From positions 149,854,001-149,918,000 of the forward strand of contig NC_042998.1 of the NCBI RefSeq assembly GCF_006345805.1: a stretch of DNA of 64,000 nt. The letters run 5' to 3'. Position numbers and translations under genes: made by a program. Under the pieces are notes generated by a model that saw nothing but the letters and a program-made list of their open reading frames with translations, searched no databases and was not told the DNA's origin. The DNA comes from Octopus sinensis. Taxonomy: Eukaryota. Of this stretch, positions 1-64,000 are shown one piece after another. How positions within the stretch are numbered: position 1 is the stretch's first letter; the number at the start of each line of letters is the position of its first letter.

Positions 1-1089
1 TAATGGTCAACACTTATAACATATATTACTACAAATACTGCCAGGATAATCCTAGTAGTTGCAAAACATCTCTTTCGAATTAAATACAGATCAATAAGCT
101 ATGTAACGGATATAGTGTTAAGAGAAGCTATACCTGCTTAGAAAATATTACTTCCTGTATCAAAATTCATAACCGAAATCGTACATACACACCGATTTAA
201 CCGTAGCAATCACTGTAACAGCCGAAATCAAACCACCTTTCTGAGTGGATTCTCTTCTGCTAAAGCTGTGGTATATAGAGCGACATTCATCCAATTCAAC
301 TGTAACTACATAAACTATGCGTCACTCACTGTTAACAGTTTCAAAGGATGGTATAACCAACATCTGCACACCTTTATGTCCAAGAACAGGCAAAACTCTA
401 CTTCTTGATCCAATTCTATTTAGAAACTCAGAGACCAAGGACCTGACTGCCCAACTATATTTTGGAACATCACGTGTACTACGTCATGCTCTAATGAAAT
501 ACGTAACTGCAAACTCTGCCTTCAATCGAAAATTTCGACGTAATTTCCGATTTTGCAGTTGACAATTTCTCTAATAACAATTTCAACTAATCGAACTGGA
601 AAATAACACAAGCTAGGCTACAACAAACGTGAATAATGATGAGTAGCCACGAAAGCTAATCTCGGCTCAGTTACTGCTTTACAATTTAGAAGCATTATAT
701 GGTGACAATGTCATCACGTGATCTGCCTCTACAGCTGGGAACCAATTTTATCAACTATCAATAAGGACCTGCCATTCAGGTTGTTTGCGCCGAAATTTTA
801 GTTTATGGTGAGCATCAGAATTATGCGACATGGGAGTTTTTCGTACTTATAAATCTCCGAGTAATCTCGAATTTAATGCTTTGATGATTTTCTTGACTTT
901 TATATTTGAACTTGATTCGGATGACGGATTCATTCTAGAATTAATCAAGCTTGTTCTGTTTTGGAAGGTTGTCATCGTTCAAGAATGTTCCTGTCGATGA
1001 TTTCTTTCTTCTTACACTTTGCAAAATTCACACACTCACACAAACGCACCCACCCAACACACACATACACATACGCACGCACGCACACG

Positions 1090-1128
<39 letters not shown>

Positions 1129-1134
1129 GTCTTT

Positions 1135-1325
1135 TGTTTCTTTTACTTGTTTTAGTTATTAGACTGCTGCCATGCTGGGGCAGCAGCCTGAAGGATAATT
1201 TGCCTGCAACTTATTTTATTGGTCCTTTTGCCGAACCAACAAGTTACGGGGACAGAAGCATATCAACATCGGCTGTCAAGTGGTGGTGAGGAACAAACAT
1301 AGGAATAAACGAGCGCACACAGATA
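1135..1325 (-). mobile_element. 3' fragment of tRNA-derived CORE-like SINE (family A)
   Basis: ttttacttgt...gactgctgccatgctgg...ttttgccgaacc..aagttacggggac matches the 3' half of the full copies at 1943-2473 and 53504-53912. Confidence 0.75.
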
Positions 1326-1329
1326 TATA

Positions 1330-1915
1330 TTTCCCGTCGTTCACCCGCGACGTCACTTCCGCTGCTGTCTCTCTCGCCTGGCTCTCTCAAGGTAATGGAC
1401 GACTTTTCTTCTTGCTCCGCTCGTCATCCATAAAAAATTCTGCGTTTGCAATACTTTTTTTCGTTCGGCGTCAACAGCCCTTCTTATCTTGTTTTTCCTT
1501 GTCCTGTCCTTTACTGTTTACGATTTGTACTGTCGTTACTGTCCTGTTTTTACCATTTTTTACCCCTCTGCGAAAAGATCTCATAATTTTAATTGATTTG
1601 CTTTTTGCAGGAAGGAAAGTTTTCTTGTCGAAGATACGTCTCGCTTTTATCCTTCGAAACGTAGAGTAGATGAAACCTTTAGCGACTGAAGGAGGGTTTT
1701 TTTCTTTGTGTTAATTGTCCCGTACTCTATTTTTTTTGCTGTTTCTAAATCAATGTCCAGTTCCTTTGGTTTGTGTCTATGTTTTCGTTTCTCATTGTGT
1801 TCGACGTCCCTTTGGTGTCCTGTACTCATATATGCGTGTATATGTACATGTAGAGGTAGGTACGTACATATATGTTTATATATATGCATATGTTTTATTT
1901 TATTCATTAATATAT
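1330..1915 (+). mobile_element. Non-coding PLE pseudo-LTR-like repeat (family P1)
   Basis: 1590-1915 is a close reverse complement of the tandem unit at 31365-31680 and 31822-32137 and is related to 9310-9620; abuts (TA)n; contains GAAACGTA and CTGAAG(G)A half-motifs. Confidence 0.6.
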
Positions 1916-1942
1916 TATATATATATATTTATATATATATTC

Positions 1943-2574
<632 letters not shown>

Positions 2575-2589
2575 TTTTTCCCTTTCTCT

Positions 2590-2622
2590 TTTCTGATGAA
2601 GTGCTTTGCTCGAAATGTCAAA
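2590..2622 (+). ncRNA. Degenerate minimal type I hammerhead ribozyme motif in a PLE-type terminal fragment
   Basis: ttt-CTGATGAA-gtgc ttt gctc-GAAA-t-GTC-aaa; one mismatch each in stem II and stem III. Confidence 0.55.
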
Positions 2623-2730
2623 CTCCTCCTTTTCACCGAACGTCGAGATAATGCATTCCTTCTGCATATCCTCTTATTATTCGCTAATTTTATTCATTTA
2701 TTTGAATTATTTGTTTGAATTGACTATATA

Positions 2731-4009
2731 CGAGGGGCGTTCAATAAGTAATGCCCCTGACCCACTTCCCATAGCAGTAGAGTAACGAAACTTGGCACAG
2801 TTATTAGTCTTTTTCTACATAGAAACCACCCAGAGTTACGCATTTCTCCCATCGTTTGATGCAGCTCTGGAGACCGTTTTTGTAGAAGAACCCAGCTTGG
2901 TCCTCCAACCTCAACGTGACTTCAGAAATCAAGGCTGCATCATCTGGGAAACGCTTTCCTTTCAAAAACAACTTCATGGCTGGGAAGAGGTGAAAATCAG
3001 AGGGTGCAAGGTCAGGAAAGTAGGGGGGATGGGGAGGAGTTCATAGCCATACGCCTGTGCCTCTGATCTGGCGACCATCGAGTTGTGGACCGGAGCGTTG
3101 TCCTGCAGGAGGAGGATGCCTTTGCTGATCTTGCCCCGCCTCTTGATTTTGATAGCTTCTCTTAATTTCCTCAAAGGTGAAGCATAATAGGCTCCTGCAA
3201 TTGTGGTACCCTTTGCCAGGAAATCTGTCATCACTACTCCGTCCTGGTCCCAGAAGGCTGTGAGCATGACCTTGCCAGCGGAGGGCTGCACCCTTGCCTT
3301 CTTTGGAGGGGGTGAGTCACGGTGCTTCCACTGCATTGACTGGGCTTTGGTCTCTGGATCATAGTGATGGACCCAGGTTTCATCCTGTGTAATCAGTCTT
3401 TTGAAAAATGTTGACTCATCTTCTTGGCACATCTCCAAATTCACCCTCGAGCACTCGAAACGTTCTTGCTTCTGGAAAGGCGTGAACAACCTGGGAATCC
3501 ATCTGGCAGACACCTTTTGCATATGCAAATGGTCATGAATGATAGTTTCCACAGACTCGGTACTAATCTTGACCTCATGGGCTATTTGGCGAATAATTAT
3601 GCGTCGATCTTCGAAAATGGCAGCCTCAATTTGACGGACAGATGCCTCATCAATGGCAACCAGATCTGGGAGCTGTTTCCACAGTTCCGACCATGATTGA
3701 ATTCACGATGCCAGCGTTTTACAAGATCATATAATGGGGCATCATCACCATAAGTTACTTTCATTTCATCAAAAGTCTCCCGTGGTGTGCGTCCTTTCAA
3801 ATACAAAAACCGGATCACTGCTCGACACTCAACAGGCTCCATTTCACACTTGACTCGGTTCAAACACCTGTAAATCAGAAACCACAGTTAATTCAGAGCT
3901 GTAATTTGCTACTTACAATATAGAAATATAAATAATTGCACATGCAAAATTTCAGCTAGATCAAACAACTGCAAGTGGGTCAGAGGCATTACTTATTGAA
4001 CGTCCCTCG
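2731..4009 (-). mobile_element. Full-length mariner DNA transposon (~1.28 kb)
   Basis: 37-bp terminal inverted repeats cgagg(g/g)(g/a)cgttcaataagtaatgcc(c/t)ctgacccactt with two mismatches; TA dinucleotide on both flanks (2729-2730, 4010-4011). Confidence 0.97.
2804..3842 (-). pseudogene. Mariner DD34D-type transposase, frameshifted
   Basis: N-terminal HTH MEPVECRAVIRFLYLKG; ARWIPRL (WVPHEL-like); ITQDETWVH; LLQDNAPVH; PPYFPDLAPSDFHLF in a shifted frame; ends GGFYVEKD-stop. Confidence 0.93.
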
Positions 4010-4017
4010 TAGATACA

Positions 4018-4133
<116 letters not shown>

Positions 4134-4163
4134 ACAAATGAAAGACAGAAGAATATATTACTA

Positions 4164-4264
4164 ATCACAATAATTGTTTCGACACATCTAGCATCGACCC
4201 TCTTGTGGGACACACAAAAGCTAGTTCAGGAGAATCCGTGGTGCTGACGTATCTCGTCGGATGA
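4164..4264 (-). ncRNA. Degenerate hammerhead-like motif with long stem II in a PLE-type terminus
   Basis: Minus strand tcat-CCGACGA-gatacgtc...gatgtgtc-GAAA-caattat-t-gtga; close to (TA)n. Confidence 0.4.
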
Positions 4265-4439
4265 TAAATAAATAAAAAATCTCATTAAAATGACTGTTCC
4301 ATAATGCGACTTTCCGTTTTGTAGAGAGAAAAACAGCTAGACGGAGGAAAATTTTTCATATATAAAGAAGACACAAAAATAAAATTGCAGAAGACAAAGA
4401 GAGAAACGAACACTTTATCCAGCGAGAAAAGTATATATA

Positions 4440-4604
4440 TACGACGGGCTTCTTTCAGCTTCTGTTTGCCAAATTCACTCACAAAGTTTTGTTCAGCCCA
4501 AGGCTATGGTAGAAGACTAAGAGACACTTGCTACGTGGAGGCACTGAACTCGGAACCTGTTGGTTAGGAAATAAACTTCTTACCAAACAGCCACGCCTGC
4601 ACCT
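4440..4604 (-). mobile_element. 5' part of SINE family A
   Basis: cgacgggcttctttcag...cttaccaaacagccacgcctgcacct matches family A head and core. Confidence 0.75.
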
Positions 4605-4874
4605 ATGTGTCTGTGTACGTGCTTATGTCTGTGTATGCATACGTACGCATACATATGCATTCATACTCTGAGTGCAGTATAGCAAAGACGCAAAAAGATG
4701 CACAATATGGTGGCTTTATACCTCCAGCCATATATATACATCTATGTTTCTCTTTTTTCCTTCCTCCTTGTCATCCTTCTACTTCTTCCTTCCCAGCTTT
4801 CATTCAATTTTTCCTTCTTTATCGTTCTTTTCTTTACCATATCTCTTCCTTCTCTACCTTACTTTCCCTTCCAC

Positions 4875-4953
<79 letters not shown>
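4875..4953. repeat. (TATC)n microsatellite
   Basis: Direct inspection. Confidence 0.95.
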
Positions 4954-5054
4954 GACTGACTATCTATCTCTTCTCATTCTTTAATTCTCTTTTACAATTT
5001 CCTTCCATTCATACCACTTTCGTAATTCGTTCTTCCCGGACCTCTTCCAAACGT

Positions 5055-5095
<41 letters not shown>

Positions 5096-5716
5096 ACACT
5101 CAATCTCTTCTTCTATGTCTTTCAATCCGTCTCTGTTCCCACCCTTCCATTTTCTCCATTCTCTACTTCTCCGCTTTCCTCTCTTTCGTTCCCATTCAAC
5201 CACCACACAAATCCCCCTTCCCCTACACATTACTTTCACTTTCCTACACTGACCTTTAAGCTATCCTCCACTCAAAAATCACCTTCACACCCACTCCTTT
5301 ACATTCATATCTTTTTTCCTACTTCGTTATACTTATATACGCTTCCCATAAACACGCATACAGACCCACATACGTACATATGTATATCTATCCATCCATC
5401 CATCTATACATACATACTCAAACATACACACACATATATACAGATTTACATGCATATGTTTATATACACGCACGCACACACACGTATTACTTATATGAAC
5501 ATATATATATTTATAGGCATATAAGTATGCACATATACACATGTACACATTAACATATATGTACATACATACACACAATATATATATACATGTATATATA
5601 TACATGCTAACGTATATATATATACATATATATACATATATATATATATGTATATATATATACACACACACACATATACATATATATTCGTATAAATGTA
5701 TGTATATATCTATATC

Positions 5717-5768
<52 letters not shown>

Positions 5769-6258
5769 TGTGTGTGTGTGTGTGGTGTAGATACATGTAT
5801 AATACACACGTACCCTCCATTTCATCCGCTCAACTTGCCGTATATACCATATATCATACACTATTTCTACCAGCTAGAGGTGGTAAGTCACACTTGACTG
5901 ATCACATAAACACCATTGCTAACCAACTCTTGAAATTTTATTTTGTTTTTTTTGTTTCTTTGTTTGTTTTTTTTTTCGGTGTTTTCTTTTCGATTTTTTG
6001 TTTTTAAGTTTTATGCCTGTCTTCTGTTTGGTCTTTATTTTCTTTTATATTTATACTTTTTTTCTTACTTTTATATTATACTTTTTTTCGTATTTTTCTC
6101 TATACTTTATTTTCTTCTTAATTTTTTTGCTGCTGTTATTGTCATTCTTTTCCGTGATATAAAATATTTTTCATTTTTACCCTCCCTCTTTTTGCGCATA
6201 AGAGCGGAAAAGGAGGATCCGGTTTCGTTAGCGATCCGTAACAGAACCGGAGGCAAGT

Positions 6259-6291
<33 letters not shown>

Positions 6292-6349
6292 CCACAAGTG
6301 TATGTGTATGTATGTGTGATATACATATATATATATATTATATATAGTT

Positions 6350-6398
<49 letters not shown>

Positions 6399-6707
6399 TA
6401 TACATATGGAATATACATACGTACATATACACCATAAGATGTATAACTAGAGTACAAGAGTACTCGGTGCATATTGTAGGATGGATGTATTTATTCAGTT
6501 GAAACTAGACATTTTGTTTGCTGTTACTCAGAGTTCCGCTGAACACTCGTCTGACAAATATTCTTGATGCTTCAGTTGTTTTACCACATGTACACACACA
6601 CACAGATAAACACATATACACACACACACATACACACGCACATCTGTGAGTAATCAATAATTAATGAAAAGTGTACTCAATACAAAACCTCGAGTTTAAG
6701 AAATATA

Positions 6708-6918
6708 TTCTTTTCTACTCTAGGCACAAGACCCGAAATTTTTGGCCAGGGGGCCAGTCGATTAGATCGATCCCAGTACGCAACTGGTACTTAATTTATC
6801 GACCCCGAAAGGATGAAAGGCATAGTCGACCTCGGCGGAATTTGAACTCAGAACGTAAAGACAAACGAAATACCGTTAAGAATTTCGCCTGGCGTGCTAA
6901 CGTTTCTGCCAGTTCGCC
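6708..6918 (-). mobile_element. tRNA-derived SINE (family B; Meta-like central domain)
   Basis: Minus strand ggcgaactggcagaaacgttagc...gagttcaaattcc...gcctttcatcctttcggggtcgataaattaagtaccag; near-identical layout at 54513-54725, fragments near 50450, 53205 and 59118. Confidence 0.85.
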
Positions 6919-8129
6919 GAGGAAAGATATCAGGTGTCGTTGTCGACCCTCTAAAATAGGCATTCCGCTAGACGGCAGCCATGGTGGAACAAAACAATAA
7001 GAAATGGAAGTACGCGTTGGCGAGAGACACTCCCTTTGCATTGGTTGAATGGATCTCACGTTGTTAACATGCTAAATCTAGCGTGCCTCAGAAAAAATTG
7101 TAACAGATTACGATCAAAGGGAAGTAAATGATGTAAATCTCCCCTTCTCCCTCTCCTGCTCTCATACTTGATATGTATACATGGTGTGTGTGTGTGTTTG
7201 TGTGTGTGTTTGTGTGTGGTGTGTGTGTTGGTATGCATGTATGTGTGTATATGTGTGTATATATATATATAAGTGTGTGTGTATATATACATACATATAC
7301 ATATATACTTACTCGCACACATACATACACACAAAGATGCATACATACGCATATACATACACACGCACACACATACATACATAAGTACAAACATATATAC
7401 ATATGCACACAACACATATACAAGGAATGCCTATATGCGTCAATGCTTCTATTTACACTTGTATACAATTGGATGTTACAAAGTCTGGCTTTAACAACCC
7501 TCGAATTGTTTCTACATTCCAACTGATAAAACGGTATCCAACCGTGGACTTCACATTGATACCCTTAAGACAGTTCATTTCGTTCAGTGAACTTATTTTT
7601 GGCAATGTAGTTACGCAAAGCCATGCTTGAGGAATGAATGTATGAAACTGCAAAAGTGACTCTTAATCTCATATCATGGAATCTGCAATTGAAACTAAAA
7701 TTTGATTAGTCGTATCCTCCATCGACAGCTGGAATCGATGGGAATATTCAGCAAAACTTAACATTCGAATGGTGCTTCTCTTAGTGACCCTTCTATTAAA
7801 CCTACCATGTAGGTTTCCATAAAGCCAAAGCTGAGTTATGGCGGCAACTGTTCTGGTAACTAAACAAATAGTCTCGTCATCTTGGCCTTCATATTTGCAT
7901 CACGTTTTAAGGAATCATTACAGCTTGAATTATTCAATACAGATCCTGGAATTTAATTCTGTGACGTGTTAGTTCAGTAGTATGCCGCATTCTGTCTCGC
8001 ATGACATTACACTACAAAGTTGTGTCAAAATGCAGAAGATTAATTAAAAGGAGGAATAAAATTGGAGTTCTTTGCTTGTTGACAGAACTTATTAACATAC
8101 CAAGCTAGATACATACATTTGTTCTTTTC

Positions 8130-8340
8130 TTTTAATCTGTTACTTTAGTTACGTGACTGCGGCCGTGCTGGAGTATCATATTCAAAGGTTTTAATCGAAC
8201 AAACCGACCCCAGGACTTATTTTTTAAGCCTAATAGTTATTCTATCGGTCTCTTTTGCCGAATCGCTAAGTTACTGGGACGTAAACACACCAGCGCCGGT
8301 TGTCAAGTGGTAATAGTAGGACAAACACAGATACGAAGAC

Positions 8341-8345
<5 letters not shown>
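8130..8345 (-). mobile_element. 3' part of SINE family A
   Basis: gactgcggccgtgctggag...gaccccaggacttat...ttttgccgaatcgctaagttac. Confidence 0.75.
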
Positions 8346-8383
<38 letters not shown>

Positions 8384-8544
8384 ATTAATCAAAGGACATA
8401 CTAAATATGTCTACCTGCTGGAAATAACAGTCAAAACTCTTATTTAAATCGCCAAAATACAGCGATGATAACTACAGAAATCAACCTCCCAAAGAAAAAC
8501 AGACTAAGACAATCTCTCAGCATACATTCAAGTATTTGGACTCA

Positions 8545-8593
8545 CGTAGACTTGTTTCTAGACTGACAAAATAGCCTCATCTTCCTCAGCACG
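8545..8593 (-). ncRNA. Type I hammerhead ribozyme motif
   Basis: Minus strand cgtg-CTGAGGA-agatgaggctattttgtcagtcta-GAAA-caa-GTC-tacg. Confidence 0.65.
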
Positions 8594-8821
8594 CGTTACC
8601 ATGATAGACACTCCCAACCCGTCGTGTACAAGTCTGTGCTGCAACTGATTCGTTTTGCGCCGAAATCATGGCAACCATCAGTGTGAAAATAATTTCAATA
8701 CGGAGAAAAATAAGAGAAAATATAATGAATTATTTGCTCCGTATTGCAATTTCGGCACAAAACGAATCTGTTGCAGCGCAGACTTCAACACGACGGGTCG
8801 GAGGTTTCTATTATGGTAAAG

Positions 8822-8870
8822 CGTGCTGAGGAAGATGAGGCTATTATGCCAGCGCAGAAACCGGTTCACG
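8822..8870 (+). ncRNA. Type I hammerhead ribozyme motif with palindromic stem III
   Basis: cgtg-CTGAGGA-agatga ggc tattat gcc agcgca-GAA-accggt-t-cacg; perfect stem I cgtg/cacg, self-complementary ACCGGT stem III. Confidence 0.7.
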
Positions 8871-9169
8871 TTAGTCCAAATAGTTCAATATACGTTAGGA
8901 GATTGTCTTAGCCCGTTTGCCTTTGGACGGTTAATTTCTGTAGTTATTATCAGTGTATTTTGTCGATTTAAATAAGAGTTGTGAGTGTTAAGTCCTTTGA
9001 TTAATTTTAAGCCTTCAACTATTTAATGCTTTGGGACGAGGCTGCAATCGCCTATATTATTGATTTTGTCATTACCATTTTTAAATTATTACACTAGATA
9101 ATAACAGAGTCAATGATATCTTCGCAAGTGAATTATTTTTTTCTCGTGAATTATTTGCTCCATATTGAA

Positions 9170-9210
<41 letters not shown>

Positions 9211-9218
9211 TATATATA

Positions 9219-9277
<59 letters not shown>

Positions 9278-9309
9278 GCATATATACATACATGTACATG
9301 CCTACATAC

Positions 9310-9960
9310 ATATGTATATAGACATGCATATATGGGTACAGGACGTCAAGAAACATGAACAACGTGAAAAACGAGAACATGAAAAACCAAAAACATGGAA
9401 AACGAACTTTTTTCGAACAACGAAACAAACAAAATGAGAAACGAGACAGGCAACATAAAGAACAATCCCTTAATTAGTTGTTCCCTGTTTTATCTACTCC
9501 GCATTTCGAACGTTTAGGACAAGATGCCTCTTCGTCTAAACAGTCGTTCTTGCAAAGCAAATTAAATAAAATTTGGGATTTGCGGAAGGTTAAAGTCTTA
9601 ACAAAAACAGGACAGTAAAAACAAACTTTAAGATCTGTCAAACCATAACGAGGTGAAGTGGTGAACGCTGAAGAAACAAGCTTTGACAGGAGACTGGCAA
9701 AAATGTGTGTTGTCTCTTGTAGCGCAAGGGGGAGAAAGAAAGATAGTCGCTGGTCACGTGTGAGCAATGAGAGAGTCAAGGAGGAAGAGTTAGGGAGGGA
9801 GAGGGAGACATAGAGAATGGTGAAGGGGAGGAGAAGAATTATACATAAATACACATACATACCTACACATATATGTATATACCCGTGCATACATGAGTAA
9901 AGAACTACAAAAAAGCGTGAACATGAATAACGAGAACATGAAGAAACAAATACATGGAAA
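9310..9960 (-). mobile_element. Diverged relative of the P1 PLE pseudo-LTR-like repeat
   Basis: gggtacaggacgtc...tctactccgcatttcgaacg...aaagcaaattaaataaaatt...aaaaacaggacagtaa aligns by eye with the reverse complement of 1500-1830; internal direct repeat acgagaacatga near 9370 and 9930. Confidence 0.5.
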
Positions 9961-9967
9961 TATATAT

Positions 9968-10083
9968 AGGCGCAAGCGTGGCTCTGAGGTAAGTAGCTAG
10001 CTTAACAACCACATGGTTTCGGGTCCATTCCCTCTGCGTGGCACCTTGGGCAAGTGTCTTCTAATATAGCCACGGGCCGACCA
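9968..10083 (+). mobile_element. 5' part of SINE family A, interrupted by an RTE tail
   Basis: aggcgcaagcgtggctctgaggtaag...ggcaccttgggcaagtgtcttc. Confidence 0.8.
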
Positions 10084-10255
10084 TGAAGCCCAGTTACAAC
10101 TACAGCCGGCTATTGACGGTAAAAGTTTTAGCTGCCAATTCTGTACAAAACATTGTAGATCTTTAACTGGGCTAAAAAGTCACGTTCGATCACAGCACCG
10201 TTAACAGTTAAGCCTCGTGCAATGGCTAAACTCGATAACGAGGGAGCAGCCATCA
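10084..10255 (+). mobile_element. Extreme 3' end of an RTE/BovB-like LINE (C-terminal C2H2-like motif, 3' UTR, (TGTA)n tail)
   Basis: Frame reads FSCQFCTKHCRSLTGLKSHVRSQHR-stop (10204), the CxxC..GLxSH motif seen at BovB-like ORF ends. Confidence 0.65.
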
Positions 10256-10264
10256 TGTATGCAT

Positions 10265-11040
10265 GTATGTATGTATGTATGTATTATATCATTATTCAGT
10301 TTATTTCAATATTTCTTGCCAATAGAGAAAGAGCCGCTTTCTAACCGATATTCAAGGTTTCTCATTGGAATTTCAACATCAACAACAGGGTATGTTTGTA
10401 TGTATGTATGTATGTATACACGTATGTATGTATGCATGTATGTATGTATGTATGTGTGAAGATTTGCATATTTTGCTTTGTGTTTATCTAGACATGCTCA
10501 TATATTTAAATGATAAACGCCTGGCAAGTTTTGCAGATTTTATAGTTCCAATGATGAATTGGATCTATAGTCTTCGAATTAGCTTTCTCCTTTCTGGTTT
10601 TGAGACACCTAATTTCTCAAGATTGGTATTTAGGCAGTGTGTTACTTATCCCAGGGCCCCAATAATTACAGGTATAAACTTGAACTTGTAATCTGGATAG
10701 AGTAACTGCAAGTATTCTCTTTTTCCTTGATCTTCAGCTTCATCTTAACACTCGCAGGGCAGCTAATTTCCACAGCTGTACACAGTTTCTCTTCTCTATC
10801 CCAAATCATTATATCAGATCTGTTGTGCTTACATTTTACTGAGGTTTTCACTGGGACATTCCACCAGTACTCCTTTTTATTATGAGTGGCTATGGCTTTC
10901 ACCATACTGTGGCTTCTTATTTCTTCGTCCTGGGGGTTATCTTTCAGACGGATTTCCTTATAGAATGTTCTAGCTACAACATCATATTTCATCAGTATGT
11001 AATACTATGATGACATTTTCGGACAACTTCTTATGATGTG
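10265..11040 (-). mobile_element. 5'-truncated R4/Dong-like LINE: CCHC remnant, restriction-like endonuclease and 3' UTR
   Basis: [17 protein letters not shown] (RHD-like); WWNVPVKT..HNRSDIMIWD..VEISCP..KIKEKE; FIPVIIGALG. Confidence 0.85.
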
Positions 11041-11099
11041 GGGGATATGGTATGTATGTAATTTTGTATGTGCATATATATATATACATACATGCATAT

Positions 11100-11159
<60 letters not shown>

Positions 11160-11209
11160 CATACATACATACATACATACATACATACATACATACATAC
11201 GTACATACA

Positions 11210-11241
<32 letters not shown>

Positions 11242-11260
11242 CATATATATATATATTATA

Positions 11261-11295
<35 letters not shown>

Positions 11296-14206
11296 ATATA
11301 ATATAATATAATATAATAAGAGTAAATAATATCTTTAATGGTTTCTAAAAAACCAACAATTATTTACGGGTAGATTTCAGCATGTAAATATAACCATTAA
11401 CGGTAGGAACGGTGAATTACAGGAATATGTCGCATGTGGAGTCTCATTTATAAAAATAAACAGTCTTTGACTGCTGTTTCTAATCTTTCGGTATGTGGCT
11501 AAGCAACCTGTTGCCTGCCTCTTTTATATATATATATAATTTGTTGAATGTAGCGAAATATGACACTCCCTACCAGGGCAATAAGGCTGTTTTCTTTTTC
11601 TTTTTTCAGGGGTAATTAATACTAAATTTTAGAAATAAATGAAAATTAAATTGAAAATGAAACATTCTTCCGTTATCAGTACATTCATTTAAATATTTAT
11701 ATCTTACCATTAAATCTTCAGGGCCAATTATATGTATAACATTAATGAGTTTACGTCAAAGTGAAGTTGTCTAAATTTGTATATAATTGGTAGAAGATAC
11801 AGAGTTTACAAGATGAAAAACAGGAAATTTTAAAATTCAGATCATAAAGAAATAAAATGCTTCAATCCATGAACTTACCGTTATTTGTGAGCAAGCTAAG
11901 TGCCAAAATTCTAAGACTATAGTAATAGATATTAATATATTAGTTGAAAGTGGAACAAAGTAAAGTTTCTAGATAGAATTTAAAAGGACTAATGACAATA
12001 TTGAGAGCAGATTATAGAAATGGTGGCAGAGCTAGGAAGAGGGCTAGTACGGCGATATGAGATAGATAATGTACATTTACGTGTATGGGTAATAGGAAAT
12101 AGCTGTACAATTTATCTAAACTATTTTTTTTAAATAAGAGGAAAGGGTCTGCAGTCGAGAGAAGTGGGGGGTGACTTCAGTAACAAATCTTATCATGCTT
12201 TGTTTTTCTTATTCTTCCCAATGAAAATTTAAGTTCATAGAAATATGGACAGGAAGCAGTTTTTGAAAAGACAATGGTAAGCCAGTGCTCTATCAAGATC
12301 TAAAAAGCCAGAATGGACTTTTTTACTGATTTCTCCTGCAGAAGAAACTACAGCCATAGCTTTTATAGAAACACCAAAGCCGAGGAAGTCAAAGTCCTTA
12401 GCGTTTCTCTTGAACAATTTCTTGGTGACGATTGTAAGAGTGACATACGCAAGGATAGAATTCCGAAGAATCGATGTTCTAGAAAGGAGTGGTTGAATGT
12501 CATAAATAATGCAAGGCCAGGGAGTGATAAACACTATAATACATAAGAGGAGGAAATATCAGCGAGTCTTGGTCGCCTGAACTTATGCATTGGTCTTGAT
12601 GCAGCCTTTTGTATTCCGAAGATGCTTGTCAGGAAGGAGAAGCTTTCAGTGACGGTGAATCATAGCTCATGAGACAATCGTAAAGATTCTAGTTGCGTGT
12701 AATTCTTTGTAGTACAGATCAGTTATAATAAACATTTCCTGATATCTACAGCAGTCGTATTTTTTACAAAACTAGACAAGTTAGGAATTACATGATTAGC
12801 TTTGTGACAGGATATTTAGATTAAAAGCGTCTCCTAGATTGTTTTTTTTTTTCTCAAATTATTTGTTTTTATGTTTTTAGTGAATGTTTTACTTTAACAA
12901 TACTCCCGTGGGATTTTCCTGCCATCAAAAAAAACTTAACGTCTAAAGACCCATGTCTCTTCTACTAAAGATTCATATAGCAAATTCTCACCTACCTTTT
13001 GTATCATCTCGACAATAATTCACCTCATTAAAAGGAAAATATGAACCACCATATAAACATTGAATCACAAGTCTCTGATTAAGATTCAAATGAATACTAA
13101 TTTTAATTTAATGCTGACTCTAACGATTGCTCAGACCATAGAACTTACTCCAAAAACCTTACATCTACAAAAACAGGGCTTCACAACAATTATGTTACAC
13201 ATTACTAAACAAAATTATTAGAAAACTTTGGGTTGATAACAAAATTATCTTATATGAAATATTCATAAAACTAGATTAGTCAAGGAAGCCATATTAATAG
13301 CTGAACACACAGTGAGTGCATTATAGAGAAATAGATAAGAGCAGATACCAAGTCCAAACCATTTCCTGGTAACTGAAACAAACCTGACGCCAACGACCAG
13401 TATATTTAGTGTTCGTTGATAGTTCGGGAAAAATCAACATGCTGGGGTTTCCTTCACCCTCACCGATACCAAAAATAATATTAAATAGCTACGCTAAAAC
13501 CAGACGATAAGTGCAGGAAGATTTTTGATATAGCGATCAATATAGGAAATGTATTGTTACAAACAAAGCGTGAAGAGCAAATACGGAAATATGAAAAAAT
13601 CAAATCCTTAACGTAAAAGTTAAAAGAAAAAAGTGAAGCGTAGTGGTGTTTACAGTAACCCATGATTACAGAAGAAATTGTGGCATACATATAAACAAAC
13701 ATATTAATGTACGTATGTATTTATACACATATATGTTCACATATACATATATAAGCATATATATATGTGCGTATGTATGTATGTATGTATGTATGTACAT
13801 GAACACACATATATATACACATACACACATATAACACGGTTGAGTGTTTCACAATCAGATATTCCAGGATCAAATACGGTTGACATTTTAGAAAATGTAT
13901 CTTTCACCACAGCCACGGGACGACTCAACGTTTGTGATGAGAATTTGGAGCGAGGAATAGAGTAGAGTCTGATTCTCTAATTTAAAGGTCCGAACTTATC
14001 TATTTGCCTGGGTAAGGATTCTCCACAACACACCATTTCTGTTCAGCAGATCACCCTACTGTATAACTCTAGTCAGTGGTTCCCCAGGCATTCGCATCCA
14101 ACGCGAACAAACTCATTTTCTCTCTTCCAAGCTTCACTCTTCACAGACTCAGTTATTTAAGACAATTTTAAACACGCATTACCTTCTCAGGCTACTATGT
14201 CACCAC

Positions 14207-14244
<38 letters not shown>

Positions 14245-14279
14245 GCACACACACACAGTAAATTACCCCTCATTTGGAT

Positions 14280-14362
<83 letters not shown>

Positions 14363-15089
14363 ACTACTGAAGATCCGAATAGACGTAAGACCCAAAATAT
14401 GAAATACGAAGCAAAACGCTCCCGTCCAATAAACGGTGCTGAGTTGTCAAACATTTAAATCAGATTTTCTGAAAACAACTTGTCCAACCGTCCCATAGGC
14501 CTCCCCTTTGAGAAACACTGATTTGATCTAAATGTGAGATACTAACAAAAGAAGAAATAAAGATAGACCTTTTTTCTATTCCAAAGAAGAACGATTTTAT
14601 TCACACACATATGCAACCGAAGAGTTTAAAGTACCAGTAATGATAAGACTGTTGACTGGGAGAACACAAACGTGGTTTAAACAGTAAGCTTGGCAAGAAA
14701 GAAACGTGCCTTTAAGCAGCACAAAAACAACAAATAATGGAAGGTGCAGCTATGTGCAGGTTGACGGAAGAAAAGCAGGGCAAAAACGGCTTTATCGATC
14801 GCATTCTCACCTGGAATCGATTTTTGTAATTTTTTCAAGACTTATACACGCCCTGATACCATCGATATCAATATATCAAATTTGAGCGCATTCGGGTGGA
14901 GGATGCCCGAGTTCCGAGAAGACACACACACAGAAAGGATTTTATACAAGAGACATGCATTTATATATGTATGTGTGTGCGTGTGTGAATGTGTATGTAC
15001 ATATGTACATGTGTATGAATATATGTATGTGTGTATCTATGTATGTTTGTGTATACACACACACACACAGAGGCACGCATATGATCGAT

Positions 15090-15320
15090 CATGGAGAGTC
15101 TTGCGACAAACCTTGGAAGGGAGAGTAATACCAATCCATTCAAACTTGGAACTACAGCATAGTATCAAAGCTGTCCCCTCTTAGCACTGCAGCAGCTTAG
15201 GCTTCAAAGACTCAGAGATTTTCAATGTCTTGCTCCAAAATTCTCGGAGATCTACGAGAAGTTGACGTGAAGGTATTCAAAAAGCACTTAAACAAATGTC
15301 TATGAGGTAGCAGATGAAGC
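15090..15320 (+). mobile_element. Degraded 3' end of a CR1-group LINE ORF2
   Basis: CSSLGFKDSEIFNVL and DVKVFKKHLNKCL..DE resemble CR1 C-terminal FN.LP...FK..LD motifs. Confidence 0.5.
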
Positions 15321-15581
15321 CGCGGTTGAACACAAAGAAGTGAGGTGTTGTCTACACTTGTGATTTACCAGATCCAAAAATGGAGGAAAGTCTCTGGGAG
15401 GGAAATAAAGGGAACTGACAAGCATGCCAGTGTTCTAGCATGGCCGTAGATACAACACAACATACAGGGGAGAGGAGAGAGAGCGAGAGAGAGAGACATA
15501 CATATAGTTATGTAGGTATATATATAAATATATATATTATAATATATATATAATATATATAGACATATATTTATGTAGGTG

Positions 15582-15613
<32 letters not shown>

Positions 15614-18044
15614 CACAATACGTACACATATATATATGTATATACATATATACACACACACGTATATATATACACACACACACATGTATATACACATACA
15701 TACACACACACATCTTAGTATGTACGTTTGTATATACATCTACACATACGCGTGTGTGTGTGTAAGCGTATATATGTACTTGTACATATATATATATGTA
15801 TATATGTGTGTGTATACGTACATACATACATACATACACACACACACTCTCACACACACACTCACATACACACACATATATACCACACATATACATAATA
15901 TAGGTGTGTGAATATTAATAGCTCGTTTTTATTCTTTTCATGTCCCTGTATATATTGGGTATGTTTGCGCGTGCGTAAGAATGTAAATACAACTAGTCAT
16001 CCATACATCCATGTAATATGTCTGTGTATGTGTATGTATGTGTTCGTGTGTGTGTGTGTGTGTGTGAGAGAGTATGTGATCGTATGTGTGTGTGTGAGTA
16101 TGTGATCGTGTGTGTGTGTGTGAGTATGTGATCGTGTGTGTGTTGTGTGAGTATGTGATCGTGTGTGTGTGTGTTTGTAGATTCGTTTCTAATCGAGCAT
16201 CAGCATTTCCTTGATTTCAAAGAAAGCTGAAAGAATCCAGTAAAAATTAACAAAACAAAACAAAAATAGTAAAATAAACGCATGAAGTGAAAATAAATCA
16301 AGTAAACACAAAAAGAAAATAGAAAAATCCCGCCGACTCTCCCCACTCGGTATCCAAAGGAAACGATCCACTTCCCCCGCCCCTCAAAATCAAAAGAAAA
16401 AATTGCATTCAAATTGATAAAAAAAAAGTAGATGGAAAAATGCAAAAACGAAAAACGAAAGAAAGAATGAATGAAAAGCATAAAGAAAAGTGAAAATGAA
16501 TGAAAAGTCGGAATGAAAAAGAAAAAACGAGAAAGAAAAGCGGAAAAAATGGAGGAAGAAAAGAAAGAAACAGTATATATGCATGTGCGAGTGTGTATAC
16601 ATACATATATATAAATAGAGACGAATGTGTATACATAAATCATACATATATATACATTTATATATACACACATATATACATGCATACATACATGTGTGTG
16701 TGTGCGCGCGCGCGCGTGTGTGAGTGTGTGTGTGTGTGTGTATTTATTCACAATAGAAAGAGTGGAAGAGAATAGCAAGTTGTAGACAATGAACCGATGT
16801 CTGCTGCCGTTGGAAACGGTTGGAAATTTCACAAGAATTCTAACGTCTTTTCTGTAGCATTTTGTATTTTGGTTTACATTTATTCGCCTTTTCATAGATT
16901 TCTACTTCCTTCTAGATTTCTTTTCCCTCTCACTTTCCTTCTTGTTTCCTTTTTTCTTTCTTTTCTCCCTTTCTTTTCTTCTTTTCTTTCTTTCTTTCGT
17001 TCTTTTTTCTTTCTTCCCCTTTTCTCTTTCTTTCCTTCCTTTTCGCTTGTTCGCTTTCCAGTTATTTTCTTGCTTTTCACCGTTCTTTCTTAGAGATTTT
17101 TTTCCCTGTCTATTTTGCTATTTTATTCTCTTTGTTACATTTTCTACATAAATTTTTCTTTTCCAATTTTTTTTATTCCAATAATGTGTCTAAGTATGCG
17201 TACGTGTGTGTATGTATGTGTGTGTATGTGTGTGTATGTGTGTGTGTGGGGGGGGGGGGGCGTGCTTATGAAGGGTTTAACGTGCGTCTACTTTCTGTAG
17301 GTGTAGTTGTGTATATGAACTATCATACATACTCTTCCAGTAAAGAAAGCACGTCTATGTGTAAGTATTATGTATATATATATGTGTAGATATATATGTA
17401 AGATAGAGCTTCCTTGAAATATTTAAGGATATGTGCATATATACACACACATATACACTATACATACACCAATACAATAATATATGCACATACGTATATG
17501 TATATACATGCACACACAACCGCCACACCTAGATCCACACACTCATATACATACATATACACGCATGCACAAACACACACACACCACATAAATATATATA
17601 TATGCGTGTATATATGTGTGTATGTATGTATAAATTTATATATATATATATATAATATATATATACACACGACACACGTTATGGTTGTTTTCCTGCATTT
17701 TGTCATTTGTTTGTTTTTTTTTTGTTTTGTTTTTTGCTTTCATTCCATATATTCAGATTTTATAGAATTTTAAAATCTTCTCTGCGATTTTAAAGTAGCA
17801 TATTACCCGCTCTAATATTCTACGGACATTGAGATTGTTTACCAGACAAAAGCTGATTTCCGAAAAAGGACTTAAAACGGATCGATGCTGCAATTTCCCA
17901 GAAGGCCCTCTTTTTCCGGTGATATGATCGCGTCTTTAATCTGATTTTAAACGAAGACAAAGCGAAAGATGGGATATAAAATAGTGAACTAGAAGAATAC
18001 GAATACGTAAACACACTATCAACTACACTGTACATTCATGTATA

Positions 18045-18080
<36 letters not shown>

Positions 18081-18165
18081 TGTATGTATGTATGTATGTG
18101 TGTATGTATATATGTATTTATGTATATATATGTCTATATGAGATATATAGAGATATTTTATATAA

Positions 18166-18200
<35 letters not shown>

Positions 18201-18482
18201 AGAATACACATATCCACATGTAGATGTATACACACATATGTATACATATTTATATATGCAATCAACATATGAGGTGTATGTATGTGTGTATGTATCTTTG
18301 TATGCATGTATATGTATGTGTGCATGTGTGCGTTTATACGCATGCACATACAATATACATTCAATATACATCATTTTCTCTTCAATATTCTCAATACGTA
18401 TTCTTGCAGACGTGTTTTTTTTAGTGTTGTTTAGGTTGCACACGAATGTATATCTACAGATTTCGTCAAACACGCACGCACG

Positions 18483-18531
<49 letters not shown>

Positions 18532-18557
18532 ACATACACACACACACACACACACAC

Positions 18558-18605
<48 letters not shown>

Positions 18606-19425
18606 AGTTTATGTATGCAGCATATACGTAGATGTGTGTATGTCGCTGTGCGTGTATGTGTGTATATGAGAGGGTGGGGTGTAAGATTGACTTACTCGAC
18701 AATAACAACACACATTGAAAAATAAAGGAAAATTAAATATAAATCTTTGGTGATGGGAAAGTAGAAGTATTTGGCAGTGAAAGGGAAGGTGTAGGGGTAG
18801 AAAGATTGTAAAATAATGGTGGGATAAATCTATTTCAGCAATAGAGTCGGTATTTTATGAACATTCCGAAATCATTCAAACGGTATATAATGTCTCTCCC
18901 CCCTCTCTCTCTCTCTTTCTCTTTCGCTCGCTTTCATCCCTCTTTTCTCTCCTTTTCACCTCCTCTTTCTGTATACACACACGTATACATACACATATAT
19001 AAAAAGAGACACACATATATGTATGTGTATATATGTGCATGTATGTGTGTATTTAAACGTATGTATCTTATATATATATTAATATACACACGCACACAGA
19101 CACAGATGCACACTCACACACACACATTTTTGCCCTAAGGCCGTATTTTGCTCGTCTGTTTTTCCTTGTCCACCGTCCTAAATCACATGTGTTGTTTTGC
19201 TTTGATTTGTTTGCTCTCGTCCTGAATTCTCACCCCACAAAAATTTTTGTGGACACTGCCAATATGTGAAACCCTTAGTCTTATCATTAATGGAACGAAA
19301 CTGAGTATTACCAAATGGTTGTTGACTGATGAAGAATTGAGGACCTTTTGTGTCTGTCTCCCGTCCGGTTGTACACTCAGTATACGTTATGTAGTTTGTT
19401 TATTTACCATACATTTTTCATTATT

Positions 19426-19521
<96 letters not shown>

Positions 19522-20805
19522 CTAGCTTAAGGTGACCCGCTCTACGCGCGAGTAAGAGTGTGGTTGTTACTTTCTGTTGCTTCCTTTCAGCACGTAAAAG
19601 GCACCATCTGAACGTGACTGATGGCAGCGCCGCCTTGACTGGCTTCTGTGCCAGTGGCACATAAAAAGCACCAACCGATCGTGGCCGCTGCCAGACCCCC
19701 TGGCACCTGTGCCGGCAGCACGAAAAAATCACCGACTACACTCACAGAGTGGTTGGCGTTAGGAAGGGCATCCAGATGTAGAAACACTGCCAGATCAGAC
19801 TGGAGCCTGGTGCAGCCACCTGGCTTCCCAGACCCCGGTCAAACTGTCCAACCCGTGCTAGCATGGAAAACGGACGTTAAACGATGATGATGATGATTCT
19901 CCCTCTTTGTTTCTCTCTCACTTTCCCACTCTCTTACTTTTCTTTTCTCTCGGACTCTCCCTCGCTTTCTCTTACTCTCTATCTTTATCTATCTCTCTCC
20001 CATTTATAAACAACAAAATACCTTGACGTAAGGGGGATCAGCCATCTGAATGTGGCTAGGGACAGGGCGGGGTGGTTGGGGTGTTACTGATGCATTTAGC
20101 CCCAGGCGATCATCGACGTCACCAGAAGGACCGACACCATCACGGTGTCCTTGCTAGCCTGTAAAGGGAGATCAGCCTCCCCGAAGATACGGATACTACA
20201 TACGGACCGGTTTCGAGGTAATTGCCTCTTATCAACGTATGGTAAGCACCGTTCTTCGATGAGTAAGTTGAGAAAGAAAAAATATTTTGAAAGATCAATC
20301 ATGAATATCATCAGTGACAACGGAAAGGTCTGCTTCAAGGCAGACAGCAAAACACTAACATTTAAAAGAGACAGACGAACTTGCGAGCTGAATAATAATA
20401 ATAAGATATTGGACACCAAAGTTTGAAGGGATAGAATCTGAGGATAGTAGAGTAACCATGGCTGGCATTTCTTAACGACGGACAGCAACGTATTGACAGT
20501 TTAACGGCTGGCGTAAAATTTTGAACTTGATGTAAAAGATAATTCCTAAACACCAAGTTTTTAAGTGATTCTTTCTCACGACAGTAGACTCACCATGGCA
20601 AGCATTCAAAACTTCTTCATCATGGACGGCAACACATTGACGATTAAAGGGCTGGCGCAAATTTTTTAGCTTGATGCAACAGAGAATTCCTAAACACCCG
20701 CTCCTCTAAATTTTAATCCCCTTCCAGCCCCATTTAGACCCGTTTTCACATTTTGGTTAATATAACCCGATTTCATTCGGGTCTACTGGGGCCAAATTTA
20801 TAAGA
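19522..20805 (-). mobile_element. Non-autonomous Helitron-like element
   Basis: On the minus strand, 5' A|TCttataaa at 20805, a subterminal hairpin actcgcgcgtagagcgggt and 3' CTAG|T at 19522; internal ~137-bp tandem repeat at 20443-20700. Confidence 0.6.
19587..19896 (+). mobile_element. Solo 3' UTR of the RTE LINE with (GAT)n tail, nested in the Helitron
   Basis: Closely matches 41810-42060 (gagtggttggcgttaggaagggcatccag...ggaaaacggacgttaaacgatgatgat). Confidence 0.9.
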
Positions 20806-20928
20806 TGAGGAATTTTGTCCTAGAGGTCTTTCATTTGAGGGAAAAATAGTTGTCATGCAAACCTGCCAGCACTTTTAACATAGGTGTGCATATTTTCAGC
20901 TCAACCGACCACATAATGCACACATTAT

Positions 20929-21011
<83 letters not shown>

Positions 21012-21459
21012 ACGCATTATATATACAAATGTATACAAATTATATATATATATATATGTATAAATTATATTAGAGATAAAACCACTAATAGGCAAATCAA
21101 ACAGTGAAAAACATAAACCAAAACATGAAAATAAAAATATATACAAAATATATAAAATATAAAATTGAAAAATTTTGATTATTTAAATCTAAAATTAAAA
21201 TTATCAATTTATATTTATAAATTTTTTTAAAAATATATATAGCTATCAAAAAGTATTAAAAAGTTTAATATACATAAATACAGATATATACACTTTGTAT
21301 ATATACATTATATATACATATTTATATATAGAACACACACACACACACACACAGACACATATATAAATTAACCCAATAAATATCTGATTCATAATATTTG
21401 TTCTCATGATTGTGTGGTTCTGGTGGCGATGATAATTCTCTCTATGAATGCAGACAGAC

Positions 21460-21489
<30 letters not shown>

Positions 21490-21498
<9 letters not shown>

Positions 21499-21863
21499 GT
21501 GTATGAAAGCGCTGTCGAAGGCGGGGAGGGGGGATATAGAACGCCGTGACACGACGTTATAAAGAGAAAGTGAAGGTAGGGGAGTTAGACGCCGTGAAAC
21601 GACGTTATATATAGAAAGTGATGGGAAGGGAGGAAAGAGAGTGAGTGACGGAGATACATAAAAGAATGAGAGTAGACTTGTCAAAGTGAGTTTTTGGCCC
21701 TAGCAATGACACCTTTTAAGATGGGGATTTCTAACCTAGCCCACTAACATCCTCACCTGTATAATTTTTGGAGTCAATCCGACGGGATCTAGTGGCTTTT
21801 AACCCGTTCTCAATGCCAAAACCAGACAAACAAACTTCGCATTTCAGATTTATAATATAGAGA
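21490..21863 (-). mobile_element. Helitron-like 5' end fragment
   Basis: Minus strand A|TCtctatattataaatctgaaatgcgaagtttgtttgtc; ~49-bp internal tandem acgccgtga.acgacgttata at 21541-21620. Confidence 0.45.
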
Positions 21864-22319
21864 TGTGTGGTGTGTGTGTGTGTATGTATATGTAATATAT
21901 GTGTGTATATATGTATGTATATATTCGTAAACGTGGGTATATGGTAAGAAGTTTTCATCCCAACCTAATAACCTAATACCTGTAGGTTCAGTTCCGCTGT
22001 GTGGCATTTTGGGCAAGTGTCTTCTTACTATAGTATCGGGGCGACCAAATATTTGTGTGTGGATTTAGTAGAAGGAAACTGAAAGAAACCTGCAAAACAG
22101 CTACTTGTAAAATCTCACGAAGGGATAGAGTAGTAATTATGCTAAACAGTAGAGCCAGTCTCCACATCAAAGTGGCTGTTGAATGTCACTACTCGTTTAA
22201 CCCAGGCAGATTCTCTCCCAGCTGGTTATTGGTGCGACACTCTGCACCCTTTGTATACAACATATTGTTCGCAGGGGTAGCGAACCTTTACCACCCTGTA
22301 ACAGTTATCAGGATCGTGA

Positions 22320-22359
22320 TACTGACTCAGTTTCGAGCTATTTGGCTAGTCCTCAGTAC
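22320..22359 (-). ncRNA. Hammerhead-like motif, non-canonical stem I
   Basis: Minus strand gta-CTGAGGA-ct agc caaata gct c-GAAA-ctga-GTC-agt. Confidence 0.4.
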
Positions 22360-23659
22360 TGAGCATCTGTATGCCAGAGTCTACTACCCCGGTACTCTAT
22401 CTTTTCTTGAGATTTTACAACTAGTTCTTTTGCTTTTATATATATATATATATATATATATACATCTGTGTGTGAGTTTCTTTATTTGTGATTGTCCTTC
22501 ATCACTACTTGACAACCGGTGTTAGTGTATTCATGTTCCGTATAAAAGCATTTTCGTTTATAAACACGAGTTTAAAAAACATCCACACATATATACACAC
22601 ACACACATACACACACACACATGCACACACACACACACACACATATGCCTCCCTGAAACTAAAGAGTGCTTCCCGAAATAACATTAATTTCGGTTAGACG
22701 ATTTTCTTTTTATTCGTCCTACCAGTATTTTAGACTATCTCGTATTCCACAAAAGATCTGTTTTGGTACAATGCTATCAATGTATCTAAAAAATTTTTTT
22801 TCAAGTACGTATATATTGATCTCTCCTTGATGACTCCTGCTAACTTAGTGAAAGCTTGCAATCGTACCTTGTCTTGAAAAAAATCACAAACAGGGTGTAT
22901 AAATATTCGTTTGTACATTTCTTTCACTCTGTCTAAGTTCATGCACCGTACATCAACATTAGAATTTCGACCTCCTGGTCACATACGATCAGAGGTCTAA
23001 TCGAAAATTTCGATAACTATTGATATAACTTTTGTGATTAATCAAGTTTTATAAATATCTTATATTCTAGAATTTGCTATCAACGAATATTTTACAAAAC
23101 ATTTTGTAGGATCGAATAAAAAAGTATGCTGCGAACATTTCTTTTTGTGGCTACATAGTAAGTCGACAGTAAAGTGTTGCATATATGTGTCCTCTGTAAT
23201 TTTTAACTTGGATATGTACATCTGAACTTGTAAATTCCATTCGTTATCTGAAGTTTATTCAACAATTTCAAAGCTTATGATTCACATTAGGAATTTGTTT
23301 TTAGTTTATTCTTATTTCGAGAGTTCTAATTCTTGTCTAAACATAGAATCCAGATCAAATGTTGCTATGTTGATTTGTCCATTATGTGGTCCTGTTAGCT
23401 GTGCGCTGTCTTTGTTGAGGCAGCTTAAAAAGGCAGGCACCCACCCGACTTTATTATTTGTCTCACTACTTGCATGCCTTCATTTAGCTTTGGGTCAAAT
23501 GACATTTTAGGTTCTCCTAACCCACAACCACTCCAAAACAACATTAAGGATACAACAATGTCTAACATAATTCTTATTATCATTAGCACTAATTAATTTT
23601 CCCTTCGTTGATCAAAAAGAAATTTTCACATTAAGAATATCGACCAACAGTTAAGAAAA

Positions 23660-24070
23660 CATTAACCTACCCTCAAATAAATGTTCGTCTACACTTAACA
23701 ATGTAGTAACTTACACTCAACTAAAAGGCTACCTACAGTCAGTGATATATACAACTTACACCCAATTAAATGGTAGCCTGAATGCTAGCTAAATGGCAGT
23801 TGACATTCCAGTCATAAATTCTAGTCTACCCTCAAGTACCTGGTAGCCTATACTCAATTAAATGTTACCGTACATTCAACCAAAGGTTATCTTTCACTCA
23901 TCTAAATATTAACCTACAATCAACTAACTGGTAGCCTATACTCAACTGTTATGCTAATCTTAAACTAATTATACTCAAATGTTATACTAATCTTAAACTA
24001 ATGGTAACCTACACTCACTAAATGTTAGCTTACATGCAACTCACTGGTAGCTTATACTCAGCTAACTCAC
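23660..24070. repeat. Degenerate ~22-bp minisatellite
   Basis: Recurrent unit approximating CTACACTCAACTAAATGGTAGC. Confidence 0.7.
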
Positions 24071-24845
24071 ATTTAACACACGTTCTTCACGCAGATAACT
24101 ATTTCATTAAGTAAAGGCTACCATTGGTAGAGACCCGATTCTGTTTAGAACTAAATGACTGAAGAATTCTTATTAAGCAGATGAGAATATTGTAAAAGAG
24201 ATAAAACACTCAGTAAATTCTTTTAAATTTATGAGAATAAAGAGACATTAAGAAGATTGTTGTTAGTTTTTCGATCTGAGCTTGAGAAGTTGTATGGTTT
24301 CGTCTTTCGACATTGATAGACTGTTGCTAAAACACATCGGGTTTTGTGAATCTACCAATCTATCGTTTTTTTAAAGTCTTATTTTTGGTTTATATTCCCA
24401 TAAAATTTTTAAAATTTTCTCTGTGAAGAACAACGGAATCAAATCATTGAATATGAGTCAGACATTTGATATTCAGAGCAGAATATAAGCACCTTGCCTT
24501 CATGAAAGGCGGGATCGTCTCAGAGATTTTTCTTGATAGACTTTGGTTAAAGAACACTTGGCAGCCTTCTTAGAATAAAAAGATTTAGTTGAAAAATACC
24601 ACATATACGAGTTCTTGTGTTCCTTATTTCCCTGTTAACCTACAGTGGTATTATTTCTTATTTAATGTAATATCGCTATAGCCTCCGGAAATATTCGACA
24701 AGCAAATTGATATATAACCTGATGACACCAAATCGATTAACTCTCCATTTAGTGATGGCATACACAACAGAAGGCCGAATACCAGTCAACATCTGGTCTA
24801 CTCGAAAAATTAGAGCATATAAAGTTTTCGTATCACAGTCTAAAG

Positions 24846-25390
24846 CAGTGGTTCTCAACCGGGGTCCATATAACATCTGGTGGTCCATGAAAGCAAAATA
24901 GTTAATTGGGGATCCAGAGTAGTATTCTAAGGGTCCAAGAAAATATTTTGCTTTAGATGTATTTATTACAAGAAACATCTAAGTTTCTTTCTCTAACATT
25001 TTACATTGTTCTACAAAAAGTCGTGGTCAAAAATTTGTAACATACATTTGAAATAGAGAATTATTAATTATAAAATACCCAAAGTTATATTAAAAGTAAG
25101 CAATTTGGTCTAGAACTATATTTTTGATTTTGCCTATTTTTTCTTCAAGACATCGACCTATTGGATCAGTTATTAGGTAAGTATAATTTCTACGTTGTAT
25201 ATATTTGAATCAAATTGTACTTGGGTATAACAATTTTAATTTTTTTAAACATGTTGCAAACTTTTGGCTACTACTGCACATAAATAGTGTGAAAAACAAA
25301 ATAGGAATTGAGAAAAATTTTTAGAAATCTACCAAAATAGAATAGCAATTAAAAGGGGCACAAAGGCAAAAAATGGTTGAAAAGATTCTT
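24846..25390. mobile_element. hAT/Charlie-type MITE (degraded right end)
   Basis: Left end CAGTGGTTCTCAACCGGGGTCC; right end aaaaaatggttgaaaagattc is a decayed inverted counterpart. Confidence 0.5.
25018..25276. mobile_element. Tc1-type MITE nested in the hAT MITE
   Basis: Left aagtcgtggtcaaaaatttgtaacat versus reverse complement of the right end cagtagtagccaaaagtttgcaacat. Confidence 0.6.
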
Positions 25391-25394
25391 CATT

Positions 25395-25680
25395 AATCTA
25401 TTGGCTCTTCTGTCGATTTTTACACCATTTTAATCGCTTTCCCATATTGATGGCAGAAAGGAGAGGTTTTGCAATTGCAGCTCTCCCATGATATCGAGCA
25501 CTATTGAGCTCACGACGAGCAGTTTTGGTCAAGACTGGGTTTGCAAGGTATTGGTTTTACTCTGCAGTCACTTCCATTGTAGCAGTTCTATGATTTTTGG
25601 AAACAATACGTTTTAACACTCTCCGGTCCCTTTCTGAACATATCGACGTCAGACCAGAATTACACATTTCACAGCTCAAT
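25395..25680 (-). pseudogene. Tc1 transposase N-terminal HTH remnant
   Basis: Minus strand SERDRRVLKRIVSKNHRTATMEVTAE*NQYLANPVLTKTARRELNSARYHGRAAIAKPLLSAINMGKRLKWCK. Confidence 0.85.
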
Positions 25681-25977
25681 TTCCTTTGTTATTTGAATGC
25701 TGTCATAATCTAAGAGACAGTACCTTTCGAAACACGGGAAAATTCTGTAGTTTTAGCCTTCCGAGCTCCAACATTTACCGTCTTTGAAAACCAGTAAGGC
25801 CACATATTTTATTATATATAGATATAGATATCTGAAAAAGATAAGAATTGGGTTTAAACAATACGCTTTACGCATAAGCAACCTGAATAATTATAAACAA
25901 CTAATCTCGATTAGAAAATACAGCAAAATAAGCACTGGTGTTTCCATTAGTTTGTCCAACCCTTGCATATATACACA

Positions 25978-26140
25978 AGCGCAGGCGTGGCTGTGTGGTA
26001 AAAAGTTTGATTCTCCCACATGGTTCCGAGTTCAATCCCACTAAGTGACACCCTGGGCAACTGTCTTCTACTATGGCTTCGGGACGACCAAATCTTTGTG
26101 AGTAGACTTGGTAGACAGAAACTGAAAGAAGCCCATCATA
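25978..26140 (+). mobile_element. 5' part of SINE family A
   Basis: gcgcaggcgtggctgtgtggtaa...ccctgggcaactgtcttctactat...actgaaagaagccc. Confidence 0.75.
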
Positions 26141-26206
26141 TATATACTTCACTCTCTATTTCATATCGTATCTAAAATAACTATTGCTTAACCATTTTCT
26201 CACACT

Positions 26207-26254
26207 GTCTCCGAAAAAGGGATATATAAAATATCCCGGAAACAGCTGTAAGAC
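26207..26254 (+). ncRNA. Hammerhead fold with intact stems but mutated core
   Basis: gtct-CCGAAAA-a gggatat ataaa atatccc g-GAA-acagctgt-a-agac; stems I and II perfect, palindromic stem III, core deviates from CTGANGA. Confidence 0.6.
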
Positions 26255-26319
26255 CTTCTATTTATATATGTTCTGAAATCTTTCACAGCCTTGGATTTTT
26301 ATCACATTCTGAAAAAAAA

Positions 26320-26350
<31 letters not shown>

Positions 26351-26369
26351 TTATATATGTGTGTGGAGC

Positions 26370-26645
26370 TGCCCAGTGGTTAGGGCAGCGGACTCGCGGT
26401 CTTAGGATCGCGGTTTCGATTCCCAGACCGGGCGTTGTGAGTGTTTATTGAGCGTAAACACCTACAGGCTCCACGAGGCTCCACGAGGTGGTGATATCTG
26501 CTGTACTCTTTCACCACTCTTTCTCCCACTCTTCCTTCTGTTGGCCTGCTCGCTGAGCCAGCGGGGTGGCGTCATTCGAAGGCTAAAATGCGAACGCATT
26601 GTGACCAGCGATGTGTAACAACATCTGATGGTCTGATCACGTGAT
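26370..26645 (+). mobile_element. tRNA-derived SINE family C, tail type 1
   Basis: gcccagtggttagggcagcggactcgcggtc..ggtttcgattccc head shared with 62222-62600. Confidence 0.85.
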
Positions 26646-26648
26646 ATA

Positions 26649-26691
<43 letters not shown>

Positions 26692-27254
26692 ATATGTATT
26701 TATGTATGTATACGTACATCTGAGTGTGTGGCAGAAAACAACCGTTTGAAATCGGAGTTGATTTGTTCGGCTTAACTCCATTCAAAGAGGTGACCCAGTA
26801 TGACTGCAGTCTAATGACTGATACAAGCAGAGGATAGAAAACATATACTTTCATATGTACGTACATACATATGTGTGTATACGTGTGTGTGTACGTGCTT
26901 GTATGTGTGCCTCTGTGTGTGTGTGTGTGTGTGTATGTATGTGTGTGTGTGTGTGTATGTATGTGTGTGTGTGTGTAATGGTAAGATCCCAAGATCAAGA
27001 TGTAGGAAGATTGTAAGATTCGAGCAGTCAGTAGGAGATATAAAAAAAACTTTCACGTGCAATAGTGGTTTATTGACATAGAAAGTTAATTTCTCCCGTA
27101 TAGAAGTTCAATAACGTGAAAAAATTGTTTTATAATTTAAGGTTAGCAGCAGTGGTTGCTGTGTATGCGAACAGAAATCCAAAATTAGGGACTGGAGGAG
27201 ATAATATCCACTTTACATATGCTTCTTACCTAGAAGATCCTTGGAAGTAGTAAC

Positions 27255-27426
27255 TATCCAAACGAGGGGTAATCCGCTAGCTACTAGTCAGGCCAAAGAA
27301 GCTTTAATCAAATGAAGTTGACATTGTCGTTATAGGATCCCATGTTCACTCGTAGAAGGTACCATTGAAAACGACAATGTAATCTTCTTTTGATTAAGTA
27401 GCTAGTAAATTACCCCTCATTTGGAT
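27255..27426. repeat. ~170-bp imperfect fold-back (inverted repeat)
   Basis: tatccaaacgaggggtaat..ctagctact...ttaatcaaatgaag..acattgtcgtt versus aacgacaatgtaatcttcttttgattaagtagctagtaaattacccctcatttggata; the same terminus recurs at 14258-14279. Confidence 0.8.
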
Positions 27427-28404
27427 ATATATATATAATTAGAAATATTGCATTTCTAAATCTCTCGATAAAGTGATGGCTTGTAGCGAACTTAATGTGT
27501 CAGCCCCAGGAAAGGGAAGAATGCTACTGCAATTTAGCCGCAAGAAACACCGTTTCTAGTTGGCTATGTGACATAAGCGTTCTGTGTCCTTAAGTTTTCG
27601 AACAGGGGAGATAAGCACCTCCACCCAACAAAGCCAAAATCCAGAGACTAGTTTCACCCATTTAGAAAGGAGGGTGAAGTTACCAGAAACGTAAATAAAT
27701 TATCTAATCACCCCCACTAATATACTAAAATCAATAGTGAAAAATATTTCTCAGAGAATTTCAAAATTATCATCGAATATTGAAATTTTTTACTCTCACT
27801 CGAATCATTATAATGTTGCATTATCCAAGGCTGGATACGACCAGGAAATCATCTTCCTAGATCTTGATAACATAAATCTCTTAAACGATTAAATAAATGA
27901 AAATAGCTCAAGTAATATCGAATCTCACACTCTAAATAAACATAAATCAATAGAAGAAAAGAACCTAGTATATAAACTCAATAATATGAATGAAAATAGT
28001 AAACAGATCATAAATGAATATGAAAATGTTAAACTAGATAAAATAAATGTAAATAATAATATAAAAATCTCTCCCACAAAGAAAAAAACCTAATAAACAT
28101 AAATATAAGACTAAAATGAATAATGAATCTCGTAAGAATATAGATAACACTAATCTTTCCCACTTTTACTCAAATAAAAATAACAAAAGAAAAAATGGTA
28201 TTTGGTTAAATATCCCCTTCAACTGTACGAACTATACGAATATATACAGTAGATTTAGAAAAAAACTTCCCAGCTTCCCATAAATATAAAATAATTTCTA
28301 AGAAATCAGTAAGAATATCATATTCTCCTCTTCCAAATATGGCTACCATAATAGCTAGACTTAATAGTAAAAATATAAAGTTAGCTAGAGATAGTATAAA
28401 TAGT

Positions 28405-28435
<31 letters not shown>

Positions 28436-28459
28436 GCAACAATAATAATAATAATAATA

Positions 28460-28500
<41 letters not shown>

Positions 28501-28503
28501 TTG

Positions 28504-28545
<42 letters not shown>

Positions 28546-28552
28546 TAATAAT

Positions 28553-28583
<31 letters not shown>

Positions 28584-28767
28584 CATTAATATAAATAGTG
28601 ATAATAACAACATCAATAATATAGGTAGTAAAGATAAAAATGTAGTAGGTGAGGATAGTGAGAATATATTAATAACTAGTAACCCCTGTTTACATAACAA
28701 TATAACTACTATTAGAGGAAATAACACTAATACTAATAACAACTCGAGTAACGGAAATGAAAACGAA

Positions 28768-29196
28768 TTGTCCATAAATAATACTAGTACCAGGAATTAT
28801 CTCCCCAGTTGTAATTGTAGGATTAGATCGAAATGTCCGGTATCTGGCCGCTGCTTGGTCCAAAATGTAATTTATAAATGTACAGTAGTAACTTCAAATA
28901 ACAACTATCTTTATTTCGGTTGTTCGGTAGATCTAAAAAAACGTTTAAACAATCATTTTTCTTCCTTTAGGCTCAAACACAAAGCAGGTTGCATAACATT
29001 GTCTAGTAAAATTTGGGAACTGAAAACGAATAATATAGAATTTAACCTGAAATGGGATAGAGTAAGAAAAGCACGGCCATATAAAAATAGTGTAGATGGT
29101 TCTGAACTTTGTTCTATGGAAACATATCAAATTTTAAAACATAAGAATAATACAAATCTGTTATATAACCGTTCTGAACTAGGAGCATACGTTTAA
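28768..29196 (+). pseudogene. GIY-YIG endonuclease domain of the PLE
   Basis: CNCRIRSKCPVSGRC..NVIYKC..YFG..KKRLNNHFSSF..TLSSKIWELK..LKW..ELCSME. Confidence 0.85.
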
Positions 29197-30265
29197 ATAT
29201 TTTAAATAATAATATTGTGACCATTCCTAAATTTTTCAAATTCTAATTCTTTATAACTAAATAAGAATGAATATATCATACTAGCTTTTAATTCAATATG
29301 CATAGATTACTAAAAAACTTCATTGCATATTTAGAATTAAATTCTCTCTCTTTTTTTTTGTTAATCGCCTATATTAAATAGTATAAAATTCTATGTCCCT
29401 AAAGAAACTACTCAGTTCATCTTGATTACATCACTTCCATTTCTTAATATATCATTAACCCAGGATATATTTACCTAACTAATTAGCTTTTCTCCGCGGG
29501 TAGTAAATATTATGTCTTACAGATTCTATAATTTAATTCATTAATAACAATTCGTTATCTACTAAATCTGAGTAATTTACTCTTCTTGATTACTTCTCTT
29601 TATAAAAATAAATCACCTTCCACTAAACCTAAGAAAATTATTCATCTTGATTACTCATTTTTTCTATTATATATATTTGACCCTTAATATATTCACTTTA
29701 TTAATAAGACTTTTGTCCTCAGTTATTGAGTATTATGCCTACTCATAATAAATGATAGATTTTTCTCCAATATGAATAAATATTAGATTTATAATTTCTC
29801 CTTTAATCCAAAGTATCAAAATATTCAACACCTACCAGCTAAATATAAAGCTGATGTATAAAGGGATCTCTGTATTCTCTATAACTTTTTGGTATATAGG
29901 TGGTCACTGTGACCATCTGACATTAACCTAGTTTTCTTAATACAACATCTGTTTGCCAAATAGTAGTAAACAGCTTCTAGGGCATTATAACTCCCTCTCT
30001 ACCTTAATTTCTTTATGAAGAACTTCTGAAATTTATTTCACCCCTATTTCTATAAATAGAAAATCTCTTTTGTCTCCTTTCAACTGATTATACTTCACAG
30101 CCTTCTAGCAGTTCAAAATAACTTAATAGATATTCTTCAGTCAGAAGATAAACTCTACTACCGTAATGTTCTTAAAATTCAAATCGACATCTTTGTCTAT
30201 ATACCTACCTTCTCTATAATGTTATCAATTAATTTGAAAATTATGTATTAATGGAAAACCTCTAT

Positions 30266-30352
30266 AAATGGCTGATGATTGCTCAACATTTTAAAGCTGT
30301 TGTAATACTTACAATATTTAATAAAATGATGCAGCGTGAAACGATCGTAGCA
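30266..30352 (+). ncRNA. Hammerhead motif with long stem II in the PLE 3' region
   Basis: CTGATGA (30272-30278), then ttgct..catttta...taaaatg..agcgt, then GAA-acgatcgt-a; palindromic stem III, stem I decayed. Confidence 0.6.
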
Positions 30353-30675
30353 AATTACCGAAGTTATTCTTGTAGCTTATTTTAATTATAATCACCCCAT
30401 GGATTTATATGGATAAGACCATACAAATTTCTGGTGCATCTGACTTAAGTACGATATTCACTTGAATCTAAATTTTGTTGAACTTATATATGTATGTATG
30501 TATATACGAACGTATGTAAAGTAAGTCTCACACTATAAACACACATCGAAAAACACATCGAAACACACACGCACACAAATGAAATATTTACAGAATTAGC
30601 ACAGATTTATTTAGGTTGGTCTATATTACCTAACAGACGAACAATACTGATATTGTTTTACAAACACAACCCACA

Positions 30676-30721
<46 letters not shown>

Positions 30722-31327
30722 CACGCATATAATTAAATCTTTATATGTATATATGCATGTGTGGGTAAGTGAGTGTGCTTGTAGAATGCTTGTACGAACT
30801 AGAAAACAAAGCACTCAAGGAGGGATCCGACGTTTCCAATAATAAAGATAACGCGTTACAAATGGTTGTCTAAGAGCTCATCAAGCGAATGCAGCTTAGA
30901 ATTCCAACCACTTATGCTGAAGTACATCCTTGTCTATCTTAAAACAAATCGTTTATCCTCGATACTCTCCCCACTCCTTTTTAATATGATGTCTGATTTG
31001 TCCATTTGTAAACTTTTGAAAATCCAATGTCTTGAAAGAATTCTTTCTGTTTTTAACTCTAATTTCTACCAGTTAAACTAAATACTCATTCGCTAGATAA
31101 GACCCTGCTGAGCGAAAGTCATGATTTTCTGTAAAGAAGTCATATTAATCTCAGTACAATTAAGGTAAACATGCACGCTTTGCAACGCACACACACACAT
31201 ATTCTATATATACTTGCACTTATTTAGATATTCATATACGTATATATGGAATAATGTATCATGTATATGTATATGTATATGTATGTGTGTGTGCGCGCGC
31301 GTGTGTGTATGTATCTGTATATATATC

Positions 31328-31361
<34 letters not shown>

Positions 31362-31364
31362 ATA

Positions 31365-31743
31365 TTAATAAATAAATTAAACATATGCATTTATATAAAC
31401 ATATATGTACGTACCTACCTCTACATGTACATATACACGCATATATGAGTACAGGACACCAAAAGGACGTCGAACACAATGAGAAACGAAAACATAGACA
31501 CAAACCAAAGGAACTGGACATTTTTTAAAAACATCAAAAAAATAGAGTACAGGACAATTAACACAAAAAAACCCTTCTTCAGTCGCTATGGTTTCATCTA
31601 CTCTACGTTTCGAAGGATAAAAGCGAGACGTATCTTCGACAAGAAACTTTCTTCCTGCGAAAAGCAATCAATTAAAATATATATATATCTGTATATATAT
31701 ATATGTATATATATATCTGTAAATATATATATATATAATATAT

Positions 31744-31827
<84 letters not shown>

Positions 31828-32137
31828 TAAATAAATTAAACATATGCATTTATATAAACATATGTACGTACCTACCTCTACATGTACATATACACGCATA
31901 TATGAGTACAGGACACCAAAAGGACGTCGAACACAATGAGAAACGAAAACATAGACACAAACCAAAGGAACTGGACATTTTTTAAAAACATCAAAAAAAT
32001 AGAGTACAGGACAATTAACACAAAAAAACCCTTCTTCAGTCGCTATGGTTTCATCTACTCTACGTTTCGAAGGATAAAAGCGAGACGTATCTTCGACAAG
32101 AAACTTCCTTCCTGCGAAAAGCAATCAATTAAAATAT
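31365..32137 (-). repeat. Tandem dimer (457-bp period) of the P1 non-coding PLE-like unit separated by (TA)n
   Basis: Near-identical units; the spurious ORFs at 31479 and 31936 are offset by 457 bp. Confidence 0.9.
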
Positions 32138-32208
32138 ATATATATCTGTATATATATATATGTATATATATATATATGTATATATATATCTGTAAATATA
32201 TATCTGTA

Positions 32209-32273
<65 letters not shown>

Positions 32274-32276
<3 letters not shown>

Positions 32277-32560
32277 ATATATATATATAATATATATATA
32301 TAAACCTGAGAATGTGTGTCTGTCTGTCTGTGTGTTTCCCTAAAACTTGAGAACTACACAACCAATTTCATTCAAATTTTACACATGCCTTACTTAGTGT
32401 CCATGGAGTGTCGTGGGCAAAAACATGTTCAACTTCTTGCTTAGGGCGAGCCCATAGCAATATCATTTCTTCTCCAATATTTCAGTATTACGTGTAAAAA
32501 GTGAAACAAAAACATCTCTCTATTTTATGTCAGATACTTTCAATTTAACACTAAAAATTA
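32274..32560 (+). mobile_element. Helitron-like 5' end, copy 1
   Basis: TC(TA)n-aaacctgagaatgtgtgtctgtctgtctgt...aaccaatttcattcaaattttacac; repeated at 35322. Confidence 0.6.
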
Positions 32561-32849
32561 GAGATAATAATAACAATTGAATTCTATGTAGTAAATAATA
32601 ATTAAATTCAAACTAAAGTATAATATAATAATTAAATCGTAACACAACAATTAAAAGTAAAAATAGCAATTGGTATAAAATTGCATCAATGACTTGAACT
32701 TGAATAAGTGGTTTCACATGAATGAGAATAAATTAATAATAAAATTAAAGTGCAGAAATGAAATAGTCCAGATGGAGCTATGCACATACCCTTTATCATG
32801 GCTTTTACATTAGAGTATCTGCTAATTAGCTAGCATTAAGTATCTATAG

Positions 32850-34489
32850 GAAGTTTGGCTGTAGTCGTTTTTTGGAACCTGTGTGTAATTGCTTTGCCTG
32901 TTATTCTTTATTAAATTTTGTCTATCTGTATTGAGACAGACATGGAAAAAACAGTTTGCCCCTCCCTAAGGGAGGAAATGGCAAGGAAAAATGCTTTTAC
33001 AAGCCTCAGTGAGTCGGACCTGTCGACCTCTGAGGAGGAACTGGAAAAGACAGTGAGGAAATTGGACAGAGCACTCGGAGAAAAAACAACATACGCACGA
33101 GTGACGATGTCAACAGAAAAAAAGATAGACCTGGCTAAGTTGCCAGGTTATCAAGAATTTGTTACGAAGGTCGGCGGTGAAGTTGAATTGTCGCCGCCAA
33201 GGAAAAGAAGAGACTGGTATGAGAAGAGGACCATTACGTATAGAGTATTCGCCAACGAAAAAAGGAGAATAGATTTGGTCGGCATGGAAATGGTAGAGGA
33301 AGCACTGAGAATGACAGAAGAGGAGGTAGGGTTTCTCGCAAGAGGCGTTGGGTTCGGCACCGTGGTTGTACAATTTAAAACCGAAAAAGTGGCAAGGAGA
33401 ATGGCGGCGAAAACAATAAAGTCGGAGAAGGTATTCATTCTACACTCGTATCTGGGAAGGAGGACGACCCGGATCAGGGTGGAGGGAATACCACCAGACA
33501 TAAACAGAGAGTGGATTGTAGCAGCCATCATCAGTGCTAATGAAGATAAGGTGGACATTCTTCATGCCATGGTGAAGGACGAGGGAGGATGGAGAAGAGC
33601 AGTACTGGAGATGAATGTCCAGGTGGAATCGGAGGTGTTGGAACAACTGGCCGAGAATATAGCAATGGGAAACATCATTATGAGAGTATGGGTGGAGGGT
33701 AGAGCTCCTCGTTGTTACAAATGCGGCTTGAAGTGCCACATAAGAGCTAACTGTCCTTCCCCCAAAAAAGAACAAAGACAAGAACCAGTAAGATAGGTAG
33801 AAGAGCCCCAGGAGGAGCAGAATACAGCGGAAGAGAAGCAAGTGGATGAGGAGGAATTACCAGCAGAATGGGAATCCATGGGAAGAAGGAGAAGAGAAGG
33901 AGAAAAAAGGCAAACTGTTCTGAACCCCAACCCATCACCATCCGCACCCTTTATGGCCCACCCTTCCCCTGCAGACACGGAACCCTTTCGCTCCCCACCA
34001 ACAAGAAAACAAAAAAACGATAACACAGACACACAGGATAACTTTAAAAATTCTCGACCCCATATATTAAGTGTAATAAACAAGGAAGAAATACGTGAAA
34101 TATTGAGGGACTGGGGAAAGGTGGAATTGCAAGACAGCTGGGATATGGCGGGGTTGATGTATGTAGTAATATCAGAGGACCAAGAAAAAGAACTCAAGGA
34201 AACACTTTAAAAATTTATAAATTGATTAGGAAAACAATTGAACCGGATAAGAGATATGAACTCGAAGAAATATATGAGATAAAACTGGAGGACTACATGT
34301 TTTTTATACCGATATAGGGAAGAAGGACAGATAAGTGATGTTATCAGATGGGGCCGTTAACATCGCTTTCATTTCTCATTTTCACAATTTTTCATCTTTC
34401 ATAAGTTTCTGTATTTTTCTGATGTTTTGTTACTCAATGTTTGTAATTTCCCCCTCTATGTAAGCACTTTATGGGTAATAAAAAATAAG
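32850..34489 (+). mobile_element. ORF1-only non-LTR retroelement (HAL1-like, L1/Tx1 group)
   Basis: Short 5' UTR, gag-like ORF1, no endonuclease or RT; 3' tail ttgtaatttcccc...AATAAA similar to the LINE tail at 59480-59522. Confidence 0.65.
32942..34210 (+). pseudogene. Gag-like ORF1 with CCHC zinc knuckle, one in-frame TAG (33794-33796)
   Basis: RIRVEGIPP and VWVEGRAPRCYKCGLKCHIRANC (CX2CX4HX4C); ORFs 32918..33796 and 33842..34210 share a frame. Confidence 0.8.
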
Positions 34490-35321
34490 TAATGTCTGTT
34501 TTCTCGAACATACGCTTCTACTGAGTACTGCTTTTGGTTTATTTCTTATACATAAAGGACTATAGCTTCTACTGAGTACTGCTTTTTGATTCACCGTAAG
34601 GTTTGTTGTTATTATTATTACTGTTTAACTATGGTTATCACGTTTGTTGGTTCCTCGTAATGGAAGCGTGGTTGTGATGCATTTGTTAAATAATTGTAAA
34701 CCGTAACCCTCCCCCTTTGGGAGAAGGAGCTTTGGTTATTGTTTAAAAATTGAATTGTGTCCCTGTTTGAGGAAATTGACAATATTTTCACCGTTTATAC
34801 GGAAGCATTTTTGTTAAAATGTCTTCGATAGAAGAAAGACCAAAAATGAATTTCGCTGCAGCCGTCGGCGGGCGCGAACTCATTAAAATTAAAATGGAAG
34901 AAATACAAACCTATTTCGGAATGATCACCGACAAAGACGGTGAATCTAGGATAACACCACTTTCAAACCTGCCTTACATTCGAACAGGAATCTCAAAAAC
35001 ATTGTCCCCTTACATCTCATTCTCATTTCATTCCCAACACAGGGAAATAAAACTTACTTCTCACTACGGGACAATGGTAGATGGTAACAGATATTTACCA
35101 CATGCTACCTTATTAAGTGAAGTATATTGTCATCCACTTCACCTCTTACCTTCATAGCGTACGGACAATTTAAACGACCCCACACCACTATACCACCACT
35201 GATACCTTCATCCTTCAAGCTGTCTGCTTTCTTATAAATTCGACAGAATTCATTTTCAGCCAAATAATATTCGCAACACGATTCATAATCACTCTGTCCT
35301 TTCCTATTACTATTTTTCTCG

Positions 35322-35737
35322 TCTATATATATAAAAGTGAGAATGTGTGTCTGTCTGTCTGTCAGTGTGAATCCCTAAAACTTGAGAACTACACAACCAA
35401 CTTCATTCAAATTTTACACATGCCTTACTTAGGGTCCATGGAGTGTCATGGGTAAAAAAATTTTTAACTTCTTAATATCATATCTTCTCCACTATGAATC
35501 CATAAAACTTGAGAACCACACAACCAATTTCATTCAAAGTTTAGACATGCCTTACTAAGGGTCCATGTAGCGTCATACGCAAAACAATGATTAACTTCTT
35601 GACTAGGGCGAGCCCACAGCAATATCATATCTTCTCCACTATTTCAGTCTTACGTGTTAAAAGTGAAACAAAAGTTGTGGTGCACCTGAGCACTGTATAC
35701 AATAATTTCATTATTATTTTAAAAACATCTCTCTATT
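35322..35737 (+). mobile_element. Helitron-like 5' end, copy 2, with internal duplication
   Basis: TCtatatatataaaagtgagaatgtgtgtctgtctgtc; the aaaacttgagaac.acacaacca block occurs twice. Confidence 0.6.
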
Positions 35738-35792
35738 GTATGTATATGGATGTAGATATATATATGTATATATATGGATGTATATATATATG

Positions 35793-35837
<45 letters not shown>

Positions 35838-35960
35838 ATATATATAGCTGTATATGTACACATATATATGTATAGCTGTATATGTATAGATGTATTTCTA
35901 TAGATATACATGTATGTGTATACATGTATGTCTAGATGTATATATATATATATATATATA

Positions 35961-36469
35961 TAGATGTACAGGTAATATATACACTAATATGTACACTTAT
36001 ATATACACACATATATATGCATACATATATACACCCATACACACACATAGACCAACACACACACACATATAGGTGCAGGCGTTGCTGTGTGGTAACAAAC
36101 ATGGTTCCAAAACACATGGTCCTCAGTTCAGTCCCACTGTGTGGTAACTTGGCATGTGTCTTCTGCTATAGACTCAGACCAACCAAAGCCTTGTCAGTGG
36201 ATTTTGTAGATAGAAACTAAAAGAAATCAATTGTATGTATATGTATGTATATATGTAAGTCTATGTGTGTGTGTTTGTGTTTCTCCCTCATCATGCTTCA
36301 CAACTGGTATTCGTTTATTTACATCCCCATAACTTACTGGTCTCACAAGAAGAAACTGATAGAATAAGTACCAGGCTTATCAAAAGATAAAAAAAGCACT
36401 ACGCAGTGTCTCATATTTTTCTTTGCCCTATCAGTTGTATCTATCAATTTATCTTTGTGTGTGTGTATG

Positions 36470-36519
<50 letters not shown>

Positions 36520-37060
36520 TATGCATATATATATATATTATATATATATATAGATGTACAGGTAATATATACACTAATATGTACACTTATATATACACAC
36601 ATATATATGCATACATATATACACCCATACACACACATAGACCAACACACACACACATATAGGTGCAGGCGTTGCTGTGTGGTAACAAACTTGGTTCCAA
36701 AACACATGGTCCTCAGTTCAGTCCCACTGTGTGGTAACTTGGCATGTGTCTTCTGCTATAGACTCAGACCAACCAAAGCCTTGTCAGTGGATTTTGTAGA
36801 TAGAAACTAAAAGAAATGAATTGTATGTATATGTATGTATATATGTAAGTCTATGTGTGTGTGTTTGTGTTTCTCCCTCATCAATGCTTCACAACTGGTA
36901 TTCGTTTATTTACATCCCCATAACTTACTGGCCTCACAAGAAGAAACTGATAGAATAAGTACCAGGCTTATCAAAAGATAAAAAAAGCACTACGCAGTGT
37001 CTCATATTTTTCTTTGCCCTATCAGTTGTATCTATCAATTTATCTTTGTGTGTGTGTATG

Positions 37061-37110
<50 letters not shown>

Positions 37111-37140
37111 TATGCATATATATATATATATATATATATA
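35961..37140 (+). repeat. 590-bp tandem duplication, each unit containing a diverged SINE family A copy
   Basis: tagatgtacaggtaat at 35961 and 36551, units near identical; diverged partial third copy at 38785-39055. Confidence 0.9.
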
Positions 37141-37194
37141 TAGATTTCGCAGACAGGACCTGAAACAAATCAATATATATGTATGTATATATGT

Positions 37195-38720
37195 GTTTTG
37201 GTATTGGCAACATGAATGACAATGGTCAGAGACTACTTGAATTTTGCACATACCATAACCTGTGCATCACTAACACATTCTTTGCCAGCAAGACATCCCA
37301 CAAGACATCTTGGAAACATCCAAGATCTTACCACTGGCATCAGCTGGATCTCATCATTACACGAAGATCCTTTCTGAATTCTGTTCGACTGACCCGTAGT
37401 TACCACAGCGCGGATTGTGACACAGAGCATTCACTAATAAGAGGCAAGGGGAGGATTCTGCCTAAAAAGTCCAACACTCCAAGAAAATGGGTCGACTACG
37501 CATTAACACTTCCAGAACCTAGGATCCTACACTGCGACAAAATTTTACTGTTTCTATCAAGGTTGCCCTCAGTAGCTGCCCAACCTTCTCTGCTGAAAGT
37601 AGGTAGAATTATATCAGGGAAGCTTTGTATACCATATCAATAGATACTTTCGGCATGAGAGAAAGGCAAAACCCAGATGGGTTCAGTGCTGGGCTCTCAG
37701 AGCTGGAAACAGTTATCGAAAAAAAGCGTGCAGCTCTGATGCTATACAAGAGTGATTCTTCTACAAGGTCACTCGAAGAACTCAGAAAGGCAAGAAATAA
37801 AACCCAACTGACGGCCAGACGCTGTGCAAATAGGTATTGGCAGGAAATCTGTCAGAGTATCCAGTCAGCTGCTGACAGTGGTGACACCCGTGGGATGTAT
37901 ACTGGTTTGAAGAAGGCCCTCGGTCCATCCGCAACCAAGTCGGCCCCTCTGAAATCAACTACTGGAGATCTCATCAAGGACCAAAGCAAGCAGATGGATA
38001 GATGGGTGGAGTACTACCAGGATCTCTACTCATGGGAGACCACGGTAACTGAGGCTGCAATCGAGGGTGTCAAGATCTTGCCAGTCATGTGCGAACTTCA
38101 CAGTCTGCCATCTATAGCAGAGCTCACCAAGGCTAGTGTCTCCCTAGCAAGTAACAAGGCTCCGGGAAAAGGCGGCATCCCCTTAGAGATCATCAAAACC
38201 GGCAAAAACACCATCCTGCTTCGGCACCTTCATGAGCTTCTGTGTCAGTGCTGGGAAGAGGGTACAGTCCCTCAGGATATGCGGGATGCTAACACCATTA
38301 CGCTTTACAAAAACAAAGGTGACCGTGGTGATTGTAACAATTACCGTGGAATATCTCTTCTAAGCACTGTTGGAAAGGCCTTTGCTCGCATTATCCTGTC
38401 CAGGCTGCAACTGCTTGCTTCTCGAATTTATCCAGAATCGCTGTGTGGCTTTAGAAGAAGCAGACCAACTATTGACATGATATTCTCCATACGCCAACTG
38501 CAAGAGAAGTCCAGAGAGCAGAAAATGCCATTATATATGGCCTTCATTGATCTGACAAAGGCCTTTGACTTTGTAAGTAGAAAAGGCCTATTCATCCTGC
38601 TCCAGAAATCAGATGTCCACCAAAGCTGCTGAGGATCATCAAATCTTTCCCTGATGATATGCAAGACACCATACAGCACAATGGTTCAACATCAGCCGCC
38701 TTCCAAATAAAAAATGGACT
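37195..38720 (+). mobile_element. RTE/BovB-like LINE internal fragment (AP endonuclease C-terminus and RT N-terminus)
   Basis: NDNGQRLLEFC..TNTFF..SWKHPRSYHWHQLD..ADCDTEH; KAPG..LYKNKGDRGDCNNYRGISLLS..GFR..QEKSREQ..FIDLTKAFD. Confidence 0.93.
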
Positions 38721-39081
38721 AGATTATTTTATGCGCAACTCCATTGTCTTCCGAGACAAAAAGGATGCCAACAACAATATATATGGATTTCGTAGACAGG
38801 AACTAAAACAAATCAATCGTATATATATGTATGTATATATGTAAGTCTATGTGTGTGTATTTGTGTTTCGCCCTCATCACTGCTTCACAACTGGTGTTCA
38901 TTTATTTACATCCACATAACTTACTGGTTTCACAAGAACAAACCAATAGAATAAATACCAGGCTTATCAACATAAAAAAGCACTAGGCTGTGTCTCATAT
39001 ATTTGTTTGCCCTCTCAGTTGTATCTATCAATTTATCTTTGTATGTGTGTGTGTATCTCTCTTTCTCTCTCTCTCTCTCTA

Positions 39082-39112
<31 letters not shown>

Positions 39113-42060
39113 CATCTTTGTAGGTGGAGATTTTAATGGGCATGTTGGGCGGGAATCGGGTATCTTCACTGGGGTACATGGTGGCCATGGTATTGGCACC
39201 AGAAATGATGAGGGAACTAGACTGTTGGAATTCTGTGATGCATGTAACCTTTCAATCTGCAACACTAACTTCAAGAAGCCAGTCTGCCACCTTATAACTT
39301 ATCAGTCAGGAGACTCCGCTAGCCAAATAGACTTCATCCTCACCAGACAGCGGGATGCAGGGTTGCTCTTGAATATAAAGACCCTCCCGGGTGAAGAATG
39401 TATCCCTCAGCATAGACTAATCATCAGTGACTTTAAGCTTGAGGCCAGAAGGACTCCAAGAAATAAACCAATCCAGAAAAGAAGGATTTGGAGGCTAAAG
39501 AACCCTTCACATGGTCAGAAATTTAGGGACATACTCATCAAGAAATTTGATGAGAGGGAGGAGGAGCTTCAGCCGTCAGACATAGAAGGTAGCTGGGAAT
39601 TCCTACGGGACAGCTTGCTGAGTGCCACAGACCGAGTCTGTGGATGGTGCAAAGTCAACTTCCAGACCAAGAATTACGTGGTGGTGGAATAGTGCAGTAG
39701 ATAAAGCCATTTGTGAAAAGAGACGGGCCTGGAAAGCCTGGAAGGATGGGGGCAGCAGGGAACTGTACCAGATAGCCAAAAGGGAGGCTGGGCGGCAGGT
39801 ATACATAGCCAAAGATGTAGCAGAAAAGAAGAAGTTTGCCAATGTCCAGCGACGCGAGGATCAAAGAGCTGAAGTATTTCGGATTGCCAGACAGTGTGTC
39901 AGAGAAAATAGTGATGTTATAGGAGAGAAATGTGTCCGCATGGATGATGGGGCACTTGCTTTTACTGCTAGTGAAAAGAAAGAGGCTTGGAGAAGCCATT
40001 ATGAAAGACTGCTGAATGAGGAGAATGAATGGGAGGAGGAGAGCCTGCCAATGTTGACCCAGTAGAGGGACCAGCTACCCGAATAGACAGCTCCCTTGTA
40101 GATAAGGCAATTAAGGATATGAAACCAGGTAAAGCCCCCGGCCTATCAGGAATCACTGCTGAGATGCTTAAAACAGCTGGCTATGTGGGCTATGACATAG
40201 TCACCCGCATTGTAAACCAGGTAGTTCACAATGGAGTCATACCCAATGACTGGTGCAGCAGCACCATAGTCAACTGCTACAAGGGTAAGGGTGATGCTCT
40301 AGATAGAAATAACTACAGAGGTATCAACTGTTGGACCAGGTGATGAAGGTCTCAGAGAAGGTCATAACCCATCTCATTAGGGAGAGAATTTGTTTAGATG
40401 AAATGCAGTTCGGTTTTGTACCAGGTAGAAGCACCACTGATGCTATATTCCTGGTCCGACAACTGCAGGAGAAGTACCTAGCTAAAGATAAACCCCTCTA
40501 CATAGCTTTTGTAGACTTGGAGAAAGCCTTTGACAGGGTTCCCCGTTCCCTTATCTGGTGGTCGATGCGGAAACTGGAGATTGACGAATGGCTAATAAGG
40601 GCTGTACAGGCTCTATACAGAGAGGCTGTCAGCAAGGTTAGGATTGGCAACGAATATAGTGAAGAATTCCGGGTAGAAGTAGGTGTGCACCAGGGCTCAG
40701 CCCTCAGTCCCCTTTTATTCATCATAGTCCTTCAGGCAATAACAGAGGAATTCAAAACGGGATGCCCCTGGGAGCTCCTCTATGCCGATGACCTAGCTCT
40801 CATAGCAGAATCACTACCGGAACTAGAAAAGAAATTTCGGGTGTGGAAGCAAGGGTTAGAATCAAAGGGCCTTAGAATAAATGTAGCAAAGACCAAAGTA
40901 TTAGTAAGCAGCAAGAGGTACTCAGCACACACCCCCTCGGGTAGGTGGCCCTTCTCAATCTGTAAGAAAGGTACAGGTAGAAACTCCATAAGATGCACCC
41001 AATGTAAGCTATGGACACATAAGAGGTGCAGCAACATTAAAGGGAAATTAACAGATAAGATAGCTTTCATGTGCGGCAGATGCACAGGGACAATAGACAC
41101 AACAGACACTCAGAAAACAGATTCCATCACACTCCAGGGGGAGAAACTAGAAGTAGTTGATAGTTTCCACTACCTGGGTGACCAAGTTAGTAGCGGAGGT
41201 GGATGCACAGAGAGTATCACCACTAGAATACGAATAGCCTGGGCAAATTTCAGAAAGCTCCTACCCCTACTGGCAACAAAAGGTCTCTCCCTCAGAGCGA
41301 AAGGTAGACTGTATGATGCATGTGTGCGAACTGCCATGCTTCACGGTAATGAAACATGGGCTGTGACTGCAGAGGACATGCGTAGACTTGAAAGAAATGA
41401 AGCTAGCATGATCCGCTGGATGTGTAGTGTCAGTGTGCACGCAAGACAGAGTGTAAGCATCCTGAGAGAATGCTGGATATAAGAAGCAACAGATGTGGTG
41501 TGCAAGAGCGACGCTTGCGATGGTATGGTCATGTGCTGCGGATGGATGAAGAGAGATGTGTGAAGAAGTGCCACTCCCAAACAGTTGAAGGTATCAGGGG
41601 GAGAGGTAGACCCAGGAAGACATGGGATGAGGTAGTCAAGCATGACCTCAGAGCATTGGGCCTCACTGAGGCAATGGCGAAGGACCGAGATCTATGGAGA
41701 TATGCTGTGACTGCAAAGACCCGGGCTGCTTTCTGCAGCAATTCCACATACCCCCTACCCATTCAAAGTACCCCGGATCCCCAAAGTACCCCGGATCCCG
41801 TTGCCCCCGTGCCGCTGGCACGTTAAAAGCTTGAACCGATCGTGACCGATGCCGGACCCCTCGGCCCCTGTGCAGGTGGCACGTAAAAAGCACCCACTCC
41901 ACTCACGGAGTGGTTGGCGTTAGGAAGGGCATCCAGCCGTAGAAACTCTGCCAGATCAGACTGGAGCCTGGAGCGGCCCCTGGCTTCCCAGACCCCGGTC
42001 GAACCGTCCAACCCGTGCTAGCGCGGAAAACGGACGTTAAACGATGATGATGATGATGAT
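39113..42060 (+). mobile_element. 5'-truncated RTE-clade LINE (APE, RT, 3' UTR, (GAT)n tail), four frameshifts
   Basis: GGDFNGHVG; SQIDFIL; QHRL; KAPG; NYRGI; QFGF; FVDLEKAFD; GVHQGSALSPLLF; LLYADDLAL; RLRWYGHV; RGRPRKTW; tail gatgatgat. Confidence 0.96.
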
Positions 42061-42071
42061 ATATATATATA

Positions 42072-43374
42072 TAACACCCTGATGGGAGCCTTAACTCCCA
42101 AATTTTAGTCATTTTTTTATGATCCAAAACTAGGTCAAAAGTACTGAATGGATCTTTATGAAATTTGGAAATTATATTCTATGCATAAGAGCCATAACCC
42201 CCATGACAATTCATATATTTTTGCTGTTGATGAAATTTTAACCATAGATATTAGACACAAATGAAGTAATATTTATAAAATTTCATCTTTTTACAAGTTA
42301 GAAAGACCCCTACATGGGGACTTAACACCGTCAATTTTGTCATTTTATCTAAACAAAAACGAATACAGTTGTGCTCTTGGAAGCTGTAGGGTTACCCAAG
42401 TATAAAAGTTGAGCATTATTTCTAATTCAATGGTACAACAGTGTAACAATTTGTTTTGACATACACTTACATTGTGATTTCTGCAATGTGCTGCATAAAT
42501 TGTGAAGTAAATGAGAGGCATATTTGGCTCCACTGATTCAGTTGCAAACTGTTGGGTAAAGTTATTTGATTGCACACCTCCTTTCACTCTTTTTATTATC
42601 ACTCGGTCACACATAGCCCCCAGAGGGTAACATTGATTTCAAGGCCTTCCCAGATGAATGACTGGTTATTCAAAGACATTTATAGATTGTAATTTTATTC
42701 TGTCCAGTTACGTATCAGTATAGTGGTCATTTGCAAACTCCAGAGGTCTTCTTAGCCCTCACGTCACACAATTGTTAGTGTTGATTTCAGTTGGGTCACA
42801 CCCTTCCAATTGCTATAGATTCGTAATGCATCTTACGGCTGTGCCTGTCACCTGGATAGTGAGGAATTCTACATTGGGATTGGTAACGACTAGGATAGGG
42901 TAACTGACTGCTTATTGTGATCATTCGTCTTTTGGTTTCCTGTAGCTTTGCTTTCTTTTACAAACCCAGTGAACATATATTTCCTATTTCAAAGAAATTC
43001 AAACAATAGATATAAGACCCAAGTTAAAAAGATTCTCAACAATTCAACTTCTCTGGTTGACATTAAGATACCCACCCCAATAGAGGCCTTAACTCTCGCA
43101 TTTTAGAGCTCCATGACCTTCATTTTTCAGGAGCAAAATCTTTTTAACAGGTTCAATAAGACTGCAATTTTGGAATATGCGCATAAAAACCAGTAGTATT
43201 GGATAAATGTGGCACGATTACAATATTTTAGGGTGTGTAAAGAGGGAAATAACCCTGATCTGCAATTTTGATGAAATTCGAAACATAGATATTCCAGTTC
43301 ATTACAGAAAAATATAACATAAAAGTCTAATTCTTCAATTGAATGTAACCTAGCAACAGCGGGTATCTCTACTA

Positions 43375-43375
<1 letters not shown>
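42072..43375 (+). mobile_element. Helitron-like 3' portion
   Basis: Ends with the decayed hairpin acctagcaacagcgggt followed by CTAG|T at 43372-43376; left boundary uncertain. Confidence 0.45.
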
Positions 43376-43428
<53 letters not shown>

Positions 43429-43435
43429 ATATATA

Positions 43436-43470
<35 letters not shown>

Positions 43471-43563
43471 ACGGGAAGCTTTATGAAAATAGACAAAAGA
43501 CGGCAGGTGGAAAACACGAGCAATTGTATTAGTATGGCGCTCAGGAAATATAAATAAAACAAG

Positions 43564-43601
43564 TCTTTAACGTTTCGAGCCTACGCTCTTCAACAGAAAG
43601 A
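43564..43601 (-). ncRNA. Minimal type I hammerhead ribozyme, variant core CUGUUGAA
   Basis: Minus strand tcttt-CTGTTGAA-gagc gtag gctc-GAAAC-GTT-aaaga; stems I and II perfect, palindromic (A)ACGT(T) stem III. Confidence 0.75.
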
Positions 43602-44547
43602 TACACAGAGAGAAAAAAAACACAGAAAGAAGGAGAGAAAAAAATGCGTGCAGTAGCTAACGAATCAACATGGCGATCTGATTTCGGCCAGAGGTCAAAG
43701 ATCAAACATGAGACGCGAGAGCGAAATAAGGGGAGATAATAGGGTTGATAATAGGGTTGATAATAGGGTTGAAGGACCAGCTAATAGTGCGTAGGAGGGG
43801 TCTGGACGTGTGTATGTATAGGGTTGGTGTATGTATTAGTATGTATAAGGGTGTGTGTGTGTGTGTGTGTGTGTATGAGAGAGTATTAGTGCGTAGGATT
43901 GGTCTGGACGTGCGTATGTATGGGGTTGGTGTATGTATTAGTATGTATTAGTATGTATTAGTACGTATTAGTATGTATAAGTGTGTGTGTGTATGAGAGA
44001 GTATAAGTGCGTATGCGGGGTCTGGACGTGTGTATGTATAGGGTTGGTGTATGTATTAGTATGTATTAGTATGTATTAGTACGTATTAGTATGTATTAAT
44101 TGGTGTATGTATTAGTATGGCACATCATATATGATGTGATGTGTAACGTCGTGTGTGTAGTGAGGAGAAGAGGGGGAGGGGGAGAAGGGGGGAGGGTCAG
44201 AAGGGGGAGAAAAAGGGGGGGAGAGAAGGGGAGGGGAAGAAGAGGGGGAGACGGCGAAGGGAAGAAGAGGGGGAGGAGAGGGGGAAGAGGAGAGGATGTG
44301 GAGAGAGAGGAGGGGAGAAGGAAGCGGAGGAGGGGGAGGAAGGAGGAAAGAGGGAGAGGGGGGGAGATAGAAGGGGATAGAGGGAGTGAGGGAGCAGAGG
44401 GAAGGGGAAGAGGGAAGGAGGGAGGGAGAAAGAGGGAAGAAGGGAAGGGGAGTAGGGGTGAAAGGATGAAGGACTGAAGAAATAGGGGTCGGGGGGAAAG
44501 GATAGGTGAGGAGGGGGAGGAGGGTGGGGGTTAGATGAGGAGGGGGG

Positions 44548-47406
44548 GAGAGTTGAGACCAAATGGCGTATAAGAGCGAAGAGAGAAGATTAATTCCTGT
44601 TCACGGCGCAAACGGGAATCCGGATGGCCTCTGTGTAAGGACAAACCGAACACAGATAGGTGTTGCAGGAGTGACCGGTGGAGCGGAAATGGCGTGAGAG
44701 CGGTGTGTCGTTCGCAAGGTGGATGTCACGAAGGTGTTCCGCGAACCGGTCAGCCAAGCGGCGTCCCGTTTGTCCGATGTACAGGAATTGCAGAGAGAGC
44801 AAGAGGCAATAGATAATATTGCTGGAGGTGCAGGTGAAGGAGTGGATGATGGATAGGGTCGATGGTGGGTGCTAGTGAGGCGGGTGGTGTTGGAGAGGTA
44901 AGGGCAAATGCGGCAACGTGGGCGGGAGCAGGGGAACGAGCCGGGTTGGGAGGTAGGGTCAGGGAAGGAGCTATGGACCAAAAGGTCTCGAAGTTGTGGG
45001 CTCTTTTGAAAGAGGGGAGGGGTCGGTTAGGGAAGAGTGTGAAGTGGATGGTCGGACTGGAGATGACGGAAAGCTCGAAGAATGGTGCGTTGGAGACGTA
45101 GATCGTGGGGTGGTAAGTGAGGGGAAAAGGTAGGCGGAGACTACAGGGCGGGTTCGGGGAGAGAGCAGATACACGGTCCACGGACCGTGCTCTGGCAAGG
45201 GCGGTGTGGATAGTGGTGAGGGGGTATCCACGTAGGGTGAAGTGGTGAGCCATACGTTGAGACTGAGTCTCAAAGTCATGGTCGTCACTACAGAGCCTAC
45301 GTAGACGGAGGAATTGGGAATAGGGGATGGAAAGCTTGGTGTGTTCTGGGTGGGAGGAAGAGAAGTTGAGGTATGAGTGTGAGTCTGTGTGTTTGTAGTG
45401 AATGGAGGTGGTAAGAGTGGAGTGAAGAATGCTAACCGAAATGTCGAGGAAGGAGACAGAGGTGTTGGAGATAGTGGAAGTGAAGTGGAGGGCTGGATGG
45501 AAAGATTGGACGAAAGAGAGGAAGGAATCTAGATGTTCGCGGGAGAGTGAGGTGGCACCGATAATGTCGTCAATGTAACGACCATATAGTTCAGGAGTGG
45601 GACCAGTGAAATTAGAGAATATTTGGGCCTCAACATAGCCAACGAACAGGTTCGCATAGTTGGGGCCCATTCGCGTTCCCATGGCCACTCCCGAGACCTG
45701 ATGGTAGAACTCGCCCGCGAACGAGAAGCAGTTCAGAGTAAGGACAAGTTCGGCCAGACGAATGAGTGTGGAGGTGTCAGGTACAGGGTTAGAGCGGAGG
45801 TCAAGAAAGTGTCGAAGGGCCTGCAGTCCTTCGTGGTGAGGGATAACAGTATAGAGGCTTTGGATGTCCATAGTAAAAAGGATTTTGGAGGAGCCGGGAG
45901 GAAAGGAGAAAGAGTTGAAAAGCCGGAGAGCATGGTTGGTATCGTGGATGTGGGAGGGAAGAGATGCCACTAGGGGGGCAAGGACACGGTCGAGGTATTT
46001 AGAGATGAGCTCCGTGGGGCAGTTACAGGCGGAGACGATGGGGCGGCCAGGGTTGTTGGGTTTGTGGATTTTGGGGAGGAAGTAAATGGTGGGGGTACGT
46101 GGGGTTCGCACAATTAGGTTGGATGCGGTGCGGGGGAGACGGGAGGACGAGATGAGGTCGTGGACAGTAGAGGATACCGTCTGTTGGTAGCTACGTGTGG
46201 GGTTAGAGGGCAGAGGGGAATAGAAGGAGCTGTCATTGAGTTGGCGGAAAGCCTCGGCCCTATAGAGGTCCGCGCGCCACACCACTACAGCTCCACCCTT
46301 GTCAGCCGGTTTGATGATAATGTCAGCGCGCCGTTGGAGGGAACGAAGAGCCAAGAGCTCAGCCGGGGAGATGTTGAGCGGCGTTGGCGCCTGGAGAAGT
46401 TGAACCGCTCCAATGCACGCTGACAAGCGCCCGCGAAAAGATCCACTGCTAGGATCTGGCCAGGGGCAGGCGTCCACGGGGAGGAGTCGGCGGCCAGGCC
46501 AGTGAAGCAGTCCTCTTCGTTGGGTGTGGGTGGCGAGTCGTGGTAATGCGCACCCAACCGGACACAGCTGTGGACATCAACTCGCGTCTGGAATTCCTTA
46601 CAGGATGGAGTGAGGGGGATGAAACGCAGACCCCTACCAAGGAGCGTTCAGCCGCAGAGAGGGGAAGATCGGGGGAATGGTAACAACAGACGGAAGTGGA
46701 GAAGGGGTGGGTGGAATAGAAGTAGGAGGGTGTGGTAGTCTCGTGGAGGTCTGAGGGGGAGGGATTGGGGAGGTGTGTGGGGGGTGGTTGGGCGGGGCAG
46801 TAGGGTTAGGTGTAGGTGGATGGAGCCTATCGGGAGGGGAGAAGGGGTTGTAGGGAGGGGCAGTGGGGTTAGGTGTGGGTGGATGGAGCCTATCGGGAGG
46901 GGAGAAGGGTGGTGGAGGAGTTGGGGTAGTGGCGTCGGTAGGGTGGAATGGAAGAGTGATTGGAGTTTACGAAGTTTGGTATCAGAAAGAATTGATGGAA
47001 GAGTTGATTCAAATGGATAATGAAGCGTAGCGTGTTTGGAGCATAGAGAGGCGGCAGAGAGGAGAAGAAGGTGGAGAAAGCAGGAGAAGAAGGCGGTTGA
47101 TGGCATGTAGTTTGGAGAGATCGGAGCGAATGGTGGCCTGCATAAGGCGGTAAGATGTGTGCGGAGTATGGGTAAGATGGAAGAATCCGAGTGGAGAGCA
47201 GGGTGGAAGTGGCGGCGGAAACCTTTAGGGATGAGTCGGTGATGTAGGCAGCGGCTTAGGAAAGAGACATGGCTAGAGAAGCGGGTTTTTTTAAAAAGAA
47301 GTAGAGAGAGATTAACGGACGGCTGAAGGCAATATACAGGAAGTGAACGGAGATGATCCTTCAAACGGTGATGGAGGGTGAGGAGGTAGGACCTAGGATC
47401 CGGCAT
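44548..47406 (-). pseudogene. PLE polyprotein: N-terminal domain, reverse transcriptase, GIY-YIG endonuclease (frameshifted)
   Basis: FLSRCLHHRLIPKGF; IKPADKGGAVVV; LPKIHKPNNPGRPIVS; MDIQSLYT; GVAMGTRMGP; RYIDD; SSSHP; PCSRPRCRIC; YIGQTGRRLADRFAEH; REQELIF..PFGLN. Confidence 0.93.
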
Positions 47407-47586
47407 GATGGGATAGCGGGAAAAAAACGTTCGAAAAAACAAAAAAAACAAAAAACAAAAATTATCGTATGAAAAAAATAGAAAAAAAGGATAGCGAAAA
47501 AAGGGGAAAAAACAAACGTTCAAAAAAACAACCGTTATATATATATATATTTGTATATATGAAAGGCAGGATGTGTGTATGTGTAT

Positions 47587-47629
<43 letters not shown>

Positions 47630-48035
47630 AAATATAATTTATGCATTCCACAAATTAGCTCGCATGTCGCTCCAGTTTTAAGAGGACATTCGTTATGATC
47701 CTAGCCGTATTTTCGTCAACTTATTTTTCCCAGAGGCACCAAAACTTTTAACAATTCTCAAGTCGGAGAAATCACCATTGTTTGCAAACAGGAGTTAAGT
47801 CCCCTTCTAGAGGCGACTTTTTGTTTTTGTTAAGACTTCTGTTTTTTTTTCTATCGAGGAAAAAAGTGTTTTGTTGATATACGGGCAACACACACACACA
47901 CATACACATGAACATGTATGCGTACAAAAAACATCTATGCAATAGGTGCATGTACGTGTGTGTATATGTGTTGCCCATATATATATATATAATATATATA
48001 TATATATGGGCAACACATTACACATACGTACATAC

Positions 48036-48087
<52 letters not shown>

Positions 48088-48093
<6 letters not shown>

Positions 48094-48199
48094 AATTTCA
48101 ACGGATTTCGCCCAAATTTGACGTCGGTGTTATCTTTGTTTGGTTTGAAATAAAAAACTTGATTAGCTTAATCCCGGACAAAACCGGGTTATATTGCTA

Positions 48200-48200
<1 letters not shown>
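48088..48200 (+). mobile_element. Short Helitron-like element or 3' end
   Basis: Hairpin cccgg-acaaaa-ccggg followed by CTAG|T at 48197-48201, embedded in (TA)n. Confidence 0.55.
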
Positions 48201-48248
<48 letters not shown>

Positions 48249-48743
48249 ATTGCAGCGTGAAAAGGTGTTTATAAGCCATGTAAAAACACAAAAACTGTTA
48301 GATTCACTTCAACATTTAAATTTAATGTGCCAAAATATTTTCGTCGCTTTGAGACCGTGACCTGTGTTTTTGTTTCAGCATATGATCTCAGATCAGGTCA
48401 CTTGCCATGCAAGTACATCTCCGTAAGATATATATATATATATATATTCAGTTAAGTCAAGGATATAAAATCCTCTTAGCGGGATGTCAGTATCCAAGTT
48501 CGCCGGTTTTAAATATACACATACATACACTCTTTTACAAGTTTCAGCACGATAGCTGCGGCCATGCTAGGGCACTGCAGTTAGTTTTGCTACACTTTCA
48601 TTCCCTGAAATCTCCTCTCCCAATGTGGCTCTCTCTGTCCTAATGTGCGCGCGTGTGTGTGATGCGTATGTGCGCGTGTGTGTGATGCGTATGTGCGCGT
48701 GCGTGTGAATATATAGGGTAAAAGTACACTCATCTATATATAC

Positions 48744-48782
<39 letters not shown>

Positions 48783-48791
48783 TATATATAT

Positions 48792-48841
<50 letters not shown>

Positions 48842-50012
48842 ATATATATGATATATACAGTGTGTCCGAAAAGTCACTGACGAGTTTCAGTTTTTAATAA
48901 CTTCCTTAACTTTACAAATATATGTATGAAATGTTGATACAATATAAAGGATGTAATGGAAATTAATATGCACAAATCAAATTTTGCAACACCACTACAT
49001 CACATATGAAAAATGGCATTGCTTAAATGGCAGCCATTTTCGGCTTCACACGCCCATGCAATTTCTAAAACTGGCACCACAACACCATAACAACTGGCAA
49101 TCTGGATAAGCTAAGGTTTTCAAAAAAGAAGTCAACCAACTAATTCGGACATTACGAACACAGTCTGTAAGTGGACTAGTAAAAATATGCAAGATTTTTC
49201 TCAAGTTCAAAACCTGAATTCAAATAATTAAAAACCGTGGGGAAGAGTCATGTACCTTAAAAGTCTTAGGTGTTACTACACATTTTAGTTGAAGGGGTGT
49301 TCAAACAACCGTGGATCGATTTGTGAACATATATTCTTACTATCTCTCTGTCTTTCACCAACCAACTCTCTTCTCTTCTCCCTCCGCCTTTCTCTATCGC
49401 TGTCTCTCCCTGTCTCTTTCTGTTTCTCCCTCTTAAACGTTTCTTCTCTGCATCTCTCTATATGTATGCATATGTCCGTTGTATCTATGAGTATTTGTGT
49501 GTACCGTGTCTATGTGCGTATGAATGTTGTCTCTCTGTTGGTGTGTATGTGTGTGTGTGTTTGTGTGCATGTATGTGTGTGATGTGTACATGTGTATATG
49601 TGTGTTTTGTTTGTGTGAATTTGAGTTCTGTATTTCTGGGTGCATCTCTAGTGTTTCCGTATGTTCGTACTGTATTTATGTGTATGTATGCGCGTTGTGT
49701 CTATACGTGTGTGAGTGTGTGTGTACGTGTGTGTGTTTGCGGGCGCGCGCCCACGCGCATACGTGCGTGCGTACGCTCGTGTCTTATGTCTATGTATTAT
49801 ATATATGTGAGAGCAGAAAGAAGCAGAACTTATGAGAAGCGATTACTGGCATATAGTGGAGTGAATTAATTAAGGTTTGGCACACGGCATGCTTCAAGGT
49901 TGTTGGTTTGGAACATGGCCACTACAAAGTTTCCCGCCTTGACACGACGTCATCTCCACCAGTGATGGCCACCTCTGGCTACACTTTATGTTGTCAATCA
50001 CTTCGGCTTCCA

Positions 50013-50100
<88 letters not shown>

Positions 50101-50699
50101 ATGTATATCCTCATCACCACAACTACTAGCGCCACCACAATCACCATCACCATCATCGTACACTTTTTCTTTGCCTTTGCATCGATCCTCTTTCTTTTCT
50201 TGTTTATATTTTTCAAACTTATAACATTTCTTTCCTTTTCATGTTATTCTATTTATTTATGGAGAAAAGGAGCCTTCCGTATGACACAACACACACCACA
50301 CGCACGCACGCACATGTATGTATATGTATATAGATATATGTAAGATATATCTGTATACATGTGTGTGTATTAATTTGTTAAAAGAGTTTCTTAAATAAAT
50401 AATTTTTAATTGTATCTAATTGTATTTTTTAAACATAACGTTCCTGCCATAGGGTCCTGGTCCTTTTTTTATCGATCCCGAAAAGATGAAAGGGAAAGTT
50501 AACCTCGGATGAAGTTGAACTCAGAGCGTGAAGACGAAATGCCGCTAAGAATGTGCCCTTTGTTGAGACTAGGTCAAAAGACGAGAGAACTTTTCACACA
50601 TTCGCTCACAGAAATAAGGTGGGACGCACAGAAGACTAAGTTGCCACACGTGTGACAGAGAAGATTACTGTGGGCAACTTTTCAACTTCATCTCGTTTC

Positions 50700-51520
50700 G
50701 ACATAAGAAGCAAAAATATTATCGATCCCATTAAAAAATAACTTCCACAGCAGGAATATTACAAACTAGTTTACGAAAAAAAAATGCAGCTAATGTTCCA
50801 ACAAACGACTTCTAACTCACCTTCAGACAACTCAAAAGCTATTGAAAATGTCTGAAGCATAACACCTCCACTAAAATTAAATTACCTAAGATGTAGTAAT
50901 AGAAACCAAAAACTTATCTATATTATACATCGGCCTTACATCTAAACTATTCAAATTTCGACACGCTTAACATATACATACGTTCCACAATGAAAAGTAG
51001 GTCATTACATTTCTGTCTATAAATTTACGCTTCATCCAAATGTAAATTATGTATTATTTGATTCCCTGTCTGAAGAATTACCAGTGAGAGATATCTTACA
51101 TGTTGTTTATTACTTGTACAATTTTGTCACTCTTATTAGCAAATAACCCATGTAAAATTATGAATAAATAAAACTGTCCCAATCGCCTGTTTTTAATATT
51201 ATTAGTACTCTGCAGAAAATAGCCATTCGAAGGTTTTCCTAAAGGATATACCGTTACTTACAAAACCTGAATATATGGAATTGGTAATATGCAGAAAAAG
51301 TTAATTTATTATGCATATACGATAGAAAACATATTTCTTTGACGAAAGCTCAAACATGGATGATAAGATGGAATATTCTACCTGCTTTTCTTCCTATATA
51401 TAAACTCTCGGTCAAATATGTATTATTCGATATCCCGTCTGAAGAATTTCTAATAGGGGATATCTTAACTGTTTTCTATTTCATGTACAATTTTGTGACG
51501 CCTGTTAGCAAATGACACAC
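50700..51520 (+). mobile_element. Highly decayed PLE remnant (GIY-YIG) with duplicated 3' segment
   Basis: LYIGLTSKLFKFRHA*HIHTF near 50923-50990; imperfect direct repeat tatgtattatt.gat..c.gtctgaagaatt...tgtacaattttgt at ~51047 and ~51417. Confidence 0.5.
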
Positions 51521-51750
51521 TCCTATTTTGATATCTGTGCATATATATATATATACAAATACGAGTGTGTGTGTGTGTAAATATCAAGGAATGGAAATGC
51601 GTGTTCACCACCGCATCAGTGGATAAGGATTTAAAAATGTTATCATTGGCTTCATATTAAGAACACCAACATGTGATCAGCTTGAAGAATTGCTGAAATA
51701 TTTTCTTAACATGAAAATAATGGCAGCCTTATACACAAATAAAGTATATA

Positions 51751-51782
<32 letters not shown>

Positions 51783-52052
51783 GATGATGATGATGATCAG
51801 GTTCTTGACTGAAGATAAAAGGCTTCGAATGACCCGTCTGTTTTTTGTATCGTCTATCTGGGTGTTTTGTTGTCCCCTTTTGTATTTTATTACACACACA
51901 CACGACACACACACACACCTACATACACACAAATACACACAAACACACACACACACACATACACACACACACACCACACACACACACACATATATATATA
52001 TGTGTGTGGTGTGTGTGTGTATAATATACATATATATATATATATATATACG

Positions 52053-52264
52053 CTTTTACTTGTTTCAGTAATTTGACAGCCGCCATGGTGGAGCACCGCC
52101 TTTTGTCGAGCAAATGGACCCCAGGACTTATTGTTTGTAAGCCTAGTACTTATTCTATCGCTCTCTTTTGCCGAACCTTTAAGTTACGGGGACGTGAACA
52201 CACCAGCATAGATTGTCAAGCGATGTTGGGGGACAAACACAGACACACAAACACATACACACAC

Positions 52265-52296
<32 letters not shown>

Positions 52297-52451
52297 CGAC
52301 CGGCTTCTTTCAGTTTCCGTCTGCCAAATCCACTCACAAGGCTTTGGTCGTCCCAACGCTATAGTAGAAGACACTTGCTCAAGTTACCGCGCAGTGGAAC
52401 TGAACACGGAACTATGTGGTTGGTAAGAAAGCTACTTACCACACAGCCACT
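52053..52451 (-). mobile_element. Near full-length SINE family A
   Basis: Colinear with 1943-2473. Confidence 0.88.
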
Positions 52452-53059
52452 ACCAAAACTTGCCCCTCCGCCTCAGTTCATACTGAATATTACACCCAAA
52501 GCAAAATTAATTTTTACTCCATTTAAATAAATCTTAGACATTTCCTCTGAAATATATATTCTATATAGACATGTAACTTAATGTTTTACTTCCTGTTGTA
52601 ACCTAACGCTTGGTACTAAATCAGCCAGCGCTAAGTATTTAACATATTTATATACTTTTCCATACACCCATTTCAATTTCACATCACAACACATATTTAC
52701 TTTTACTGTCATTTATTGCGTACTCCTTTAATATTGTATAAAGTCCGTGTGTATTTACACATGTATATATAACTGTAAGATGTTGTAGTGCATGTCAAAG
52801 TACGTATTTAATGTGTGTGCATATGTGCTTGCTTGTTTATATATGTCTATGCACATAGATTTATGAGTCTGTATGCAAACATATGTGTGTTTGAGTGAGT
52901 ATTCATTTATGTACAAATCACGTTTTAATCGCCTTCTAATTTCCCCTTAATTATCCCCTATAAATATTACACTCAAATTTACTCCTACACTAAGAAAAAC
53001 TGAGTCACTTCATTTGTTCATCCTACCATTTCGTCTCATATTGTATCTCCGTTTCTATT

Positions 53060-53095
<36 letters not shown>

Positions 53096-53112
53096 CTGTC
53101 TCTGTCTCTCTC

Positions 53113-53143
<31 letters not shown>

Positions 53144-53503
53144 TTTATCTACCTGTCTGTTACATGTTTATCAATCAATCAATCAGTCAGTCAGTTACTC
53201 GGTGAAATTTGAACTCCGAACGTCATGACTTAGAAAATTCCACTCAACATTTTGTGCGAGACACTAAAGATTCTGGCAATTCGCCACATTTAAAAGTAAT
53301 AATAATAGAGCAAAACAATTCAAGCAGAACAGACAGTTTGAAGCAAATCAGGAAAAGACTGTTTCGGGAACAATGACACCGGATGCATTGGCAAGCAGGG
53401 AATTCTGGGGAGGAATCTGCATGAAATCCAAGATAGGTTAAGAAATATAGAAGGCCAAGACAACAAATAAATAACTACAGAATTTTTTTATAAAAAGTAA
53501 TTA

Positions 53504-53912
53504 AGGAGAGGCTGTGTGGTAAGTAGCTTGTTTACCAACCACATGGTTCCGGGTTCAGTCCCACTGCGTGGCACCTTGGGCAAGTTTCTTCTACTATAGC
53601 CTCGGGCCGACCAAAGCCTTAAGAGTGGATTTGGTAGACGGAAACTGAAAGAAGCCCGTCGTATATATGTATATATATATATGTGTGTGTGTATTCGTGT
53701 GTCTGTGTTTGTCCCCCTAGCATTGCTTGACAACCGATGCTGGTGTGTTTATGTCCCCGTTACTTAGCGGTTCGGCAAAAGAGAGCGATAGAATAAGTAC
53801 TGGGCTTCCAAAAGAATACGTCCTGAGGTCGAGTTGCTCGATTAAAGGCGGTGTTCCAGCATGGCCGCAGTCAAATGACTGAAACAAGTAAAAGAGTAAA
53901 GAGTAAAGAGTA
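53504..53912 (+). mobile_element. Full-length SINE family A with (AAAGAGT)n tail
   Basis: ggctgtgtggtaag..gggttcagtccc..ggcaccttgggcaag..gactgaaacaagtaaaagagtaaagagt. Confidence 0.9.
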
Positions 53913-53914
53913 AG

Positions 53915-54510
53915 AAAATTCCCAAATTGGAAGAGCCCAGTGCCGGATAAGGTCCAAGCGTGAGGAATAGCACAACAGCTAGATGAGTGGTTGCAAGAAG
54001 GCGCAGTACCCCGCTGGATGACAAAGGGAAAGACATTATGTGCTAAGGAGCCTGAAAAGGGTAATACAGCACCTAACTTTCGACCAATAATGTTTCTTCC
54101 GCTAATGTGGAAACTATTGTCAGGTGCTTTGGCCGGTGAACTGTATAGAAACTTAGAAAAAAGTGGGTTGCTACTTATTGAACTGATAGGGTACCGAAAG
54201 GGAAACAGGGGAACAAAAGACCTGCTGTTAATTGATAATCTAATTATCTGAAACTCCAAGAGAAGACACACAAACCTGAGCCTCGCACGGATTAACTTTC
54301 GTAAAGCATACGATATGATACCACAGTCTTGGATAATAAGAATAATGGAGTAGCAGAGAACACGACAATCCTTATATGGAACAGTATGAAATATTGAAGA
54401 ACTGAATTGACAGCAGGGAATCCGGTATAGGTAAGGTGAAAATCAAGAGAGGAATCTTCCAGAGGGATAATGTAACCCCACTGATCTTTGTGCTGGGAAT
54501 GAGCCCCTTC
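53915..54510 (+). pseudogene. R4/Dong-like RT fragment
   Basis: PNWKSP..PRWMTKGKT..NFRPIMFLPLMWKLLS..GTKDLLLID..FRKAYDMIP..IKRGIFQ. Confidence 0.85.
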
Positions 54511-54512
54511 CT

Positions 54513-54725
54513 CGAGCTGGCAGAATCGTGAGCACACCGGGGAAAATGCTTGGCGATATTTCGTCCGTTTTTACATTCTGAGTTCAAATTCCGCCGATGT
54601 TGAACTGGCCTTCATCCTTTCGGAGTCGATAAATTAAGTACCAGTGGAACACTAGGGTCGATGTAATTGACTAGTCCCCTCCCCCTAAAAATTTCAGGCT
54701 TTGTTCCTTTAGCAGAAAGGATTAT
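54513..54725 (+). mobile_element. SINE family B
   Basis: cgagctggcagaatcg..gagttcaaattccgcc..ccttcatcctttcggagtcgataaattaagtaccag. Confidence 0.85.
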
Positions 54726-54739
54726 TATCATTATTCCTT

Positions 54740-55235
54740 CATAACACAGTGTAGGTAAAAATACATCTGAGTCTTTAGTCATCTGTCAAGTCACAAGGAC
54801 CTCGGACAGATAATACTTTTTGCAAGACATAAATCTTGCATGGGATTTCCAGTTGCCTTACGAAGTCTTGAAGTTTCAATAGGATTGAGCCTAACGCGCC
54901 CATCACCACTGGTATCACTTTTACATTACCCTCTCGCATTCCATACAGTCTTGCCATTCCTACTTTCAATTCGGAGTACTTGATGATTTGTTCAACCTCT
55001 TTACTCACAACATTCGTCATTAGATATGGCTACATCAATGATCTAACAGTATTTGTCTCTCTTATTCTATATGACAATATCCGGCCGACGGTGTTCGATT
55101 ACACGATCCGTTTGAAAATCATAGTCCAGAGTATCATTACTTTTGCATCCTCCTGCATAACTTTACTTGGTACATGCTTATACCAATTCTCTGTTACTTC
55201 ATATTGGTATTTACGGCATAAGAGCCATTGAAGAT
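54740..55235 (-). pseudogene. R4/Dong-like RLE C-terminal fragment
   Basis: WLLCRKY..NWYKHVP..ILW; KYSELK..VIPVVMGALGSI. Confidence 0.8.
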
Positions 55236-55243
55236 ACACACTT

Positions 55244-56053
55244 ATTATTATTATTATTCTATGTTTGACTTTTGCTTTATATTTGTACAAGTCGGCTCCA
55301 AGTCTCACCCAGAGACCTCAAGAGACAACAGGTTGGAAGTTCATGTTGTTGTTATGCCTAGTGTGCCATATATTTGGGGGGGGGGAGGAGTTGTTGGTGT
55401 TGTACTAATGAATCTCTAAAAAAAAAATATTTTAAAATTTAAAAAAAATAAAATAAAATAATCATTTTTTTTTTTCCTATTTTTTTAAAAAAAGAGTTAG
55501 GTAGCTATCAGCCCCTTTTGCTATCATTCCCAGGGCACCTATGACAACAGGTATTGTTTTAGTCTTCAGCTTCCACATTTTGCTGATTTCTATTTCAAGA
55601 TCTTTATATTTGCTCAGTTTTTGGTAGGTCTTGACAGATACGTTTATATCGATTGGGACAGTCATATCAATGAGGAGGCATGTTCTTTGTTTGAAGTCTT
55701 TCAATATGATGTCTGGCCTATTTGCATCTATCTTTCTGTCAGTTTGAATGGTGAAGTTCCAGAGGAGTGAGATGTGGTCATTTTCAAGCACTGGGGGTGG
55801 TTTGTGTTCCCACCAGTTTTTTTCATGGGGCAAATCCAGGTTTTTGCAGATTACCCAGTGAATATATTGTGCAGCTCTATCGTGTCTGTTGAGATACTCT
55901 GTAGGCGCTAGAAGACTGCACTTGGAGACCACATGGTCAATGGTTTCATTTTGTTGCTGGCATACACGACACGTTGGACTGCTTCTGATCTTTAATATGT
56001 TGGCCTGGTAGTTTCTTGTTAGTAGGCATTGATCTTGAGCTGCTATGATAAAC

Positions 56054-56055
<2 letters not shown>
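55244..56055 (-). mobile_element. R4/Dong-like LINE 3' end (CCHC and RLE) flanked by (TAA)n
   Basis: AAQDQCL..CRVC..ETIDHVVSKC..YLNRHD..LWNFTIQTDRKIDANRPDI..IDMTVP..KLSKYKDL..PVVIGALG. Confidence 0.9.
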
Positions 56056-57272
<1,217 letters not shown>

Positions 57273-57274
57273 CA

Positions 57275-59065
57275 CACTACAGATTAGACTGTTGAAAAAG
57301 AAAAAAAACCATAACATCGGGCTACAACAAGTAACTCTTCTAAGTATCCTAGCTGTCCCTAATAACACAGTTTTCTGGAGCTATACTAAATTGGGTTTTA
57401 TGCCTACTTCCTCTATCCATCTGTTCAGATATTTAGGGATTTTTCCCAATGCACCTATCACTGCTGTGATACGTTTTTTCCACACTTTCCATAGTCTCTA
57501 TAATCCAATAGCTAGGTCCTGGTACTTTCCTATTTTTTTCTGTATCTCTCATATTGATTTTTTTCATCAAATGGGATTTAAAGTCAATTATGTTATACTT
57601 TCTATTCTCTTTATCTACTACTGCTAAATCAGGCCTTCTAGCTTCCATTGATCTGTCAGTCTGAAAGTTAAAGTCCCACAACATCTTGTATTTCTTAATT
57701 TCTAGTATTTTACTAGGTTCATATTCATACCATTTATCAGTATGGTCAAATCCTAGCTTTCTACATAACTCACAGCGGATTACTCTCCCTAGATTGTCAG
57801 GTCTTTTCTTGTATTCTTTCTGTGCCAGCATGCTACATTCCCTTACTATATGAGTAACGCCTTCCTCTCTTGATTTGCATAACCTACACTGGGAAGCTAC
57901 GTAGGTCTTGTCTATCTTAGCTTTTATCCAATTAGTCCTTAAAGCTTGATCTTATGCAGCAACTGACAAACTTTCTGTCTCTCTTTTCAGCTTTCCTTTC
58001 TGCAACCATAAACATGTCTCACTACTATTATTTGCCGTAACTCTCTTTGGGAATCTACCATGCAACACTTTCTCCTGCCAGTCAGATAATGTCTGCTCTT
58101 TTTCTGGTTTTTAACTTCGTTTGGGTTTTTGTAATGCTGTGACTCTAGCAACTTTTAATTAACTTTCTTCACCATTACCTACAGAAGAGTCTATATCTAC
58201 TGTAGCTAACTTAACGCAGTCTTCTACTGATATTAACCCTCTTCCGCCTTTCTTTCTCGGTAGGTGTAATCTTGCTACTCCTGCACTTGGGTAGAGTCCT
58301 CTATTCATATTGAATTCCTTCCTATTTCTTCTGTCTAGCTTTGCTAATTCAGTTTTTGTCTAATCTACAAAAGCTGCTGAGTATCTAAGTAATGATTTTG
58401 CCCAAATATTTACAGCCTTCACTAGATTCGGACCATTTAGCATTGACTTCATTAGCTTCCTTACCCTTTGGATGTACTCCCCAATTTTTATTTTTGTTGT
58501 TATAGTTAGTATTCTGTTATAGTTAGTACTTAGATAATTACAACTCTCTCCTCCTTTCAATGATTTTAATATCTGGCCATCTGGTAATTGGATGCCTTCG
58601 CTGTTGACTAGCTGTCCTCTTCTCATGACTAATATTGCGCGCTTATCTATGCCAAATTCAATGCATATATCTTTGCTGAAGCGTCTTACAGTCTGTATTA
58701 AGGTATCTATCTATTTTTCAATGTTACTAAATGGCTTCAGGTCATCCATGTAGAGCAAATGGTTAATTTTTCCATCACTATTCCTGAACTGATACCCTGC
58801 GTTTGCCTTCCTTAATACTAAACTGAGGGGGATCAAACATAAGACAAATATTAAAGAGGATAACGAGTCCCCTTCGAAAATTCTCTCTCTTGATATTAAC
58901 TTTTCCTAAGGCTGTGTCACCTGAGTAGACATCTACTTTTCACTTTCTCATGCTAAAGGTAATTAATTCTCTCATGTTGTCTGCTATATTGAATATACTC
59001 AAACGTTCACTTACACATGAGTGTGAAATCATGTCATTGGCTTCCCTATAATCTATCCATGCTAT
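57275..59065 (-). mobile_element. 5'-truncated, degraded R4/Dong-like LINE (RT through RLE)
   Basis: AWIDY; FEGDSLS; INHLLYMDDLK; KAVNIWAKSLLRYSA; LHLPRKKGGRGL; CRLC; LWDFNFQTDRSMEARRPDLAVVD; LGTARILRRV. Confidence 0.9.
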
Positions 59066-59204
59066 TGTTGTTGTTATTATCATCATCATCATCATCATCA
59101 TCATTATTATTATTAAAGTGGTGAGCTGGCAGAATCGTTAGTACTCCGGGACAAGTGCTTGGCAGCAGTTCGTCCAACTTTTCTTTTTGAGTTCAAATTC
59201 AGAT

Positions 59205-59525
59205 ATGTAACTCTGGCAAAAATAGTTAGAAACGAATGACCCTACTCTACGTATGCACCTGTAGATTGAAGAGCAGGAGAGAGGGCTCGTACCTTTGGTG
59301 CTTAGGGTAGTCGTGGATGTGTGAGGTTCCTTGAAAAGCCCCTAGACGGAGTTTTTCCTGTATTAGGACCGCAGCATTAATGTTATAACGTAATTGGTAT
59401 ACTATTTATCCTTTCATCGCATTTCCATTTCTTTCTCCACATCTTTAATGTAAACCCCCACACTAATTATAGACTGTCGTTGTGATTTCCCCCTTATCTA
59501 TGTCCCTGCCGCTAATAAAAGACAT
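59205..59525 (+). mobile_element. 3' end of an L1/Tx1-like LINE with AATAAA and (CAT)n tail
   Basis: Short ORF end NDPTLRMHL-stop, pyrimidine-rich UTR, ttgtgatttcccc...taataaaagacatcatc; clade assignment is by recollection only. Confidence 0.45.
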
Positions 59526-59592
59526 CATCATCATCACCATCATCATCATAAGTAGTGGAAGTAGTAGTATAGTAGTAGTAGTAGTAGTAGTA

Positions 59593-59626
<34 letters not shown>

Positions 59627-60070
59627 TGCCATTGTTGTTGTAGCAGCAGCAGCAGCAGTAACTGCAGCAGAAATGTTACTCTAGCAGCAGCAGCAAGAGG
59701 ATGAGAAGGAGGGGGTAGAGCAGTTGTAGGTCATATTTTTGAAGAACTAAAGAGATGTCATTGATATGACGACGCCACTTAACCTTGTATGGAAATCTAA
59801 AAATGTCAGCCAGCACGTGCTTCCAACATTTCCTTTCCTACTTCAACTCGGGTCACCTTTTCAACAACGCTGCTATTTTGGCACACATAGTTTTGTCGTC
59901 GCTATTTCACAATAGGAAATACATTGGGGGAAAACCTATGTAGCATGTTGTTTACTGTTGACGTAAATGGCGTGTAAAGTCATTAATACCTACATATATA
60001 TTCATGTGTAAATGTATTTGTATATATGCATGCATATATATATAAATATATATATGTGCGTGTGTCTTTG

Positions 60071-60111
<41 letters not shown>

Positions 60112-60333
60112 GTAGACACCTAATTATTTTTACAAATCATTTACGTATATTTTGAAATTTCGGCTGTGTCGCTTTAATATATATATATATATATTGCATT
60201 ATGTAAATAATTTACATAAAAGCGCACACACTTATATATTTATACAGACATAGGCATAAACACAAACACAAACATACAAGCGTGTGCGAGCGCACAGACA
60301 CACGCATGTATATGATTATGCATACATATATAT

Positions 60334-60385
<52 letters not shown>

Positions 60386-61726
60386 GGTGTGTGTTTATGT
60401 GTGGTGTGTGTACACACATACAATTGAGTGAGAAGAATGTAGCACTGGAAATATTTGGTTAGAGTTGTATTTAATAATATCTTGCCACAGTACCGCATTT
60501 CTTAAATTCTCGTGGGCACAGAAATTCTCCAATCTCTCAGATGTCTGGAGTACGAATAAAGATAATTCAAAAGAGATTTTAAGGTGACTTCTAAGCATCT
60601 ACAGCGATTCTTATATCACATGCTTTACATGGTTGAGTAGAAAATATGTTGGTGTCAGGTAGTCGATATCTTGAAGGCTGGGACATTTTGTTGACGGTGG
60701 TTTTCATGATGAGAAATAACCAATTTTGTAAGACCATTGTACGAATGGAAACTGGCTAAGAGTGGGCTGGCCACAGTCATAATACGCTGAAAAAGAAATT
60801 ATACCAAATTGGAACAACATATCTTGCAGTTATACGTATATCAGTGAGGGCTAGTGTAGTATTAACAGACGCCTATGGTTTGAAGTTCATTAAAAGGACG
60901 TATATTTGGTGACAACAATATGACTGATGTTTTTCCCGATGGTGAATACCCAGAATGTAGCAGTATATTCAACTTCTCTTGGAAACAGAGCTGGAAATTT
61001 CAAACTCCAGATACGCAAGAAGGGGCATGTCATGGATCAAGTGATAATGGAGCAGTCATTTTACTGATCTGGAGTCTCCCGTTGACGCGGCACAGGCTGG
61101 TTGGGGTTTCCTACCCCTACACTATAAGGAGTACGTACTGCATAAATATGCCCTTAAAATCATAAGCTGTTATAATGTCTTGTGTTTAGTGATGCCCTCA
61201 GGTGGGTAAATGTAGTTCAATCGACCACAGCTTCTGAGAAGCAGCCTTTCTTCTATGTTTTACTGAGCTTCTCCTTACATCATTAAACAGCATTTCTCTT
61301 TGCAGTCATTTCTACCAGCAGAGAAAAAGACTAAAATGTGGTCATGGCTACAAGGATGAACTTCAGCAATGCTAACTCGTTTATGTTGAAGCCCCATTCT
61401 TAATTAAACTTATGGTGGGATACATCGACGATTGAGTTGCTGCCTCTACCCTCAATTTCATCCAACTTACAACCAGCTGTGTATGTATATTTATATTAAA
61501 CCTGCTGTGTATGTATACATATATTACAACCTGGTGTGTATGTATATATGTATACATACGAATGTACGAACAGACAGGCAGACAAAAATATATGCACGAA
61601 AACGCAAATCTAAAGAATTATGCAAGCTGTTTTCTACTGACGAAATGGTGTTCTATACATTTGTCAATAATATATTGAATAAGCTGATGTTAACGACCAC
61701 GATGACAACGACAATGACGATGGTAT

Positions 61727-61773
<47 letters not shown>

Positions 61774-62221
61774 AGGAGGAGGACCACGTTGACGATGGTG
61801 ATGATGATGAGGAGGAGGGGGAAGAGGGGGAGGAGGAGGAGGAGGAGATCTACGACGTTAATGTGCATGGATGATATTTATTTGTACTATGAATAACAGT
61901 ACCCGTTATATGTTGATATCACAGTGTCTCAGTAAATGCGTCTATATAAATTTAGGAACTGGTTTTGTCTGGCAAATGACTTGCAATGAGTTGCTGTGCA
62001 ACTTTGTCAGTGACCAAGTCGCAGTTGGTGGGACGAAAATTTTGATACCAAATAATATGTGATTAAGAGAAGTGAACAGTCTTTGTGTATTTTTGATTCA
62101 CTACTAGGTGCCTTCTGTACTGTAATTACTGTTGCATATATAAAGGTTTGTCTGTATGAGTTTATGTATGAATATGTGAGTGTTTGTCAGTTTGTATATG
62201 TGTGTCTTTTTGTATGCATCC

Positions 62222-62600
62222 TTTGAAGCACTCCGTCGGTTCCGACGACGAGTGTTCCGGTTGATCCGAATCAACGGAACAGCCTGCTCGTGAAATTAAC
62301 GTGTAAGTGGCTGAGCACTCCACAGACACGTGCACCCTTAACGCAGTTCTCGGGGATATTCAGCATGACACAGAGAGTGACAAGGCCGGCCCTTTGAAAT
62401 ACAGGTACAACAGAAACAGGAAGTAAGAGTGAGAGAAAGTTGTGGTGAAAGAGTACAGCAGGGATCACCACCATCCCCTGCCGGAGCCTCGTGGAGCTTT
62501 AGGTGTTTTCGCTCAATAAACACTCACAACGCCCGGTCTGAGAATCGAAACCGCGATCCTACGACCGCGAGTCCGCTGCCCTAACCACTGGGCCATTGCG
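62222..62600 (-). mobile_element. tRNA-derived SINE family C, tail type 2
   Basis: Minus strand gcaatggcccagtggttagggcagcggactcgcggtcg..ggtttcgattc; head and body shared with 26370-26540. Confidence 0.88.
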
Positions 62601-63088
62601 TTTGTATGCATACTCCTCCTGTATGTACATTTTGGATGAGTAATTCATTAAAACTCTGATTCAGAGAAAATAATTGTTTCAGGTCAAGTTAACTCTGCAA
62701 GAAATTTCAGAATGTTTTGAATTTTCGGGCTAAATTTCAAAATGTAGTATTTTTGGCGACTTTGAAGGTTTAGATTATTTGCTGTCCAAGAATAAAGAAG
62801 TTTTTATTTGTTTTTTGCTTTTCACTTGATATAAGCTGTCGCGGGACTGTTGAACGATATATGATTGTAATATACCCCTTGGAGAATTTTTTCGCGGTTT
62901 CTGTTGTTAGAAGTGGCGAAGATTTGACGCCACCGTGTGTCGCTGTTGCATGTAGATGACGCCCGTTTGCAGAAAGTTAAGGAGTACTCGAAATGAAAGC
63001 AAGTAATTTGTTAAAGCATTGGAAGAAGAGCACGGAGTTCGTTACTAAAACTTGGGATGCAACAGAGTGACAGAGAGGGAAAGAGAGT

Positions 63089-63141
<53 letters not shown>

Positions 63142-63839
63142 TGGTGTACACTACAATTTTGCAGTCTGACAAGAAACTTCTGAACCAAGAGATGAGTAAC
63201 GGATAAACTCACAGTCGGGCGACATGAATACGGTAGCGAGTCCCTATATGAATATAAATGTGTGTGTGTGTGTGTGTATGTGTTTTGCCTGTGTGTTGTG
63301 TGCGTGCATGTGTGTGTGTGTGTGTGTGGTGTGCACGAAAGGAGAACGGAGAGAGTATATGTGTATGTATCTTTGGGCGGGACTATGAAGGCAGTTTTCG
63401 TTATGTGAGTACAGCAGCAGACATACAAGAAGCCAGACAATTTGTGTGTGTGACTCTGTGTGTGTGTGTGTTTGTGTGTGTTTATGTGTGCGTGTTAAAT
63501 AAACAATCTTTCTGAATATGTATCAATGTGGGTATGTTCTGTATATACTATACAGTGCATAGCATACTTCATATATCTCCTATCTCCATCTTTTAAATAC
63601 ATACACATGTACATATATATATATATATATATATACATATATATATTCGCACATGCATAAACGCACACAGATACACAAATATACATATATGTGTGTGTAT
63701 ATTTGTGTGTAGATATCAATGGGTGCGCTTGTGTTTGTGTGTGTGTATATATGTAGTCAATTTAATCAGAGAAAAAGTAGAAAAAGAAAAAAAAAACGCG
63801 AGGACGTAGCGCAGAAAACATATGTACATACATACATAT

Positions 63840-63978
63840 ACTTAGCGGTTCGGCAAAAGAGATCCGATATGATAAATACTAGGCTTACAACGAATAAGTC
63901 CAGGGGCGATATGTTCGACTAAAGGCGATGTTCCAGCCTGCCCGCAGTCAAATGACTAAAACAAATAAAAGGATGAAA
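63840..63978 (+). mobile_element. 3' part of SINE family A
   Basis: cttagcggttcggcaaaagaga...ccgcagtcaaatgactaaaacaa. Confidence 0.75.
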
Positions 63979-64000
63979 GAATACACGCACACGCACACAC

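What the first reader, a model, noticed from the sequence alone, without database searches (positions are those of the whole stretch)
8381..9170. ~630-bp fold-back carrying a hammerhead ribozyme on each strand
Seen: two imperfect copies of one non-coding unit point away from each other (8381-8667 minus, ~8727-9170 plus). Each retains CUGAGGA, GAAA and stem I (cgtg/cacg in one, cgtg/tacg with a G-U pair in the other). The plus unit has a short terminal direct repeat and both outer ends join (TA)n. Established: PLEs form inverted pseudo-LTR structures. Inference: read-through transcription in either direction yields a long dsRNA hairpin (a potential ADAR or Dicer substrate, relevant in heavily editing coleoids) that competes with ribozyme folding, so it could act as a conformational switch.
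Basis: partly seen in the sequence, partly recalled or inferred. Interest (0 to 1): 0.7.

Follow-up and report, generated by a model that had tools for sequence, protein, structure and literature searches.

The report
Decayed back-to-back hammerhead retroelement copy
The mirror-image repeat is one old, decayed copy of a common non-coding repeat that carries a hammerhead-ribozyme motif and often sits back-to-back in this genome, so it is likely a by-product of how Penelope-type retrotransposon enzymes insert it, and the hairpin is predicted to shut the ribozymes off rather than act as a switch.

Summary
Two arms (8381-8726 minus, 8726-9171 plus) abut directly, each carries a type I hammerhead core, and both outer ends join (TA)n. 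They are copies of a dispersed 467-nt ORF-less unit. The layout is family-wide: 21 of 47 loci chosen by the ribozyme motif alone are head-to-head and 1 is tail-to-tail. Copies end at two fixed points about 150 nt apart (A and B); 28 of 30 pairs with both ends at such points have one of each. This matches the inverted pseudo-LTR with a one-sided 'tail' of Penelope-like elements, and opposite-strand hammerhead pairs are already in print (PMC4209133). The switch idea is not supported. The arms differ by 16.5%, as much as unrelated copies. Both ribozymes have decayed. In read-through RNA the hammerhead fold costs about 64 kcal/mol, and its antisense copy is always made first. No autonomous partner was found. 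The scan found this family before on other DNA (e1-10332717). The remaining interest is family-level: a long tail holding a hairpin, and strict A/B pairing.

The parts
8381..8726 (-). Left arm: unit positions about 431-467 then 1-312; its 3' end lies at fixed end point B and runs into (TA)n
   Evidence: 9.2% from the family consensus
8726..9171 (+). Right arm: unit positions 443-465, a 27-nt deletion, 26-265, a 26-nt deletion, then 292-467; its 3' end lies at fixed end point A and runs into (TA)n
   Evidence: 10.0% from the family consensus
8821..8871 (+). Type I hammerhead motif. Core intact, palindromic stem III kept, but the cleavage triplet is GUU (family GUC) and the second stem II pair is broken (A.G). 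Predicted cut after 8866
8543..8595 (-). Type I hammerhead motif. Core and GUC triplet intact, but the stem III palindrome is lost and stem II has G.U and A.C changes. Predicted cut between 8549 and 8548
8722..8733 (.). Inverted junction: 5-bp palindrome with a 2-nt loop; the inner ends of the arms lie 12 nt apart on the unit
   Evidence: sequence
9010..9171 (+). 'Tail': unit positions 313-467, present on the right arm only, between end points B and A
9054..9119 (+). Long hairpin inside the tail (23-bp stem in the consensus)
9147..9171 (+). Second copy of the 25-nt direct repeat (first copy 8726-8750), which is the permuted unit junction
8342..8380 (.). (CA)n(TA)n left flank; target microsatellite at the tail end of a very abundant repeat
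9172..9290 (.). (TA)n / (CA)n right flank; no target-site duplication can be told apart

Best explanation
This is one old, decayed insertion of a 467-nt non-coding hammerhead-bearing repeat that was likely copied in trans by a Penelope-like retrotransposon enzyme, and its fold-back is likely a by-product of that integration, not a selected switch. Shown: the multi-copy family, no ORF, permuted and more-than-unit copies, (TA)n flanks, head-to-head bias, two fixed 3' ends used one per arm, a covarying hammerhead stem II, and decay of this copy. Inferred: the enzyme nicks a (TA)n tract and starts reverse transcription at two internal sites (A and B) of a multimeric or circular RNA. The two 5'-truncated cDNAs are then joined at their inner ends, or in some cases one folds back, which gives two arms pointing outward. 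The ribozyme likely served the active master copies as a dimer through the palindromic stem III. Predicted: if this locus is read through, it forms a 630-nt hairpin that locks both ribozymes off and could be edited by ADAR like any other inverted repeat.
For: Family: 1253 and 1324 first-look candidates, with best scored copies at 74-88% identity. Longest stop-free frame in the doubled consensus is 93 aa, and the best similarity to two PLE proteins is E 0.047. Architecture over 89 distinct loci: 45 head-to-head, 1 tail-to-tail, 43 single orientation. In the 47 motif-selected loci (window included): 21, 1 and 25. End classes in head-to-head pairs: 28 AB, 2 AA, 0 BB, and 15 with an end elsewhere; motif-selected: 13 AB of 13 classifiable, 8 with an end elsewhere. 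A relative 64-75% identical shows the same A/B head-to-head layout (L140). Hammerhead stem II pair: C-G 20, G-C 6, U-A 1, unpaired 5 of 32 (0 of 500 shuffles reach the covariation score). The same pair in homology-selected copies: G-C 30, C-G 8 of 59. Decay: arm-to-arm divergence 16.5%, against 16.8% and 15.4% to other copies, with only 3 shared variants in 261 sites. The hammerhead region diverges as fast as the whole unit (10.9% vs 10.7%). Stem I forms in the consensus monomer (P about 0.98) but not in either whole arm alone (0.05 and 0.0). Literature: head-to-head inverted pLTRs with junction palindromes and a one-sided tail (PMC3846280 passages; PMC8557442 passages); two internal RT start sites bounding the tail, and nicking of both strands at AT-rich DNA (PMC11167929); opposite-strand min-HHR pairs 100-700 bp apart (PMC4209133).
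Against: No autonomous element sharing sequence with the unit was found. The one abundant PLE family checked has no similarity to it (19 loci), and PLE ORF pieces lay beside only 3 of the 111 loci then held. The tail (about 150 nt) is much longer than the published 30-40 bp. Inner ends are not enriched at the ribozyme cut site (2 of 135), so nothing shows that the template was ribozyme-cut. No array of two or more full, uninterrupted units was seen among the 89 loci. Across 22 head-to-head loci the arms share more variants than random pairs (2.1% vs 1.0%, p=0.006); this fits co-insertion but also some homogenisation. The 11 core positions diverge less than the unit as a whole (5.8% vs 10.7%).
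Confidence: 0.82

Rival explanations
1. The locus is an exapted RNA switch: the hairpin and the hammerhead fold compete, and editing or transcript start site toggles self-cleavage.
For: Both catalytic cores are intact; 27 of 57 family segments have all 11 core bases, so two intact cores are not rare. A plus-strand RNA starting at 8600 and ending at 8880 would form stem I (P about 0.83), so the start site could matter. Octopus CNS is heavily hyper-edited (PMC5625713 table). Near-identical pieces of the locus occur in DNA runs of three organism labels.
Against: A 64 kcal/mol gap in full read-through RNA. No homogenisation of the arms, and no significant G.U versus A.C bias (8 vs 16 on the plus strand, p=0.15). 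Damaged cleavage triplet or stem III. The geometry is shared by about half the family.
Confidence: 0.03
2. The unit is only the pseudo-LTR of a coding PLE whose ORF-bearing copies were not retrieved, so the insertion is a 5'-truncated autonomous element, not a separate non-autonomous family.
For: Most PLE copies are truncated, and only a few min-HHRs map in full PLEs (PMC4209133). Earlier scan notes report this for other families in this genome.
Against: Copies run from position 467 straight into position 1, with arms up to about 950 nt long, and no ORF lies between. No PLE ORF is joined to the unit without an intervening microsatellite in the loci held.
Confidence: 0.08
3. Two independent insertions into the same (TA)n tract, or a later DNA-level inverted duplication, produced the fold-back.
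For: The arms are as divergent as unrelated copies and share only 3 variants. They appear to come from different stem II variants on the 3' side.
Against: No (TA)n lies between the arms. Head-to-head outnumbers tail-to-tail 45 to 1, and A/B pairing is 28 of 30. Independent insertion would not give this.
Confidence: 0.07

Closest known systems
EN+ Penelope-like element insertions (Adineta vaga Penelope, PMC3846280; Neptune/Naiad overview, PMC8557442; Anolis Poseidon PAc, PMC11167929)
   Same: Head-to-head inverted arms, a palindrome at the junction, a tail on one end only, two fixed 3' ends, 5' truncation, (TA)n target, and a hammerhead in the repeat.
   Different: No ORF. The tail is about 150 nt with a 23-bp hairpin, against a published 30-40 bp. 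No autonomous partner identified.
Metazoan non-LTR retrozymes (PMC7229834; bioRxiv 10.64898/2026.07.22.740005)
   Same: Non-coding, low-GC, permuted head-to-tail unit with one type I hammerhead that has a short palindromic stem III; proposed to derive from PLEs.
   Different: The unit is 467 nt (about 300 nt is typical, and 220-400 nt in the passages read). Copies are mostly 0.5-1.5 units and half are inverted. Circular RNA was not tested. 'Inverted' occurs 0 times in PMC7229834 and once in the preprint.
Minimal or atypical PLE hammerheads (PMC4209133)
   Same: Extra nucleotide between A9 and G10.1, a G10.1-C11.1 pair, a palindromic stem III/loop 3, and pairs on opposite strands 100-700 bp apart.
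   Different: There is also an extra A before GAAA and a 3x3 internal loop in stem II. The same extra-A core occurs in other families of this genome (1178 pattern hits vs 2 in the control).

Membership tests
Penelope-like element (autonomous, EN+) | ORF with telomerase-like RT and GIY-YIG endonuclease | tested here: not met
   Longest stop-free frame 93 aa; no significant tblastn match to PLE proteins
PLE-type insertion (pLTR structure) | Direct and head-to-head inverted partial repeats with 5' truncation | tested here: met
   45 head-to-head vs 1 tail-to-tail of 89 loci; inner ends scattered
PLE-type insertion (pLTR structure) | Tail at one end only, bounded by two fixed 3' ends | tested here: met
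   28 AB, 2 AA, 0 BB; 15 pairs have an end elsewhere; the tail is about 150 nt, longer than published
PLE-type insertion (pLTR structure) | AT-rich or microsatellite target | tested here: met
   Both window ends, and most printed flanks at A or B ends, run into (TA)n or related microsatellites; seen by eye, not counted
Non-autonomous PLE derivative | Sequence shared with the pLTR of an autonomous PLE | tested here: inconclusive
   One abundant 784-aa PLE family checked, no blastn hit at E<=1; other PLE families not surveyed
Non-LTR retrozyme | Non-coding tandem unit with a type I hammerhead | tested here: met
   467-to-1 junctions in many copies; one hammerhead per unit
Non-LTR retrozyme | At least two consecutive full units with complete hammerheads (the 'active' criterion of the 2026 preprint) | tested here: inconclusive
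   Not met at this locus and not seen in 89 loci; the genome was not surveyed fully
Non-LTR retrozyme | Expressed as a circular RNA | not testable with these tools
   Only assembled contigs were available
Type I hammerhead ribozyme | Core C3-A9, G12-A15.1, U16.1 with stems I-III | tested here: met
   Both arms; family covariation in stem II; Rfam models did not hit
Type I hammerhead ribozyme | Self-cleavage | not testable with these tools
   Predicted weak or absent in both arms

The most novel reading that the evidence does not exclude
The family records twin priming by a Penelope enzyme: a dimeric RT-endonuclease nicks both strands of (TA)n and starts one cDNA at each side of a 150-nt hairpin-containing tail on a multimeric or circular hammerhead RNA. 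That would explain the long-unexplained inverted pseudo-LTRs, with the tail hairpin as the protein-binding signal. In 7 of 27 A/B pairs each arm holds sequence the other lacks, which simple fold-back copying cannot give unless the centre was deleted later.
Probability: 0.35. Interest if true: 0.55.

Novelty: new member of a known kind. Interest (0 to 1): 0.25.

Why it matters
The locus itself is ordinary: a decayed insertion in a layout already described for Penelope-like elements, including hammerheads on opposite strands. The family is a useful natural record. Its strict one-A-one-B rule and long structured tail give a direct test of how Penelope enzymes make inverted insertions, which is still open, and an in vitro system exists (PMC11167929).

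Tried and rejected
Rfam: no hammerhead model hit; the MIR matches reflect only the long hairpin and are below gathering scores. Expression: no RNA holder listed. Contigs of 4 guessed-RNA runs laid at 85%: the listed pieces carried many differences or ran on into other flanks, so they look like other family copies. No listed piece spanned the stretch, the bin 8705-8731 had no cover, and 137 pieces were not shown. This says nothing for or against expression, and editing cannot be called from contigs. ADAR footprint: no A>G excess in either window arm or in the tail hairpin. A slight family-wide A>G over T>C excess on the sense strand (3.1% vs 2.4%, p=8e-4 pooled; p=0.015 by site) is confounded by subfamily sites and was not pursued. 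Autonomous partner: the PLE beside L049 and L055 (784-aa ORF with a CX4CxxC linker, 11651 candidates) shares no DNA with the unit; no PLE ORF was found within 1.5 kb of 30 loci of other hammerhead families. Ribozyme-defined 5' ends: 2 of 135. The constrained folds and the stem I probabilities were indexed one base off; they were discarded and redone. Literature searches for the A/B twin-priming idea (penelope, twin priming, head-to-head, tail) and for octopus PLE hammerheads listed no paper describing this family; the library lacks most subscription journals, and supplements were not opened. Counts include three pairs of near-identical segmental duplicates (L008/L009, L011/L012, L046/L047); L047 was dropped from the 27-pair junction table. 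The 60 homology-selected loci are biased to long copies, so the 47 motif-selected loci are the fairer sample.

Full report
Observation. The inverted repeat is real: arms 8420-8666 and 8749-8995, 247 nt, 83% complementary. The stretch 8381-9010 folds at -333 kcal/mol, z = -24.5 against 20 shuffles. A descriptor scan of the whole window finds exactly two hammerhead motifs, plus 8821-8871 and minus 8595-8543. Rfam gives no hammerhead match. A contig of run X15 crosses the junction without differences, and runs X16 and X17 match parts of the arms exactly.

The unit. Searching the window's own genome (2.72 Gb) with each arm gave 1253 and 1324 candidates, 40 scored each time. Aligning 27 copies with the two arms gave a 467-nt unit whose end joins its start in many copies. 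It has no coding capacity. On this unit the left arm covers about 431-467 then 1-312. The right arm covers 443-467 then 1-467, with two deletions of 27 and 26 nt.

Family architecture. After removing overlaps, 89 loci were classified: 45 head-to-head, 1 tail-to-tail, 43 single orientation. Among the 47 picked only by exact ribozyme patterns (window included) the counts are 21, 1 and 25. The 3' ends fall at two points, A (430-467) and B (298-335). Of 45 head-to-head pairs, 28 have one A and one B, 2 have two A, none has two B, and 15 have an end elsewhere. In the motif-selected set all 13 classifiable pairs are AB. Another locus of the family has hammerhead pattern hits on both strands (L110/L111). 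A relative 64-75% identical keeps the same layout (L140). Other hammerhead families do the same: among the first 100 of 1178 pattern hits, neighbours within 1.5 kb were head-to-head 8 times, tandem 11 times and tail-to-tail once.

Ribozyme. The family motif has a 6-bp stem I, an extra A after A9, a stem II of 2+3 pairs around an internal loop, an extra A before GAAA, and a 2-bp stem III with a palindromic loop. The second stem II pair swaps C-G and G-C, so the fold was selected in active masters; stems I and III were partly fixed by the search pattern. Copies then decay: the ribozyme region diverges 10.9%, the unit 10.7%, and the 11 core bases 5.8%. The right arm keeps the palindrome (self-duplex -11.5 kcal/mol) but has GUU at the cut site, which is a weaker triplet (recalled, from no call), and a broken stem II pair. 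The left arm keeps GUC but has lost the palindrome (-1.4 kcal/mol). Stem I forms in the whole consensus monomer (P about 0.98) but hardly in either whole arm alone (0.05 and 0.0); as isolated 71-nt motifs both still fold.

Switch test. In full read-through RNA of either strand, forcing the hammerhead costs about 64 kcal/mol and stem I has probability 0.0, also when the RNA stops just past the ribozyme. Because the arms point outward, the antisense copy is always made first. The arms are 16.5% apart, each 9-10% from consensus, no closer than to other copies (16.8% and 15.4%), and G.U versus A.C mismatches are 8 to 16 on the plus strand, p=0.15. Nothing indicates that pairing is maintained.

Mechanism. 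The fixed outer ends, scattered inner ends, one-sided tail and (TA)n target match PLE integration. In vitro a Poseidon protein nicks both strands of AT-rich DNA, starts reverse transcription at two internal sites that bound the tail, is predicted to be a dimer, and does not need ribozyme cleavage (PMC11167929, main text parts 1-2 of 4 read). Head-to-head pLTRs with junction palindromes were ascribed to self-priming (PMC3846280, passages). My data allow both routes. Inner ends lie within 20 nt in 6 of 27 AB pairs, this locus among them (p=0.027), as fold-back predicts. In 7 of 27 (L010, L046, L061, L062, L067, L086, L092; read by hand) neither arm is contained in the other, as two independent primings predict, though later deletion at the palindrome centre could mimic this. 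The mobilising protein is unidentified.

Comparison. It works like a PLE pseudo-LTR insertion and resembles animal non-LTR retrozymes (PMC7229834, passages; bioRxiv 10.64898/2026.07.22.740005, part 1 of 5 and passages). It is not an autonomous PLE. Hammerhead pairs 100-700 bp apart on opposite strands are reported for Schistosoma, and such motifs were inactive as monomers and weak as dimers (PMC4209133, parts 1-2 of 4 read). The (TA)n bias and one-sided tail are in PMC8557442 (passages). Editing of repeat-derived hairpins is generic (PMC5625713, passages). Supplements were not read and may list related motifs. An earlier agent described the same 467-nt family and two-site rule on other DNA (e1-10332717); I saw that note after my own counts.

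Verdict. A real feature, a new member of a known kind, neutral at this locus. Interest 0.25. The novel family-level reading (twin priming around a long hairpin tail) has probability 0.35 and interest 0.55 if true.

Noticed in passing
window 8160-8340: 3' part of an extremely abundant SINE-like repeat (summed contig depth about 1e7 vs 36 in the unique flank); its (CA)n(TA)n tail is the target into which the element inserted.
   Followed up: no
window 44750-46576 (-): Penelope-type reverse transcriptase frame of 608 aa (RVT_1, E 6e-8); no hammerhead was found near it by the descriptor scan.
   Followed up: partly
window 28552-29196 (+): GIY-YIG endonuclease frame preceded by (AAT)n/(AAC)n Asn-rich sequence, PLE-like (Pfam E 1.5e-4, just under the cut-off).
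   Followed up: partly
L113-L131: Young, abundant PLE family with intact 784-aa frames and a CX4CxxC linker (Neptune or Nematis type), starting after (TA)n; L124 has a 666-bp 99% inverted arm; no hammerhead was found by my descriptor next to the ORF ends.
   Followed up: partly
L132-L161: At least two further hammerhead families share the extra-A core; one forms tandem arrays of about 560 bp and head-to-head pairs; 1178 exact pattern hits genome-wide.
   Followed up: partly
L140:1307-2414: Relative of the 467-nt unit at 64-75% identity with a longer, better paired stem II and the same A/B ends, interrupted by a SINE-like repeat.
   Followed up: yes
family-wide, 150 segments: Slight excess of A>G over T>C on the ribozyme-sense strand (3.1% vs 2.4%); this could be editing of template RNA or a subfamily artefact.
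   Followed up: partly
window 31308-32305: 457-bp tandem duplication (2.2 copies, 95%) with (TA)n blocks.
   Followed up: no
window 2974-3702 (-); 37164-38632 (+); 40313-41482 (+): Mariner-like transposase remnant and RTE-like LINE reverse transcriptase remnants (labels recalled from motifs). No host exon was recognised in the window, so it is unknown whether the locus lies in an intron.
   Followed up: no
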